Positions 1 through 64,000 of a DNA stretch of 64,000 nt are shown piece by piece. Origin of the DNA: Promethearchaeota archaeon (GTDB lineage: Archaea > Asgardarchaeota > Lokiarchaeia > Sigyniarchaeales > SOKP01). Position 1 is the first letter of the stretch, and every line of letters starts with the position of its first letter. Location of the stretch: assembly GCA_048940445.1 (NCBI GenBank), contig JBHLON010000004.1, positions 32,001-96,000 of the forward strand, read 5' to 3'. The translations under genes and the position numbers were made by a program. The notes under the pieces are model-generated. The model saw nothing but the letters and a program-made list of their open reading frames with translations. It was not told the origin of the DNA and did no database searches.

Positions 1-240
1 TTCTAAATACAGCTTTCGTAGACTTTTAAAGCTTTCTTGTCCTCCAAGATCCCAGATTTGAGCTGAGACCTCACCAAATTCTTCAAGTTTCATATCTTTT
101 TTCAATAAGTTAACACCTAAAGTACTTTTATAGTTCTCTCTGAATTTATTTTCTATAAATCTGTATACCAAAGACGTTTTTCCAACATTTGCTTCGCCAA
201 GTAAAACTATTTTAATGATATAATGACCTTGTGAATTCAC
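1..240 (-). CDS. Rab-like small GTPase (partial, C-terminus runs off the window; not in the ORF track)
   Basis: Manual translation from GTG at 240: MNSQGHYIIKIVLLGEANVGKTSLVYRFIENKFRENYKSTLGVNLLKKDMKLEEFGEVSAQIWDLGGQESFKSLRKLYLE. G1 GxxxxGKT, G2 TLG, G3 WDLGGQ; AGGAGGT Shine-Dalgarno upstream. Confidence 0.92.
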   Translation of the reverse strand, partial: MNSQGHYIIKIVLLGEANVGKTSLVYRFIENKFRENYKSTLGVNLLKKDMKLEEFGEVSAQIWDLGGQESFKSLRKLYLE

Positions 241-381
241 CTCTATTTTACCTCCTAAAACTTATTCTTAGTTCATTTTGATCTAACATTAATTCTAGAT
301 ACTTTCATAGTAACGTTTATCCTTATTAATAATTTTCTTCTTAGTTAATTACTAAATTAATCTGAAGAAATTGTTTTAAAA

Positions 382-729
382 TCAGATATTTTTTGTATCA
401 ACTTTATTGCAGATTGCATTAATTGAAGTAATATATTCGTTGTATAGGCCTTTTAACATATTACAAGATCTAGCTTTATGAAACGCAAACAGAAACAATT
501 GATTCAAACTGTAATGGTGATTTGAATCATAAATATCTTTCTTTAAACCAAATAATTCACTATTTTGGTCTAAAAAATTACAGAGGATATACCTATTTTC
601 ATTTGTTAAGTTTAAATCATTTAAAAGACCAAAGATTTTTAGGATGAGAGGTCCTTGAAATTTAATATTTTTCGTATTTAACATATGAAAAAGCTCAAAA
701 AATTTGTTTTTCTTAAGTACGAACGACAT
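382..729 (-). CDS. hypothetical protein
   Basis: 115-aa ORF co-oriented with its neighbours, no recognisable motif. Confidence 0.6.
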   Translation of the reverse strand: MSFVLKKNKFFELFHMLNTKNIKFQGPLILKIFGLLNDLNLTNENRYILCNFLDQNSELFGLKKDIYDSNHHYSLNQLFLFAFHKARSCNMLKGLYNEYITSINAICNKVDTKNI

Positions 730-785
730 AAATAATTAAATTAAGAAAATGCTTATGTTCCATAATAATATCCAGATATTATGAT

Positions 786-1058
786 TTAGTAAGAATATTC
801 AAAACCTTTATATTTATTTTCAGGTTCTCCAAATTCAAATTCTACTTGTTTCACATAAGCGTATTTTGGCCCTACTTTTGAGAATTCTAATAAATCGTAT
901 AACTTTGCTTCAGGGCCCTCAGCTTCTATATAAACGCTTCCATCAGGCATGTTTTTAACAAAACCAGTTAACCCTAATTTTCTTGCTAACTTTCGTGTAG
1001 TATAACGAAAAAAAACTCCTTGAACTTGCCCGTAGACTTTTATATTAATTTTTTTCAT
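786..1058 (-). CDS. acyP: acylphosphatase
   Basis: VYGQVQGVFFR and GFVKNMPDGSV signature motifs, 90 aa. Confidence 0.93.
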   Translation of the reverse strand: MKKINIKVYGQVQGVFFRYTTRKLARKLGLTGFVKNMPDGSVYIEAEGPEAKLYDLLEFSKVGPKYAYVKQVEFEFGEPENKYKGFEYSY

Positions 1059-1082
1059 ATAAAAATAAAATCTAAAAAATAT

Positions 1083-2216
1083 TTAATTTTTAACTAGACG
1101 TTTCATAATCATAATATAATCATCAAGATCTTCTTTAGTAATCTTTGGATGAATATCTAAAGCAAATATTTCTTTAGTTATTCTTTCCACATTTGGTAAA
1201 TTAATTTTAGTATAATCAATTACTTTTCCATAAAATGGACAAGACCAAGGACAACCTTTTGGGTAAGCAATTTTATTTTGAAAAAGTTTGGTTTCATAGA
1301 GCGGTTTTGGATAAAGGACTTTACTTTTTGGAAATTTTTCAATAAATTGTTTTTTGTTTAATCCGATAATTTCAGGATTTATACGCCCAATCCAATAATT
1401 GAAAGCAGGTTTACAATAGTCGGGAACATAAGGAGGGCTTATTCCTTTTAAATCACGTATACCTTCCGATAGGTATTGGGCATTTATATTGCGTATATCA
1501 ATGAATTTGTTTATTTTTTTTAACTGAACCTTACCAATAGCACCTTGAATTTCAGTCATCCTATAATTATAACCAAGTCGGTTGTATACATACCATGATG
1601 GTTCACCATGATGCCTTAATAGTCGACATTGTTCTGCAATATTATCATCATTAGTTGTAATCATCCCCCCTTCGCCAGTAGTAATGTTTTTAGATGGATA
1701 AAAGCTAAAGCATCCAATATCACCAATTGAACCAACTTTTGCATTATAACATTTTGTACCAATAGATTGAGCTGCATCCTCAATAATGAATAAATTATTT
1801 TGCTCTGCAATTTCCTTTAAAGCATGCATATCAGCACTTATTCCGGCTAAATGAACTGGAATTATTGCTTTTGTATTAGGTGTAATCTTTTCTTTTACAG
1901 ATTCGGGATCTAAGGTATAACTCTTATCATCTATATCTGCAAAAATGGGGATTGCATTGTTGTGTAAGATTGAGCTCGCCGTAGATATAAAAGTGAATGG
2001 AGGTACAATTATTTCATCTCCAGGTCCAATATTTAGAGCTGCTATTGCAATGTGCAAAGCTGCTGTACCAGAATTAACCCCAATTGCATGCTTAACACCA
2101 ATATAATTTGCAAACTCCTTTTCAAAATTTTTAACGGCTTCACCGTGAAGTAAGGTCAGCATCTGGGACTTCATGACTTTAATTACTTCTTTTTGTTCTT
2201 CTTCCGTAAGATTCAT
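1083..2216 (-). CDS. DegT/DnrJ/EryC1/StrS PLP-dependent aminotransferase
   Basis: NSGTAALH, IEDAAQ, FSFYPSKNITTGEGGM, GYNYRM motifs. Confidence 0.93.
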   Translation of the reverse strand: MNLTEEEQKEVIKVMKSQMLTLLHGEAVKNFEKEFANYIGVKHAIGVNSGTAALHIAIAALNIGPGDEIIVPPFTFISTASSILHNNAIPIFADIDDKSYTLDPESVKEKITPNTKAIIPVHLAGISADMHALKEIAEQNNLFIIEDAAQSIGTKCYNAKVGSIGDIGCFSFYPSKNITTGEGGMITTNDDNIAEQCRLLRHHGEPSWYVYNRLGYNYRMTEIQGAIGKVQLKKINKFIDIRNINAQYLSEGIRDLKGISPPYVPDYCKPAFNYWIGRINPEIIGLNKKQFIEKFPKSKVLYPKPLYETKLFQNKIAYPKGCPWSCPFYGKVIDYTKINLPNVERITKEIFALDIHPKITKEDLDDYIMIMKRLVKN

Positions 2217-2302
2217 AGCAATATAAAACTTAATTTAAATTGAAATTGTTGAAGATAAAAATAGTTTGTTTCTTAAGAATCTGATTATTCTATACGAATA
2301 CT

Positions 2303-2941
2303 TTAAAATATTAAATAATAAGTTTCATTGGACGTATTATATCCAATTATATTATTTTTAATTAAAGTCTCAATTACAGTAGTTAACCATCTTTTACTGG
2401 TTTTTATAGAAGTTAATAGCTGTTTAAAGCTTAATTCATCATTAATAGTCAGTAAAAATTGAATCTTACTTTTTACTTGTAAATGATTTGAATTAGCAAT
2501 TTTTTCAAATTTCTTTCTCAGATCATATTCTTTTGTTTTTAGATTTGCAACTTCATTACTAAGCTTTCCAATAACCTCATCTCGAGTCCTGAAAACATTT
2601 AATACTTTTTCTAAAAACATACGTTCTAGATGTTCTTTTAATTCTTCTTCTGTTATTTCTAATTCCAAAGTTTTCTTGAAATCATCTAAAATTACAATAT
2701 AATCTTGACTCTCATCATACTTATCCAATACCAATACCAAGATGATATCTTTTTGTTCATTGTAATAAGAAATAGAATTCCAATTTTTTTCTTCAATAGT
2801 TATATGAGATTCTACAAAATTGTGAGAGATCTGAATTTGTTGCACTACATTATCTGGGATTAACATATCGTCTGGATATTTCATATAAATAACACCTCCA
2901 GCAATTTCATCCCATTTTATCAAAAATATCCCTAAAGGAAT
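2303..2941 (-). CDS. Asgard-type protein with possible longin-like N-terminus, coiled coil and C-terminal winged helix; start possibly ATT at 2941 (ORF track: TTG at 2923)
   Basis: N-terminal (I)PLGIFLIKWDEIAGG beta-hairpin pattern; C-terminal LSFKQL..SKRWLTTVIETLIKNNIIGY wHTH-like segment; GGTGAGG just upstream of the ATT. Confidence 0.55.
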   Translation of the reverse strand: MPLGIFLIKWDEIAGGVIYMKYPDDMLIPDNVVQQIQISHNFVESHITIEEKNWNSISYYNEQKDIILVLVLDKYDESQDYIVILDDFKKTLELEITEEELKEHLERMFLEKVLNVFRTRDEVIGKLSNEVANLKTKEYDLRKKFEKIANSNHLQVKSKIQFLLTINDELSFKQLLTSIKTSKRWLTTVIETLIKNNIIGYNTSNETYYLIF

Positions 2942-3113
2942 AGAACCTCACCAAACCAAACTTAATTCTTACTTTAAAATTATAAAAATAGATCTTAATA
3001 AATTTAATTTGAAAATCTTAATTTATCCTACGGAGATGATATAAAATTTATTGAAAAATCTTGACTTAAAAAATAAATAGCAAGAAAGTTACTTTATAAA
3101 TAGTGAATTTGAA

Positions 3114-3389
3114 TTGGCTATTTTTTACGTTTACATATTAGAAACAATTTCTAAAAAGAATCGGAGAAGATTTTATACGGGATACACCAATAATTTAAAA
3201 AGAAGATTAAATGAGCATAATAAAGGCACAGGAGCTAAATTTTGTCGTGGAAAAAAGGTAATTAGACTTAAATATTTTGAATCATTCACAGAAAGAAAGG
3301 AAGCTATGAGAAGGGAATTGGAAATTAAATCTCTTCCAAGAAAGGAAAAAATAGAACTGATAAAAAACTTCAATCATATTGAAAATTAA
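3114..3389 (+). CDS. GIY-YIG nuclease family protein (UPF0213-like)
   Basis: YVYIL..FYTGYTNNLKRRLNEHNKGTGAKF..AMRRELEIK. Confidence 0.88.
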   Translation: MAIFYVYILETISKKNRRRFYTGYTNNLKRRLNEHNKGTGAKFCRGKKVIRLKYFESFTERKEAMRRELEIKSLPRKEKIELIKNFNHIEN

Positions 3390-4188
3390 TTTGATCAATC
3401 GAAATTTTTTAATAATATTAGTAGGTTTACCAGCATCTGGTAAAAGTACAATTGCTACAATATTAAAGCATATAATAGAAAAAAGGTATGAGAATGTTAA
3501 TGTAGAAATAATAGACACAGATCAGATTAGATATTCGATAAATCCTAATAAATTTAACTATAAAAAAGAACAACTAGTTAGAAAAAAAAGTTTAAATAAG
3601 GTTAAAAATGAGTTAAAGAGAGGTTCAATTGTAATTAGTGATGATTTAAACTACTATACTAGTATGCGTCATGATCTGAAACAAATTGCTGAAAACTATA
3701 AAAAAAAGTATTTTATTATTCATATCGCAACTCCCTTGGAAAAATGCATTGAATGGAATAAAAATCGAGGATTTTTTATTCCACAAGAAGTCATTTTTAA
3801 TATTAGTAAAAAATTTGATCACTTTGATAATTACAATTGGGATAGCCCCCTTATTTCAATAGATCCATCTAAATCAATGAATTTGAAAGGGGAGTTAGAT
3901 AAATTAGTCATTCTTATAGAAGAGAAATTAGCAATCGAAACTACTAGAAAAGATCCGAAAAGAAACCGAATCTTAAAACAAAGAAACCATGAGAAATTAG
4001 ATAAAATTACACGAGATTTAGTTAGAAAAATTAGTCAAAATGATGAGTACCATCCTTTAATGAAAAAAGTCTCTAAATTAAGAAAAGAGTTTATCAGAAA
4101 AAATATTGATAATTTAATTGATAAGACTCAAATTAAAGAGGAATTTTTAAAATTCTTAAATAAAAGCCTAAATTTTGAATGTTCTTAA
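3379..4188 (+). CDS. pstK: O-phosphoseryl-tRNA(Sec) kinase (PSTK/KTI12 family)
   Basis: GLPASGKST P-loop, D-x-IR, DDLNYYTSMRHDL, WNKNRG, YNWDSP, C-terminal LDKITR..LRKEF, all matching archaeal PSTK. Confidence 0.82.
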   Translation: MKINLINRNFLIILVGLPASGKSTIATILKHIIEKRYENVNVEIIDTDQIRYSINPNKFNYKKEQLVRKKSLNKVKNELKRGSIVISDDLNYYTSMRHDLKQIAENYKKKYFIIHIATPLEKCIEWNKNRGFFIPQEVIFNISKKFDHFDNYNWDSPLISIDPSKSMNLKGELDKLVILIEEKLAIETTRKDPKRNRILKQRNHEKLDKITRDLVRKISQNDEYHPLMKKVSKLRKEFIRKNIDNLIDKTQIKEEFLKFLNKSLNFECS

Positions 4189-4222
4189 TTATTATTATAA
4201 ATAATAATAAAAAAGAAAATAA

Positions 4223-6544
<2,322 letters not shown>

Positions 6545-6665
6545 AACTTATTTATTTTTTTCTTATGTCTTAATATTATTTAATTAAAATTTTAAATTAA
6601 ATAAGATCAAATAAGAAAATTAAATTTGAAGTGGATTATCTATAACTAATTTTACGCGATAAAAA

Positions 6666-7799
6666 ATGAAATCTACCCATAACAAAGAACTTACTAATAT
6701 ATTAAGAAACTTAGTCCAAATTCCAACAGAAAATCCACCGGGGATCACAAAAGAGATTGTGGATTATCTAATTTCTGAGGTATTTCGAGAAGAAGATGGC
6801 TTTAGGAATGAAATTATTACTCATAAAAAAAATAATTTTACTCTCCATAATTTAATAACTAAAGTCGGATTTGGAAACAAAAAAATCATATTATCAGGGC
6901 ATTTTGATGTAGTTCCTGCAGGAGATTCATCTAATTGGAAGTATGATCCTTTTTCAGCAGAAATAAAAAACAATAAACTATATGGAAGAGGATCATCAGA
7001 TATGAAAGGTGGATTAACAATGTTGATTGGGGTTATGAAAAACTTAAAAGAAAACATTACACTTTTACAGAAGTACAGTATTATTTTTGCAGGTACTGCA
7101 GACGAAGAGGACGGAATGACTGGAGCGGCAACATTATACAAACATAGATTGCTGGATAATGCTGAGCTATTAATTATCGCTGAACCAACCGATATGAACA
7201 TCGGGATTGCAGAAAAAGGGTTATTATGGATTAGATTAAAAATATATGGAAAAGCAGCTCATGGAGCAATGCCTGAAAAGGGTATTAATTCTATTCTAGC
7301 AGTATCAAACCTTATTCCAAAACTATATACTTTACTAGATAAAGAAAGTAATGAAATCTTGGGCTCATCTACCTTAAATGTTGGGAAAATAATTGGAGGG
7401 ACGCTTATTAATGTAGTACCAGAAAAAACAGAATTAGAACTTGATTTTAGATTAATTCCCGAACAAGATCCCGATAAACTGATTAAAAGGATAAAAAATC
7501 TTAATATTGAACTTTGTAATTTTAGTTTTGATATACTTAAAAAATTACCAGCTCTTCAATGTAAGACAAATCATCCATTCATACAAACTCTTTGCAAAAT
7601 AAGTGGTAGAAACCCAGTGGGTTTGCCTTATGCTACTGATGCTGCTCAGTTACTCACTCAGAATAATAAAATTCCTTTTGTTATTTTTGGCCCTGGGAAT
7701 CCACAGGTTGTGCATTCTATAGATGAATATATAGAACTAGATTCAGTATTTAAATCAACAGAATTACTTACAGAATCAATTTTACAAACCTATTCTTAA
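6666..7799 (+). CDS. M20 family metallopeptidase (ArgE/DapE-like)
   Basis: SGHFDVVP, YGRGSSDMKGG, DEE, AEPT, HSIDE motifs. Confidence 0.92.
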   Translation: MKSTHNKELTNILRNLVQIPTENPPGITKEIVDYLISEVFREEDGFRNEIITHKKNNFTLHNLITKVGFGNKKIILSGHFDVVPAGDSSNWKYDPFSAEIKNNKLYGRGSSDMKGGLTMLIGVMKNLKENITLLQKYSIIFAGTADEEDGMTGAATLYKHRLLDNAELLIIAEPTDMNIGIAEKGLLWIRLKIYGKAAHGAMPEKGINSILAVSNLIPKLYTLLDKESNEILGSSTLNVGKIIGGTLINVVPEKTELELDFRLIPEQDPDKLIKRIKNLNIELCNFSFDILKKLPALQCKTNHPFIQTLCKISGRNPVGLPYATDAAQLLTQNNKIPFVIFGPGNPQVVHSIDEYIELDSVFKSTELLTESILQTYS

Positions 7800-7804
7800 A
7801 TTTT

Positions 7805-8956
7805 TCATAATGTATTTATAAAATTTTCAATCCTATTCATTGCTTCTTTAAGTTTATTTATCTCTGTTGCATATGATATTCTGATTCTATAATCAGAATA
7901 TGATCCAAAAGTATTTCCTGGTACTACCGCAACTCCTTGTTTTTGCATCAGTTCTTGAGAAAAGTTAGATCCTGTCATACTGAAGTTTTCCACTGAAGGC
8001 ATAAGATAAAAAGCTCCTTTTGGTTTTATTACATTAAATCCAAGCTCTCGTAGTCTACTAAATACTAGTAATCGTCTTTGATCAAAACTTTTTAAAATGT
8101 CAACAAAAAAGTTATTATTCATTTTTAATGCTTCAATAAAACCATATTGGGCAGCATGATTTGCTCCAGCAGCAGTATATTGATGAACCTTTTCCATCAT
8201 ATCAATGATTTTTTTACTCGCCACAGCATAACCCAATCTAAAACCTGTAGCTGAAAATAATTTTGACATAGCATTAGTTGTTATCGTTCGTTCAAACATT
8301 CCATCCAAAGAAGCAAAACTAATATGTTTCGCTCCATCATATAAATAATTTTCATATACTTCATCAGTAATTAAGTATAAATTATTTTCTTTTACAATAG
8401 TAGCAATTTGGCTAACTTCTCGAGGTGTTAACACATATCCAGTTGGATTATTTGGAGAATTAATCAAGATAGCTTTTGTATTCTTTGTAATTGATTTTGT
8501 TATTTTTTCTAAATTAGGGCTAAAATCATTATTCCTTTCAACTTCTATAGTCTTTATACCAGAAAAGACTCCCAAGTAGAAATAAGAGATAAAATTTGGG
8601 GATGAGATAATAAGTTCATCACCTGGATTAAAAATAGATGTAAATGCTAGATTCAGAGCTTGCGATCCACCATTCGTAACAATAATGTTTTCATCCCAAT
8701 TACATTTAATATTATTAAATTTTCTAACTTTATTTTGTATTAATTGTAACAATTCAGGTACACCCTTAGTTGGCGCATAATATGTAATTTTTTTTTTAAG
8801 AGCTTTAATAGTACCTTCAATTGCAGGATCTGGAGTGCTAAAGTCAGGTTGTCCTATACCTAAGCTAATAATATTGGGGTGTCCTGCAGCTAAATCCATT
8901 AATTCTCGTATTTGAGATTTAGGGGTTTTAGCAACATTATAGGATAATTCTTTCAT
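7805..8956 (-). CDS. class I/II PLP-dependent (aspartate-type) aminotransferase
   Basis: IGQPDF, NSPNNPTG, DEVY, SKLFSATGFRLG. Confidence 0.93.
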   Translation of the reverse strand: MKELSYNVAKTPKSQIRELMDLAAGHPNIISLGIGQPDFSTPDPAIEGTIKALKKKITYYAPTKGVPELLQLIQNKVRKFNNIKCNWDENIIVTNGGSQALNLAFTSIFNPGDELIISSPNFISYFYLGVFSGIKTIEVERNNDFSPNLEKITKSITKNTKAILINSPNNPTGYVLTPREVSQIATIVKENNLYLITDEVYENYLYDGAKHISFASLDGMFERTITTNAMSKLFSATGFRLGYAVASKKIIDMMEKVHQYTAAGANHAAQYGFIEALKMNNNFFVDILKSFDQRRLLVFSRLRELGFNVIKPKGAFYLMPSVENFSMTGSNFSQELMQKQGVAVVPGNTFGSYSDYRIRISYATEINKLKEAMNRIENFINTL

Positions 8957-9044
8957 AATTTACTAACTCTTCATTTATATTTAAAACATTTGATTTTAAA
9001 ATCAATCAATTATAAATGAAAAAAATGTCAAAAATAAGAAAAAA

Positions 9045-9593
9045 CTAAACTTTCTCACCATAATTTCTTAAAATTTGAAAGACCAAGTTTTTAAATGCTT
9101 TCTCAACATTCTCCCCATATTTAGCACTTGTTTCAATAAAATCACTTGCTTGTATTTGTTCAGCTAATTCTTTTCCCTTTTCTTTAGTTACAGCTCTTTG
9201 TGCTTCTAAATCAATCTTATTGCCTATTAATACATATGCACCTTCTTTTTTAACATACTTCTTGAAATCTTTTAGCCATTTTGTTTCTACATTTTCAAAG
9301 GTTTGATATCGCGTGATATCATAGACAACTAAAGCCCCAACACATCCCTGAAAATACATTGAGCGAATTACATTATACTTTTCCTGGCCAGCTAGATCCC
9401 ACATGATTAAGCGAATTTGAGCATTAATTTCACTCAAATCTACATCTTTACGGACAATATTTGCTCCTAAAGTTGGCTTATAATCTTCTTGAAAAGATCC
9501 TTCAACGAACTGGTTTATTAAAGATGTCTTACCTACTGCTGCATCTCCTAATATTGTGATCTTAAATACGTATTCTCGTTCTTCGTTGGTCAT
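9045..9593 (-). CDS. Rab-like small GTPase
   Basis: GDAAVGKTS, PTLG, WDLAGQE, GNKID, ETSAK; no C-terminal Cys motif. Confidence 0.95.
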   Translation of the reverse strand: MTNEEREYVFKITILGDAAVGKTSLINQFVEGSFQEDYKPTLGANIVRKDVDLSEINAQIRLIMWDLAGQEKYNVIRSMYFQGCVGALVVYDITRYQTFENVETKWLKDFKKYVKKEGAYVLIGNKIDLEAQRAVTKEKGKELAEQIQASDFIETSAKYGENVEKAFKNLVFQILRNYGEKV

Positions 9594-9671
9594 TGATGAT
9601 TAAAAATATTGGATAGTAGGATGTAACAATATTTTGATTTTTGATCTATTTAATTGTTTTCCTTTTTTATC

Positions 9672-10253
9672 TTAAAGCTTTCTTTTTATCTTCAATTTTA
9701 AAATGAATGAATTATGTCGAGGGTCATTCACATTCTCTTCTTCTCCATAATAAACTACATCATGATTCGATGATAATGTCTTTTCAACTGAATGTACAAT
9801 GAAACCTTTAAATAAATCGCAACTCACTCCAATTTCAGAACAGAATATACATTTGTCTACCCGAACAACGATTTGATCGTCAGAAATTTCAACTATTTCA
9901 ACGTTCCAATCAGTTTGGATATATTCATTAATTTCTTTAATGATATCCTCAAAACTCTTCCCATAGGGAAAAAGATAAAAGCAAAATTTACGCCCAATTT
10001 CAAACAAAAGCTTTGTAGAATCAAATAATAAACAATTCTGAGCTGTAATTATTTTTTTGAAAGAAAAAAAGTCAATAGTTCCATCGGGGTCTACATCTCT
10101 CATATCTTTTAATTCTAACATTCCTGCCTCTCTCAAAATAGATTTCATACCATCATAATCGAGATTATCAAGATATGATTGTAAAAGAGCTGTAACTACT
10201 CTATTTCTAACTTTGCCCCTATATTCCCCAATTAACTCGGAATTGTTTGACAT
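9672..10253 (-). CDS. V4R (4-vinyl reductase/TRAPP-fold-related) domain protein
   Basis: LFEIGRKF helix, then VEIV..IVVRVDKCIFC..VSCDLFKGFIVHSVEK, typical V4R Cys pattern. Confidence 0.6.
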   Translation of the reverse strand: MSNNSELIGEYRGKVRNRVVTALLQSYLDNLDYDGMKSILREAGMLELKDMRDVDPDGTIDFFSFKKIITAQNCLLFDSTKLLFEIGRKFCFYLFPYGKSFEDIIKEINEYIQTDWNVEIVEISDDQIVVRVDKCIFCSEIGVSCDLFKGFIVHSVEKTLSSNHDVVYYGEEENVNDPRHNSFILKLKIKRKL

Positions 10254-10288
10254 AAATCGGTGTATATTGACTTTGTTTAGATGAATTA

Positions 10289-10310
10289 ATAGTAATCATC
10301 TGATTACTAT
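10289..10310. promoter_or_regulatory. 22-bp palindromic site upstream of the V4R gene
   Basis: ATAGTAATCA-tc-TGATTACTAT, perfect 10-bp arms. Confidence 0.45.
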
Positions 10311-10546
10311 ACTACTTCACAGTTTAATTTCCAATCCTAAAATAAATACGCTTATAATTTTAGAAAATTCAATGCTTATAAGTTTTGTTTTTGTGAAATA
10401 TTTCCTAACTTAAAAGATAATTCATTTGAATTCTTTTTAAAAATTGGACTAATAATGTTTTTAATATTGCCCTACCTCTCATAAATTAATATAATAAATA
10501 ATTCTCGAAGAAAATTATAACAAGTCATGATTATAGGTGTAAAAAA

Positions 10547-11104
10547 TTGTCTCATGATAGGTACTATACGAAGGAAAAGTATGAAAGTACTTATGGATCA
10601 TTTTTCTGTGGTGCTGCGTTTTTAATTGTTGCTATTGTGTCTTTGGTTTTATTGACTCTTAAAAATGATTTCATAGGATTATCTGGGTGGGGGTACTGGA
10701 TGTTTATTCCTGCATTCTTTATCTTATTTTTTGGTGGATTTCAACAACTCTATACAAATATGAAATTTAAGAGAGCTGTGAAAAATGCACTCTTAGATCG
10801 AGGCCAAGATACAGTTAAGCTTGAAGATCTTGCTCTTGAAGTAGGCATTAAACCCAATGATGTATTAAGAGTTCTAGTAGATCTAAGATCAAGTGGACAC
10901 ATAAATTATAAGTTCAATTCACAGACTGGAGAAATCATTTTGGGAGAAAAAGTTCAATATGCTCCGGCTGAAAGTTATGTAGCCCCACCAAAAAATCTTC
11001 ATGAGCCATTATCAACAGAAGACAGAAATTTTTGTGTCTATTGTGGACATAAACTTAGAGAAGGAGCTAACTTCTGCGAAAATTGTGGCTCTAGCATTAA
11101 ATAA
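10547..11104 (+). CDS. membrane protein with winged-helix-like domain and C-terminal zinc ribbon
   Basis: Two hydrophobic helices, LEDLALEVGIKPNDVLRVLVDL HTH-like segment, CVYCG..FCENCG. Confidence 0.7.
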   Translation: MSHDRYYTKEKYESTYGSFFCGAAFLIVAIVSLVLLTLKNDFIGLSGWGYWMFIPAFFILFFGGFQQLYTNMKFKRAVKNALLDRGQDTVKLEDLALEVGIKPNDVLRVLVDLRSSGHINYKFNSQTGEIILGEKVQYAPAESYVAPPKNLHEPLSTEDRNFCVYCGHKLREGANFCENCGSSIK

Positions 11105-11222
11105 TCTAAGTAAATATTATTTCTTTTTTATTTTTTTTAGCACCTTAGAAATACATTAAGAAAATCAATAGGTTAAAAATTTATTATCTTAATAGAAAAA
11201 AGGAAAAAACAATTAAAATAGA

Positions 11223-12932
11223 TTAATCTTTCACGGTTTCTAAAAGTTCCTCTATTTCAGACTGGATAACTTCTGGCTTTTTAGCTTCTTCCCCTTGAAT
11301 TGCTAATGCACGCTCTAAACGTTCCCGATGCAATGTATTCATTGCACAAAAGGGAACCTCTAATACCTTACTATTATCCTCTGGATCAATTACTCCATAG
11401 TGAACAAGACATCTACACACTCTATCTAAATCGAAATTATATGAATCTTGAAAATGCATCGAGGAGATTAGTAGGTTCTTCTCGTGGAAGAACATCCCAG
11501 CCGATTGTAGGTTAGGGAATGCAATTAAGCGAGAAAATGCTATTAATGTTTTGCTATCCATAATCTTTGTAGGATTACGCACGTATCTCATTGCCCCAGC
11601 AAAATAGTAAGCTTTCATTAATTGTCGATAACCTAGATTAGTCATATCGTCAACAAATTTACCTATTGTAGTTGCAACGCTGCCAAATTGTTCTAGATTG
11701 ATCCCCTTAAGAAGTCCAGTAGGTTTTGGAATTTCTTGTTTCATAGCCATGTCATATACTTTATTTGACCAGCTGATAAGTCCTTCTGCATCGAAGTAAT
11801 TTTCAATGGGTTCATATTCACCGTTTTTGTTTACCACGACGATGGTGGCAAATCCACAATCGGCATGGCTAGTTGGGCTCCATTCAGGCACGTCATCAAA
11901 CCATGCCAATAATCTGGTCATTTTGGCAGTGGTAGCTAATGGATAGAAATTATGTATAGCGTTATTGGTATGTTCATTTAGCGCTATTTTCAAATCCGAG
12001 GTTGTATAGCGTATATCCATTAAATCCTCAAAACTTATACGTCCACATAGAGATACTGGCTGATAGATTACTCCTGAAATGACATCATTGTTATCTCTAG
12101 CAAAATCCATAATTTTACCAACTTCTTTATCATTTACACCTTTAGCTATAACTGGAACAAGCATTACACCATAAAAACCGAGTTTACGGGCATTCTCAAT
12201 AACTCTTTGTTTTAAAGGCCAGAGATTTACACCTCTTATTTTTTTCCATACTTCAGGGTTATCGGTTGCATCAAATTGTAAATATACAGCATCCATTCCA
12301 GCATCTTTACATTTTTTCATAAATTCAATTGATTTAGCAAATCTAACTCCATTAGTAGTCACCATAACTTCGATAAACCCTAACTCTTTACCTTTTCGAA
12401 TGATTTCGGGTAAATCATCTCTAACAGTTGGTTCACCACCGGAGATTTGTAATAATACTGCTGGTGTGGGTTTCATAGATCGAAAATGTTCCATAATTCG
12501 AACAATTTCATCGTAAGTTGGTTGGACAACATATCCCTTTGCGCTGGCATTAGCAAAACAAATTGGACATGCCAAATTACATCTATTTGTTATATCAATT
12601 AGACATATATTGGGAGCACTTTTATGATTTTCACAAAGTCCACAATCATAAGGGCAACCTTGAGTACATTCTTTTATTCCTGAAGATACATATTCAGGTT
12701 TTGTTGTATGATTCACTGTTGAGCCAATATCATCAGTAAACGTTTGTTGCCATTTATAATCTTCTGGATCTATGCTAAGCTTATCTTTAAATTCACCGTG
12801 TTCTTTACATTTTTTTCTCATCATTACCCAGTTTTTGCTGTCATCAACGTAAATTTCTGCAGGAATCGGCTGTAGGCATTCTGGACAGATACTTGTAGTG
12901 CGTCTTATAATTTCTTCTGTCATATTAATCAA
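11223..12932 (-). CDS. tes: radical SAM tetraether lipid synthase (GDGT-MAS/Tes, MJ0619 family)
   Basis: N-terminal CPEC..CKEHG, GCPYDCGLC, CNLACPICFA radical SAM motif, SGGEPT, YLQFD, HADCG, CLVHY..PFCAMN. Confidence 0.82.
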   Translation of the reverse strand: MINMTEEIIRRTTSICPECLQPIPAEIYVDDSKNWVMMRKKCKEHGEFKDKLSIDPEDYKWQQTFTDDIGSTVNHTTKPEYVSSGIKECTQGCPYDCGLCENHKSAPNICLIDITNRCNLACPICFANASAKGYVVQPTYDEIVRIMEHFRSMKPTPAVLLQISGGEPTVRDDLPEIIRKGKELGFIEVMVTTNGVRFAKSIEFMKKCKDAGMDAVYLQFDATDNPEVWKKIRGVNLWPLKQRVIENARKLGFYGVMLVPVIAKGVNDKEVGKIMDFARDNNDVISGVIYQPVSLCGRISFEDLMDIRYTTSDLKIALNEHTNNAIHNFYPLATTAKMTRLLAWFDDVPEWSPTSHADCGFATIVVVNKNGEYEPIENYFDAEGLISWSNKVYDMAMKQEIPKPTGLLKGINLEQFGSVATTIGKFVDDMTNLGYRQLMKAYYFAGAMRYVRNPTKIMDSKTLIAFSRLIAFPNLQSAGMFFHEKNLLISSMHFQDSYNFDLDRVCRCLVHYGVIDPEDNSKVLEVPFCAMNTLHRERLERALAIQGEEAKKPEVIQSEIEELLETVKD

Positions 12933-13127
12933 ATCTTAAATTACATCGTTAAAGAAAATTACGATTTTTTTATATAAAAAATTATTTAATTAAAAGGTTA
13001 GTTAACTTTTCTATAAAAATTTTTTATGCTAGATAATACTTGGAATAGTATTATTATTGTAGAATCTCAAATATTTTAATTTATTTAAAAATAAATTTAT
13101 TTTAATAAAATCAGCTATTAGTAATTT

Positions 13128-13883
13128 ATGATTTATCTAGTATTTCTCGAATTAGACTCTTTAAGCCAACTTTCTGGAGTTTTCGGAATAATCAGTCTAT
13201 TTGTAACATTTTTCTACGGAATCTTAGTCTTGATTAAAGCATATCAATTAAAATACAAAATACTTTATTATTTTTTCTTTGCAATAATTTTTACGATGTC
13301 TCCTTGGTATCCTAGCGGATTTGGTTACATTTATTGGCTGATAACTCATGAAGTTATTCCTTATCCAGTTTATGTATTATTAGGGACATTAGGAGTACCG
13401 ATTGCTTTATTTGCTTGGTTTCAGATTTATATTCCTGCATTACATCCTAAGCTTAAATATCCCTTACTAATAGGCACAGCAATATTATCACTATTATATT
13501 ACGCGTATGTTTTCTTCTTTTTATTTCTTGCTCCAGGTGCTCCGGTTGATCCATTCATAGGAATAAAGCAGAGTGCCATAGACATTGAATACAGGGGATT
13601 CGCTTTAATCTTCTTAGCTTTTTCACTATTAGTAAGTACTATTACTGGTAATGATTTTTCCATCCAGTCATTAAGAAGTGAAGAGAAGGAAATTAAATGG
13701 AAAGGACGTTTTCTGATAGTTTCATTTAATTTTTTTGCAATTGGTGCTATTGGAGATGGATTCCTAGAACTTAATCCCTTTACTTTGATATTTTTTAGAG
13801 TTTTTATGCTATTATCAAGCACTTTTTATTATATAGGGTTTATTCTACCAAAATGGATGAAAAAATTATTGAAATTAGTTTAA
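13128..13883 (+). CDS. multi-pass (about 7 TM) membrane protein
   Basis: About seven hydrophobic helices, C-terminal YIGFILPKW. Confidence 0.7.
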   Translation: MIYLVFLELDSLSQLSGVFGIISLFVTFFYGILVLIKAYQLKYKILYYFFFAIIFTMSPWYPSGFGYIYWLITHEVIPYPVYVLLGTLGVPIALFAWFQIYIPALHPKLKYPLLIGTAILSLLYYAYVFFFLFLAPGAPVDPFIGIKQSAIDIEYRGFALIFLAFSLLVSTITGNDFSIQSLRSEEKEIKWKGRFLIVSFNFFAIGAIGDGFLELNPFTLIFFRVFMLLSSTFYYIGFILPKWMKKLLKLV

Positions 13884-13889
13884 ATTAAA

Positions 13890-13904
13890 ATTTTTTTTTT
13901 TTTT
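13890..13904 (+). terminator. oligo-T terminator
   Basis: Run of about 15 T directly after the stop codon of 13128..13883. Confidence 0.5.
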
Positions 13905-13937
13905 GGTAATCAATACAAACTCAGTTTATAAAAGGGA

Positions 13938-14056
13938 GACTCCTGCCACCAAGACCTAAAAGCAAGGTCAAAAACAAAATAGGGGGAGGAGGGCGAAATC
14001 AGAGTGTGTTTTCACACACTACCAAAAGACAAAAATCCAGGGTGGTAGCAGGAGTC
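13938..14056. ncRNA. candidate structured non-coding RNA (strand uncertain, minus favoured)
   Basis: GC-rich island in an AT-rich intergenic region. Closing stem GACTCCTGC-CACC / GGTG-gta-GCAGGAGTC; inner hairpins GACCT/AGGTC and AGTGTGT/ACACACT (GAAA tetraloop on the minus strand). Confidence 0.6.
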
Positions 14057-14375
14057 ATAACTTATACTTTTTTTTATTCCCTATTTTGATTTTGGTTTGT
14101 ATTTACTATGCTTTTTAAATTTTTATCTTCTTTATGAATTAATATTGGATACAATTGTATTTTTAATTTTTATCTTATGCATTATATAATTGCGGATATA
14201 TTTAAAATAATTGTTGATACGTCATAAATTTTATACATAAAAGAGAATTTTTGTTAGTTTCTTAAGTCTTGCATCTCTTATTTTATACGATTTCAAAGAA
14301 TTTGCAAAAATGATGAACTTAAAATCAAAATTACATTCATAAAGAATAATAAAATGAAATTAATATAAACTTATT

Positions 14376-14759
14376 ATGACTTTAAATCACTCATCTGAAA
14401 AAAAACAATCACATTTTAAATTATATCTATTTTCAGTTATATTTTCCATAATAGGTTTCATAGTTTCATGGTTTAATATGCTATTAATATTAGAAAGCTC
14501 CAAATACATTGAGGTTCTTGCCTACTTATCAATAATACTTACAACCATGATTCCAGGAGTAATAATTGCTTTAAAAAAAAGATATTGGGGATATTCTTAT
14601 CTTTCGGGATTTTCTATTGCTGGAATTCCTTTTATGATATTGATAGATTTATTTATCGGGGCGTATACGTGTATTACTACTATTTTTATATTTGCTATTT
14701 TATGGTTAATATTTTGGAAAGCTTGGCGTTCTCTTGATTCAATAAAGATAGAAGAATAA
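14376..14759 (+). CDS. small membrane protein
   Basis: 127 aa, about 4 hydrophobic helices. Confidence 0.65.
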   Translation: MTLNHSSEKKQSHFKLYLFSVIFSIIGFIVSWFNMLLILESSKYIEVLAYLSIILTTMIPGVIIALKKRYWGYSYLSGFSIAGIPFMILIDLFIGAYTCITTIFIFAILWLIFWKAWRSLDSIKIEE

Positions 14760-14774
14760 AGAAAAATAAATCAT

Positions 14775-15260
14775 TTATTTGGAATGTATTGGTATATCTT
14801 CTATAGTAACATCGTTGACTCTTTTTATCTCAAAAAACTTGTTCTTAATTGTTTCTATGTTAATATTCCCCGATTCGAGAGAATCTCCTATCAAATATGT
14901 TTCATAAAAGCATTTTTCTAACTCATAGCAGATTCCAGTCGTATGTAATATATCTTTACTTAAATTTAGTTTATTTAAAACTTCCGAAATCCCCTTCACT
15001 ATTTCTGGGGAGAATTCTTCTAATTTAATTAGTATTTTTTTTATTACATTTGTATTTATAGGGAAGCAACTTACTTTTATAACATCTTCTCTTGAAATAA
15101 ATATTAATAAATAGTATGGTGATTCCGTAATTTCATCTTTTACTTCATCGGGGAAAATGGTGGAATTTAAATCTTCTTTTGTTATTATCAAGCCTATAGA
15201 AATTTTATTTTTATTTTTACTCTCAGCATTATAAGAAACCATAAGTATCAAAAACTCCAA
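14775..15260 (-). CDS. hypothetical protein (possible C-terminal ACT-like domain)
   Basis: PEIVKGISEVL..ILHTTGICYE alternating beta/alpha pattern. Confidence 0.55.
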   Translation of the reverse strand: MEFLILMVSYNAESKNKNKISIGLIITKEDLNSTIFPDEVKDEITESPYYLLIFISREDVIKVSCFPINTNVIKKILIKLEEFSPEIVKGISEVLNKLNLSKDILHTTGICYELEKCFYETYLIGDSLESGNINIETIKNKFFEIKRVNDVTIEDIPIHSK

Positions 15261-15487
15261 AGAAAATTCAAATATATGTCTATTAATAAAACTTGTTTGT
15301 TTTTAATATTTATTTTTTTTTTATTTTTTTTTTATGATAAGTATTGAGAAAATTAAAGTTAGGTTAGTTTTTGTATAAGGAAAAAAATGTGTTTAAAGAT
15401 GTTACAATGATAACATATGTATTTTAAATTATTAGTTAAAGTTTCTTAATTATGTCATTTTGATTATTAAAAAGATACTTCTAAATT

Positions 15488-15982
15488 ATGTCCTTTAATT
15501 CTAATGATAATTCTGAGAAAGATAATTTTGGTTTTAAGATCAGAAAAATAAACCAAAGTGATTGCTATTTTCATGCAATTTACTTTTTAGATAATATAAC
15601 AGGATCTTTACTTATAAGCAAGCAATATTCGGAGAATACAAAAACCTCATCTAACGGAGATTTAATTAGTGGTTTCTTAAATGCTCTAAATTTGTTTATA
15701 AAAGAAATAAGGCCAGGCGAAACAGATGAGGAAATTCAAGAAATTAATTTTAGAGAAACAAGAATTTTATATGAGCGATTAGGGCGTCTTTCTGTAATCG
15801 CAATAACCAAAAAGTTAAATTTGAAATTTGAAAGACATTTGTTGCATTATATTATAAATGACTTTTATAGTCGATATGAAAGTTCAATTAATCATTTTAA
15901 TGGTATAATTGAACCTTCCATTTTAAATTATGAAAAGAAACTAGAAATGCTTAATTATTACAATTCTCACTTTGAACTATAA
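15488..15982 (+). CDS. longin-like domain protein
   Basis: IYFLDNITGSLLISKQY..DLISGFLNALNLFIKEI..IQEINF..ILYE, typical Asgard longin pattern. Confidence 0.68.
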   Translation: MSFNSNDNSEKDNFGFKIRKINQSDCYFHAIYFLDNITGSLLISKQYSENTKTSSNGDLISGFLNALNLFIKEIRPGETDEEIQEINFRETRILYERLGRLSVIAITKKLNLKFERHLLHYIINDFYSRYESSINHFNGIIEPSILNYEKKLEMLNYYNSHFEL

Positions 15983-15998
15983 TTCAAACAATAAGATT

Positions 15999-17258
15999 TT
16001 AGATTTCATCTTTCTTCTTTTTCTCCTCGATTTCTTTTACCTTATCTTCTATCTTTTCACTTATACCTTGGATATCAGGTTTAATTTGCATTCTTTTGGT
16101 ATCTTCTTCTCGCTGTTTTTCCCGTATAAATGCTTTTTCGCTAATAGATTTCTCAATAGCCTGCCCTGCCTGCTCTAAATCTGGTTTAATCCTTTTTAAT
16201 TCTTCTCTGGTTTCTCGTTGTTTATCTAATCTAAATGCTTTCTCATCAACAGATTGACTTATAGCCTCTCCTGTTTTCTCTATATCTGGTTTAAGTGTTT
16301 TCATTTTTTGCGTTGCTTCGCGCTGTAGATCAATCCGAAAGGCTTTTTCACCAACACTTTTCTCAATAGCTTCTCCGACTTTTCTAAAATTAGGCTTTAA
16401 TTCCAATCGTTTAGTATCTTCCTCTCGCTGTTTTTCCCGTATAAATGCTTTTTCGCTAATAGATTTCTCAATAGCCTGCCCTGCCTGCTCTAAATCTGGT
16501 TTAATCCTTTTTAATTCTTCTCTGGTTTCTCGTTGTTTATCTAATCTAAATGCTTTCTCATCAACAGATTGACTTATAGCCTCTCCTGTTTTCTCTATAT
16601 CTGGTTTAAGTGTTTTCATTTTTTGCGTTGCTTCGCGCTGTAGATCAATCCGAAAGGCTTTTTCACCAACACTTTTCTCAATAGCTTCTCCTACTTTTCT
16701 AAAATTAGGTCTTAATTCCATTCGTTTAGTATCTTCCTCTCGCTGTTTTTCCCGTATAAATGCTTTTTCGCTTATAGATTTCTCAATAGCTTGTTCTATT
16801 TGTTCTTTATTAGGTTTTACTCCAAGCCTATGTGCATCAATTTCTTTTTTTTTTTCGATTAAGAAAGCCTTTTGATCAACTGATTTACTTATTGCTTCAG
16901 TGGTCTTTTCTAAATCTGGCTTAATCTTTAATCTTAGAGCATCACTTTCTTTTTTCTTTTCGATCATGAATACTTTTTGATTAACAGATTTACTTATTGC
17001 TTCTCCAGTACTTTTAATATCCGGTCTAAGTTCTAATCTCTTCTTATCCTGTTCCCGTCGTTTTTCTCTTATAAAGCTTTTTTCTGAAATTAAATTTGAA
17101 ATCAATTTTTGACTTTCTTCAAAGGCTTTTTTTCTCTGTTCTTCAAATTTTCTGAGATATTCTTCTCTCTCTTCTTTTTCTTTCTTATAAAGTTCATCGA
17201 CGATCTTCTTTTGCTTTTCGATCTCTTCAGGTGTTAAAGGTTTTTCATTTTCTTCCAA
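15999..17258 (-). CDS. charged helical protein with about ten 35-aa tandem repeats
   Basis: Unit e.g. AFIREKQREEDTKRMELRPNFRKVGEAIEKSVGEK; TTG start with GGAGTGA upstream. Confidence 0.8.
   Translation of the reverse strand: MEENEKPLTPEEIEKQKKIVDELYKKEKEEREEYLRKFEEQRKKAFEESQKLISNLISEKSFIREKRREQDKKRLELRPDIKSTGEAISKSVNQKVFMIEKKKESDALRLKIKPDLEKTTEAISKSVDQKAFLIEKKKEIDAHRLGVKPNKEQIEQAIEKSISEKAFIREKQREEDTKRMELRPNFRKVGEAIEKSVGEKAFRIDLQREATQKMKTLKPDIEKTGEAISQSVDEKAFRLDKQRETREELKRIKPDLEQAGQAIEKSISEKAFIREKQREEDTKRLELKPNFRKVGEAIEKSVGEKAFRIDLQREATQKMKTLKPDIEKTGEAISQSVDEKAFRLDKQRETREELKRIKPDLEQAGQAIEKSISEKAFIREKQREEDTKRMQIKPDIQGISEKIEDKVKEIEEKKKKDEI
16099..16790. repeat. 315-bp near-identical tandem duplication (about 2.2 copies) inside the repeat gene
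   Basis: GTATCTTCYTCTCGCTGTTTTTCCCGTATAAATGC recurs at 16099, 16414 and 16729 (period 315 = 3 x 105 bp). Confidence 0.9.
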
Positions 17259-17425
17259 TTATCTCACTCCATAAAAAATAAAATACCTCTTGATGAATAT
17301 AAAATCAAACTTTGTATTTATTAATTTATTTATCGAAGAAATAATAGTTTGGATTTTTAGGTAAATGTTTCGCTTAAATAATAAAAATTGAAACAAAATT
17401 AAAGGTTTTTCGTCATAATATTCTT

Positions 17426-18169
17426 CTACCTTATTGGTATCGACTCAAATGATTCATCAGACACAGAATCCGTTAAACTAATCATTGTGAGCTTCATTGT
17501 AAGCATTTCCATGACATCCATCAATAATTTTCGATAATATTTAGATTGTTTATCAATACTATTTTGAGAAATGATCTCATCAAATTTTCTTTTTAATACA
17601 AGTCTCAGAGTTTCTTGATTATCTAAATCTAAAACCTGAGTTTGAAACCAGTGATCTATTTCACTTTTTATTTGAAGAGCAAGTTTGTCATCTTGGTTAT
17701 AGGCAACTTCAACTGCTTCTAGATACTGCATATTTTCAAGATATTCTTTATCTTGATACATTGGTTTTAATAGGAGCCCTAAGTTAATTATTAAAGGCTG
17801 TATCTGAAGTTTATCTAAAGAATCTGATAAAAGTTTTAATACTTGTCGTTTTTGAGTAAGTTTTGCATAATGGATATATTCTTGAATGAAGTTTAATATG
17901 GTGTTCTTTATTAATAATTCTTGAAAATCATCTACTGATTCAAATTTCATTTCAATTGTTTTTTCGATACAACTATATACAGAACTCATAAAAGGTGTTA
18001 GATTTTTAAACATAGAAAAATAATAAATAAACTGAGTAATTCTCGCCAAAATCTCTTCCTTAAAGCTATCAGACTCAATAAGTGAATCTATTTTTTTTTT
18101 AAGTAAAAATGAATCATCAGGAATAGACAAGAAAGTTTTAATGAAAGAATATTTAGATTGAAACTTCAT
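17426..18169 (-). CDS. hypothetical helical protein
   Basis: 247-aa ORF, no motif recognised. Confidence 0.65.
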   Translation of the reverse strand: MKFQSKYSFIKTFLSIPDDSFLLKKKIDSLIESDSFKEEILARITQFIYYFSMFKNLTPFMSSVYSCIEKTIEMKFESVDDFQELLIKNTILNFIQEYIHYAKLTQKRQVLKLLSDSLDKLQIQPLIINLGLLLKPMYQDKEYLENMQYLEAVEVAYNQDDKLALQIKSEIDHWFQTQVLDLDNQETLRLVLKRKFDEIISQNSIDKQSKYYRKLLMDVMEMLTMKLTMISLTDSVSDESFESIPIR

Positions 18170-18255
18170 TAATTAATGTTATTACACCATAATATTAATA
18201 AAGGTTTATTTTATTAGACAAAAAAGTCAAAGAAAAAATTAAACATACTATCATT

Positions 18256-19587
18256 TTATAACGGAATTAGAGCAGTACTTCCATTTTTTTGAGCTTTATT
18301 AATTAGAGTCATAAGTTCCTCACTTGAAATAGGAACAAGGTCAAATACGTTCATCCCAGATAGTTTAAGTTCCGCTCTGAGAGTCTCTGCAAGATTATTA
18401 CAATCTCCAGAAAAGAAAACTTTTCTCTTTCCAAATGCCTCTCTTAATTTATTACCTACTTCATCAATAGCACAATATCCTGCTACAAGTCCTTTAGTAT
18501 AACCTTCAGCTTTTAAGTTATCTATCAAATTCGTATCATGACCTTTACCCATTACTATAAACCAGCCTCCTCTAAATTTATTGGGGTAATCGTAAGCTAA
18601 AAATTGTAATGTAATTAATGGGTTGTTCTGACACCCCTCTATGCATAATAATTCCTTTCCTTTAACGATCTTAATATTGTTAGGAAATTGTTGTAATAAG
18701 TTCCATTGATATTTCTCTTGGTATTTATTCAAACTTTGTCCAATAATTTCGATTTTATTCAGATCACCTTCCCCTAAATTTCGCTCATAAGCAATTTTTA
18801 AATGAGGGACTTCATCGATCGTTAAACCGAAAATTTTTGCTCCCACCACATCTACTGATAAAGTATCTCTCCCTCCAATTAAGATATTAAAAGGGATGAC
18901 TTGTTTATCCACCCAAGCAGTGATAGGATAATGGCCATAAATAATCCCTTCTGTACCATCAATGATCGTGATATCTGGTCTAATTAATTCATATATATCT
19001 ATGAGTTTAGAATGTAAATTGTAATTATGGTCCTTTCCCCGATCAGCATGTTGAGGAAAACCCCATTGATTTTTAATTCCCAAAGTGACCCTTGTCATAG
19101 AATGAGTTTTTAATTTAGGAAGGTTAATATAAGTAACTTTTTCTCTATTTTTTATGATATAAACTACTGTCATTGGTAATCTGAACTTTTTTAGATTATA
19201 GCCTTTAACATCTACTTTTGTAGAAGGTTTTCCTTTAAACTCAAAATACGTGGATTCTTCCTCATCTAAATATTTGATTTCTACTCCGTTGTCTTCACAA
19301 ACTTGTTTATAACCATTAATTGCAAAAACAACCCTAGTCATGTTTGCTTGCGTTGAGTTTTCCATAACATAAATTTCAGCATCTTTTTGTTTAAGATATT
19401 TTATAACTGCCTTAAGAACTAGCGGAGATGTATATGAGTGCTTTTTAAAATCAATTCCATTCACTTTTATATAGACTTTTTTCGAACTTTTTAATATCGA
19501 TCCCGATTTTTCAAGTTCAGTGAACATTTGATTTACAGTTGTCTCTATGCCACTTCTTGTTGAATAAATAAATACCTTAGACATCAT
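18256..19587 (-). CDS. DUF362 domain protein (putative Fe-S protein)
   Basis: INLPKLKTH..VTLGIKNQWG, PDITIIDG, C-terminal CIEGC/GYCA/GDC. Confidence 0.8.
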   Translation of the reverse strand: MMSKVFIYSTRSGIETTVNQMFTELEKSGSILKSSKKVYIKVNGIDFKKHSYTSPLVLKAVIKYLKQKDAEIYVMENSTQANMTRVVFAINGYKQVCEDNGVEIKYLDEEESTYFEFKGKPSTKVDVKGYNLKKFRLPMTVVYIIKNREKVTYINLPKLKTHSMTRVTLGIKNQWGFPQHADRGKDHNYNLHSKLIDIYELIRPDITIIDGTEGIIYGHYPITAWVDKQVIPFNILIGGRDTLSVDVVGAKIFGLTIDEVPHLKIAYERNLGEGDLNKIEIIGQSLNKYQEKYQWNLLQQFPNNIKIVKGKELLCIEGCQNNPLITLQFLAYDYPNKFRGGWFIVMGKGHDTNLIDNLKAEGYTKGLVAGYCAIDEVGNKLREAFGKRKVFFSGDCNNLAETLRAELKLSGMNVFDLVPISSEELMTLINKAQKNGSTALIPL

Positions 19588-19688
19588 TTTTCAATAAAAT
19601 AAATAAGTTTGCGATTATTTTTTATTTTCATTACAACTATTTTTAGTTTTTTTAGATAAAAACATTATTTTTTATAATAAAAAAACTT

Positions 19689-19722
19689 ATATCGATTGTT
19701 GATATATATCAATAAGTGAGAT
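19689..19722. promoter_or_regulatory. putative PadR operator (two tandem ATATC-N7-GATAT-like sites)
   Basis: ATATCGATTGTTGATAT followed by ATATCAATAAGTGAGAT, with a central perfect palindrome TTGATATATATCAA (19699-19712), about 40 nt upstream of padR. Confidence 0.5.
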
Positions 19723-19762
19723 ATGCTAATATTAGAAAATATCCTTAATAGGGCAAATTGAT

Positions 19763-20317
19763 ATGGCAGAAAAAATTGCTGAAGAATTAGAGAATGCAAT
19801 GAAAAAAGGATTTATTAGCGCTCTTATTTTATTAGTCCTTGAAAAAAGTCCTTCTTATGGTTATAAAATTGGAAAAGAGATTGAAACACGTACGTTAGGT
19901 ATCTGGGAACCACCCTCATCTACAATGTATACTGTTCTTAAAAATATGTTAGAAAAAGGCTTAATTCAATTTACTGAAGAACAGAAAGAAGGGCGAATCC
20001 GAAAAGTATATCAAATCACAAAAAAAGGAAAAAATGTATTAAAAATGATACTTAATAAGCAGAGAGTCATAGAAGATTCTTTAAAAACTCTAAAAACTGC
20101 GATGTTGGATGAAGAAAAAAGCTTAGTTTCTGAAAAATTCCATAAATTTAATCCTATAAATCTAATATTAGCAAAATTGGATGAAAAATCTAATGATGAA
20201 AAATTAGAGTTCCTTGAACTTCAAAAACTCAGGATCTCACATGATATAAAGAGATTAAATAAACAGAAAGAGAGAATTGAAGAATTAATTTTACAATTAA
20301 ATAGTAGAAATAAATAA
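19763..20317 (+). CDS. PadR family transcriptional regulator
   Basis: LILLVLEKSPSYGYKI..MYTVLKNMLEKGLI..RKVYQITKKG. Confidence 0.9.
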   Translation: MAEKIAEELENAMKKGFISALILLVLEKSPSYGYKIGKEIETRTLGIWEPPSSTMYTVLKNMLEKGLIQFTEEQKEGRIRKVYQITKKGKNVLKMILNKQRVIEDSLKTLKTAMLDEEKSLVSEKFHKFNPINLILAKLDEKSNDEKLEFLELQKLRISHDIKRLNKQKERIEELILQLNSRNK

Positions 20318-20338
20318 TAATGTGAAAAGAGATTTTAA

Positions 20339-21661
20339 ATGAATGAAAATATTGTTGAAGTAAAGAATCTTACCAAAATATATGATCAAGGAAACATTTT
20401 AGCTGTTGATGGTATAACATTCAATATCCAGAAGGGAGAAATTTTTGCTCTCTTAGGACCAAATGGAGCAGGAAAAACTACCACAATTTCAATTTTATCG
20501 ACATTATTAAATCCCACAGAAGGAGAAGCTTTAATAAACTCATATGATGTTAAAAAACATCCTGAGAAAGTAAGGAAGAGTATAGGAGTTGTATTTCAAG
20601 AACCTTCTTTAGATAATGAAATGAAAGGAAAAGAGAATTTAGAACTCCATGCCATCTTATATGGGATGCCAAAATCAGAAAGAAAAGAAAAAATTAACGA
20701 AGTCCTCAAATTAGTTGATTTACAAGATAAATCAAATACATTTGTGAAAAACTATTCCGGCGGAATGAAAAGGAGGCTAGAAATAGCTCGGGGATTGCTA
20801 CATAGACCTAAAATGTTATTTCTAGACGAGCCGACTTTAGGATTAGACCCTCAAACCAGAAGGAAAATATGGGGTAAAATAAGAGAATTGAATGAGGATT
20901 TAGGAATAACTATTTTAATAACAACCCATTATATGGAAGAAGCTGATGAATTAGCAGATCGGATTTGTATCATGGATCATGGAAAAATTATTGCTTTAGA
21001 TACGTCAGAGAATCTTAAGAAACAAATTTCTGGAGATATAATTGAAATAAAATTTGAAAATGTTGATGATAGAATGAAAATTGTGGATTTGATTTCTCAA
21101 GTTAGAAAACTACCAAGCATTAAAAACGTCTCATTTGGACGTTCGGCAGGTGATAGTGAATTTCCGATGGATTTGAATCTTCCAAAAAATATGCCCAACA
21201 TTAATCCTGAAATGATTAAAGCTCAAATGAGAGAGATGATGTCCGACCCAAAAAAGATCATTACAGCCATAAAGCGATTCCCTATGGCATCACAAATGAT
21301 CCTAAATGCTCCTTTCAACGTAAAAAAGAGGATTGCTGACCTTTTTACCGACGAACTTCTCGAACAAATTCCAGATGAGATTAGACAAGTGTTAGTTAAA
21401 ATCAAAAAAGGAGAAGTCTTAGAGCAAAAAAGTGATTCTGAACCAGAAATATCAATCTCATGCGAACATGGAGGTGCTTGTCTTTCAGAAGTCATTAGAA
21501 AGGTTGATGATAGTAGTCTCATCATAAAAACGGTAAATGTTCATGAGCCAAAATTAGAAGATGTGTTTTTACATTTTGTTGGAGCAGAGATAAGAGAAGA
21601 ATCCTCCAATCTTACCAAGACTATAAAAAGTCGTATACAAATGAGGCAATTAACGAGGTGA
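20339..21661 (+). CDS. ABC transporter ATP-binding protein (DrrA-like) with C-terminal insertion
   Basis: GPNGAGKT, YSGGMKRRLEIA, LDEPT, TTHY, EPKLEDVF. Confidence 0.92.
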   Translation: MNENIVEVKNLTKIYDQGNILAVDGITFNIQKGEIFALLGPNGAGKTTTISILSTLLNPTEGEALINSYDVKKHPEKVRKSIGVVFQEPSLDNEMKGKENLELHAILYGMPKSERKEKINEVLKLVDLQDKSNTFVKNYSGGMKRRLEIARGLLHRPKMLFLDEPTLGLDPQTRRKIWGKIRELNEDLGITILITTHYMEEADELADRICIMDHGKIIALDTSENLKKQISGDIIEIKFENVDDRMKIVDLISQVRKLPSIKNVSFGRSAGDSEFPMDLNLPKNMPNINPEMIKAQMREMMSDPKKIITAIKRFPMASQMILNAPFNVKKRIADLFTDELLEQIPDEIRQVLVKIKKGEVLEQKSDSEPEISISCEHGGACLSEVIRKVDDSSLIIKTVNVHEPKLEDVFLHFVGAEIREESSNLTKTIKSRIQMRQLTR

Positions 21662-22464
21662 TTAAAGTATCTGATTTAAATATTATTGAAAGTAAATTGA
21701 ATCTTGAAGCTGTATGGATATTAGCCAGAAGAGAAGTTTATGAATTTTGGAGAAATAAAACTAGATTGATTTCCTCATTAGTGCAAGGGGTACTTTTTTT
21801 ATTTGTTTTTAGTGCTGCGCTAACAACAACAAGTTCAACTATTGTAATAAATGGGATAAATGTTGATCCAAGAGCTTATGCTGCTTCAGGAATCTCTGCT
21901 ATAGTTATCCTATTTACTGGAATTTTTGGTGGCATGGGGGTTATGAGAGATAAAATGTTTGGTTTTATGAAGGAGTTAATTGTTGCCCCGGTAAGCAGAA
22001 GAACATTAATGCTAGGAAAAACTTTAGGAGTTGCTTTACAAACACTAACCCAAGTATTTATCATTGTTATATTAGGTTTAATTTTTGGTTATTATGGTTA
22101 TGACTTTAGTATAATCTGGAAAATTCTGTTGATTCTTCCTGTTGCTTTATTAGCAAGTGTTGGTATTGTGGGTATGGGACTAACAATCAGTACACGAATG
22201 AGAGACTTCCAATCTTTTGGATTAATTCAAACATTTATTGTCATGCCTATGTTTTTAATATCAGGAGCTTTTTACACTTTAAGTGGACCCATTGGATTAG
22301 TTTCCATGTTTAATCCATTTACTTACAGCGTGGATCTTTTCAGGGTAGTATTAGTAGGGGCTTCATTCTTCCCCATCTGGCTTGATCTTTTGGTTGTAAT
22401 AGCATTTGGAACTGTACTCATTTTATTAGGAGCACGATCTTTTAGCACGATGGAAGTAAGTTAA
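21658..22464 (+). CDS. ABC-2 type permease (DrrB-like)
   Basis: Six TM helices, GFMKELIVAPVSR, ISGAFY, NPFTYSVD; overlaps the stop codon of the ATPase gene. Confidence 0.9.
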   Translation: MIKVSDLNIIESKLNLEAVWILARREVYEFWRNKTRLISSLVQGVLFLFVFSAALTTTSSTIVINGINVDPRAYAASGISAIVILFTGIFGGMGVMRDKMFGFMKELIVAPVSRRTLMLGKTLGVALQTLTQVFIIVILGLIFGYYGYDFSIIWKILLILPVALLASVGIVGMGLTISTRMRDFQSFGLIQTFIVMPMFLISGAFYTLSGPIGLVSMFNPFTYSVDLFRVVLVGASFFPIWLDLLVVIAFGTVLILLGARSFSTMEVS

Positions 22465-22574
22465 AAAGAAAGAGATGATTATATAATTTTTTATCTAACT
22501 ATTATAACAAGTACGTTTATAAGGGTAATTAAGGTTTTAAAACAACAATAATAAAGCAAAGACCTTGGGGTGAC

Positions 22575-24368
22575 TTGAAAAAAATGAATTCACTGCAAAT
22601 GATCGTGAAGTATTGGCTAAAAAGTAAAGGGATTTTTGCTAAAGCTATTATCCTGCAAATTATATCTACGATACTTCAACTTATGATACCGATCTTTATT
22701 GGACAACTTGTAGGTCGCTTAGATCCTGACGCACCAAACCCTATGAGTGTGAGTGAATTATTTTTTAACTATTTTATGATAATTATCCTTGGTTTAGCAG
22801 TATTTCTCATCTTTCGCTATTCACGTATTTTAGGAGCACGAGTTTCAACGAATGCCTTATATTATGTAAGGAAAGATATACACAATGCGATAAACCGCCA
22901 ATCATTTGCTTATTTTGACCAAATGGAAGCAGGAAATCTAGTAGCGCGGGCTACATCAGATGTAGAACAGACAAATATGATCTTTGGCTTTGGATTGGCG
23001 GTAGGAGTCCAAGGGATTATCCAACTATTCGGAGTACTGATTGCTGTATCAGTTCTTAAAACCCAAATGATGTGGATTTTCGCAATCCTTATCCCCTCAT
23101 CACTCTTAATCTCGTTAATTATTACGCATAAACTCCGTCCAATTTATTATGAAAGTCGGGAAGCTTTTGGAGAACTCACCAATACAATTCGAGAAAACAT
23201 TGTAGGATCACAAGTTGTTCGGATGTTTAGTATGCAAGATAAAGAGTTTCAGAAGTTCAATATAAATAACAAAAGATTTTATAAGGCTAGCGTACGCTCG
23301 GTGAAAATTAATTCACTTTATATGCCAATCAACTTTGTACTGATGGGATTGATGATCGTTCTTACTTTATTTGTTGGGGGAAACTTAGTGGTACAAGGCA
23401 TTATGTCTCTCTCAACACTCATCACGTTTCAATCCTATATTGGTCTAACTACGTTTCCTCTTGTCATTCTAGGGCAAATAATGATCATGTATGTCCAAGC
23501 GGATGCTGCCTTACGTCGAGTGCGAGAAGTGATTGAATCCGCTCCAGAAATCATAGAAAAGGCGAATCCTATTAGTGGGAAATATATCAAAGGAAATATT
23601 GAATTTAATCACGTTTCATTTGGATATACTCCAAGTAACCGGGTACTCAAAAATTTAACATTTAAAGTACCCGCAGGACGAAAAATTGCTATTTTAGGGA
23701 CTACTGGTTCAGGAAAGTCAACTATTATTAATCTTATTCCCAGATTTTATGATGTGAGTAATGGTTCCATCAAGATTGATAATGTAGATGTTAGAGACTA
23801 CAATATCGCTGAGTTACGTTCAAATATAGCCATTGTGTCACAGGACACATTTCTATTCAACAAAACTATTAAAGAAAATGTAACTTATGGTAAAGAAGAA
23901 GCAACAATGGACGAAGTGATCGCTGCTGCACGTAGTGCAAATATTCATGATTTCATAACTGGATTACCAGACGGATATCAAACTTTTGTGGGAGAACGTG
24001 GTACGCGGCTTTCTGGAGGTCAGAAGCAACGTCTAAGTATTGCTCGTGCTATCATTATTAAACCAAAAATCTTAATCTTTGATGATTCTACTAGTTCTGT
24101 CGATGTTGAAACTGAGTATAAAATCCAACAAGCACTCGAACAAATTATGAAGAATACAACAACGTTCATTATAACACAAAGGATCTCTACTATTCGGAAT
24201 GCAGATGAAATTCTTGTATTGGATAAAGGTCGTATTGTAGGATATGGTACTCATGATACCTTGATCCAAGATAATGTCCTCTACCGGCAGATATTTGAGA
24301 CTCTCTATCGCAAGCAAAAAGAACTTATCGAAAAATCAGTAATAACCAAAGAGGAGGTTCATGGATGA
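22575..24368 (+). CDS. ABC exporter, fused TMD-NBD (MdlA-like half of a heterodimer)
   Basis: GTTGSGKST, LSGGQKQR, degenerate FDDSTS and ITQR. Confidence 0.93.
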   Translation: MKKMNSLQMIVKYWLKSKGIFAKAIILQIISTILQLMIPIFIGQLVGRLDPDAPNPMSVSELFFNYFMIIILGLAVFLIFRYSRILGARVSTNALYYVRKDIHNAINRQSFAYFDQMEAGNLVARATSDVEQTNMIFGFGLAVGVQGIIQLFGVLIAVSVLKTQMMWIFAILIPSSLLISLIITHKLRPIYYESREAFGELTNTIRENIVGSQVVRMFSMQDKEFQKFNINNKRFYKASVRSVKINSLYMPINFVLMGLMIVLTLFVGGNLVVQGIMSLSTLITFQSYIGLTTFPLVILGQIMIMYVQADAALRRVREVIESAPEIIEKANPISGKYIKGNIEFNHVSFGYTPSNRVLKNLTFKVPAGRKIAILGTTGSGKSTIINLIPRFYDVSNGSIKIDNVDVRDYNIAELRSNIAIVSQDTFLFNKTIKENVTYGKEEATMDEVIAAARSANIHDFITGLPDGYQTFVGERGTRLSGGQKQRLSIARAIIIKPKILIFDDSTSSVDVETEYKIQQALEQIMKNTTTFIITQRISTIRNADEILVLDKGRIVGYGTHDTLIQDNVLYRQIFETLYRKQKELIEKSVITKEEVHG

Positions 24369-26800
24369 AAAAGAAAGGCATTCAAGAGAAATTAGAACAA
24401 TCTGAACAGGAGATCAACCCAGAAGAAGCAAGAAAATTAGAAGAAATAGACAAAGAAAGACAGCTGCGACCAATAGGTCCTACAGTTGGTCGTCATCGTG
24501 GTCCTATGATGTTTATGGATGATAAAGCTAAACTTGAACATAAACGACGTGTTTTATGGAGATGGATTTTCTCTTATCTTTTTCGACATAAAAAGTCGTT
24601 TATTTTCTATGCTATTTTAATTGCAGTGGGAACTATAATAAATATAGTCACACCACTGTTGACAAGGAGTCTAATTGACGCTGGAATAATTCCGAGAAAT
24701 TCTCAGGTGATATTAAACATTACTCTCCTTTACATATCTCTTTTGATAATCATGGCTTCAGGAAATTATATTGGTTCTTATGGTTTGGGAAAAATTGGTC
24801 AAACAGTAGTTTTTTCGATGCGTAATGATGTTTTCGAACAACTCCAGAGGATGTCTATGTCCTATTTTGATAAACATCCTTCAGGTGATTTGATCTCACG
24901 TGCTACTAACGATATTGATCAGATAAATCTACTAGTAGGAGGACAATTGGTTCAGATTATAACGAGTATAATCAGTCTTGGATTAAGTGTCACATTTATG
25001 TTTATACTAAATCCTTTCCTTGCACTATTTGGATTAATTGCTTTCCCTGTCTTTTTTATAATGTCTAGATGGTTCCGGAATCGTGTTATTGGTGCTTTCA
25101 AAGAAACTAGAAAAAAAATTAGTAAGGTTACTTCTTCAATTGAAGAAAATATCACAGGAGCAAAAACTGTAAAAGCATTCGGACAGGAAAAGAAAGCAAG
25201 GAGTGAATTTGATCAAGCGAATATGGAGAATGCCGAAGCTTCATTTCGAGCACGGCGAATATTTGCAACTTTCTTCCCATTCATAACTTTTTTATCTTCA
25301 ATCATAACAGCAAGTGTCCTCACAATCGGAGGATATGTCAGTTTAATAAATTTTGCACCTTTTGGAATAGCCATTACTGTTGGGGTACTAGCTGCATTTA
25401 TACAATATATGTCAAACTTCTTCCAACCTTTTATGACACTTACCCAAATTCAGCAGGTTATTGAAAGCGCAATGGCCGCTGCGGATCGAATCTATGCTGT
25501 CTTAGATGAAGAGGTTGATCTTCCTGATCCAAAATATCCTGTAACAATTGAAATTCCTAAAGGAATGATCGAATTTGAGGATGTGAGTTTTGGCTATAAA
25601 TTCAATGAAACACAAAAAGTAAAAGCTGTCTCTACTAAAAAAGCGTTTAAAATTCCAAACCCTAAAGGACTATCGGTTAAGTCTAAAAATGAAGCTCCAC
25701 AAAAAATAGATACCACATCTATTTCGGATAGGGGTAAAAAGTCTGAATTAGACAACGTACCTCCGTTCTTACAAAGGATGTTAAAAAATCCCGAGGCAAT
25801 TAATAGAATGCTTCGGGAGTTGGAAAAAGCACTTAAAGGTCAAGTGAATATATCAAGCAGTAGTGGTAGCGGAAGTGGAATGGGTGGTGAAACTGGTGGG
25901 ATGATGGGTGGCAGAGGAGGAATGGGAGGTAGAATGAATCCAAGGCAACTTCTTCGAATGTTAGCCATATTACCTCTTCCTGAAGTAACTACTAAAAACT
26001 TTCCCGAAATAATAAAGAAAGCAATTGAAGAAGAACGAACCCTTATGGAACACGAGGCAATGATAGGTTTTGTTTTAAAAAATGTAAAGCTCAAAATCGA
26101 TGAGGGTAAAACTATAGCTATAGTTGGCAGGACTGGTGCTGGTAAAACGACATTTATCAAATTAACGTGTCGGTTTTATGATGTTACTGATGGAAAGGTG
26201 TTGATCGATGGTGTGGATGTAAAAAGATTGGGTAAAAAAGATCTTCGCAATTTAATTGGTCTTGTTCCCCAAGATTCATTTCTATTTACTGGTACTATCA
26301 GAGACAACCTATTGTATGGATATGATAATCTTACTCCTGAAATGAAAGAAAAATTAGAAGCTAAAATGATTGAAATCTCAAAATTCTTAGGTCTCCACAA
26401 TTTCATTGAAGCACTACCAAAAAAGTATGATACCAAATTAAAAGAAAATGCATCTAATATCTCCATTGGGCAGCGTCAACTCATCGCCTTTGCTCGTGCT
26501 TTGATCCAAAATCCCAAGATACTAATTCTTGACGAGGCAACTTCTTCTGTAGATCCCTATACTGAGTCATTAATTCAAGACGCCCTGGATCGAGCTAGAG
26601 AGGGAAGAACAACTATAATAATTGCTCACCGTTTATCTACAATCAAAAATGCGGACTGGATTGTTGTGCTTGATCAGGATAAGAAAGGTATTGTAGAGCA
26701 AGGTACCCATGAACAACTGATAGTAAAGGAGAATGGGGTATATAAACACCTTCTAGACATGCAATATAAAGATATAGAAGTAGAAAATATTGAATCTTAA
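24365..26800 (+). CDS. ABC exporter, fused TMD-NBD (MdlB-like half) with ~155-aa insertion in the NBD
   Basis: GRTGAGKT, ISIGQRQL, LDEATS, IAHRLST. Confidence 0.92.
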   Translation: MKKKGIQEKLEQSEQEINPEEARKLEEIDKERQLRPIGPTVGRHRGPMMFMDDKAKLEHKRRVLWRWIFSYLFRHKKSFIFYAILIAVGTIINIVTPLLTRSLIDAGIIPRNSQVILNITLLYISLLIIMASGNYIGSYGLGKIGQTVVFSMRNDVFEQLQRMSMSYFDKHPSGDLISRATNDIDQINLLVGGQLVQIITSIISLGLSVTFMFILNPFLALFGLIAFPVFFIMSRWFRNRVIGAFKETRKKISKVTSSIEENITGAKTVKAFGQEKKARSEFDQANMENAEASFRARRIFATFFPFITFLSSIITASVLTIGGYVSLINFAPFGIAITVGVLAAFIQYMSNFFQPFMTLTQIQQVIESAMAAADRIYAVLDEEVDLPDPKYPVTIEIPKGMIEFEDVSFGYKFNETQKVKAVSTKKAFKIPNPKGLSVKSKNEAPQKIDTTSISDRGKKSELDNVPPFLQRMLKNPEAINRMLRELEKALKGQVNISSSSGSGSGMGGETGGMMGGRGGMGGRMNPRQLLRMLAILPLPEVTTKNFPEIIKKAIEEERTLMEHEAMIGFVLKNVKLKIDEGKTIAIVGRTGAGKTTFIKLTCRFYDVTDGKVLIDGVDVKRLGKKDLRNLIGLVPQDSFLFTGTIRDNLLYGYDNLTPEMKEKLEAKMIEISKFLGLHNFIEALPKKYDTKLKENASNISIGQRQLIAFARALIQNPKILILDEATSSVDPYTESLIQDALDRAREGRTTIIIAHRLSTIKNADWIVVLDQDKKGIVEQGTHEQLIVKENGVYKHLLDMQYKDIEVENIES

Positions 26801-26914
26801 TTTTAAGTTATTGAATTCCGAATTTAAATATTGATAGAGTTAATTTTAAAATTAGATAAAATTATTTTGTCTCCTTTTATTTAACATATTTAAGTATAAT
26901 TTTGGGGATACAAT

Positions 26915-27676
26915 ATTCCTTATTACGATTATTTAACAAAAAAGATATATTATAAAGTAAATGGCCCAGAAACCTATAAAGCAGTAGTATTCATCCATGG
27001 CTCTGGTGGAAACTCGGATATTTGGAAAGAACAACTCAATATCGATATTAACTACAAATTAATTGCATTAGATTTACCATCACACTGCAAATCTGATGAA
27101 TTTGAAGAACTTAATTTAGGTTTATATAGTGCGATTGTTGAACAATTAATCGAAGTGTTAAAGCTACGAGAAATAATTTTAGTTGGGCATTCATTAGGGG
27201 GAGCTATCGCTCAAAATTTATTCTTTAGGAGTCCTGAAAAGCTTTTGGGTTTGATTTTAATTGGTACAGGAGCGCGATTAAGAGTAAGTTCTAATATTCT
27301 TGATACATTAAAATATAATTACAATAAGTACTTAGAAACATTATTTGTCGGAGCTTTTTCTCAATTGACCAATCATGAGTTAATTAAGAAAGCAATGAAA
27401 GAAGCATCCAAAGTTAGTAATAAAGTTACCTATGATGATTTTTCTATCTGTGATAAGTTCGATTTATTAGATAAGATACATTTGATTACAATTCCTTGCT
27501 TAATCATTGTTGGAAATGAAGATAAATTGACACCTGTTAAATATTCTGAATATTTTAATAAAAAAATAAAAAAGTCAGAACTGCACATTATTAAAAATGC
27601 GGGGCATATGGTGATGATTGAACAACCAAAAGAAGTAAATACAGCAATAGAAAATTTTATTAAAAAATATTTTTAA
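26915..27676 (+). CDS. alpha/beta hydrolase; true start probably ATT at 26915 (ORF track starts at 27155)
   Basis: GHSLGG nucleophile elbow, GNEDKL, AGHM. The frame is open upstream through VVFIHGSGG and IALDLPSH to IPYYDY, with an in-frame TAA at 26897 and no ATG/GTG/TTG in between. Confidence 0.85.
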   Translation: MPYYDYLTKKIYYKVNGPETYKAVVFIHGSGGNSDIWKEQLNIDINYKLIALDLPSHCKSDEFEELNLGLYSAIVEQLIEVLKLREIILVGHSLGGAIAQNLFFRSPEKLLGLILIGTGARLRVSSNILDTLKYNYNKYLETLFVGAFSQLTNHELIKKAMKEASKVSNKVTYDDFSICDKFDLLDKIHLITIPCLIIVGNEDKLTPVKYSEYFNKKIKKSELHIIKNAGHMVMIEQPKEVNTAIENFIKKYF

Positions 27677-27783
27677 TTATATTTTTCTAATCAAACTTAA
27701 TAGCATATTATAAATATATTAACATCTCTATACTCAATAGAACTTCTTAATAAAATAAAGAAAAAAATTTACTTAATTTTGTT

Positions 27784-28569
27784 ATGCGTGAATATACTTA
27801 TGGACCATTCCCTTCCAGACGATTGGGATTATCACTTGGGATTGACGTATTACCTAAGCAAAAAATTTGCACTTTTAATTGTGTTTATTGTGAAATTGGT
27901 CCAACAATTGAGTTAGTCGCACCTGAATTTAGATTCAGATCACCTCCTAATCATAGATTTAGAAAAGAGTTAAAAGATATTTGTAAACATTTTCCGCATT
28001 TAGATTCAATAACTTTTGGATATAATGGCGAACCCACATTGAATGACAATTTATTAGACTTTTATAAGATCACTACAGAAGTTAGAGCAGAGATGAAATG
28101 GGATATAAATCAACCAAATCTAACTATTTTTACAAACTCAAGCACTATATACTCACAAGAGATTCGTGATAGATTATTGAAATTTGATTTTATTGTAGCT
28201 AAATTAGATGCAGCATTACAATCTGATTTTAAGAGAACCAACCAGCCCCATCAGGATTTGAGAATTGATAATATTATAAATTCTCTTATTCAATTAAAAA
28301 GAAGTATGAAAAAATCTAAATTAGCTATTCAATGTTTAATTTACAATTCTTATAGGAAAGATTTTAAATCAAATGATCATAATGCAAATATAAAAAAATT
28401 AGCCTTAGCTATAAAAAAAATAAATCCTGATATTGTTCAAATCTATTCTATTGCGCGAATTCCAGCACAATATTTTGTATATTCAATTGATGACGAGAGA
28501 AAAAAGGAAATTGTAGGAAGTTTTAAAGAAATTGTAAATAATGAACAAATAAAAATAGAATATTATTAA
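27784..28569 (+). CDS. radical SAM protein (COG0731/TYW1-related family)
   Basis: YGPFPSRRLGLSLGID, CTFNCVYC, GEPTL, KLDAA. Confidence 0.85.
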   Translation: MREYTYGPFPSRRLGLSLGIDVLPKQKICTFNCVYCEIGPTIELVAPEFRFRSPPNHRFRKELKDICKHFPHLDSITFGYNGEPTLNDNLLDFYKITTEVRAEMKWDINQPNLTIFTNSSTIYSQEIRDRLLKFDFIVAKLDAALQSDFKRTNQPHQDLRIDNIINSLIQLKRSMKKSKLAIQCLIYNSYRKDFKSNDHNANIKKLALAIKKINPDIVQIYSIARIPAQYFVYSIDDERKKEIVGSFKEIVNNEQIKIEYY

Positions 28570-28602
28570 ATTTATTAAAAAATTATATTTTGTTAACTTA
28601 TT

Positions 28603-29616
28603 TTGGTGATTAATGTGGTTAAATATATTATAGGAGTTGATATTGGAGGCACATTAATTAGAATAGCAATATGTTCCACGGAGCTAGATGAAAAAAGTAT
28701 TAAAATGAAAACTGTAAAAACTCCAAAGGAACATGAGTACTCAATTGTTAACTCAATTATTATTTTGATTACAGAACTCTTAGTTGAAAATGATATTACT
28801 AATGAAGATGTTATTGGTATTGGTCTTGCTTCAGCAGGACCTTTAGATATGAAAAAAGGGGAAGTTTTCAATAATGCGAATTTAGGATTTAAAGTTATTC
28901 CATTAAAGCAACCACTAGAAGATCGTTTTCCAGGAATTCCAATTTATTTGATGAATGACTGTAATTCTGCGGTTCTTGGTGTTCACTTTTTTGAAGCTGA
29001 AGAATTTGAGAAAGAGGACCTAGCTTATATTACCATGTCTACTGGAATCGGAGGTGGAATGATATGTAATGGCCATTTATTAATTGGTAAAGATGGAAAT
29101 GCTGCAGAAATAGGTCATGCGATAGTTGAACCACATAGTGATCATCAATGTAATTGTGGAGCTTATGGGTGCTGGGAAACTTTTAGCTCAGGCACAGGTA
29201 TAAAAAATCGAGCTTTAGAAGCATTAGAAACCACTAGTTTAAACTCAAAAATATTAATGTTTATGGTAGATAATGACTCATCTCGCATAACAACAAAGGA
29301 AATTTTTCAAGCTGCTAAAGGAGCTGATAAATTTTCTAAAAGTATTATTGAAATGAGCACATATTATAATAAGATTGGAATTGGCTTAGTTAATAATTTT
29401 TATGATTGTTCTTCAATTTATTTTGGAGGTTCTCTGTTGAAAGATCAAGAGTTAATTATTCCACCACTAGTTGAGCAATTTAAGAGAGATCCAATCCAAT
29501 TTACGATAAATCATCCTCCTAATATTAAAGTAACAAAATATTTAGATGATATTGGTGTGAGGGGAGCTCTGGTTTTAGTAAAGTACAAGATAGAAGGAAA
29601 TCCAGTAATTGCTTAA
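28603..29616 (+). CDS. ROK family sugar kinase (glucokinase-like)
   Basis: GVDIGGT, NDCN, STGIGGG, EIGH, CNCGAYGCWE. Confidence 0.92.
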   Translation: MVINVVKYIIGVDIGGTLIRIAICSTELDEKSIKMKTVKTPKEHEYSIVNSIIILITELLVENDITNEDVIGIGLASAGPLDMKKGEVFNNANLGFKVIPLKQPLEDRFPGIPIYLMNDCNSAVLGVHFFEAEEFEKEDLAYITMSTGIGGGMICNGHLLIGKDGNAAEIGHAIVEPHSDHQCNCGAYGCWETFSSGTGIKNRALEALETTSLNSKILMFMVDNDSSRITTKEIFQAAKGADKFSKSIIEMSTYYNKIGIGLVNNFYDCSSIYFGGSLLKDQELIIPPLVEQFKRDPIQFTINHPPNIKVTKYLDDIGVRGALVLVKYKIEGNPVIA

Positions 29617-29638
29617 AGATTGATAGTTCTGAAAAAAA

Positions 29639-31069
29639 ATGGAAAAACATAATCTTATTTTTACTTTTAGCGGAATTCGGGGAATCGTTAAAAAGGATTT
29701 TAGTTACAAACTGGCTAAAAAAATAGGTGTAGCATTTGGATTATTCCTTCACGCAACTGATAAAAGAGTAATTATAGGTAGAGATTCTCGACCAAGCGGA
29801 GAAGAAATTGAGAAAGGTATTATTGAGGGATTAATATCAGTAGGATATAATATCATTAAGGTGGGTATTTGTCCCTCACCCGTAATTATCCATGCTAAGA
29901 AAAATCTAAGAGTTCCTGCGGGTATAATAATAACAGGATCTCATAATCCACAAGAATGGAATGGCCTAAAACTGCTATCGGGTCATTCTTTTTTAAGTAA
30001 TATAGAATTAGAACAAATAAGTAAAAATATAAATCAAAATGATTTAGTTGATCCAAAAATCAATTTTGAAAACCTACAAAATAATATCGTCGAATTAAAT
30101 CCTATTCCTGATTATATTACACAGTTGTATGAAAATATAGATTATAATAAAGTTAAGGATAATAATAATTTACGAGTAGTGGTTGATACTGGAGCAGGTG
30201 CAGGTAAATATGTCACTCCTCAGATTCTTGAAGGGCTAGGGTGTAAAGTGAAAATTATAAATAACGAGTTTCTGATTAACCAAGTTTTTCCAAGAGAGAT
30301 TGAACCTATAGCACAAAATCTCCGTGATTTAATAATGGAAGTATGGCAAGGAAAATATGACATTGGTTTTGCACACGACTCTGATGCCGATAGATTAGCA
30401 TTAATAGGAGACACTGGTATTTGTTATCCCGAAGATGTAGGATTAGCTATAATAGCAGATTATTATCTAAAAAATTTCAGTCTTCAATATGAGAAAGCGA
30501 TATTTGTTACTAACTTAGCATCCTCACTTATGTTTGAAGTTTTAGCCAAGAAGTATAATGTTCAAATAATAAGGACTCCAATAGGAGAAAAATTTCTAAT
30601 GGAAGAGATTAATAAAATAAGACAAAACAACGAAAATTGTTTAATTTTAGGAGGAGAGGGTTCTTGTGGAGGTATAATGTTGCCAAGTTTCAATAATACC
30701 CGAGACGGAATTTTTGCAGCAGCTAAAATTGTTGAGATTTTAGTTTTAACTCAGCAAAGAATATCAACATTAGTTTCTCAGCTTCCAAAATATTTTTCAT
30801 ATAGGAGAAGTATCGCAATTAAAAATGGTGATGTATCCAAAATAATTAATGGTATTAAAAACGAATTAAGTGATGAGGGCGAAAAAGTTATCAAGGTCAA
30901 TAATGATTTAAGATTTGGTGAAGGAATTGAGTGGTTTGTATTAATTCATCCCTCTAATACTGAACCTATAATTAGGGTTATTAGTGAAGCAAAGACTGAT
31001 TCTGCAGCCAGAATGTATTGTGAAGTTACAGCAGAATTAGTAAAATTAGTAATAGCAAGTTTAATCTAA
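29639..31069 (+). CDS. phosphohexomutase (PGM/PMM/GlmM family)
   Basis: SGIRG, TGSHNP, DSDADR, GGEGS, SNTEPIIRV. Confidence 0.92.
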   Translation: MEKHNLIFTFSGIRGIVKKDFSYKLAKKIGVAFGLFLHATDKRVIIGRDSRPSGEEIEKGIIEGLISVGYNIIKVGICPSPVIIHAKKNLRVPAGIIITGSHNPQEWNGLKLLSGHSFLSNIELEQISKNINQNDLVDPKINFENLQNNIVELNPIPDYITQLYENIDYNKVKDNNNLRVVVDTGAGAGKYVTPQILEGLGCKVKIINNEFLINQVFPREIEPIAQNLRDLIMEVWQGKYDIGFAHDSDADRLALIGDTGICYPEDVGLAIIADYYLKNFSLQYEKAIFVTNLASSLMFEVLAKKYNVQIIRTPIGEKFLMEEINKIRQNNENCLILGGEGSCGGIMLPSFNNTRDGIFAAAKIVEILVLTQQRISTLVSQLPKYFSYRRSIAIKNGDVSKIINGIKNELSDEGEKVIKVNNDLRFGEGIEWFVLIHPSNTEPIIRVISEAKTDSAARMYCEVTAELVKLVIASLI

Positions 31070-31196
31070 ATTTTTTATTAGAGATTTTCCTTCCCATTTA
31101 TTTCCCATTCTTTTTTAACACTGGAGTCAATATAACAGTAAATTTATAAATTATTATATAATAATTAAATATATTAAAATTTTAGTTGATTTTTCC

Positions 31197-31337
31197 ATGG
31201 TAATAAAAGTAAGAATAAGGATGTGGATTAAAGAGATACAAAATATAGTCCATAGTCCGCGTGTTTATTCGATTACAGCCATGATCACCAATTTATTAGG
31301 GTTTATAATCTCCATTCCTATTAAATTACGCTTTTAA
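31197..31337 (+). CDS. possible 46-aa small ORF upstream of the MFS gene
   Basis: MVIKVRIRMWIKEIQNIVHSPRVYSITAMITNLLGFIISIPIKLRF; AT-rich TATA-like sequence about 25 nt upstream. Confidence 0.3.
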   Translation: MVIKVRIRMWIKEIQNIVHSPRVYSITAMITNLLGFIISIPIKLRF

Positions 31338-31514
31338 TATAATCAACAATCTTAGACTCTTACTCTTTTGATTTTTATCTTTCTCACTAACAAGTTTTCT
31401 TAGAATTCTCTACTAATTCTTTTTTTCGCAAATTCTCCTAGATTATGCCATTAAAATTTCAAAATCAATGAAATTTTTGATATTTTAAAGTCCAAATTAT
31501 AGTTATAAATAGTA

Positions 31515-32780
31515 TTGGTGGAAAAAATGTCAGTATTAAAAAGGCTGTTAAAAAAACAGCTCCAGTGGCCTCAAAAAGAGGAATTCAGGTTAAATCAATC
31601 TAATTTAGGTCAATGGAAGTTGAATATATGGAAGTCTTATTCATTTCATTTTTTTATGGGGTTTCACTTCATTTCAGGAGTACTATTGCCTTTTTTCATG
31701 ACTTGGGGAAAATTAACTTTCATAGAAGTTATGTTCCTTGAAAGTTATTTTACAATGATGATTTTGGTTTTTGAGATACCCTGTGGTGCTATAGCAGATT
31801 ATTTGAGTAGAAAACTTTCTTTGACAATGGGAGCAATTTTTTCAGCCTTGGCAGCATTAATTTATGGATGTTATCCACACATAGTTATTTTTGGCGTTGG
31901 TGAAACTTTATGGGCTTTAGGAGCTGCTTTAATGTCAGGTTCTGATCAAGCTTTTATCTATGATACTCTAAAAAAATTAGGGCAGGAAAATAAAATATCA
32001 AATGTAATGGCTAGAAATAAAAGTTCTATGCTATTAGGTATTACAATTTCAGCACCTATAGGTTCAATTATAGCTTCTTCATTATCAATTAATTTAGTGA
32101 TGACATTTATGGCTATACCATTCTTTATGGCAACATTAATATCAATGACTATGAAAGAACCGTTTTACGAAAATATTAAGAAGAAATCTAAGAGTTATTT
32201 GAGTATAGTAAAAGATGGATTACTAGAACTTAAGAATAACAAAATTCTAAGATTATTAGCTCTAGAAATGGTTATAACCGAATCTATGGTATTCTTCTTA
32301 ATATGGACCTATCAAATATATCTTAAAGCTTTAGACGTTCAAATTCTATACTATGGGTTTATAAGCGCTTCTATGACAATAATACAAGTAATTTTCACTA
32401 ATCTAATTCCTACTCTTGAAAATAAAATCAATAATAAACGGAGACTTTTGCGATTATTCACAATTATACCCGGAATTGGGTTTATAAGTATAGCATTAAT
32501 TTCCTTTGCTCCAGTTAGCATCTTATTAATTCTTTTGATAGTAGGATTTGGGTTTTCACGTAGTATTATTTTTATAAAAGGTATAAATAAACAAATTGAA
32601 ACAGAAAACAGAGCAACAGTTATAAGTGCTATTAGTATGATTGCAAGCCTTCTAAGAACTATTTTATATCCTCTTATAGGATATATTATAACTTGGAATT
32701 TAAGTTTTGGCTTGATTCTTCTTGGAAGCGTAATAATATTAGCTGCTATACTTTCACGAATTAAGAGTGAAGATTTATAG
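31515..32780 (+). CDS. MFS transporter
   Basis: FEIPCGAIADYLSRK, SGSDQAFIYD, ENRATVIS; about 12 TM helices. Confidence 0.9.
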   Translation: MVEKMSVLKRLLKKQLQWPQKEEFRLNQSNLGQWKLNIWKSYSFHFFMGFHFISGVLLPFFMTWGKLTFIEVMFLESYFTMMILVFEIPCGAIADYLSRKLSLTMGAIFSALAALIYGCYPHIVIFGVGETLWALGAALMSGSDQAFIYDTLKKLGQENKISNVMARNKSSMLLGITISAPIGSIIASSLSINLVMTFMAIPFFMATLISMTMKEPFYENIKKKSKSYLSIVKDGLLELKNNKILRLLALEMVITESMVFFLIWTYQIYLKALDVQILYYGFISASMTIIQVIFTNLIPTLENKINNKRRLLRLFTIIPGIGFISIALISFAPVSILLILLIVGFGFSRSIIFIKGINKQIETENRATVISAISMIASLLRTILYPLIGYIITWNLSFGLILLGSVIILAAILSRIKSEDL

Positions 32781-32796
32781 TATAAAAAATTTTTTT

Positions 32797-34641
32797 TTAC
32801 TTATTTAATTCATCTAATATTACTTTAGCTAACTTCTTTCCCACAATCTTTGATAGTTCTTCAAAGGTTGCTTTTCTGATATCTTCAACTGATCCAAAAA
32901 ATTTTAATAATTTATTTCTAGTTGAAGGTCCAACCCCTTTAATATCGTCTAAAATTGATCTCTTTATACTCTTTTTTCTTTGCTTTTTATGTAATCTTAT
33001 AGCAAAACGATGAGCCTCATCTCGTACTTGTTGAAATAGTTTTAAAGCTAATGACTCGCTAGGAAGAAGAATTGGGTTCCTTTTATTAGGAATGTAAACT
33101 TCTTCTAGCCTTTTTGCTAATCCTAAGATTGGAATTTCTTCAATTCCTAATTCTTTTAAAACTATTTGGCCTGCGTTTAATTGCCCCTTTCCACCATCAA
33201 CAAGAATTAAATCCGGTAATTCTAAATTTCGCTCTAATAGCATATTATACCTTCGTTTCATAACTTCCTTCATCATTGCTACATCATCAGGTGTGGATTT
33301 ACTCTTAATATTGTAATGACGGTAAAACCTTTTATAAGGTCTTCCATTCAAAAAGTAAACCATGGATCCTGTTGCATTAGTTCCTTGTATATTTGAAATA
33401 TCAAACCCTTCGATAATTCTAGGGGCTTCAGATAAACCCAAAACTTCTTTGACTTCACTAAGAGCTGAATCTATTAAATTTTGATCTTTATTTTTTATCT
33501 CTTCCATTTGAATTTCTTGTTGAACTAACACTTTAGCATTTTTTTCTGCTATTCTCATTAACCCATATTCTTGTTCAAAAGGGAGTCTAATCTGAATGTT
33601 TTTCTTGTAATCTCTAAGTAGTGCTATGAATATTTCAATAGCTTTGTATTGTTCTGGTATCACAATAATGTCTGGTAAATTTTTTATGGTATCTTGGTAA
33701 AACTGCTCCATTATTAAAGGGAATATATCTTCCTTTTCAAAAATCTTATCTTTTAAGTTAAAATTGAAAGAACTTTTATTTGTTATCTTTCCATCACGTA
33801 TGTGAATTATAATCATAGCAAAATAATTTTGATTTTCATCATTATGATACCCAATAATATCTTTATTTTCCTTATTATTAAGGAGAACGCTCTGATCAGT
33901 TGTGGAGTTTTCTATTGCTTGTAATTTATCTCTCCAAAAAGCTGCATTTTCAAAGTTTAACTTTTGAGAAGCTTTATTCATTTTACTTTTAATTTGCCTT
34001 TGGAGATCATCAGTTTCTCCTTTAAGGAATAATTCAATATTTTTTATATTCTCTAAATATAGTTCCTTGGTAATAGCGTTTATACATGGGCCTGGACATA
34101 ATTTAATTTGGTAGTATAAACACGGTCGTTCTCTTATTTTTACTTTTTTTTTGCAAGAACAATAAGGAAATAATTTTCTTAAATCGCGTAAAATCCTAAT
34201 TATTTCTTTTTTGTCAGTATAAGGCCCTAAAAATAGATTTTTTTGGGAATATTTTTCGGGACCTCTTATTACTCTAATTCTAGGGTATTCCTCAGAATAA
34301 AAAATCGCTACCCAGGGATAAGATTTTGAATCCCGCATGATGACATTATATCTGGGTTGAAATTTCTTGATCTGAATATTTTCAAGAATATATGCCTCCT
34401 TTTCATTCTCAGTTACAATATATTCAATTGAATTTACTTTTTGGATTAAATCTTTGATCTTTTCTTGGTAATAGGGGTCATTGTAAGTTGATTTTGAAAA
34501 ATATTGATTAACTCTTTTTCGAAGATTAGCAGCTTTACCAATATAGAGAGGTGTTTTATCTTTATTAGTGAATATGTAAATTCCCGGTTCATTAGGTAAA
34601 CTTTTTCTTTGAAGTTCTAAATCTTTCATGAAATTAGTCAT
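32797..34641 (-). CDS. uvrC: excinuclease ABC subunit C
   Basis: PGIY..YIGKA GIY-YIG domain, CLYYQIKLCPGPC, UVR domain, IEGFDISN, DGGKGQ, RDEAHRFA, HhH. Confidence 0.96.
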   Translation of the reverse strand: MTNFMKDLELQRKSLPNEPGIYIFTNKDKTPLYIGKAANLRKRVNQYFSKSTYNDPYYQEKIKDLIQKVNSIEYIVTENEKEAYILENIQIKKFQPRYNVIMRDSKSYPWVAIFYSEEYPRIRVIRGPEKYSQKNLFLGPYTDKKEIIRILRDLRKLFPYCSCKKKVKIRERPCLYYQIKLCPGPCINAITKELYLENIKNIELFLKGETDDLQRQIKSKMNKASQKLNFENAAFWRDKLQAIENSTTDQSVLLNNKENKDIIGYHNDENQNYFAMIIIHIRDGKITNKSSFNFNLKDKIFEKEDIFPLIMEQFYQDTIKNLPDIIVIPEQYKAIEIFIALLRDYKKNIQIRLPFEQEYGLMRIAEKNAKVLVQQEIQMEEIKNKDQNLIDSALSEVKEVLGLSEAPRIIEGFDISNIQGTNATGSMVYFLNGRPYKRFYRHYNIKSKSTPDDVAMMKEVMKRRYNMLLERNLELPDLILVDGGKGQLNAGQIVLKELGIEEIPILGLAKRLEEVYIPNKRNPILLPSESLALKLFQQVRDEAHRFAIRLHKKQRKKSIKRSILDDIKGVGPSTRNKLLKFFGSVEDIRKATFEELSKIVGKKLAKVILDELNK

Positions 34642-34813
34642 ATATTTTTCTGTTACTTTCTGAATTCACGATAATTCACTTAACCTAAAAAGTTACTGAT
34701 TCAGTATAAATAGTTATAGGGACTAAAAGTTATTTACTATTATGAATTATAGCTAACTATAAATTATACCAATTAAAATATTTTTATCAGATGAAAAAGA
34801 CAAGTTTATAAAA

Positions 34814-34999
34814 ATGGTAAAAATTAGATTATGCCCAAAATGTAAAAAACCGAAACTTAAGAATGCTACTAACGTTTCAGGTTGGTTAGCACCTGATATG
34901 TACGAATGTACTAATTGTAAATATATTGGATATTTCTATTTGGAAGTTGATTCGGATGATTATGAATCTGAAGATGAAGAAGAAAAAAAATCAATCTAA
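34814..34999 (+). CDS. small zinc-ribbon protein
   Basis: CPKC..SGWL..YECTNCKYIG, acidic tail. Confidence 0.7.
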   Translation: MVKIRLCPKCKKPKLKNATNVSGWLAPDMYECTNCKYIGYFYLEVDSDDYESEDEEEKKSI

Positions 35000-35064
35000 T
35001 TTTTTATCTTATATTATTATAAAACGTTTGTTTTATCTTCATTTGAAAAATCAAGGTCATAGAA

Positions 35065-36006
35065 ATGAAAGAATTATTAAAAGATGCCGCAAAAATTAAA
35101 TCCTTAGAAATACAAGGGGCATTGAATGTTGCAGTGAGTGCTATTAGCTTCCTGCATAATTATGCTTATAGAATTGGGAGAGATCTTAGCATAGATGAGC
35201 TAGTTGATAAGCTTCAAGAGGCTAAAGATATTTTATTAGAAACCAGAGCTACAGAACCAGCTATGAGCAATGGTCTTAATTATCTTATGAATAAAATAGA
35301 AAAGGAGAAAAAATCACTTTCAATGAATAAATTATTAGAATTAATCTCTCATTGCAAAGATGAATATAAAATGATGCTCCAAACAGCAAAAATGAAAATA
35401 GCAGAAATTGGCGCAAGAAGATTTCCAGATATAGAAACTGATGAAAACTTTATTGTTATGACACATTGTCATTCGTCTGTTGTAACCGCCATTCTTATAG
35501 AAGCAAAGAGACAAGGAAAGGAATTTAAAGTTATAAATACTGAAACTCAACCAAGGTTGCAAGGAAGAAAAACAGCTAAAGAACTTTTGGATGCTGGAAT
35601 TGATGTTATTCACGTTGTGGATAGTGCAATGCGATGGGCAGTCAATCATTTTGAGGTTGATCTAATTTTAATTGGAGCAGATAGTATTACTAGTGAAGGT
35701 ACAGTATTAAACAAAATTGGTTCACGATTATTAGCTCTTGTAGCCCACGAAGAACATGTCCCTTTTTATGTCGCATCACCCCTATTAAAGTATAACCCAC
35801 AAACATCGTTTGGCATATTGGAGAAAATAGAGATGCGTGATCCAGAGGAAATTTGGGAAAATGCTCCTAAAGGCCTTACTATAATAAATCCAGCATTTGA
35901 AACTGTAAGTAGGAGATACATTGACGGTTTACTAACAGAGGCTGGTTTATTTGCTTCAAGTCATGTTCATTATTATTTTACTCAATTATATCCAGAATTA
36001 ATATGA
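35065..36006 (+). CDS. ribose-1,5-bisphosphate isomerase (eIF2B-related)
   Basis: IQGA, MTHCHSS, TETQP, GADSI..NKIGS, NPAFE; directly upstream of RuBisCO. Confidence 0.88.
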   Translation: MKELLKDAAKIKSLEIQGALNVAVSAISFLHNYAYRIGRDLSIDELVDKLQEAKDILLETRATEPAMSNGLNYLMNKIEKEKKSLSMNKLLELISHCKDEYKMMLQTAKMKIAEIGARRFPDIETDENFIVMTHCHSSVVTAILIEAKRQGKEFKVINTETQPRLQGRKTAKELLDAGIDVIHVVDSAMRWAVNHFEVDLILIGADSITSEGTVLNKIGSRLLALVAHEEHVPFYVASPLLKYNPQTSFGILEKIEMRDPEEIWENAPKGLTIINPAFETVSRRYIDGLLTEAGLFASSHVHYYFTQLYPELI

Positions 36007-36016
36007 AGTGAATTAA

Positions 36017-37291
36017 ATGAAATATGAGGATTTTTTGGATCTAGAATATATTCCTAATGATGATGATCTTATATGTCTATTTAAAATTAAGCCCGCAATA
36101 GGATTCAAACTAGAAAAAGCGGCTATTAGGGTCGCTGCAGAAAGTAGTAACGGAACATGGACCACTCTAAAGATTCCAGATCATATCACTCAATTAAGCG
36201 CTAAAGTTTATCATATAAACGGAGATTATGTTAAAATTGCGTATCCAAATGATTTATTTGAAGAGGGAAATATGCCTCAAATCTTAAGTTCTATAGCAGG
36301 GAATGTATTTGGGATGAAGGCATTAGAAGGACTAAGACTTGTTGATGTAAAATGGCCACTAAACATCTTAAAATCCTTTAAAGGGCCTCAATTTGGTATT
36401 AATGGAATAAGAAAAATTTTAGATATTGATAAACGTCCTATAACGGCAACGGTTCCAAAACCTAAAGTTGGCTATTATGCTGAAGAACACGCTCAACAGG
36501 GGTATGACATTTGGCTAGGTGGCGTAGATCTTCTTAAGGATGATGAAAATTTATCTAATCAGAAGTTTAATAAATTTAAAGAAAGACTTGAATTATGCAT
36601 GAAAATGAGAGATAAGGCTGAAAATGAAACCGGAGAACGTAAAAGTTATTTAATAAATATAACTGCTGAAGTAGAAGAAATGAAGAAACGTGCTCAATTA
36701 ACAAAGGATTATGGGAATGAATATGTAATGGTGGATATTTTTACTACGGGATGGGCATCTATACAAACAATTAGGAATGTTTGCGATGAGTTAGAATTAG
36801 CAATACATGCTCATCGAGCCTTTCATGCCGCATTTGATCGTAATCCGGATCATGGTATCTCTATGAAAGTTCTTGCTGAAATTGCTAGAATGCAAGGTGT
36901 TGATCAACTCCATATTGGAGGACTGGGAAAGTTGGCAGGAGGAAGAACAGAGGTCAAAGATAACTATATAAAATGCTATTCCGAATTTAATAAAGATGGA
37001 TTTGAAATGCTTGAACAAAATTGGTATGGGATAAAACCCGTGTTTGGAGTTTGCTCTGGAGGTTTACATCCTGGGATAATGCATAGATTGATGGAACTTT
37101 TGTCAACTGATATCGTTGTACAAGCAGGAGGAGGTGTCTTAGGTCATCCAGGAGGTACTGAAAATGGTGCAAAGGCATTAAGACAATCTATTGATGCATA
37201 TATGAAAGGATTCACCCTAGATGATTATGCTAAAAGTCATCCAGAGTTAGCAGAAGCACTAAAACTTTGGAGTAATAAAACCCCTATTTAA
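36017..37291 (+). CDS. rbcL: form III ribulose-bisphosphate carboxylase
   Basis: AAESSNGTW, GNVFGMK, KPKVG, KDDE, HAHRA, GKLAG, SGGLHPG, AGGGVLGHP. Confidence 0.94.
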   Translation: MKYEDFLDLEYIPNDDDLICLFKIKPAIGFKLEKAAIRVAAESSNGTWTTLKIPDHITQLSAKVYHINGDYVKIAYPNDLFEEGNMPQILSSIAGNVFGMKALEGLRLVDVKWPLNILKSFKGPQFGINGIRKILDIDKRPITATVPKPKVGYYAEEHAQQGYDIWLGGVDLLKDDENLSNQKFNKFKERLELCMKMRDKAENETGERKSYLINITAEVEEMKKRAQLTKDYGNEYVMVDIFTTGWASIQTIRNVCDELELAIHAHRAFHAAFDRNPDHGISMKVLAEIARMQGVDQLHIGGLGKLAGGRTEVKDNYIKCYSEFNKDGFEMLEQNWYGIKPVFGVCSGGLHPGIMHRLMELLSTDIVVQAGGGVLGHPGGTENGAKALRQSIDAYMKGFTLDDYAKSHPELAEALKLWSNKTPI

Positions 37292-37394
37292 TTAGAATTA
37301 TAACCCTTTATCCATGAGTGAATTTTTAATCCTAGTTTATTAAAAAGAAAAAAATTTTATATTTTCATATATTCTTCTATTAAGTGATTAAACC

Positions 37395-37718
37395 ATGAGT
37401 AAAACTGAAACTAAACAAATAATTATAGATGTAAAAGAGTTAATTTTAGCTCCAAAAGTTGGTAAAGAACAAAATGCAGAAGATTTACTACGATTTATGG
37501 TCGAACAATTACCCCAAATTGAAATTAATCGTAATGGAAATAATCTTGAAGTTAAAATGCCTAAACAGATGTCCAAAAGGGTTGTAAGATTAAGAATCAA
37601 GAAATTCCTACATCAAAAAAATCTTTTTAATGAATTTAGACCTATTTTATATAAGAGCCATGAATTAGAAGGATATATCATAAAAAAGAGAAAAATGTTG
37701 GAATTATCCTATTATTAA
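37395..37718 (+). CDS. rpl22e: ribosomal protein eL22 (L22e)-like
   Basis: IIIDV..LEV..MSKRVVRLRIKKFLHQKNL..FRP..ELSYY resembles eL22 [31 protein letters not shown]. Confidence 0.72.
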   Translation: MSKTETKQIIIDVKELILAPKVGKEQNAEDLLRFMVEQLPQIEINRNGNNLEVKMPKQMSKRVVRLRIKKFLHQKNLFNEFRPILYKSHELEGYIIKKRKMLELSYY

Positions 37719-37759
37719 TTGAAGATAATTTTTATTAAATTGAAATTTCTATTTTAAAT

Positions 37760-38722
37760 GTGAATTTAGAAGAAATTAAAATTAGATCTATTAATGATAT
37801 AACTACTTGTATAAATTTAGCAAGTTCCTTAGAAATAGGAGGATGGCCAAAACCTGGAAATGTTCATAGGACAAAAAATTTCAATAAGACTCGATATGAA
37901 CATTTTCTTTCTGGAATTGCCGCTATACAACCAATTTTTCGACGATTCTGTATTAGAATAGTTAATAAAACTAATGACAACGTTCAAAATTATTCTTTTG
38001 TGGAATTAGGCAAATTTTTTAAAGTTGCAGTTAAAGCAATGATGAAATGGCAATCTGGTGGCAATATCTTACTTGGTCATATTCTCATTTTAGCACCTCT
38101 CAGTGCAGCAGTTTGTATTTGTAAAAAACTTAATAAATTTTCATTAAAAGATTTTAAAACTATCCTTCAAAACATTATAAGAGATTCAACAGTTAAAGAT
38201 ACTGTAAATCTTTATCAAGCTATAAAATTATGTCGCCCTGGAGGATTAGGTAAAATTGCAAAATATGATCTTACTGAAAATAATTCTATTAGCGAAATTC
38301 AAAAAGATAATATAACTTTAAAAGAAATTTTTCAATTATCAAGAGATTATGACTTAATCAGTTCTGAGTATACAACAGGATTTCAAATAATTTTAAATGA
38401 GGGGCTCCCGTATTTCATGGAGCATTTTAATAAACATAATGATATAAATGTTGCTATAGTAAACACTTATTTAAATTTTCTTAGTAATCATCCGGACACG
38501 TTAATAATTAGAAAATCTGGCAGAGGTGCGGCATACTTTGTCTCTCAGGCAGCCTCTAAAGTAGTTCATCAGGGGGGAATTTCCACAAAGAAAGGATTGC
38601 GCTTAGCTATAAAACTTGATAATAAACTTCATAAAGCTAAAGGAAAATTGAATCCTGGTACAACTGCAGATCTTATTGCGGGTGTGATATTCTCTGCTTT
38701 GATATTTGGTTTAAAGTTTTAG
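37760..38722 (+). CDS. triphosphoribosyl-dephospho-CoA synthase (CitG family)
   Basis: PKPGNVHR, NILLGH..LAPL, PDTLIIRK, NPGTTADL. Confidence 0.88.
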   Translation: MNLEEIKIRSINDITTCINLASSLEIGGWPKPGNVHRTKNFNKTRYEHFLSGIAAIQPIFRRFCIRIVNKTNDNVQNYSFVELGKFFKVAVKAMMKWQSGGNILLGHILILAPLSAAVCICKKLNKFSLKDFKTILQNIIRDSTVKDTVNLYQAIKLCRPGGLGKIAKYDLTENNSISEIQKDNITLKEIFQLSRDYDLISSEYTTGFQIILNEGLPYFMEHFNKHNDINVAIVNTYLNFLSNHPDTLIIRKSGRGAAYFVSQAASKVVHQGGISTKKGLRLAIKLDNKLHKAKGKLNPGTTADLIAGVIFSALIFGLKF

Positions 38723-38806
38723 AAAAAGGAAAAATTTTTGATTAAAGGATAATAAATTAAAACTGAGACAATAATTATTTTAACAATTATTTAGCTGGTA
38801 GCTTTT

Positions 38807-39157
38807 ATGGAATTTTGTGATGAGTGCGGTAGCATAATGCTACCTTCGGTAGTTGATGGAATAAAAGTTTTTAAATGTAAGTGTGGCGCAATAAAACCAT
38901 TTTCAGAGGAAAAATCTGAATCCTATAAGGTTAACACTAAAATCACACATCCTATTCGAGAAGAAGTTACAAACCTAGCAGAAGTAATGGATTGGAAGGA
39001 AAAAAATCTTAGAAGTTCTATAAAGAATTTCAAATGCTCACGTTGTGGTTATACAAAAGCACATCTAGAAACAAGGCAAACACGGAGAGCAGATGAGGGT
39101 ATGACTCATTTTATCACTTGTCTTAAGTGTGGCAAAATGAAAAAAATTGGTAGTTAA
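38807..39157 (+). CDS. tfs: transcription factor S (TFS/RpoM)
   Basis: FCDECG..CKCG and CSRCG..QTRRADEGMTHFITCLKCG. Confidence 0.9.
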   Translation: MEFCDECGSIMLPSVVDGIKVFKCKCGAIKPFSEEKSESYKVNTKITHPIREEVTNLAEVMDWKEKNLRSSIKNFKCSRCGYTKAHLETRQTRRADEGMTHFITCLKCGKMKKIGS

Positions 39158-39160
39158 GCT

Positions 39161-39463
39161 TTAATTTAATAATTTGTCCAAAATCTCTTTTTCTTCTACT
39201 TCTTTATTAAAGTTAACTTGAATCACTTTATTGATACTCCTTAGACCAGACTTGAATTGAATTTGTTCAGCATTTATTTTAAGGTGCCTTTTTAGTAATT
39301 GAATTAACTCTTTATTTGCTTTATTTTGAATAGGTTTGGATTTTAAACTAATTCTAATAAAGTCAAAATCGTTATCTATTTTAATTTCTTGAGCCTTTGA
39401 ATTAGGTTTTACCTTAATTCTTAGGATAAAAATGTTATTTAATTTTTTCTCAATTATTTTCAT
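39161..39463 (-). CDS. DUF167/YggU (UPF0235) family protein
   Basis: IKVKPNS..PIQNKANKELIQLL..SGLRSINK. Confidence 0.85.
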   Translation of the reverse strand: MKIIEKKLNNIFILRIKVKPNSKAQEIKIDNDFDFIRISLKSKPIQNKANKELIQLLKRHLKINAEQIQFKSGLRSINKVIQVNFNKEVEEKEILDKLLN

Positions 39464-39478
39464 ATCGAAAAGTCTATT

Positions 39479-40870
39479 TTATTCAAGAAAATGGTCAATA
39501 TCATGTTTTAATCTGTTAAATGAAGGTATGGATAGACGAATACCCCCTGCTAGTTTATGACCCCCTCCATTCCCCCCTAATTCATCTTTTATTTTTTTTA
39601 TCACTTTATTTACACCAGATTGTTGATTAAGTTCTAGAAAATTTCTTGAACATCTTATACTGAGTTTAATCATTTGAGTCTTTTTTTCCAAACCTCCTAA
39701 AAATAGTATTTTTTTAGGGTTAATTAATTCATTAACCATAGTAAAGCTAGCAGTATCTGACCAATTACTAGGGGGGATAAGCCCATTACCTGCATTAATA
39801 AATACAGCTCTTTCTGTTTCATATCTACTAATTTCATTAGAAACCAATTTTAAATCTCTAGTTATATTATGGATATAATCATTATAGAGTGTTTTGGCAT
39901 AGCGAGTAATAGAATTTTGTTGGATTATTGATAAAGCAGCACTTATGTTCTTAAAGGATAAAATATTTAATAATAGAGCATGTTCAAATACAAACTGTAA
40001 CAAACCCTCTTTTTGAGGTAATATTGCATAACTTCCTTGGTACAAGTTAGTAGCTTGCTGGATTCTTTCCATTTCTGATAAATTTATTTCATTAACTTTC
40101 TTATTTGGATTTATTTGCAATTTGCTTAAGAAAGAATTAATAGTTGAGTCACTCTCACCCCCTAGATTTTTTACAAAAGGTAGAATGCTATTTTTTAATC
40201 CATTTTTGATAGAATTATGCATTCCTCCAAAAAGGATAAGTCCTTTTTTATCTTCTATTAATTCTTCATCAACTAATTCTTGATATATTTCTTTATTAAA
40301 CGATTTTAATCTATCCATTGATTTCAAGGAATCTCCTGCTATTCCAATAACCGTTAACCAAGCTTGCCTTGTAATAGCAGGGATTATTAGCTTCGAAAAC
40401 ATATAAGTTAAAGTTGCACCCGCAATATGGTCAAGACCGTCATATCCATAAAGAGTTGGATTTACAAAAATTAAATTTTCAGGAAAATCATTAAAGTTTG
40501 TATCATTTTCAACTTCATGGTGATCTAATATAAAAAAATGCTCTTTTCGTTTTACTATAATAGGAATTAATTCCGTCAAAGTGGAGCCAATGTCAGTAAA
40601 AATTAAAGCAGTCTTCTCATTTTGTCTTTTAGGCAAAATTCCTTCCAAATAAGTTGCCCATGAAGAAGATCGATTATATATGAAATAATCATAATTTAAA
40701 CCTAATCTGTGAAGCAGATTTTGGATAATTAGTAGACAACTAATTCCATCAGCATCGTTATGAGAAATGGCAATTATATTGTTATAAAGATTCTTAGAAT
40801 TATCATTGAATACGTTAGCAGCATTCTCAAGAGTATCTAAAAATTTTATTCGATCCAGTTTCTGTTTCAT
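39479..40870 (-). CDS. DHH family phosphoesterase (RecJ-like) with DHHA1 domain
   Basis: HNDADG, TDIGS, LDHH, GGGHKLAGG. Confidence 0.88.
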   Translation of the reverse strand: MKQKLDRIKFLDTLENAANVFNDNSKNLYNNIIAISHNDADGISCLLIIQNLLHRLGLNYDYFIYNRSSSWATYLEGILPKRQNEKTALIFTDIGSTLTELIPIIVKRKEHFFILDHHEVENDTNFNDFPENLIFVNPTLYGYDGLDHIAGATLTYMFSKLIIPAITRQAWLTVIGIAGDSLKSMDRLKSFNKEIYQELVDEELIEDKKGLILFGGMHNSIKNGLKNSILPFVKNLGGESDSTINSFLSKLQINPNKKVNEINLSEMERIQQATNLYQGSYAILPQKEGLLQFVFEHALLLNILSFKNISAALSIIQQNSITRYAKTLYNDYIHNITRDLKLVSNEISRYETERAVFINAGNGLIPPSNWSDTASFTMVNELINPKKILFLGGLEKKTQMIKLSIRCSRNFLELNQQSGVNKVIKKIKDELGGNGGGHKLAGGIRLSIPSFNRLKHDIDHFLE

Positions 40871-41135
40871 TTATATCATATTTCAATTGTAGAGTAATTT
40901 AATTAACCAAAATTCTATACAAAATCACAAATAAAAATATCTTTCTAATATCATTTAATAGATATTTAATATTTTCTTTTAAAGAGATTTTAAATAAAAT
41001 TAAAATAAATTCAATAAATATAAATATTCCTATAATATCAGAACAGAAGAAGCAATTGAACTAAAATTTAAAAGTTAAGGAAAAATTATTTAATTTTAAA
41101 TAATTTTCACTCTAAAATAATCCTTATATTTAAGA

Positions 41136-42833
41136 ATGCTGAAAAAAAAAGCTCAAATTGTTACAGTTGTATTGTTTATTTTGAGCATTTGTGTAATATC
41201 AATTTATCAGACTTATCCTAATCCACAAGTTGGTTTTCTAGATAAAAATACTGATGTAAAATCTCAAATATTCTCTAAAGAAGATTATTCACCTATTATT
41301 AAAGAAGAGAAACAAGCATTAGGAAATATAAGTGTAATAAGCCTCAATTTTAATCAAAAAGGTTTTTTTAATAACTCCAAAAAGTACCCCAATCTTGATG
41401 ATGATTTAACTTCTGGAGCTCTCAATATGTCCTTTCTTGGGATTAATTTTATTGAAACGAAGAATCCAGCTCAAGTTGACAATCTGGATAAAGAGATTCA
41501 AGATTCAAATCGTATTACGGTTATATTAAACGAATCCATTAATGTGGTTTATGATATCTCTATTCCCAATGCAGAAGGATACTTAGTCTATGGCTCTAGA
41601 TTGTTTCCCTGCAAATTGAAACAATTATGGTTAACAAATGAATCCATGAGTACTCAAGAGGTTCCTAATAAAGATTATTCCACGGATTCATTTAATTTCT
41701 TGGTTTTTGATTATCTTCAATATTTTGGCACCACTCGTAATAATTTCACAATGCACCTTATATGGGAATACAATTTAACGGTTAGAGATTGGGTATTATA
41801 TCAAGACTCAGAAGATATGATCTTAGTTAAATATCAACAACAAGAAATCAAATCCTTATTCTATTACAATTTCAGCATTCTTGGTCAAAAACTTACGAAC
41901 CTCACAGTTAAGAAAAGTTCTGATAACCTTGATGTTAAATTGAAGTTAAACCTCCCAGACAAAGATGATCTCTATGGACACACTCTAAAAGTCGGTCCTG
42001 ATAATATTAACAATTTTTTAAATACAGATAATTCAATCAATATATCAACCGTAGCAGATCGAAAGCTAGTAAGTCTAACATTTAATGCTAACTATACTAT
42101 TGAATTTATTAACTCCGTTGAAAATACATGGGCAATAGACCGATTAGTAAAAGATACTAATATACGGGAACGAATATATTTCCCTTCCTTAATTGGTGGA
42201 CCAAAACATATCCTGTTAAAATATCTCATGATTCATGAAGATACAATTACCGTGGATCAAGTAGTCTCAAATTCCTCTTTATTTTCAAGAGAAGTTCAAT
42301 ATTTTGATCTTAATGTATCAAATGTAATGGAAGATTTTCAAAAAAGTTTAATATTTACACAAGATGCTGTAAAGAAACTTGGATTAAAGATAATACTTCC
42401 TTATCTCATTTTAGGAGAAACTGATCCTGTAATAATAAGATATGATGCTTCCAACGATCTAATTATTAGAATTACAGATAATATTAATATGCCTTTAGTG
42501 GGAGTTAACATTGAATTATATTATTACCAAAAAAGTTATGGTACATATATATCTAATGATTTAAATCAGAAGATTTCACCCCAATTTACAGATGAAAATG
42601 GAGAGATAATAATTAGAAATGTTCCTAATGGTAATTATATTGTTAGAATATATGACTCTTCGAGACTTATAAAAGAGGCTACTGTAAGTGCTAATAATGA
42701 AATTAATGTGGTTAGAACTGATGAAATCCATTTTCCATTAATTATTTTAATATTTCTTTTAATCAGTGGTATATTTGTATTATTAGGTTTGATTTCTTAT
42801 ATTCAACAAAAAAAACGTCGAAATCTTAAATGA
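41136..42833 (+). CDS. surface glycoprotein-like protein (N-terminal signal/anchor, C-terminal TM, carboxypeptidase-regulatory-like domain)
   Basis: Many NxS/T sequons, TDENG..NVPNGNYIVRI, C-terminal hydrophobic helix followed by KKRR. Confidence 0.7.
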   Translation: MLKKKAQIVTVVLFILSICVISIYQTYPNPQVGFLDKNTDVKSQIFSKEDYSPIIKEEKQALGNISVISLNFNQKGFFNNSKKYPNLDDDLTSGALNMSFLGINFIETKNPAQVDNLDKEIQDSNRITVILNESINVVYDISIPNAEGYLVYGSRLFPCKLKQLWLTNESMSTQEVPNKDYSTDSFNFLVFDYLQYFGTTRNNFTMHLIWEYNLTVRDWVLYQDSEDMILVKYQQQEIKSLFYYNFSILGQKLTNLTVKKSSDNLDVKLKLNLPDKDDLYGHTLKVGPDNINNFLNTDNSINISTVADRKLVSLTFNANYTIEFINSVENTWAIDRLVKDTNIRERIYFPSLIGGPKHILLKYLMIHEDTITVDQVVSNSSLFSREVQYFDLNVSNVMEDFQKSLIFTQDAVKKLGLKIILPYLILGETDPVIIRYDASNDLIIRITDNINMPLVGVNIELYYYQKSYGTYISNDLNQKISPQFTDENGEIIIRNVPNGNYIVRIYDSSRLIKEATVSANNEINVVRTDEIHFPLIILIFLLISGIFVLLGLISYIQQKKRRNLK

Positions 42834-43159
42834 TTGTTATTTTTATTGATAATCTAGAGAATTTCATTGAATTTTTAAAAAATAGGATAATGGATGAGAT
42901 TTTCTTTGAATTTAAACAGAATAATAGTCAATCAGATTTAAGTAGTGAAGTGAAAATTGATATAATCCTTCATTTTTTGGCTAAAATTGATGGTAGTTTA
43001 ATGTTATATGAGACAAAATTAATATTAAATAAACCAATTAGTTCCAATATTGATGAAGAGGTTTTGAATTCATTAAGGTCTATTTTTAATCAAGTAGATC
43101 CTTCGATAACGCTTGTTAAAGGGAAAATTAGAGAAATTTTTCTATCCTATTCTTCTTAA
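42830..43159 (+). CDS. hypothetical protein
   Basis: 109-aa ORF translationally coupled to the upstream gene. Confidence 0.6.
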   Translation: MIVIFIDNLENFIEFLKNRIMDEIFFEFKQNNSQSDLSSEVKIDIILHFLAKIDGSLMLYETKLILNKPISSNIDEEVLNSLRSIFNQVDPSITLVKGKIREIFLSYSS

Positions 43160-43165
43160 AAAGGT

Positions 43166-44734
43166 TCATGAATTAGTATTTACTAATTCTCCATAACCTA
43201 TCAATCTATATCTTCGATTTATTATCCTTGAAATTGCAAAGACAAAATCTTTAGGAACACAAATTGGAGGATTCAATTGTAAGATATAAGAATTTTTTAG
43301 AATTTTAGTTATTGTTCCACCTGTTTTCTCAGTACCGACGACAAGTAGGAGCTTTTCGTTATGTTTAAGCTCGGTAACTTTGATTTGCATTTCTGAACCT
43401 ATAACTCTCTCAAGTAAATGGACTTTAAGCTCGACTTCTGAAATTACATCCGGCAATGTACCAGGTATTCCGACTAAATGCCCTATTAGTGAATCTCCTT
43501 TAGTTAATGCTGGATCCAGCTTTGTTCCTAAACCAATTAATCCTCCAGGCTTAGCTTCATTTAAAAGATTCATTCCCTGACTTATACTGACTATTTTAGA
43601 CTTAATAGGAGAATAACTGTTTTTAATTTTTATACCGGGTCGAATCTCGATCTCATCACCGACATTTACCTTTCCTTTTAATACTGATCCTCCAATAACT
43701 CCACCCCTTAATTTTTCTATATCTGTCCCTGGCTTGTTAATATCAAAAGATCGGGCTATTAGAAACTCAAAGTCCTCATCTTTGCTTAATGTTGGAGTTG
43801 GAATTACTTCTTCAAATGCCTTAACTACTAAATCAATATTAGAGCCAAATACAGCTGAGACAGGTAAGATCGGGGCATTTTCAATAGGTGTTCCATTAAG
43901 GAATTTTTTAATTTGTTTATAGTTTTCTAATGCTTTTTCTTTAGATACCGCATCAATTTTATTCTGAATTACAATTACATTTTCTATTCCAGCAATATTC
44001 AAAGCAGCAAGATGTTCTCGAGTCTGAGGTTGAGGACATGACTCATCAGCTGCTACTAATAAACAGGCTCCATTCATTAGGGAAGCTCCACTGAGCATTG
44101 TAGCCATCAATATTTCGTGTCCAGGAGCATCAACAAATGAGATATTTCTTTTGAATTCTAAGTTTCCTTCGCATTTATTACAACTATAAGCAGGTTGTCC
44201 TTCCTTATGATTTTTTTCTGCCATATAGGACGTTAGGTACTCATCACATTCAGGACAATATAAAATTGTTGCATTAGAATAGCCCAATTTTATAGATATT
44301 CCTCTCTCCTTTTCCTCAGAATGTCTATCTGTCCAATCTCCAGTAAGGGATTTTACTAATGTTGTTTTCCCGTGATCTACATGTCCAACTAAGCCGACAT
44401 TGCATTCTGCTTGTTGTTTCATTAACTTTACTAACTCTTTTGCTTTTTCGCGGGAATATTTTTTAGAAGGCTTTTTTTCTACTTTCGATTCAGTCTCTAA
44501 GGGCACTTCTTCCTTTAATGTTTCAAGTTTTTCTTTCTCCTTAGAATCTAGTAATTCTTTTGCATTAGAAATGTATTTAATTGCTGTAGATTCTCCTACT
44601 CCTTTTATTTTGATTTTTATTAGATCTTCAGGCCTACATGAAGCTAATTTTTCAACTGAGTCTATACCTGCTGCTTTCATACGTTCAGCAGTAGTTTTTC
44701 CTATTCCTGAAATATCTTCTAAATGCAGCGTCAT
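43166..44734 (-). CDS. eif2g: translation initiation factor 2 subunit gamma with N-terminal helix-hairpin-helix extension
   Basis: GHVDHGKTT, RGISIKLGY, CPEC/CNKC, DAPGHE, PQPQTREH, NKID, RSFDINKPG, RLIGYG; N-terminal ISGIGKTTAERMKAAGI..IKGVGESTA. Confidence 0.95.
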   Translation of the reverse strand: MTLHLEDISGIGKTTAERMKAAGIDSVEKLASCRPEDLIKIKIKGVGESTAIKYISNAKELLDSKEKEKLETLKEEVPLETESKVEKKPSKKYSREKAKELVKLMKQQAECNVGLVGHVDHGKTTLVKSLTGDWTDRHSEEKERGISIKLGYSNATILYCPECDEYLTSYMAEKNHKEGQPAYSCNKCEGNLEFKRNISFVDAPGHEILMATMLSGASLMNGACLLVAADESCPQPQTREHLAALNIAGIENVIVIQNKIDAVSKEKALENYKQIKKFLNGTPIENAPILPVSAVFGSNIDLVVKAFEEVIPTPTLSKDEDFEFLIARSFDINKPGTDIEKLRGGVIGGSVLKGKVNVGDEIEIRPGIKIKNSYSPIKSKIVSISQGMNLLNEAKPGGLIGLGTKLDPALTKGDSLIGHLVGIPGTLPDVISEVELKVHLLERVIGSEMQIKVTELKHNEKLLLVVGTEKTGGTITKILKNSYILQLNPPICVPKDFVFAISRIINRRYRLIGYGELVNTNS

Positions 44735-44839
44735 TCCAAATTAACTATGAGTTCTTCTAATTATAGTATCTAAGAATTTATATGTTGTATTTTATAATAA
44801 ATTAATTGTTAAATATAAGATTTTTAGAAAAATATCTTG

Positions 44840-45061
44840 TTATAGGGTTGTTATTGTTTTAATTGCACCACTTTTCTTTTCAAGCTCATAATATGAGATT
44901 TGTAAGAGACTATCAACATAAAAAGTAGATATTTTGCCACATGTTTCATTATTATGATGAATATATACAGGAGCAGGATATTGAGAACAATCTATATCTT
45001 CTTTTTCAATTTTAAATATAATTTTTTGATTACAATGAGGGCAAATATAGAATCGAATCAT
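44840..45061 (-). CDS. small putative metal-binding protein
   Basis: CPHC..YPAPVYIHH..CG..FYVD. Confidence 0.6.
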   Translation of the reverse strand: MIRFYICPHCNQKIIFKIEKEDIDCSQYPAPVYIHHNNETCGKISTFYVDSLLQISYYELEKKSGAIKTITTL

Positions 45062-45170
45062 TTTATATTTTAATACCAGTCTTATTTTTAATTATTAATA
45101 ATATTAGAAAATATATTATTTACTTTAAAAATAAATAAATATCGAATTGATTTTACTATAATAATCTAAG

Positions 45171-47312
45171 ATGAAGTATTTTAATTTAAAGAAAAACATA
45201 AAATTAGTAGGTATAATTTTAATTCTATTAATTCCCATTTCATTTAGGTTTAGAAACAATTATACTGATAAAAATATAATTTATCCAAACTTAAACCTTT
45301 TAAACTCATCCAATAACGTACCTAATATAGATCTCTCTAAATTGCCTGGAATTGATTATGAATCTTGGTATAAACCTAAGATTGAAATGTTGGTTATTAC
45401 TCCCCCTAATGAAGACTTTATCAACGCAGTCTCTCCATTAGTGGAATGGAAGAATAGTAAAGGTCTAAAAACCATAATATTAAGTAATTATTCTGAATAT
45501 CCTGGAAGAGATGATGCAGAACGAATCAGAAATATGATAAAATATTACTATGAACATGAAAATGTTAAATGGGTTCTTCTAGCAGGTGATGCGAAGAATA
45601 ATTTAATTCCCATAAGATATGTCTATAACCCCGATGTAATTGTAGTTGGAGGTGGAGAAAGTGAATACTTAAACTGGGATGATTACTATAAACCTACTGA
45701 CTTCTATTATGCTGATTTAACTGGGTCATGGGATGATGATAACGATAATAATTTTGGAGAATCTGCAAAGTACAATCAGAATGGAATAGATGAAATTAGT
45801 TGGACTCCAGAAGTCTATGTGGGGCGTTTTCCTGCAAATACCGCTACTGAACTCGCAATAATGGTTAATAAGAGTTTAGAATATGAATCCAATCCGTATA
45901 TTGGAAATTGGATGAATTCCATGCTATTAGCGGGTGGAATATCTGAGTACACTCCAGATGAAGATGAGGCGAGGCTAACCGAATATATTTGGACAAATTA
46001 TGTATTATCTGAAATGAATTTTACAAATCTATATAAGACTACTTCAAGTTTTACACCAACCACTCCCCCATATCCTAATAATCAAACAGAATTAAACACT
46101 TCCAATTTTGATGCTTTATTTGACAAGGGTTATTCTACAGTCATGTTTGCAGGGCATGGAGATCCGACGAAATTTACCAGTTTACCCTCTTATTTTATAG
46201 TATATAGTAATAATGATGCTACATCAAGCGAAAATATAGGTAAACCTTCATTGGTTTATGCTGATGCATGTACAACCTCTTCTTATGATAAAAATGATAA
46301 TAGTATAGGAGAGGTTTTAATAAAAAGAGAAGATGGGGGAGCAATCGGTTATATAGGAGGTCTTAGAGTCACTTGGTATGTGAATAATGATACTAATTTA
46401 GAATATCTAAATCGTGGTAATGCAAAACTATTTTGGAAGACATTCTTTAATGAGAAATATTTTCAACAAGGAAAAGCACTATATGAATCTAAATTAGCGT
46501 ATATGAATTCAGATATATTTGTAAATGGTTCTTCGTCTATGTATTTTGAATGGCATCGAAAAAATATATTAAGTTACTGTTTATTAGGAGATCCGGAATT
46601 AGATGTTTATACAAATAGACCAAAAGAAGCGAGTAACATATTTAATTCATCTTATAGTGAAGGCCATTATATCTCATTAATTGTAAAAGATGTGAATAAT
46701 AAGTCAGTACCATATGCAAGCGTAAATTTAAGAACTCTTGATGGCAAATATAGAACATTCTATGCAGATAAATATGGATTGGTAAATATTAGATTGCCTC
46801 CTCAAGCAAATGAGGTTTATAATATAACAATCACAGGTCATAATCTTATCCCTACTTCCTTCACCTTTTCAACACATCCAGATAATTCTATACCAGAAAT
46901 CCGTCACATTGATTGGCTTCCAAAATCACCGTCTCTTTTAGATAATATTTGCTTTAATATAACAACTTATGATAATAGTTCTGGAGTTGAAAGTGTTTTT
47001 TTACTGTTATCTAAAAATAACTTTGAGGATTATACATATTATAAAATTGATAACGATAATATCCAAGATATCATAAATTTTGAATATGAACTTAATAAAC
47101 TTGATCCCGGGGAATATCGTTTTGCGATTGTAGCAAGAAATTATGCAAATAATTCTGAAATTTTATATCGTGAAAATTTTCAATTTACCATCCCGAAACC
47201 TTTAATGGATTACGTACTTATAATAACACTTTTATTAATAATTAGTCTTGTTGGAGTTTCATTTTTTGTGATATTTAAAGGAAACCAAAAGCAGAAAGAA
47301 ACATTAAGATAG
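45171..47312 (+). CDS. peptidase C25 (gingipain family), membrane-anchored
   Basis: LVEWKNSKG, VLLAGD, TDFYYADL, VYVGRFP, FAGHG (His), DACTT (Cys), LLGDPEL; N- and C-terminal TM segments. Confidence 0.88.
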   Translation: MKYFNLKKNIKLVGIILILLIPISFRFRNNYTDKNIIYPNLNLLNSSNNVPNIDLSKLPGIDYESWYKPKIEMLVITPPNEDFINAVSPLVEWKNSKGLKTIILSNYSEYPGRDDAERIRNMIKYYYEHENVKWVLLAGDAKNNLIPIRYVYNPDVIVVGGGESEYLNWDDYYKPTDFYYADLTGSWDDDNDNNFGESAKYNQNGIDEISWTPEVYVGRFPANTATELAIMVNKSLEYESNPYIGNWMNSMLLAGGISEYTPDEDEARLTEYIWTNYVLSEMNFTNLYKTTSSFTPTTPPYPNNQTELNTSNFDALFDKGYSTVMFAGHGDPTKFTSLPSYFIVYSNNDATSSENIGKPSLVYADACTTSSYDKNDNSIGEVLIKREDGGAIGYIGGLRVTWYVNNDTNLEYLNRGNAKLFWKTFFNEKYFQQGKALYESKLAYMNSDIFVNGSSSMYFEWHRKNILSYCLLGDPELDVYTNRPKEASNIFNSSYSEGHYISLIVKDVNNKSVPYASVNLRTLDGKYRTFYADKYGLVNIRLPPQANEVYNITITGHNLIPTSFTFSTHPDNSIPEIRHIDWLPKSPSLLDNICFNITTYDNSSGVESVFLLLSKNNFEDYTYYKIDNDNIQDIINFEYELNKLDPGEYRFAIVARNYANNSEILYRENFQFTIPKPLMDYVLIITLLLIISLVGVSFFVIFKGNQKQKETLR

Positions 47313-47473
47313 TTCCCATAGATGTATTGCCCAATTCTACTGGAAAATACTATGCTTTCAACTTTAACTTTTAAATTTAATGGTTTATAATGAAAAAATT
47401 TAATTAGTAGCTTTTATTAAATGTATTAACTTAAAACCATATAAGCAAGGTATTTTGAGAAAAAATAGCCAAG

Positions 47474-47482
47474 CTTATAAAA
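47474..47482 (+). promoter_or_regulatory. putative TATA box for the permuted 5S unit
   Basis: CTTATAAAA preceded by A-rich AAAAATAGCCAAG; the implied transcription start falls near the left arm of the processing stem. Confidence 0.4.
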
Positions 47483-47497
47483 TGGTCTTAAAGGATT

Positions 47498-47683
47498 TTT
47501 TAACCACAAAAATCCTATACATTTCGTAATGCGCTGGAAGTTAAACTGTTTTGCGTTGAAATTAGTACTGCAATTGAGATTTGTGGGAACTTTCTAACTG
47601 TGGCTTAGGCTACGGTCATGGTAAAACAGGAAAATACCTGGTCCCATCTGAACCCAGAAGCGCTAAAATTTTTGTGGTTAAAA
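47498..47683 (+). other. precursor processing stem with BHB-like motif enclosing the permuted 5S
   Basis: Perfect 16-bp inverted repeat TTTTAACCACAAAAAT (47498-47513) / ATTTTTGTGGTTAAAA (47668-47683); GCG-CTGG-AAG (47531-47540) paired with CCAG-AAG-CGC (47654-47663). Confidence 0.75.
47540..47659 (+). rRNA. rrf: 5S rRNA, circularly permuted gene (3' half 47540-47604, TTAG linker, 5' half 47609-47659)
   Basis: 5' half GCTACGGT-CAT-GGTAAAACAGG-AAAAT-ACCTGG-TCCCATCTGAAC-CCAGAA; 3' half GTTAA-ACTGTTTTGC-GTTGAAATT-AGTA-CTGCAA-TTGAGAT-TTGTGG-GAA-CTTTCTA-ACTGTGGC. Helices I-V, loop C (CCCATxxGAAC) and loop E (AGTA/GAA) are all recoverable. Confidence 0.85.
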
Positions 47684-47791
47684 GACTATTTCATAATATC
47701 TCTACTTCTAATCAAGGGAAGAATAATTTTTTTAAATGTTCTTTAATAAAATATTATATTATCGAATTATTCTTTTACTGAAAGGTGTGTT

Positions 47792-48334
47792 ATGCCGAAA
47801 AATTTAACAGTAATTTTAAAATCAATTGGAAGGAAATGGTTTTTCATTCTAGTTATCATTATCATTATAGTTGCTGTATTCGATCTTCAATTAGGTATCT
47901 GGATAACAGTAATTACATTGATCTTATATGGACTTTCATATATTCCGAATTTGTTATTTAGTAATAAACTTAAAAGATTTCTTAAGAACCAGAACACTAT
48001 AGATGATAAGATGATTTCAAGACAATTAAAAAGGAAGTATGAAGAAATACAGAAAAGGTTGTTTAAATTATCCCAAAATCAAAAAAAGGAAAGTTGGTTA
48101 ATAGTATTTCTAAACAAGCAATACATATTTTACAATGGAAAAATAATTGAGACATTTAAAGAACTTTATGAAAAAGGATTTGGAGAAAAAGAGATTTTAG
48201 AGGAACTTCAAAAAATTAACGTTAATACTCGTGCGGAAATTAAAGCGATAGAAGAAACTCTCATTAAAAATGATAGATTAAACGAGAGAATTGTTTCAGT
48301 TAAAGAATTTAGAGATAAAAAGAAATTTGGTTGA
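47792..48334 (+). CDS. membrane-anchored hypothetical protein
   Basis: Two N-terminal TM helices and a charged cytoplasmic domain. Confidence 0.68.
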   Translation: MPKNLTVILKSIGRKWFFILVIIIIIVAVFDLQLGIWITVITLILYGLSYIPNLLFSNKLKRFLKNQNTIDDKMISRQLKRKYEEIQKRLFKLSQNQKKESWLIVFLNKQYIFYNGKIIETFKELYEKGFGEKEILEELQKINVNTRAEIKAIEETLIKNDRLNERIVSVKEFRDKKKFG

Positions 48335-48339
48335 CATTT

Positions 48340-49998
48340 TTAATCTAATTTTTTAGTTTTTAGATTTCTTAGTATCAGAACGGCCAATTCTGTTCTACCA
48401 TCAAGATTTTGAGCGGCACTACTGGAGGTGCACCAGGCAAAAAAGTTATCTCCGGTAACATCTTTTAAATTTAGTTCCCTCTCGTGAATTTTACTATCAA
48501 TGAAAGTTTTTTCAGCAATACACATTTTGCATTTATTTTTTAGATCCATCAGAGCTTCATAGCATTTCTTTCCAACTGTTTTTGACCCAAATTTACTTTT
48601 TGCCACATTATTGCACCAAACAATATTAAAACCTTTATCGATTAAACATATCGGATCTGTTAATGAAGTAATTATCCCCGCTAATAATTGATTACTATTT
48701 TTTAGCGTTTCTTCAGCCCATTTACGTTCCAATGCACCTCCAATAATTTCAGAGGATGTTTTAAGTAAAGAAAAGTCTTCTTTATTCCAAATTTTCATTT
48801 TTTCCATATTATCAAATCCTATAAATCCATATAATTCCCCCTTAATGGTTACAGGAAAAGCTAAAAAAGACTTAATTTGTAAACTCTCTAACTTTTCCTT
48901 CGTCGACAAAGCATCATCAGTAAGGATAGAAGTATCAGGGATATAAACAAAACCTTGTTCTCTGCATTGAGAAAGACACCAAGGATATTGTTCAATATGT
49001 ATAACTATTGAATCTAAATGTTTAGGTTCGGTATTTTCAATACACCACTGTTGAGTAAAAAATTCTAATGAATTTTCTTCATTAAACAATAGGAGATAAG
49101 CACGGTTTGCTTCTAACAATCTTCCCATTTCTATTAATGATAAATTAATAGTCATATCGATATCAACATTCCCTATAAGTCTAGAAGAGATGGTCGATAA
49201 GAAGGATTCAATTTCTAATTTTCTTTTGATTGTCTCATCAAATTTCTTTTGTTCAGTAATGTCATTAATAATTGATTGTAGCAATTTTTTTTTCCCTAAT
49301 TTAAGAATTGATAAATTAGATAGAATCCATGCATCTTCACCATTTTTTTTTGTAATTTTAAGCTCAAGCGGCTCTAAAAATTCACCATCTAATGTATTTT
49401 TATACCTTGATTTGAGAATAGAGAGAAATTTTTTCCCGTACATTGTTAATTGCAAATAATTTTTCCCAATCAGATCTTGTTTCTCATATCCAAATAATCT
49501 AGTAGTTGAGATATTACAGTCTAAGATTTTGCCCTTTAAATCGATTAAAATAATTCCATATGGTGATTTTTGGAAGAGATGTCTGAATTTTTCTTCTGAT
49601 CTTTTGAGTTCCTTCTCGATCCTTTTTCGATTAGTTATATCTTCTGTATGAACTACAACTAAATCAGGAGCTACAAAATAGTATCTAATAGATAAATATA
49701 GTCTCTTATTAGTACTTTTCATTGTATACTTTAACTCTTTTACACTTCCCTTCTGTTCTGTTATACATTTTTGGAACTCTTTTAAAAGCTCAGGTTTATT
49801 CTCATAAAAGAATGAAGCTTTCTCACCTAAGAAGTTTTTTATTTTACCATTAGTGGCTTTTTCGGCAGCTATATTGTATTCGATAAGGATAAACTCATCT
49901 CCTACTTTCTGCCAGACATAGGTAGGAATAGGGAGGTTATTAAAAAAGTCTTCTATTTTTATTTCTGTTGCAAAAAGTTTGCTTTCAATAGATTCCAT
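48340..49998 (-). CDS. PAS-PAS-GAF-PAS sensory protein without output domain
   Basis: EDITNRKRIE, SEEKFRHLFQKSPYG, NDITEQK, GAF (AFPVTIKGELYGFIGFD), terminal PAS (GKKCYE..C..C). Confidence 0.85.
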   Translation of the reverse strand: MESIESKLFATEIKIEDFFNNLPIPTYVWQKVGDEFILIEYNIAAEKATNGKIKNFLGEKASFFYENKPELLKEFQKCITEQKGSVKELKYTMKSTNKRLYLSIRYYFVAPDLVVVHTEDITNRKRIEKELKRSEEKFRHLFQKSPYGIILIDLKGKILDCNISTTRLFGYEKQDLIGKNYLQLTMYGKKFLSILKSRYKNTLDGEFLEPLELKITKKNGEDAWILSNLSILKLGKKKLLQSIINDITEQKKFDETIKRKLEIESFLSTISSRLIGNVDIDMTINLSLIEMGRLLEANRAYLLLFNEENSLEFFTQQWCIENTEPKHLDSIVIHIEQYPWCLSQCREQGFVYIPDTSILTDDALSTKEKLESLQIKSFLAFPVTIKGELYGFIGFDNMEKMKIWNKEDFSLLKTSSEIIGGALERKWAEETLKNSNQLLAGIITSLTDPICLIDKGFNIVWCNNVAKSKFGSKTVGKKCYEALMDLKNKCKMCIAEKTFIDSKIHERELNLKDVTGDNFFAWCTSSSAAQNLDGRTELAVLILRNLKTKKLD

Positions 49999-50184
49999 TT
50001 AAAATCTTATTTAGGTTATTCAGTTTTTTTATAATTTTAATGAATTAGAATTATGTAGCATTTAATTTAATTTTATATGCACTTATTTATTACTAGCTTT
50101 GGATATTTAAGAATTTCTAATTTGAATTTTTTAGTATAAAAAAAATGGTTGAATCTCAATATTATAAGGAAAAAAAAGTCAAAA

Positions 50185-50472
50185 TTAGATATCAAGATCT
50201 CCAAATGTGTAGTGTTTTCTTATCGGTTTCTTAACATTCCATACACATTTTAAACCTTTTGGAAATTGGACTAAATCTCCTTTTTTAAACTCAATTTTTT
50301 CTCCTGTTGATGAATCTGTGACCTCAACTTCCCCATCTAATATATAGCAGGTTTCCGTATCTTTATATGACCAATCAAAAACACTTTTTTCTTTTTCCCA
50401 GATCTCCCAAGATTTGACTTTTAGATTGTTTAATTCTTCTTCTGTTGGTTTCTTTTTTTTCATATATATCAC
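50185..50472 (-). CDS. cupin domain protein (DUF861/EutQ-like)
   Basis: WEIWEKE..FDWSY..ETCYILDGEV..KGDLVQFPKG..WNV. Confidence 0.88.
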   Translation of the reverse strand: MIYMKKKKPTEEELNNLKVKSWEIWEKEKSVFDWSYKDTETCYILDGEVEVTDSSTGEKIEFKKGDLVQFPKGLKCVWNVKKPIRKHYTFGDLDI

Positions 50473-50599
50473 CTTGACATTTATTTATACTATTAGTATG
50501 AAACTTATATATCAAAATCTTTATATTTTACTTTTTTACTTAAATTTTGAATTTTAATTTATATGTAAACAAATCCAAAAAATAAAAAATAAAAATTTT

Positions 50600-50627
50600 T
50601 ATCTAATATCTAATATCAAATATCTAA
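50600..50627. repeat. 7-bp tandem repeat x4
   Basis: TATCTAA TATCTAA TATCAAA TATCTAA. Confidence 0.5.
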
Positions 50628-50804
50628 CAAAATAAGTATTAAACTTTAAATCAATAAAAAAGTAAATAGTCATTGAAGAATTAAATTTCAAATTGTAAAA
50701 GGAGTAAGATATAAGATTCTTTAAATTAAAATACCACCCAAATTAAAAAAGTAAGCAAAACATAATAATACTTCATATAAAATATGTGAATAGGTTAAAT
50801 AGTC

Positions 50805-51326
50805 GTGCCTAAAAAATTTATACTTAAGATTCTGACAGCTGGAGAAGGAGGTGTAGGGAAGACAACTCTTTTACATCGTTATGTTGAAGGAAAGTTTTCA
50901 GCTGAAACTAAAATGACGATCGGAGTGGAATTCTTCCTTAAGGAAATTGAAATCAATGGCCAACATTGTACACTTCAACTTTGGGATTTTGGAGGCCAAG
51001 AACGCTTTCGATTTTTATTAGAAAGTTATGTATTAGGAGCAAAAGGAGCGTTGCTCATGTTCGATTTAACTCGCCCGATCACTCTCGAAAATTTAGAACA
51101 ATGGGTTAATATTTGTCGAAAAGGGAATCCAGAGCTTCCAATCTTATTTTTAGGTACAAAAAATGATTTAGAGGATGAAATTATGGTCAACGATGAATAT
51201 GCATTGAATTTTAAGATTGACTTTAACTTATTTGACTATTTACGAATTTCGAGCAAGTCAGGAGAAAATGTGAGGTTAGCTTTCGATTTATTAACAAAAA
51301 GAATATTACAAAAACAAATTTTTTAA
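50805..51326 (+). CDS. Rab-like small GTPase
   Basis: GEGGVGKTT, MTIGVEF, WDFGGQERF, TKND, ISSK. Confidence 0.95.
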   Translation: MPKKFILKILTAGEGGVGKTTLLHRYVEGKFSAETKMTIGVEFFLKEIEINGQHCTLQLWDFGGQERFRFLLESYVLGAKGALLMFDLTRPITLENLEQWVNICRKGNPELPILFLGTKNDLEDEIMVNDEYALNFKIDFNLFDYLRISSKSGENVRLAFDLLTKRILQKQIF

Positions 51327-51340
51327 CTCTAATTTATAAA

Positions 51341-51772
51341 ATGTTTAAAAATGCTGTAGTCATAGATTCTAACTTCATTTTACTTCCATTTCAATTTAAA
51401 ATTGATTATTTCAATGAAATAAATTTGATGTTGGAAGGTAAAACTTGTTTTATTATTTATAAACAAATATTAGATGAATTGGAAGCAAAAAGTAGGCGTC
51501 ATTTAAAAACTACTAAATTTCAACTTGAATTAAATTCAAGTTTAAGATATATTGATTCAAATCAAGAGAGATTTAATATTAAAATTATAAATAAAGTAAA
51601 ATCTGAATTTGTAACAACAGATGCATTTTTGATCAAGCAATGTATTGATTTGAAAGAAAAAGAATGGCGTGTTTTTTTAGCTACAAATGATTCTAAGTTA
51701 CGTAAGGAAGTAAATAGATTAGGAATTAGCACCATTTTCTTAAGACAAAAAAAGTACTTAACTTTTGACTAA
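51341..51772 (+). CDS. PIN domain protein (Fcf1/Utp24-like archaeal family)
   Basis: VVIDSNF..ILDELE..TDAFL..LATNDSKLRK..IFLRQKK. Confidence 0.82.
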   Translation: MFKNAVVIDSNFILLPFQFKIDYFNEINLMLEGKTCFIIYKQILDELEAKSRRHLKTTKFQLELNSSLRYIDSNQERFNIKIINKVKSEFVTTDAFLIKQCIDLKEKEWRVFLATNDSKLRKEVNRLGISTIFLRQKKYLTFD

Positions 51773-51843
51773 ATAAAGAAAAAATTTATTACCTTTTGAT
51801 ATTTCAAATATATACAATTAACAATCTGTAGGAATGCTTAGGA

Positions 51844-52368
51844 ATGTCCAAACCTAAAGTTTTTAAAATAATTATCGCCGGAGATGGAGGAGTTGGGAAA
51901 ACAACTCTGCTTCACAGATATATTGAGGGCAAATTTATTGAAAATTTGCGAATGACTATTGGTGTAGAATTTTTTTTAAAAACATTAGAGATTGACGGCC
52001 TTGATATCACTTTACAAATATGGGATTTTGGGGGTCAACAAAGATTCCGTTTTCTTCTTAAAAATTATGCTAGGGGAGCAAAAGGATCGCTTTTATTATT
52101 TGATCCTACTCGCCCTATTACATTGAAGAGAGTCGGAGAATGGGTAGAAATATGCAGATCTGAAGATCCTAATTTGCCAATCTTATTTATTGGTTCGAAA
52201 TCGGATTTAGAGGAATCAATAATTCTTTCTGATGAGTTTTTTGCTAATTTTAGGCAAACATATAACTTTTTTGACTATTTGAGAATATCTAGCAAAACTG
52301 GAGAAAATGTAGATTTAGCATTTAGATTATTAACAAAAAAGATAATTCACCATGTGAAGCTATATTGA
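51844..52368 (+). CDS. Rab-like small GTPase (paralog of 50805..51326)
   Basis: GDGGVGKTT, MTIGVEF, WDFGGQQRF, SKSD, ISSK. Confidence 0.95.
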   Translation: MSKPKVFKIIIAGDGGVGKTTLLHRYIEGKFIENLRMTIGVEFFLKTLEIDGLDITLQIWDFGGQQRFRFLLKNYARGAKGSLLLFDPTRPITLKRVGEWVEICRSEDPNLPILFIGSKSDLEESIILSDEFFANFRQTYNFFDYLRISSKTGENVDLAFRLLTKKIIHHVKLY

Positions 52369-52369
52369 T

Positions 52370-53623
52370 TCAAATGCGAGATTTAACAATTTTATAGATA
52401 TCTTCTTTGCTTAACATCACAGGGTTATTTTTTAATCCAGTTATACTCACTATTTTCTCAATATCCTTTACTTTTATGCCAAAATTTCCTAATCTCTGAA
52501 TATCAAGGTCGTTGATCCATCTTTCTAAATTTTTAATTAGTATTGAACAATAGCTATCAATTTGAGTCAGATTAATCGATTTTTTACCATTAAGTAAGGC
52601 TCCAATACTAGCATATTTTTGTAATGCTTCTGTACCAGAGGAGCCCACGTTTTTTAAATTCATAATATTAAATTTAGTACTTTCAGCTAAAAGAGTTCCA
52701 CATACTATTCCATGAGGAACTCGGAAAAGGCCCCCAATAGATGATGCTAATCCATGTATTATTCCCAATCCTGCATTTGCTAGACAAATTCCTGATATCA
52801 ATGATCCATATGCCATTTTTGATCTCAGATTCAAATCAGAAGGACTTGTTGTAGAAACGGGTATTATAGAATCTTTCATATATTCCATACCATTATAAGC
52901 CAGAGAATCCGTTATCGGATTTGATTTATTCGAAGTATAAGCTTCTAGGAGTTGTGTAAAAGTATCTAACCCGCATGCAGCTGTAATTGATTTAGGACAT
53001 GAAATTGTTAGTTCGGGGTCTATTATAGCATAATCGGGAATAAAATTATCATGACGAAGTGATTTTTTAAAACCCTTAGGTCCTACCTCACTAAGAACAG
53101 CATTTTTTGTCGCTTCACTCCCTGTACCAGCAGTTGTTGGAATTGCGATATAAGGAATTTTTATGCCATCATGTTTTTTTGTCCCAACACCCTCTAAATA
53201 GTCTTCGACTGAATCCATTTTTAATAGCATTGCTGATATAGCCTTTCCAGCATCCATAACACTCCCTCCTCCTATTCCAACAATTAGATCGATCTTTTCA
53301 TTCCTATATTGATCTACAAAACTATTAATTTGGTGTGGTGATGGTTCCCCAGAAATAGACACAATAAAGTAATTGAGTGAATATTTATCGGATTCTTCTG
53401 TGATTTTTATCCATTTTTTTGACTTTTTAAGCGAGCTTTCTCCTATAACATATAAAAGATTCTTACCATACTGAGGAACAATATCAAAGATCTGATTAAT
53501 CATTCCAGGTCCAAATCTAATTTGTGGAATTGTAGAAAAATTAAAACTTAGAATCATAATTCTATCTCTTTTTCGTTTTATGGGAAGATTTTTTTTTATA
53601 TTATAATCAAAATCAATATACAA
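52370..53623 (-). CDS. iron-containing alcohol dehydrogenase
   Basis: GGGSVMDAGK, IPTTAGTGSE, GLGIIHGLA, PHG; true start probably the downstream Met (MILSFNF). Confidence 0.92.
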   Translation of the reverse strand: MYIDFDYNIKKNLPIKRKRDRIMILSFNFSTIPQIRFGPGMINQIFDIVPQYGKNLLYVIGESSLKKSKKWIKITEESDKYSLNYFIVSISGEPSPHQINSFVDQYRNEKIDLIVGIGGGSVMDAGKAISAMLLKMDSVEDYLEGVGTKKHDGIKIPYIAIPTTAGTGSEATKNAVLSEVGPKGFKKSLRHDNFIPDYAIIDPELTISCPKSITAACGLDTFTQLLEAYTSNKSNPITDSLAYNGMEYMKDSIIPVSTTSPSDLNLRSKMAYGSLISGICLANAGLGIIHGLASSIGGLFRVPHGIVCGTLLAESTKFNIMNLKNVGSSGTEALQKYASIGALLNGKKSINLTQIDSYCSILIKNLERWINDLDIQRLGNFGIKVKDIEKIVSITGLKNNPVMLSKEDIYKIVKSRI

Positions 53624-53704
53624 TCATTAAACTTTTTATAATAAGATTTTTAACTTAATTTAAATAAATTGCAATAAAAAAAGAAAGTCCATAAGGAATT
53701 TAAA

Positions 53705-54043
53705 ATGAAAAAAGTCCATGAAAATGATTTTGAATATAGAAAAGGAGATAGCGGTGTAAAATATTTGATGCGAGGTCCAAGCATCGATTGGGGATTAATC
53801 TTACTCAACCCAGGTGAAAAGATGGGAGATAAAGCTCATGGTCACAACATCATAGATGAAACATTTTACTTTATCGAAGGTGATGGTATCATGATAATTG
53901 ATGATAAAGAATATAAAGCTCCCCAAGGTAGTGTGTACCTTTGTGAACCAAAAGAAATGCATAATATCAGAAATGATTCTAATCAACCTATTAAAATTGT
54001 ATTTATCAAAGGAGAATACGAACCAGATGATAAGATTGAATAA
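53705..54043 (+). CDS. cupin domain protein
   Basis: HGHNIIDETFYFIEG..EPKEMHNI. Confidence 0.85.
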   Translation: MKKVHENDFEYRKGDSGVKYLMRGPSIDWGLILLNPGEKMGDKAHGHNIIDETFYFIEGDGIMIIDDKEYKAPQGSVYLCEPKEMHNIRNDSNQPIKIVFIKGEYEPDDKIE

Positions 54044-54068
54044 TCTAGAATCACTATAGGTAATTAGT

Positions 54069-54449
54069 ATGGCAAAAAAAAGTAAGAAAAAAAAAAAAGG
54101 TAAAGGAGGAAGCAATGTACCTCCAGTAATTACTCGAGTTAAATTTCCTAGTAAAGAATTAGGGGAAATGTTTGGAAGAGTAGTCGAAATATACGGAAAT
54201 GATCGTATGGGAGTATTCTGCGAAGATGGAAAGCATAGAATTGGTAGAATTCGAGGTAAAATAAAGAAGAGAGTATGGATACGTAAAGGTGACCTTGTGA
54301 TCGTGAATCCGTGGGATTGGGAAACAGAAACGAATGATGAATCTGGCAAGTGCGAGATAACTTGGAGATATACAAATGCAGAAATAGGATGGCTGGAACG
54401 TAAAAACAGGATACCTGAAATTTTGGATGTCAATAATATCCCCCTATAA
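54069..54449 (+). CDS. eif1a: translation initiation factor aIF-1A
   Basis: Basic N-terminus, GRIRGKIKKRVWIRKGDLVIV.PW..ITWRY. Confidence 0.95.
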   Translation: MAKKSKKKKKGKGGSNVPPVITRVKFPSKELGEMFGRVVEIYGNDRMGVFCEDGKHRIGRIRGKIKKRVWIRKGDLVIVNPWDWETETNDESGKCEITWRYTNAEIGWLERKNRIPEILDVNNIPL

Positions 54450-54601
54450 ACTAAATGATTTCATGGAAATTTAAATTGTAAAATATATTGTTGAGATTAA
54501 AAGCAAAATTTTAAAATTTAGAAATCCCTTATTATCTTAGACTTTTTTTTCCAAGTTTTTTATTAAAAATTAAAATAATGGAGAATTCAAATAAGGATTA
54601 A

Positions 54602-55375
54602 GTGAGAAATTTGGTAGATCAAGAAAATAGAGTAAAGGAGGATGAAGAACGAGATACTGATGTAAACAATGCGAGTTTACCAAGTGATCTAATAGATGAG
54701 GATGTTTCTACCACTTTATTTGCAGTCAGAACCACGATTAATCAAGAAAGTAATATCTTAAAGCAAATCTTTTATAGGTTTAAAATTTTAGATGTCGTTC
54801 CGGATATAAGAGCTATGTTAATTAGTCCTTTATTACCAGGCTATATCTTCTTCGAGGCTCCTCAAAAGAGAGCTGTGCAGCTTGCTGTGCAAGGCATCCC
54901 TCATATTAAAGGTAGAATTGTTCAAAATATAAAATTGAAGGAGCTAAAGCATGTATTACTTCCAAGGAGTGTAACAGAATATTTAGAGGAAGGAGATACT
55001 GTTGAAATTATTAGTGGCGTTTTTGAAGGGGCACGAGCAATTGTGATGCGTATGCCTCATGATACTTCAAGTAGCGAAGAAGTGGTTGTTAGATTATTAC
55101 AAGAAGAGACTCCTATTACAATAAAAATTCATGGAGATTATTTAAAATTAGTAGAAAAGAAAGCTCCTGAAAAGAAAGAGATACCAAGAGTAAAAGTTAC
55201 CCAAGCAGAAATTTCAACAGATCTAGAAAAATCAATTACTTTTGATGATGAATATGGAGAAGCTGAAGAAGAGTATGCTGTTCGTGAAGCTCAAGATAGA
55301 ATTGAAGAATATGAAGAAGAAGAGGAAGAGGAGTTCGAAGAAGACGATGAATGGGCTAAATTTGATGGATTTTAA
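54602..55375 (+). CDS. spt5: transcription elongation factor Spt5 (NGN+KOW) with acidic extensions
   Basis: FAVRTTINQE, PGYIFFEA, KOW GDTVEIISGVFEG; E/D-rich C-terminal tail. Confidence 0.85.
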   Translation: MRNLVDQENRVKEDEERDTDVNNASLPSDLIDEDVSTTLFAVRTTINQESNILKQIFYRFKILDVVPDIRAMLISPLLPGYIFFEAPQKRAVQLAVQGIPHIKGRIVQNIKLKELKHVLLPRSVTEYLEEGDTVEIISGVFEGARAIVMRMPHDTSSSEEVVVRLLQEETPITIKIHGDYLKLVEKKAPEKKEIPRVKVTQAEISTDLEKSITFDDEYGEAEEEYAVREAQDRIEEYEEEEEEEFEEDDEWAKFDGF

Positions 55376-55563
55376 GATTCAAATAATCATTACATTTATT
55401 CTTATTTTTTAATACAGAATTTGACTTCTTCTATTTATTCAAATTAAGATTATCAATAAATCTGAATTTCTTCTTAAACAATTATTTTCATATTTAAAAG
55501 AATTTTTATAGAAGGATTTTCATAAATGATGTAGAAAGGTATTTTTTAGGAAGAAATTATTTT

Positions 55564-56319
55564 TTGATGACAATGATTAAGAATATCTTCATAATGAAAT
55601 CGTCTGGAGAATTGATCTTTTATAAAACATATGAGGATATTTTCAATATTAAGCTTACTAGTAGCTTTTTAAGTGCAATTTTTTCTTTCGTTCAACAAAC
55701 TCTAAGAACAAAAGAGCTGTCAGAAATTGAAGTCGGGCCATTTAGATTTATTTTCGAAGTAGAGAAGGCTAATTCTAGTGAACTGATGTTTGCCTTATTT
55801 AGTGATCGTACAGATAATTTAGTTGAATTACGAAATCAACTTAAAGAGATTAAAACTCAATTTTTAGAAAAATTTGATCTGAATCTAATCACAGAAAACT
55901 TTGATGGAGAAATTTCTAAATATCAAGGGTTTGAGGAAAATATTCATGATATTATGGAAAGAAGTAAAAGACTAATATCTGAAGAAGTACAGAGAGATTT
56001 AGTCGATGTATTCCAAGAGTTACATACTTTCTCTTCCTTTGTAATCTCATCTGCCTTGCTGACTCAAACTGGAAGAGTTATTCTCTCGTATTTAGATACA
56101 AATGTTTTATCTGAAATCATCCGACTTCTAGAAAGTCGATTTATTATAGGTAATTCCAGAATACACGAGTTGATATCCCTCGAAGATTATGGAATCCTAT
56201 CCTTAGTAGGAATAGGCAATTTTATTTCAATTATTCAATTTAAAAAAAATTGCCCATTTGAGTCGGCTCTTATAATCTCTAAGAAATTTTCGGCGAGATT
56301 AAAAAAGCTTATAACATAA
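55564..56319 (+). CDS. longin-like plus roadblock-like two-domain protein
   Basis: IFIMKSSGELIFYK..SSFLSAIFSF (longin-like); VISSALLTQTGRVILS (roadblock-like). Confidence 0.6.
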   Translation: MMTMIKNIFIMKSSGELIFYKTYEDIFNIKLTSSFLSAIFSFVQQTLRTKELSEIEVGPFRFIFEVEKANSSELMFALFSDRTDNLVELRNQLKEIKTQFLEKFDLNLITENFDGEISKYQGFEENIHDIMERSKRLISEEVQRDLVDVFQELHTFSSFVISSALLTQTGRVILSYLDTNVLSEIIRLLESRFIIGNSRIHELISLEDYGILSLVGIGNFISIIQFKKNCPFESALIISKKFSARLKKLIT

Positions 56320-56607
56320 TTACATAATTTTTTGAGCTAAACCTTATTAGATTTGTTATTAGTAAATGATCAAGATCATTAAAAATACAAATTTATGATT
56401 AAAATTAATAAACAATTTATCTAGAAATACAATTAGATTTGTTTAATTATTACTAAATTATAGCAATTTCTTGTAAAATTCCCAAAATGGACATTTTAAG
56501 TTTATATTAGAAAATGAAATTTCAACAAAATTAAAAAGTCAAATCTTATTTTTCTAATCATAATACTATCCCTATAAAATATTAAAAAATTAAAGAGGAG
56601 TTAAAAA

Positions 56608-57909
56608 GTGGAAGAGAAAAAAACCAAATTTATGAGCCAAGCTATTAATGATGAGATTTTAGATAAATTAAGCTTAAAAAATAGATATCAGTTCCTCAAT
56701 ACAGCCCTCATGACTGCATTGGAACCAGAACAACTTAGTTTTCTTAAAAAAACTGAAAAATTTTGTATGAAATTTGAAAAAAAGCATAATGTCACTCATA
56801 GAACTGATGAGGATGTCTACCAATGGATTCCAGAATTCGGAAAAGAAGGTTTAATCTCCAGAGTACATCCATTTGACGAGATTGACCTAAGTTATCCTGA
56901 AAATGGAATGGCTATAGAATTATTACGGTGCTTAGCACTTAACTTCTTTGATCCTCAATTCAGTATGGCAGGTGGGGCAACCGTATTAGCTATAAATCCA
57001 GTTTATTATCATCATGAAAATATCCCCATCAGATTGGAAGTTCTAAAAAAATTTGTGACTGGAGAATCTCCAGGTGCAATCTTAATTACCGAACCGGAAC
57101 GTGGTTCTGATGCAGTTCACATGCTTTCATTATGCGAGGAACAACCTGATGGTAGCTTCATTTTAAATGGAGAAAAAATATATAATACTAATGCACCGAA
57201 AGCGGGCTACGTTGTAGCTTATGCTACTGCAGAAAAGAATAATGGGAATACCATGGCGCAATTCCTTATCGATACTTCCTTAGATGGATGGGTTTGTGAA
57301 CGAGTTTTTATTCCTTGGGTTCCACGAGTTTTCCTTGGACATGAATTTTTTAGAGACTTACATATCCCTAAAGAATTTGTGTTAGGAGGAATTGGAAAAG
57401 GCCGTGAACATCTCTTTGAAGGCTTAGTGCCCGAAAGAGTTGGTATCGCATTAGACTCTACATCCCAGTGTTGGAATGCGATTGCTCATGCCGCAATTTA
57501 TGTTAACAATAGAAAACAATTCGACCAAGAAATCCTAAAGTTCCAAGGTGTTGGTTTTCTTTTAACCGATCTATGGGCAAGATTAACTAATGTCACCCTT
57601 GGGTTGTTACGCTTTGCTGAAAAGTATGATGAGAAAGTAGAAAAGTTTGGCGGTGAACTGCCAAAGAATCTTGCCCAAGCGATGGTCGCATCTGCTTCGA
57701 TGTTTAAATATCATTGTACGTCACTCTCAATGCAAATTTGTTATGAGGCTGCAAACCTTATGGGTGGAGCCGGGTTATCTGATAATACATTAATGCATGA
57801 TCTTCTTAACATCTCTAGGATTCAGGAGATTGTTGGAGGAAGCAGACAAATACAACAGTACATCATGTCAATGGCTATGAGGACATTATACAAGATGACT
57901 GGCATATAG
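56608..57909 (+). CDS. acyl-CoA dehydrogenase
   Basis: ITEPERGSDA, LNGEKIYNTN, LVPER, RKQFDQ..FQGV, MGGAG, IVGGSRQIQ. Confidence 0.92.
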   Translation: MEEKKTKFMSQAINDEILDKLSLKNRYQFLNTALMTALEPEQLSFLKKTEKFCMKFEKKHNVTHRTDEDVYQWIPEFGKEGLISRVHPFDEIDLSYPENGMAIELLRCLALNFFDPQFSMAGGATVLAINPVYYHHENIPIRLEVLKKFVTGESPGAILITEPERGSDAVHMLSLCEEQPDGSFILNGEKIYNTNAPKAGYVVAYATAEKNNGNTMAQFLIDTSLDGWVCERVFIPWVPRVFLGHEFFRDLHIPKEFVLGGIGKGREHLFEGLVPERVGIALDSTSQCWNAIAHAAIYVNNRKQFDQEILKFQGVGFLLTDLWARLTNVTLGLLRFAEKYDEKVEKFGGELPKNLAQAMVASASMFKYHCTSLSMQICYEAANLMGGAGLSDNTLMHDLLNISRIQEIVGGSRQIQQYIMSMAMRTLYKMTGI

Positions 57910-58112
57910 TCCGAACTTTTTAATATTTTCTTTTTTCTATTTTGTTATTATTGAAGACTCAGAAACTTTATCCAAATTCAGGTCTTTATTATCGTTTTAA
58001 TTTGCTAATTTATATTTTTCTCATTATTTTAATTAGATATCATCCACATAAAAATTTATTAATATTAGTTTATACCATTTATTCAAATTTAAAACAAATG
58101 TCTTGATTAATC

Positions 58113-58826
58113 ATGGCAAGAGGAAAGGAATATGAATATGATATCTTAAAAAGCCCTACTTTTTCTTATATAGAAGTTCATTTAAATCAAGGGCAGCAAA
58201 TACAATGTGAAGGTGGAACAATGATTTATTTCGATCCTACTTTAACAATTTCCACCAAGAAGGCTTCCAAAGGATTTTTAAAATCACTAAAACGTGTTTT
58301 AGCTGGTGAAACATTTTTTATGAACACATTTGAGGCTAATGAAGCGGGGAATCTAGGATTAGCCCCTGCCTTTCCTGGGGATTTAATGCATCTTTCCCTA
58401 GAAAAGAATAATAGTTGGATACTTTTTAGCGGTTGCTTCATTGCTAGCTCTATGCATTTTGAAACAGAGACAAGTTATCTTGGTTTAAAAAGAGCCATTT
58501 TTGGTGGAGAAAGAGCCTTTTATTTAAAAGTAGATGCTTTAAACGGACCTGGAGATTTATTTGTTGGTGCTATGGGAGCATTTATTGAGACACATTTAGA
58601 TAACAATCAACTTTTTAATTGTGATAATGGGCATTTAGTAGCGATGGAATCAACTGTCACTTTTGATATTAAAAAAGTAGGGGGTTTAAAGTCAACATTT
58701 CTTTCAGGAGAAGGTTTAATAACCCAATTAAAAGGTCCCGGACGAGTTATAATGCAATCAAGAAATCCTCGTGAGTTTGCATTATGGTTGTACAATTTTA
58801 TGCCTAAACCACGAAGCACTTCTTAA
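58113..58826 (+). CDS. AIM24/TIGR00266 family protein
   Basis: LAGETFFMN, LAPAFPGD, DNGHLVA, SGEGL..GPGRVIMQSR. Confidence 0.9.
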   Translation: MARGKEYEYDILKSPTFSYIEVHLNQGQQIQCEGGTMIYFDPTLTISTKKASKGFLKSLKRVLAGETFFMNTFEANEAGNLGLAPAFPGDLMHLSLEKNNSWILFSGCFIASSMHFETETSYLGLKRAIFGGERAFYLKVDALNGPGDLFVGAMGAFIETHLDNNQLFNCDNGHLVAMESTVTFDIKKVGGLKSTFLSGEGLITQLKGPGRVIMQSRNPREFALWLYNFMPKPRSTS

Positions 58827-59498
58827 GAGAATCAGTTGAGTGATGACTTGCTAACATTTTTGGAGAGATATTATTATGTTAAAAAATCAGTTATACCTCT
58901 CATTTAAAATATTAATACTTTATTTTTTTCTTATTAACAGTCTGTATTAATAGCGTTCCATTAAATTATGAAACTAATTAGTTGTTCTGGTAGCTAATTG
59001 GAAAAAGATCTTTAATAAAAGAAGTATATGAAGCCGATGAAGAGACAATTCATCACTATTTTTTGAAAGAGAATCCATTGTACAACAATTGTAAAAAATG
59101 ATGAAAATTATTGATCGTGAATTTGGGCCAACAAGGCGAGAGCTTATATTATACTTTAAGCATTATCCAGTGTGTCCATAGTCAGTCCTGTGCCCCCTAC
59201 AAAAAGGGGGGTTTCACCTTAAAATGTTGCACAAATCGAAATCATTTAAATAGTACTGGATAAAAATTAGAGAAAATGTTGCATTATTTTTAGAAAATGT
59301 GCAACAATTCTAATTCGATTATTTTCTGATTGATATCAACCTGGAAAAGATAAGAAATTTAAGATTCGTTTATTAATCATATAAATCATTCAAAGTACAA
59401 GATACTCCTACCAGACAATCTTTAAAACTTTAAATTGAATTTATGATAAATGATCATTATACCTTTAACCCGAAACTAATTAAAAATAAAAAATATAG

Positions 59499-59807
59499 GT
59501 GAAAGATATGGGAAGAGCATTTGGAATTGTGGCTTTAATTTTTGGTATTATTAGTATCCCGTTTGAGATATTCGCTGCTTGGGTAGATGTTTTCGGTGGA
59601 GTTTTTGGAATGCTTCAGATCGCAAATCTTATAATCATTCTAGGATGGGTATTCATAGTTGTTGCCATCCTCTTTGGAATTATTGGTGCTATCGGAGATA
59701 GACCTAAAGGATTAGCAATAGCAGGACTGATTTTGGGAATTATAGGATTAATTATAAGATTTAGTTTTAGGTTTCTATTTATTACGATGCTAAGTATAGT
59801 TCCTTAG
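59499..59807 (+). CDS. small membrane protein (DUF4190-like)
   Basis: Three TM helices, KGLAIAGLILGII. Confidence 0.65.
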   Translation: MKDMGRAFGIVALIFGIISIPFEIFAAWVDVFGGVFGMLQIANLIIILGWVFIVVAILFGIIGAIGDRPKGLAIAGLILGIIGLIIRFSFRFLFITMLSIVP

Positions 59808-59892
59808 CAAATCTAAATCATTATTTTTTTATTAAAAATAAAGGGAAAAAAAAAGGCAGAAATAAAAAAGTTTTAAAAATTTCAGCCTAAAT

Positions 59893-61191
59893 TTAGCCTA
59901 CGGACATTTTAAAAAGCGTTCTCAGTGAAAGAGACATAATATACAATTGGATCTGCCTCGAGCCACCCACTATCTCTTGAATTCTGGATATGTTCAAATA
60001 ATCGTGCATTAAAGTATTATCACATAGGCCAGCTCCTCCCATTATGTTAGCACATTCATAACAAACTTTTCTAGATAGTTTAGCAGCGTGATATTTCATT
60101 TGTGATGCTCCAGCGACCATAGCTTGAGAGATATTTTTTGGGATTTCTCCGCCAAATTTTTCGAATTTCTCATCATATGCCTCACAAAATTTGAGGAGTC
60201 CAATCGTCAAATTAGTAGTTTGGGCCCATAGATCTGCCAATAGAAAGCCTACACCTTGGAACTTCAGGATCTCTTGATCAAATTGTTTTCTAAGGTTTGC
60301 ATAAATAACAGCATGAGCTAATGCTCCCCAACATTCACTCATACTCATAATCGCGATAGAAATTCTTTCCGGCACAAGTCCTTCAAAAAGGTGTTCACGA
60401 CCTTTTCCCACTGGGCCTAGGATATATTCTTTAGGGACTCTAAGGTTTGTAAAAGTTTCTTTTCCAAGATAGAGTTTAGGGACCCATGGAATGTTAACCC
60501 GTTCAATTTTAAGGCCGTTCCAATTAGTATTAACTAGAAACTGGGCCATTGTATTTCCATTATTGGCTTCAGCTGCTGCATAGGCTACAACCCATTTAGA
60601 TCGGGGCGCGTTGGTATTATATATTTTCTGACCCATTAAAAGGAAACTGCCATCATCCTGTTCAGTACAGGTAGTTAATTGATGAACAGCATCAGAACCA
60701 CGTTCCGGTTCGGTGATGAGAATGGCTCCTGGGCTTTTCCCTGTGACTAGTTCTTTTAGTGCATCTAGTCTTTCGGGCACATGGTCATGATGTTCATATA
60801 CAGGATTTATAGCCAATACAGTTGCTCCGCCACCCATGGCAAACTGAGGATCAAACATATCAATAGCAATATTCCTCATAAAATCGGGAGCTAATCCCCA
60901 TTCATCATAATGCACATCACACACGTCAAAGTTATGCTGTCGTGTAATATATCCTTTTTCTCCAAATTCGGGAACCCATTCATAGATATCCTCATCAGAT
61001 CCGTGAATTATGTTGTTCTTTTTTTCGAACCTTAAGCAGAAGCGTTCAACTTCCCGTAAAAAGTTAAATTCTTTAGGGGATAGAATAGAAGTGAGATTAT
61101 TATTCAAGAAGGCATAGCGGTTTTTCAAGCTCAATTTATCTAAAATTTCATCATTTATAGCTTGAGTTTTAAATTTTCTTTTTTCGCTCAT
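59893..61191 (-). CDS. acyl-CoA dehydrogenase (paralog of 56608..57909)
   Basis: ITEPERGSDA, KIYNTN, LVPER, RKQFDQ, IVGGSRQIQ. Confidence 0.92.
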   Translation of the reverse strand: MSEKRKFKTQAINDEILDKLSLKNRYAFLNNNLTSILSPKEFNFLREVERFCLRFEKKNNIIHGSDEDIYEWVPEFGEKGYITRQHNFDVCDVHYDEWGLAPDFMRNIAIDMFDPQFAMGGGATVLAINPVYEHHDHVPERLDALKELVTGKSPGAILITEPERGSDAVHQLTTCTEQDDGSFLLMGQKIYNTNAPRSKWVVAYAAAEANNGNTMAQFLVNTNWNGLKIERVNIPWVPKLYLGKETFTNLRVPKEYILGPVGKGREHLFEGLVPERISIAIMSMSECWGALAHAVIYANLRKQFDQEILKFQGVGFLLADLWAQTTNLTIGLLKFCEAYDEKFEKFGGEIPKNISQAMVAGASQMKYHAAKLSRKVCYECANIMGGAGLCDNTLMHDYLNISRIQEIVGGSRQIQLYIMSLSLRTLFKMSVG

Positions 61192-61326
61192 TTTTAAATC
61201 ATCTTTTTTTAATTTGATTTATAGGTAGAAGATACGTATAATGAGAAGAATATAATGTAATTTTTTAAGTTTTTTTCATGCGTATATTTATCAAACATTA
61301 AATGATATTTTACATTTGAGTACTAT

Positions 61327-62217
61327 ATGAAGCTCTTAATTACTGGAAGTGAAGGATTTATAGGATCTGCTCTTAAAGGTGTGTTAGAAAAAAATGATAT
61401 CGAAAGTATATCTTATGATATAAGAGGCAATCCAAAAGATGATGTAAAAGATTTACATAACTTAAAGGCAAAGATGAGAGATGTAAATGGTGTTATTCAT
61501 CTAGCAGCAGTAAGTAGAGTCAAATTAGCCCAAGAAAATCCATTAGAATGTATTCAAACTAATATTGGAGGCACAATTAACGTTCTAGAAGCAGCTAGGC
61601 ATGGAACAAATAACCATCCATGGGTTATTTTTGGTTCATCAAGAGAGGTATACGGAGAATCACCAATTTTGCCTGTTACAGAGGAATCTCCCCGTAATAG
61701 TATTAATATTTATGGAGTTTCGAAAGTTACGGGGGAAGACATGTGTAAGATTTATTCAAGTCATTATGGAGTAAAGGCACGAGTATTAAGGTTTTCAAAT
61801 GTATATACTGGGCTTAAAGATCATTTAGATAGAGTAATTCCAAAGTTTATCATTCAAGCACTTAATGATGAGGATTTAATCATTAATGGCTCTGGTAATG
61901 AGCAATTTGATTTTACCTATATCGAAGATACAGTTAGAGGAGTTTATTTGTGTATTCAGGAGGTATTGAAAAGTAACATTCCATTTGATCATTATAATAT
62001 TTCAAGTGGTATTCCGATTTCTTTAAGAGGGTTAGCGGATTTGATCATAGAAAAGACAAAAAGTAATTCAAATATTAAATTTGTTAAAGCGAGATCATAT
62101 GATGTTGGCAGATTCTATGCTATGCCCATAAAGGCTGAAAAGAAACTTGGGTTTAAAACGAGTATCTCTTTAGATAATGGCATTGATCTAGCAATCAAAG
62201 AGTTAAAGAGATTATAA
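61327..62217 (+). CDS. NAD-dependent epimerase/dehydratase
   Basis: TGSEGFIG, HLAA, SSREVYG, YGVSK, RFSNVY. Confidence 0.92.
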   Translation: MKLLITGSEGFIGSALKGVLEKNDIESISYDIRGNPKDDVKDLHNLKAKMRDVNGVIHLAAVSRVKLAQENPLECIQTNIGGTINVLEAARHGTNNHPWVIFGSSREVYGESPILPVTEESPRNSINIYGVSKVTGEDMCKIYSSHYGVKARVLRFSNVYTGLKDHLDRVIPKFIIQALNDEDLIINGSGNEQFDFTYIEDTVRGVYLCIQEVLKSNIPFDHYNISSGIPISLRGLADLIIEKTKSNSNIKFVKARSYDVGRFYAMPIKAEKKLGFKTSISLDNGIDLAIKELKRL

Positions 62218-62264
62218 ATAAAATAAAAGAAGAATAATTAAAATTTATTAGAAAAAAGTATTAT

Positions 62265-62480
62265 TTAATCCTCGTCCTCTTCATCTTCGCCCATTAGTTC
62301 TTCAATTTTGTCTTCTAGTTCTTCAATTTTATCATCAAGGTCAGAAATCTTTTTATAAGTTTCGCAAGTTTCGCATCCATCATCTTTTTCGCATTGAGGG
62401 AGTGTATCGCATATTTCTTCAAGTTTGTCTCTTTCTTCTAATAACTTTTCAACTTGATCTTCAAGTTCTTCAATACTCAT
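62265..62480 (-). CDS. small acidic coiled-coil protein with central Cys cluster
   Basis: ICDTLPQCEKDDGCETC between two heptad-like helices; GAAGGTG upstream. Confidence 0.65.
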   Translation of the reverse strand: MSIEELEDQVEKLLEERDKLEEICDTLPQCEKDDGCETCETYKKISDLDDKIEELEDKIEELMGEDEEDED

Positions 62481-62618
62481 GGTTTACACCTTCAAATGTA
62501 TTAATATTGAATAATTCATAATTTAAGTTCTTTTCCATTTTAGAAATTTGTTAAGTGTATAGATACTTATTTTCTAGAAATTTTATTAAAAAAAGATTGA
62601 ATGAATAAATAAAAATAA

Positions 62619-64000
62619 TTAGGTTGGTAATTTTTCCATTTTCTTTTGAATTTGTTTATTCAAAGTGTTAATATCTTTATCCAATTTTGTTAATTCTGTT
62701 GAAATCTTTTCGAATCTATTTTCTTGAAGATCTAACTTTTTAATATATCGTTCTTTTAAGGAGATGGATTGAGAATCTTTTCCTAAGACAGAAATATTTT
62801 CTCGAAGTCTTGCTTGTTCATTTGTCATTAAGTCTCTTTCTTTGTTTAGTTTTTCTCTTTTACTTTTAAGGTCATTTAGCTTTTCTATATCTTCAGCTAT
62901 TTCTTTTAATTGAGTTTCCAGAGCAACATCAATAAACTTCTTTTTCACATAAAATCCGATTCGTTTTAAAAAATCCTCTTTTGACCAATTCCATAAATAA
63001 TTACTACTATAATTTTCTCTTTGTTCTTTTAGAGAGAATCTAATTGCATTCTTAGGTTTTAGAGAAAGCTTAAATCGCCAATAATTTGGAGTCTCTTCAG
63101 GTTCAACAGGTTTTTCGATAAATTTGAAATCAGGAGTTTTAGGATGATCCAAATATAGTTCTTTTTCTTCATCTATCTTATTATTAATTTTGTATGTAGT
63201 GGTTATATTAGTAAAATAATGTTCATAAGAATATCCACTTCCAAATGTAACTCTATGTACACTAAGATTTTCTGACTTTTGTTCATGCATTATGATTATG
63301 GCCTGCTCGATTGCATAATTTAAGAGTCTTGTATCATCTTTATTAAGAAATGGAATAATTGCTTCTCCAGCAAGGTTATCATCATATATAATTGTTGCAG
63401 GTCCTCTCTCCAAAGTTAAATTAGTATTATTGGTTATTTCTATACAAGCATTAGGATTTTTTTCATGTTCGTTTTTGTTATATAATAGTACTCTCTTTGC
63501 CTTAATTGATTCTGTTAAGATAGGTACTAAGGCAGATTGTTTTCTCTTAATTGAAATTGGTTTTGCTATGTTATACTCAAATAATTCTCCTAAGTCTTTA
63601 GTTTGAATTTGAGTCTGCGTTTTGATTTTATCCATAAGTGTTTCATCAGATAGCTCACTTCCGGTATAACCAAAACCTCCGCGTCGTTTTGCCATTGGTG
63701 CAGGTGCTCCAGCAACAGCCATTTTTGCTGCTCGTTTGAGACTTCTAGTAGCTAAAGGTTCTTCCGCCATAGCATAATCTTTAAATCTTTCTTTTTCTAA
63801 ACCTTCTTCAATTTCTGTGGGTTTTGCACTTAATACTTTAGGCGGTCTAATTACAGGTCTCTCAATAAATATAGGTCGATAAAATTCGTATTTAAAAGAG
63901 ATGGGCATTCCTGCAACAAGACTCAATTCTATTGCTTCCCAATCTTGATTAGTGGTATTTTCAATCAAGCTCCACCCAGATAATAAACATTTGTTCTCTA
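62619..64000 (-). CDS. DUF4139-like protein (partial, N-terminus outside the window)
   Basis: Frame stays open to the window edge (..ENKCLLSGWSLIENTTNQDWEAIELSLVAGMP..LGELFEYNI..QSALVPI); C-terminal coiled coil. Confidence 0.75.
   Translation of the reverse strand, partial: ENKCLLSGWSLIENTTNQDWEAIELSLVAGMPISFKYEFYRPIFIERPVIRPPKVLSAKPTEIEEGLEKERFKDYAMAEEPLATRSLKRAAKMAVAGAPAPMAKRRGGFGYTGSELSDETLMDKIKTQTQIQTKDLGELFEYNIAKPISIKRKQSALVPILTESIKAKRVLLYNKNEHEKNPNACIEITNNTNLTLERGPATIIYDDNLAGEAIIPFLNKDDTRLLNYAIEQAIIIMHEQKSENLSVHRVTFGSGYSYEHYFTNITTTYKINNKIDEEKELYLDHPKTPDFKFIEKPVEPEETPNYWRFKLSLKPKNAIRFSLKEQRENYSSNYLWNWSKEDFLKRIGFYVKKKFIDVALETQLKEIAEDIEKLNDLKSKREKLNKERDLMTNEQARLRENISVLGKDSQSISLKERYIKKLDLQENRFEKISTELTKLDKDINTLNKQIQKKMEKLPT

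What the first reader, a model, noticed from the sequence alone, without database searches (positions are those of the whole stretch)
47498..47683. Circularly permuted 5S rRNA gene in a BHB-like processing stem, predicting a covalently closed 120-nt 5S rRNA
Seen: the 3' half of 5S (47540-47604: GTTAA, helix II 3' strand CTGTTTTGC, loop E AGTA/GAA, helix IV CTGCAA/TTGTGG) precedes the 5' half (47609-47659: CAT, helix II 5' strand GTAAAACAG, helix III CTGG/CCAG around loop C CCCATCTGAAC). The normal 5' and 3' ends are fused in the hairpin ACTGTGGC-ttag-GCTACGGT (helix I, 8 bp including two G-U pairs). The new ends lie in a symmetric motif, GCG-CTGG-AAG paired with CCAG-AAG-CGC: a 4-bp helix with a 3-nt bulge 3' of each strand. 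The inner flanking helix is weak, so this is a relaxed BHB/BHL. A perfect 16-bp inverted repeat closes the unit. Established: the archaeal splicing endonuclease cuts after the second nucleotide of each BHB bulge, and the enclosed RNA is ligated into a circle, as for pre-16S/23S, introns and the permuted SRP RNA of Thermoproteus. Inference: cuts after 47539 and 47659 with ligation give ...CCAGAA|GTTAAAC..., the canonical 5S sequence, in a 120-nt circle. I do not know of a described permuted 5S gene. Standard 5S models would see only fragments, so such genes could be routinely missed.
Basis: partly seen in the sequence, partly recalled or inferred. Interest (0 to 1): 0.96.

Follow-up and report, generated by a model that had tools for sequence, protein, structure and literature searches.

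The report
Back-to-front 5S rRNA gene, splice-circularised
This Loki-type Asgard archaeon, like most Asgard families sampled, writes its only detectable 5S ribosomal RNA gene back half first between tRNA-intron-type cut signals, so the working RNA is most likely cut out and joined into a 120-base ring, which would explain why 5S genes could not be annotated in some of these close relatives of eukaryotes.

Summary
Confirmed. 47540-47659 (120 nt) is a 5S rRNA gene with swapped halves and helix I closed by a tetraloop. Rfam sees only two sub-threshold fragments, and no other 5S was found in this 93%-complete Lokiarchaeia genome. Rejoined, it scores 45.5 bits over the full length of a profile of relatives' colinear 5S (16 + 6.5 in genomic order). 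It is not an artefact: 120 of 135 family genomes match a permuted-order model, nearly all once, and 24 of 30 Asgard families with a call are permuted. Three things support splicing. A bulge-helix-bulge (BHB) sits at the sequence-restoring junction in 38 of 52 loci (background 0.25-1% per register). It moves with the break point across three regions of the RNA. And 25 of 26 distinct insertions in these genes are 29-31-nt BHB introns. EndA (two subunits), RtcB and uL18 are encoded. Closest precedent: permuted circular SRP RNA of Thermoproteus. A permuted but linear 5S is known in brown-algal mitochondria. The scan noted this before on other DNA (21 notes, at least 18 genomes; their RNA claims unchecked here).

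The parts
47392..47406 (+). BRE/TATA-like archaeal promoter motif (GAAAAAA-TTTAATTA); probable stand-alone transcription unit
   Evidence: Motif conserved at this place in most of 34 family loci; function inferred from archaeal promoter consensus, not tested
47436..47486 (+). Conserved 5' leader hairpin with a 3-nt bulge (47480-47482), upstream of the processing stem; role unknown
   Evidence: Folds at about -16 kcal/mol; similar hairpin in most family loci
47498..47513 (+). 5' arm of the outer processing stem (perfect 16-bp inverted repeat)
   Evidence: a similar stem with changed sequence in relatives
47531..47540 (+). Leader strand of the BHB-like motif: outer helix GCG (47531-33), central helix CTGG (47534-37), bulge AAG (47538-40); predicted cut 47539|47540
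   Evidence: register restores the canonical junction; the outer 3 bp covary across genes
47540..47604 (+). 3' half of 5S rRNA: loop B 3' side, helix II 3' strand (47546-54), helix V, loop E, helix IV, helix I 3' strand (47597-604)
   Evidence: RF00001 fragment 13 bits; covariation; HMM
47605..47608 (+). Tetraloop TTAG that joins what are normally the free 3' and 5' ends
   Evidence: TTCG in 70 of 124 family sequences; 3-6-nt loops across the phylum
47609..47659 (+). 5' half of 5S rRNA: helix I 5' strand, loop A, helix II 5' strand (47621-29), helix III (47638-41 / 47654-57), loop C
   Evidence: RF00001 fragment 19.7 bits; covariation
47654..47663 (+). Trailer strand of the BHB-like motif: central helix CCAG (47654-57, also the helix III 3' strand), bulge AAG (47658-60), outer helix CGC (47661-63); predicted cut 47659|47660
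47668..47683 (+). 3' arm of the outer processing stem

Best explanation
This is the cell's functional, single-copy 5S rRNA gene, circularly permuted in the DNA (shown by comparison). It is probably transcribed alone from the upstream TATA motif (inferred). The flanking inverted repeats bring leader and trailer together. The leader CTGG transiently displaces the helix III 5' strand and pairs with CCAG, forming a relaxed BHB (structure supported by covariation; the switch is inferred). The two-subunit tRNA splicing endonuclease cuts after the second nucleotide of each bulge, and RtcB joins the ends of the enclosed 120 nt, as it does for excised introns (inferred from the known pathway). Helix III then re-forms and the RNA has the normal 5S sequence and fold, with helix I capped by a tetraloop. 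I estimate 0.98 that the gene is real, about 0.92 that it is spliced and ligated, and about 0.78 that the ring is the mature ribosomal form.
For: No other 5S was found in the genome. The same order is found in 32 of 36 genus members and 120 of 135 family genomes match, nearly all once, with conserved flanking genes. All five helices covary: 94.6% of cells paired, 18 of 32 pairs with two-sided changes, 0 of 500 shuffles as high, slid controls 31-45%. The joined junction is absent from the DNA collections while the fused helix I has 71 + 102 hits. At the HMM-best junction, 33 of 52 loci have a 4/4 central helix plus at least 2 outer pairs (38 with a relaxed rule); background is 0.25% per register strict and about 1% relaxed, with about 6 tied registers per locus. 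The motif moves with the break point: after helix III (three registers 1 nt apart), in loop C (38 of 101 family genes) and in loop B 5' side (G038). Flank pairs outside the 5S covary (GCG/CGC, ACG/CGT, CGC/GCG, ATG/CAT, TCG/CGA, GTG/CAC). 25 of 26 distinct insertions are 29-31-nt canonical BHB introns at five sites, whose removal restores the intronless length. Two EndA genes, RtcB and uL18 are present. Precedent: Thermoproteus SRP RNA (PMC4731332).
Against: This locus has no inner flanking helix and only a 3-bp outer helix. The BHB fold is about 5 kcal/mol above the helix III fold, and its central-helix probability is about 0 here and ranges 0-0.78 in relatives. Family f19 has only 2 of 4 central pairs. 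The loci are related, so the counts are not independent events. Scoring of the rejoined RNA used a home-made HMM, not RF00001 itself.
Confidence: 0.8

Rival explanations
1. Same gene and same splicing, but the circle is only an intermediate that is re-opened in or near the helix I loop to give an ordinary linear 5S, as for permuted red-algal tRNAs or the re-linearised 23S of Pyrococcus.
For: Re-opening of circular intermediates is known (PMC4267664 on permuted tRNAs; PMC7758197 on 23S). All comparative evidence here addresses the first junction only.
Against: The linker is only 3-6 nt across the phylum, most often the stable UUCG tetraloop (70 of 124 in the family), with no spacer or BHB to remove. 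Circular 23S is reported inside archaeal ribosomes (PMC12918454).
Confidence: 0.12
2. The RNA is trimmed but not ligated and works as a linear permuted (nicked) 5S, as in brown-algal mitochondria.
For: Permuted linear mt-5S exists (PMC4267664). The BHB here is relaxed and not the favoured fold.
Against: Cuts by the BHB rule give exactly the canonical length and junction, with no overlap or gap, at several break points. Relatives break inside loop C or loop B. Internal introns need ligation by the same machinery. RtcB is present.
Confidence: 0.07
3. Misassembly, tandem-array junction or pseudogene; the real colinear 5S is missing from the bin.
For: The genome is a 93%-complete assembly in 139 contigs, and rRNA genes often drop out of such bins.
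Against: The same order occurs in over 100 independent assemblies, including single-contig genomes. Compensatory changes are present in all helices. The one colinear 5S found in a family bin lies in a bacterial rRNA operon contig. The joined form is absent from DNA collections.
Confidence: 0.01

Closest known systems
Permuted, circular SRP RNA of Thermoproteus tenax / T. uzoniensis (Plagens et al. 2015, PMC4731332)
   Same: Gene permuted in the DNA; short leader and trailer form a BHB; two-subunit splicing endonuclease and RtcB; circle restores the broken element; gene missed by standard models.
   Different: Here the RNA is ribosomal. It spans 24 families of a phylum, not two hyperthermophile species.
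Permuted mitochondrial 5S rRNA of brown algae (Valach et al. 2014, PMC4267664)
   Same: 5S gene in which helix I becomes a closed hairpin and the ends lie elsewhere.
   Different: There the ends lie at the alpha/gamma junction, the product stays permuted and linear, and no splice motif is described. Here the break is in the beta domain and a BHB restores continuity.
Circular pre-16S/23S and circularly permuted or circular 23S rRNA of archaea (PMC7758197, PMC12918454, bioRxiv 10.64898/2026.03.23.713588)
   Same: BHB processing stem around an rRNA; excision and ligation into a circle.
   Different: Those genes are colinear and ligation joins the native ends. PMC12918454 states that such processing involves 16S and 23S but not 5S.
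Circular 5S isoforms of Halobacterium and Sulfolobus (PMC12558985)
   Same: Covalently closed 5S-derived RNA.
   Different: Variable junctions, proposed to be degradation intermediates. Here circularisation at one site would be required to make the RNA at all.
Permuted tRNA genes of Cyanidioschyzon merolae (cited in PMC4267664)
   Same: Halves in inverted order, cut and ligated after transcription.
   Different: There the circle is an intermediate re-opened at a spacer (own knowledge); here only a tetraloop links the native ends.

Membership tests
5S rRNA (Rfam RF00001) | Single match at or above the gathering score of 38 bits in genomic order | tested here: not met
   19.7 and 13 bits as two fragments in swapped order; expected for a permuted gene
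5S rRNA (Rfam RF00001) | Rejoined sequence scores above the RF00001 cut-off | not testable with these tools
Proxy: 45.5 and 50.1 bits full length against HMMs of colinear Asgard 5S
5S rRNA (Rfam RF00001) | Helices I-V with compensatory changes; conserved loops A, C, E; about 120 nt | tested here: met
   gap-poor alignment of rejoined genes with colinear 5S
5S rRNA (Rfam RF00001) | Present in the large subunit, bound by uL18 and uL5 | not testable with these tools
   uL18 gene present; uL5 not searched; binding not tested
Permuted, BHB-circularised RNA gene (Thermoproteus SRP type) | Halves swapped in the DNA, native ends fused, no canonical copy | tested here: met
Permuted, BHB-circularised RNA gene (Thermoproteus SRP type) | Leader and trailer form a BHB whose cuts restore the native sequence | tested here: met
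   (relaxed form at this locus)
Permuted, BHB-circularised RNA gene (Thermoproteus SRP type) | Two-subunit splicing endonuclease and RtcB encoded | tested here: met
   Two PF01974 genes, one with and one without the catalytic His by eye; RtcB
Permuted, BHB-circularised RNA gene (Thermoproteus SRP type) | Junction-spanning reads, circular RNA, in vitro cleavage | not testable with these tools
Strict canonical BHB (helix-bulge-helix-bulge-helix) | 4-bp central helix with a 3-nt bulge 3' on each strand and an outer helix | tested here: met
   Central 4/4, outer 3 bp
Strict canonical BHB (helix-bulge-helix-bulge-helix) | Inner flanking helix | tested here: not met
   0 inner pairs; a relaxed BHB/BHL, not a strict one
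Brown-algal permuted mt-5S (mtPerm-5S) | Ends at the alpha/gamma junction, open three-way junction | tested here: not met
   Break lies between helix III and loop B; definition

The most novel reading that the evidence does not exclude
Most Asgard lineages, including Hodarchaeales, Heimdallarchaeum, Odin, Freya/Jord and Hel, build ribosomes with an obligately spliced, covalently closed 5S rRNA. The permuted gene was ancestral in Asgard, its break point has moved several times, and colinear genes (Promethearchaeaceae-type Loki, Thor, Sif and possibly the line leading to eukaryotes) arose by re-linearising the gene, for example through cDNA of the circle.
Probability: 0.5. Interest if true: 0.95.

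Novelty: new variant of a known kind. Interest (0 to 1): 0.88.

Why it matters
5S rRNA is treated as an easily found, linear, unspliced part of every ribosome. A permuted gene that needs the tRNA splicing machinery would make EndA and RtcB essential for large-subunit assembly in most Asgard archaea, and would give a ribosomal RNA that cannot be made without circularisation. It offers an answer to a published gap: Wu et al. 2022 (PMC8813620) could not predict 5S in closed Heimdallarchaeum genomes, and such a genome holds two permuted copies. BHB introns in 5S genes did not turn up in my literature searches either. Because Hodarchaeales and Heimdallarchaeum are permuted while eukaryotes are colinear (own knowledge), it raises a testable question about 5S at the origin of eukaryotes. 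It also affects genome-quality scores that require a 5S gene.

Tried and rejected
(2) The joined junction was searched as a DNA pattern in JGI and GTDB contigs in the hope of a transcript contig: 0 hits. This argues against a colinear copy but says nothing on expression. (3) Rfam at gathering score finds nothing in the window; the weak snoU2-30, mir-367 and U4 hits are chance level. (4) The 66-aa ORF 47581-47781 was rejected as spurious: it overlaps the RNA, whose changes follow base pairing. (5) The colinear 5S in genus member G014 was rejected as contamination: it follows a bacterial LSU rRNA. (6) G160 reaches 38.4 bits with RF00001 but is permuted on inspection. (7) Thermodynamic folding does not favour the BHB at this locus. 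(8) The sigma-70 promoter scan is not suited to archaea. (9) The 31-taxon protein tree has a weak backbone and no outgroup, and its f6 + f21 pairing conflicts with the class labels, so I use it only for the nesting of f2. (10) Archaea outside Asgard were not searched for permuted 5S. (11) Eight paper searches found no report of a permuted archaeal 5S gene; the library lacks most subscription journals.

Full report
Observation. The window is G000:C59:32001-96000 of a 3.64-Mb, 30% GC assembly, 93% complete. Named records carrying the same fused hairpin are nearly all Asgard bins, mostly Promethearchaeota, so this is a Loki-type Asgard archaeon. The unit lies between a peptidase C25 gene (45171-47312) and a 180-aa ORF (47792-48334), both kept beside it in 25 and 29 of 29 genus loci. 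Rfam finds nothing at gathering score. Below it, RF00001 matches the 5' half at 47614-47694 (19.7 bits) and the 3' half upstream at 47502-47606 (13 bits). No other 5S was found in the genome.

It is a 5S rRNA. I could not run RF00001 on the rejoined sequence. A profile HMM built only from 12 colinear 5S of the neighbouring family f2 scores it at 45.5 bits over nearly the whole model, against 16.0 + 6.5 in genomic order and at most 2.9 for 500 shuffles. Six junction registers tie for best, because the ends share a short repeat; the BHB register 47540/47659 is one of them. In 15 family sequences the five helices of the permuted fold are 94.6% paired, with two-sided changes at 18 of 32 pairs, above all 500 shuffles and all slid controls. 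The structure was derived from these sequences, so the slid control leans in its favour.

It is not an artefact. The permuted order is a single collinear match in 32 of 36 genus members. A covariance model of the permuted order matches 120 of 135 family genomes, almost all once. The joined junction does not occur in the GTDB or JGI collections, while the fused helix I pattern gives 71 and 102 records, including a chromosome-level one. The only colinear 5S in a family bin follows a bacterial 23S gene.

Distribution. In an even draw of 151 genomes of the phylum, the permuted model hit 65 and RF00001 passed its cut-off in 50, with one marginal cross-over each way (G178, G160). With inspection of the loci, 24 families are permuted, 6 are colinear (f2, f12, f15, f17, f21, f31) and 2 gave no call. 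Depositors' protein names put Odinarchaeum yellowstonii, Freyarchaeum deiterrae, Atabeyarchaeia-1, Heimdallarchaeum, Hodarchaeales, Jordarchaeales, Helarchaeota and Baldrarchaeia among the permuted, and Harpocratesius (f2), Thorarchaeota and Borrarchaeum among the colinear. From genome sizes I infer that the cultured Loki strains are in f2, which would explain why this was missed. Colinear f2 is nested among permuted families by taxonomy and in a protein tree, and 9 of 11 f2 genes are closest to rejoined f1 genes (base composition may contribute). This suggests reversion in f2. The root state is not settled.

Evidence for splicing. First, at the junction chosen by the HMM alone, 33 of 52 loci have a full 4-bp central helix with at least two adjacent outer pairs, 38 with a relaxed rule; other registers show this in 0.25% (strict) or about 1% (relaxed) of cases. 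Many families have 7-8 outer pairs. Several misses have an explanation: in f18 and some f10 genes a 29-30-nt BHB intron sits right at the junction, implying two successive splicing steps, and internal introns confused the script in two loci. f19 is a real weak case (2 of 4 pairs). Second, the motif travels with the break point: three registers one base apart after helix III, a loop C break in 38 of 101 family genes, and a loop B break in G038, each with its own BHB and each restoring the canonical sequence. Third, the 3-bp outer helix, which lies outside the 5S, covaries. Fourth, 25 of 26 distinct insertions in these genes are 29-31-nt introns with a full central helix and inner stem, at five positions, and cutting by the BHB rule restores the intronless length. 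So these transcripts must pass through the splicing endonuclease and a ligase in many relatives. The genome encodes two EndA subunits, RtcB and uL18. Loci are related, so these counts are not independent trials.

Mechanism. Shown: gene order, structure, conservation, BHB geometry and enzymes encoded. Inferred: transcription from the conserved TATA motif at 47399-47406; a switch in which leader CTGG takes CCAG from helix III; cuts at 47539|47540 and 47659|47660; ligation by RtcB; refolding of helix III. The BHB fold is about 5 kcal/mol above the helix III fold here, and its predicted probability is near zero (0-0.78 in relatives), so it would have to be a transient or enzyme-captured state. Whether the ring stays closed is open. 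The link between the native ends is a 3-6-nt loop, mostly UUCG, with nothing to excise, which favours a closed mature RNA.

Comparison. It works like the permuted SRP RNA of Thermoproteus, where junction reads and cleavage by the heterotetrameric endonuclease were shown (PMC4731332). It meets that type's sequence-level features; the RNA-level ones could not be tested. It fails RF00001's score in genomic order but meets the structural features of 5S. A permuted 5S is known from brown-algal mitochondria, but it is linear, broken elsewhere and unspliced (PMC4267664). Circular 5S isoforms from other archaea have variable ends and are thought to be decay products (PMC12558985). A 2026 paper says BHB circularisation concerns 16S and 23S, not 5S (PMC12918454). 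Wu et al. 2022 could not predict 5S in closed Heimdallarchaeum genomes (PMC8813620); G086, a 3.08-Mb single contig of that genus, has two permuted copies. I found no paper describing a permuted archaeal 5S gene.

Earlier scan notes. The scan has 21 notes on this in at least 18 genomes. Several say environmental RNA holds the predicted ring. I could not check that and do not count it as evidence.

Verdict. A real, conserved and probably essential permuted 5S rRNA gene, most likely matured by tRNA-type splicing into a 120-nt circle. It is a new variant of a known mechanism applied to a core ribosomal RNA across most of a phylum. Interest 0.88.

Noticed in passing
window 47436-47486: Conserved hairpin with a 3-nt bulge between the TATA-like motif and the processing stem; it could be a second endonuclease site or a leader element.
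   Followed up: partly
L006, L017, L027, L062, L164, L211, L248 (family loci): 29-31-nt BHB introns inside 5S genes at five positions (helix IV, its loop, helix I, loop C); L211 has two. Intron sequences differ at the same site.
   Followed up: yes
L273, L290 (f18) and L281, L288 (f10): A BHB intron sits exactly at the circularisation junction, so two nested splicing steps are needed.
   Followed up: partly
L296 (G181, f12, Thorarchaeota by relatives' names): A colinear 5S gene with a roughly 30-nt insertion that looks like a BHB intron just after the conserved GTTAA.
   Followed up: partly
L159, L206, downstream of the gene: Genes broken in loop C keep a relic of the helix III-type trailer downstream, a possible trace of how the break point moved.
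   Followed up: no
G000 whole genome: ARAGORN finds only 13 tRNA genes in a 93%-complete genome; many may be hidden by non-canonical introns, or be unassembled.
   Followed up: no
window 43166-44734 (-): eIF2-gamma-like GTPase (522 aa) with an N-terminal helix-hairpin-helix domain (PF14520).
   Followed up: no
window 50805-52368 (+): Two Ras-family small GTPase genes flanking a PIN-domain gene.
   Followed up: no
L043 (G014:C263): Bacterial 23S-5S-tRNA contig inside a Lokiarchaeia bin: contamination that would be annotated as the genome's 5S.
   Followed up: yes
G160 contigs C77, C90, C106, C132; G086; G141: Some lineages carry two to four permuted copies, whereas the window's family is single-copy.
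   Followed up: partly
window 47727-47733: Run of seven T downstream of the stem; possible archaeal terminator.
   Followed up: no
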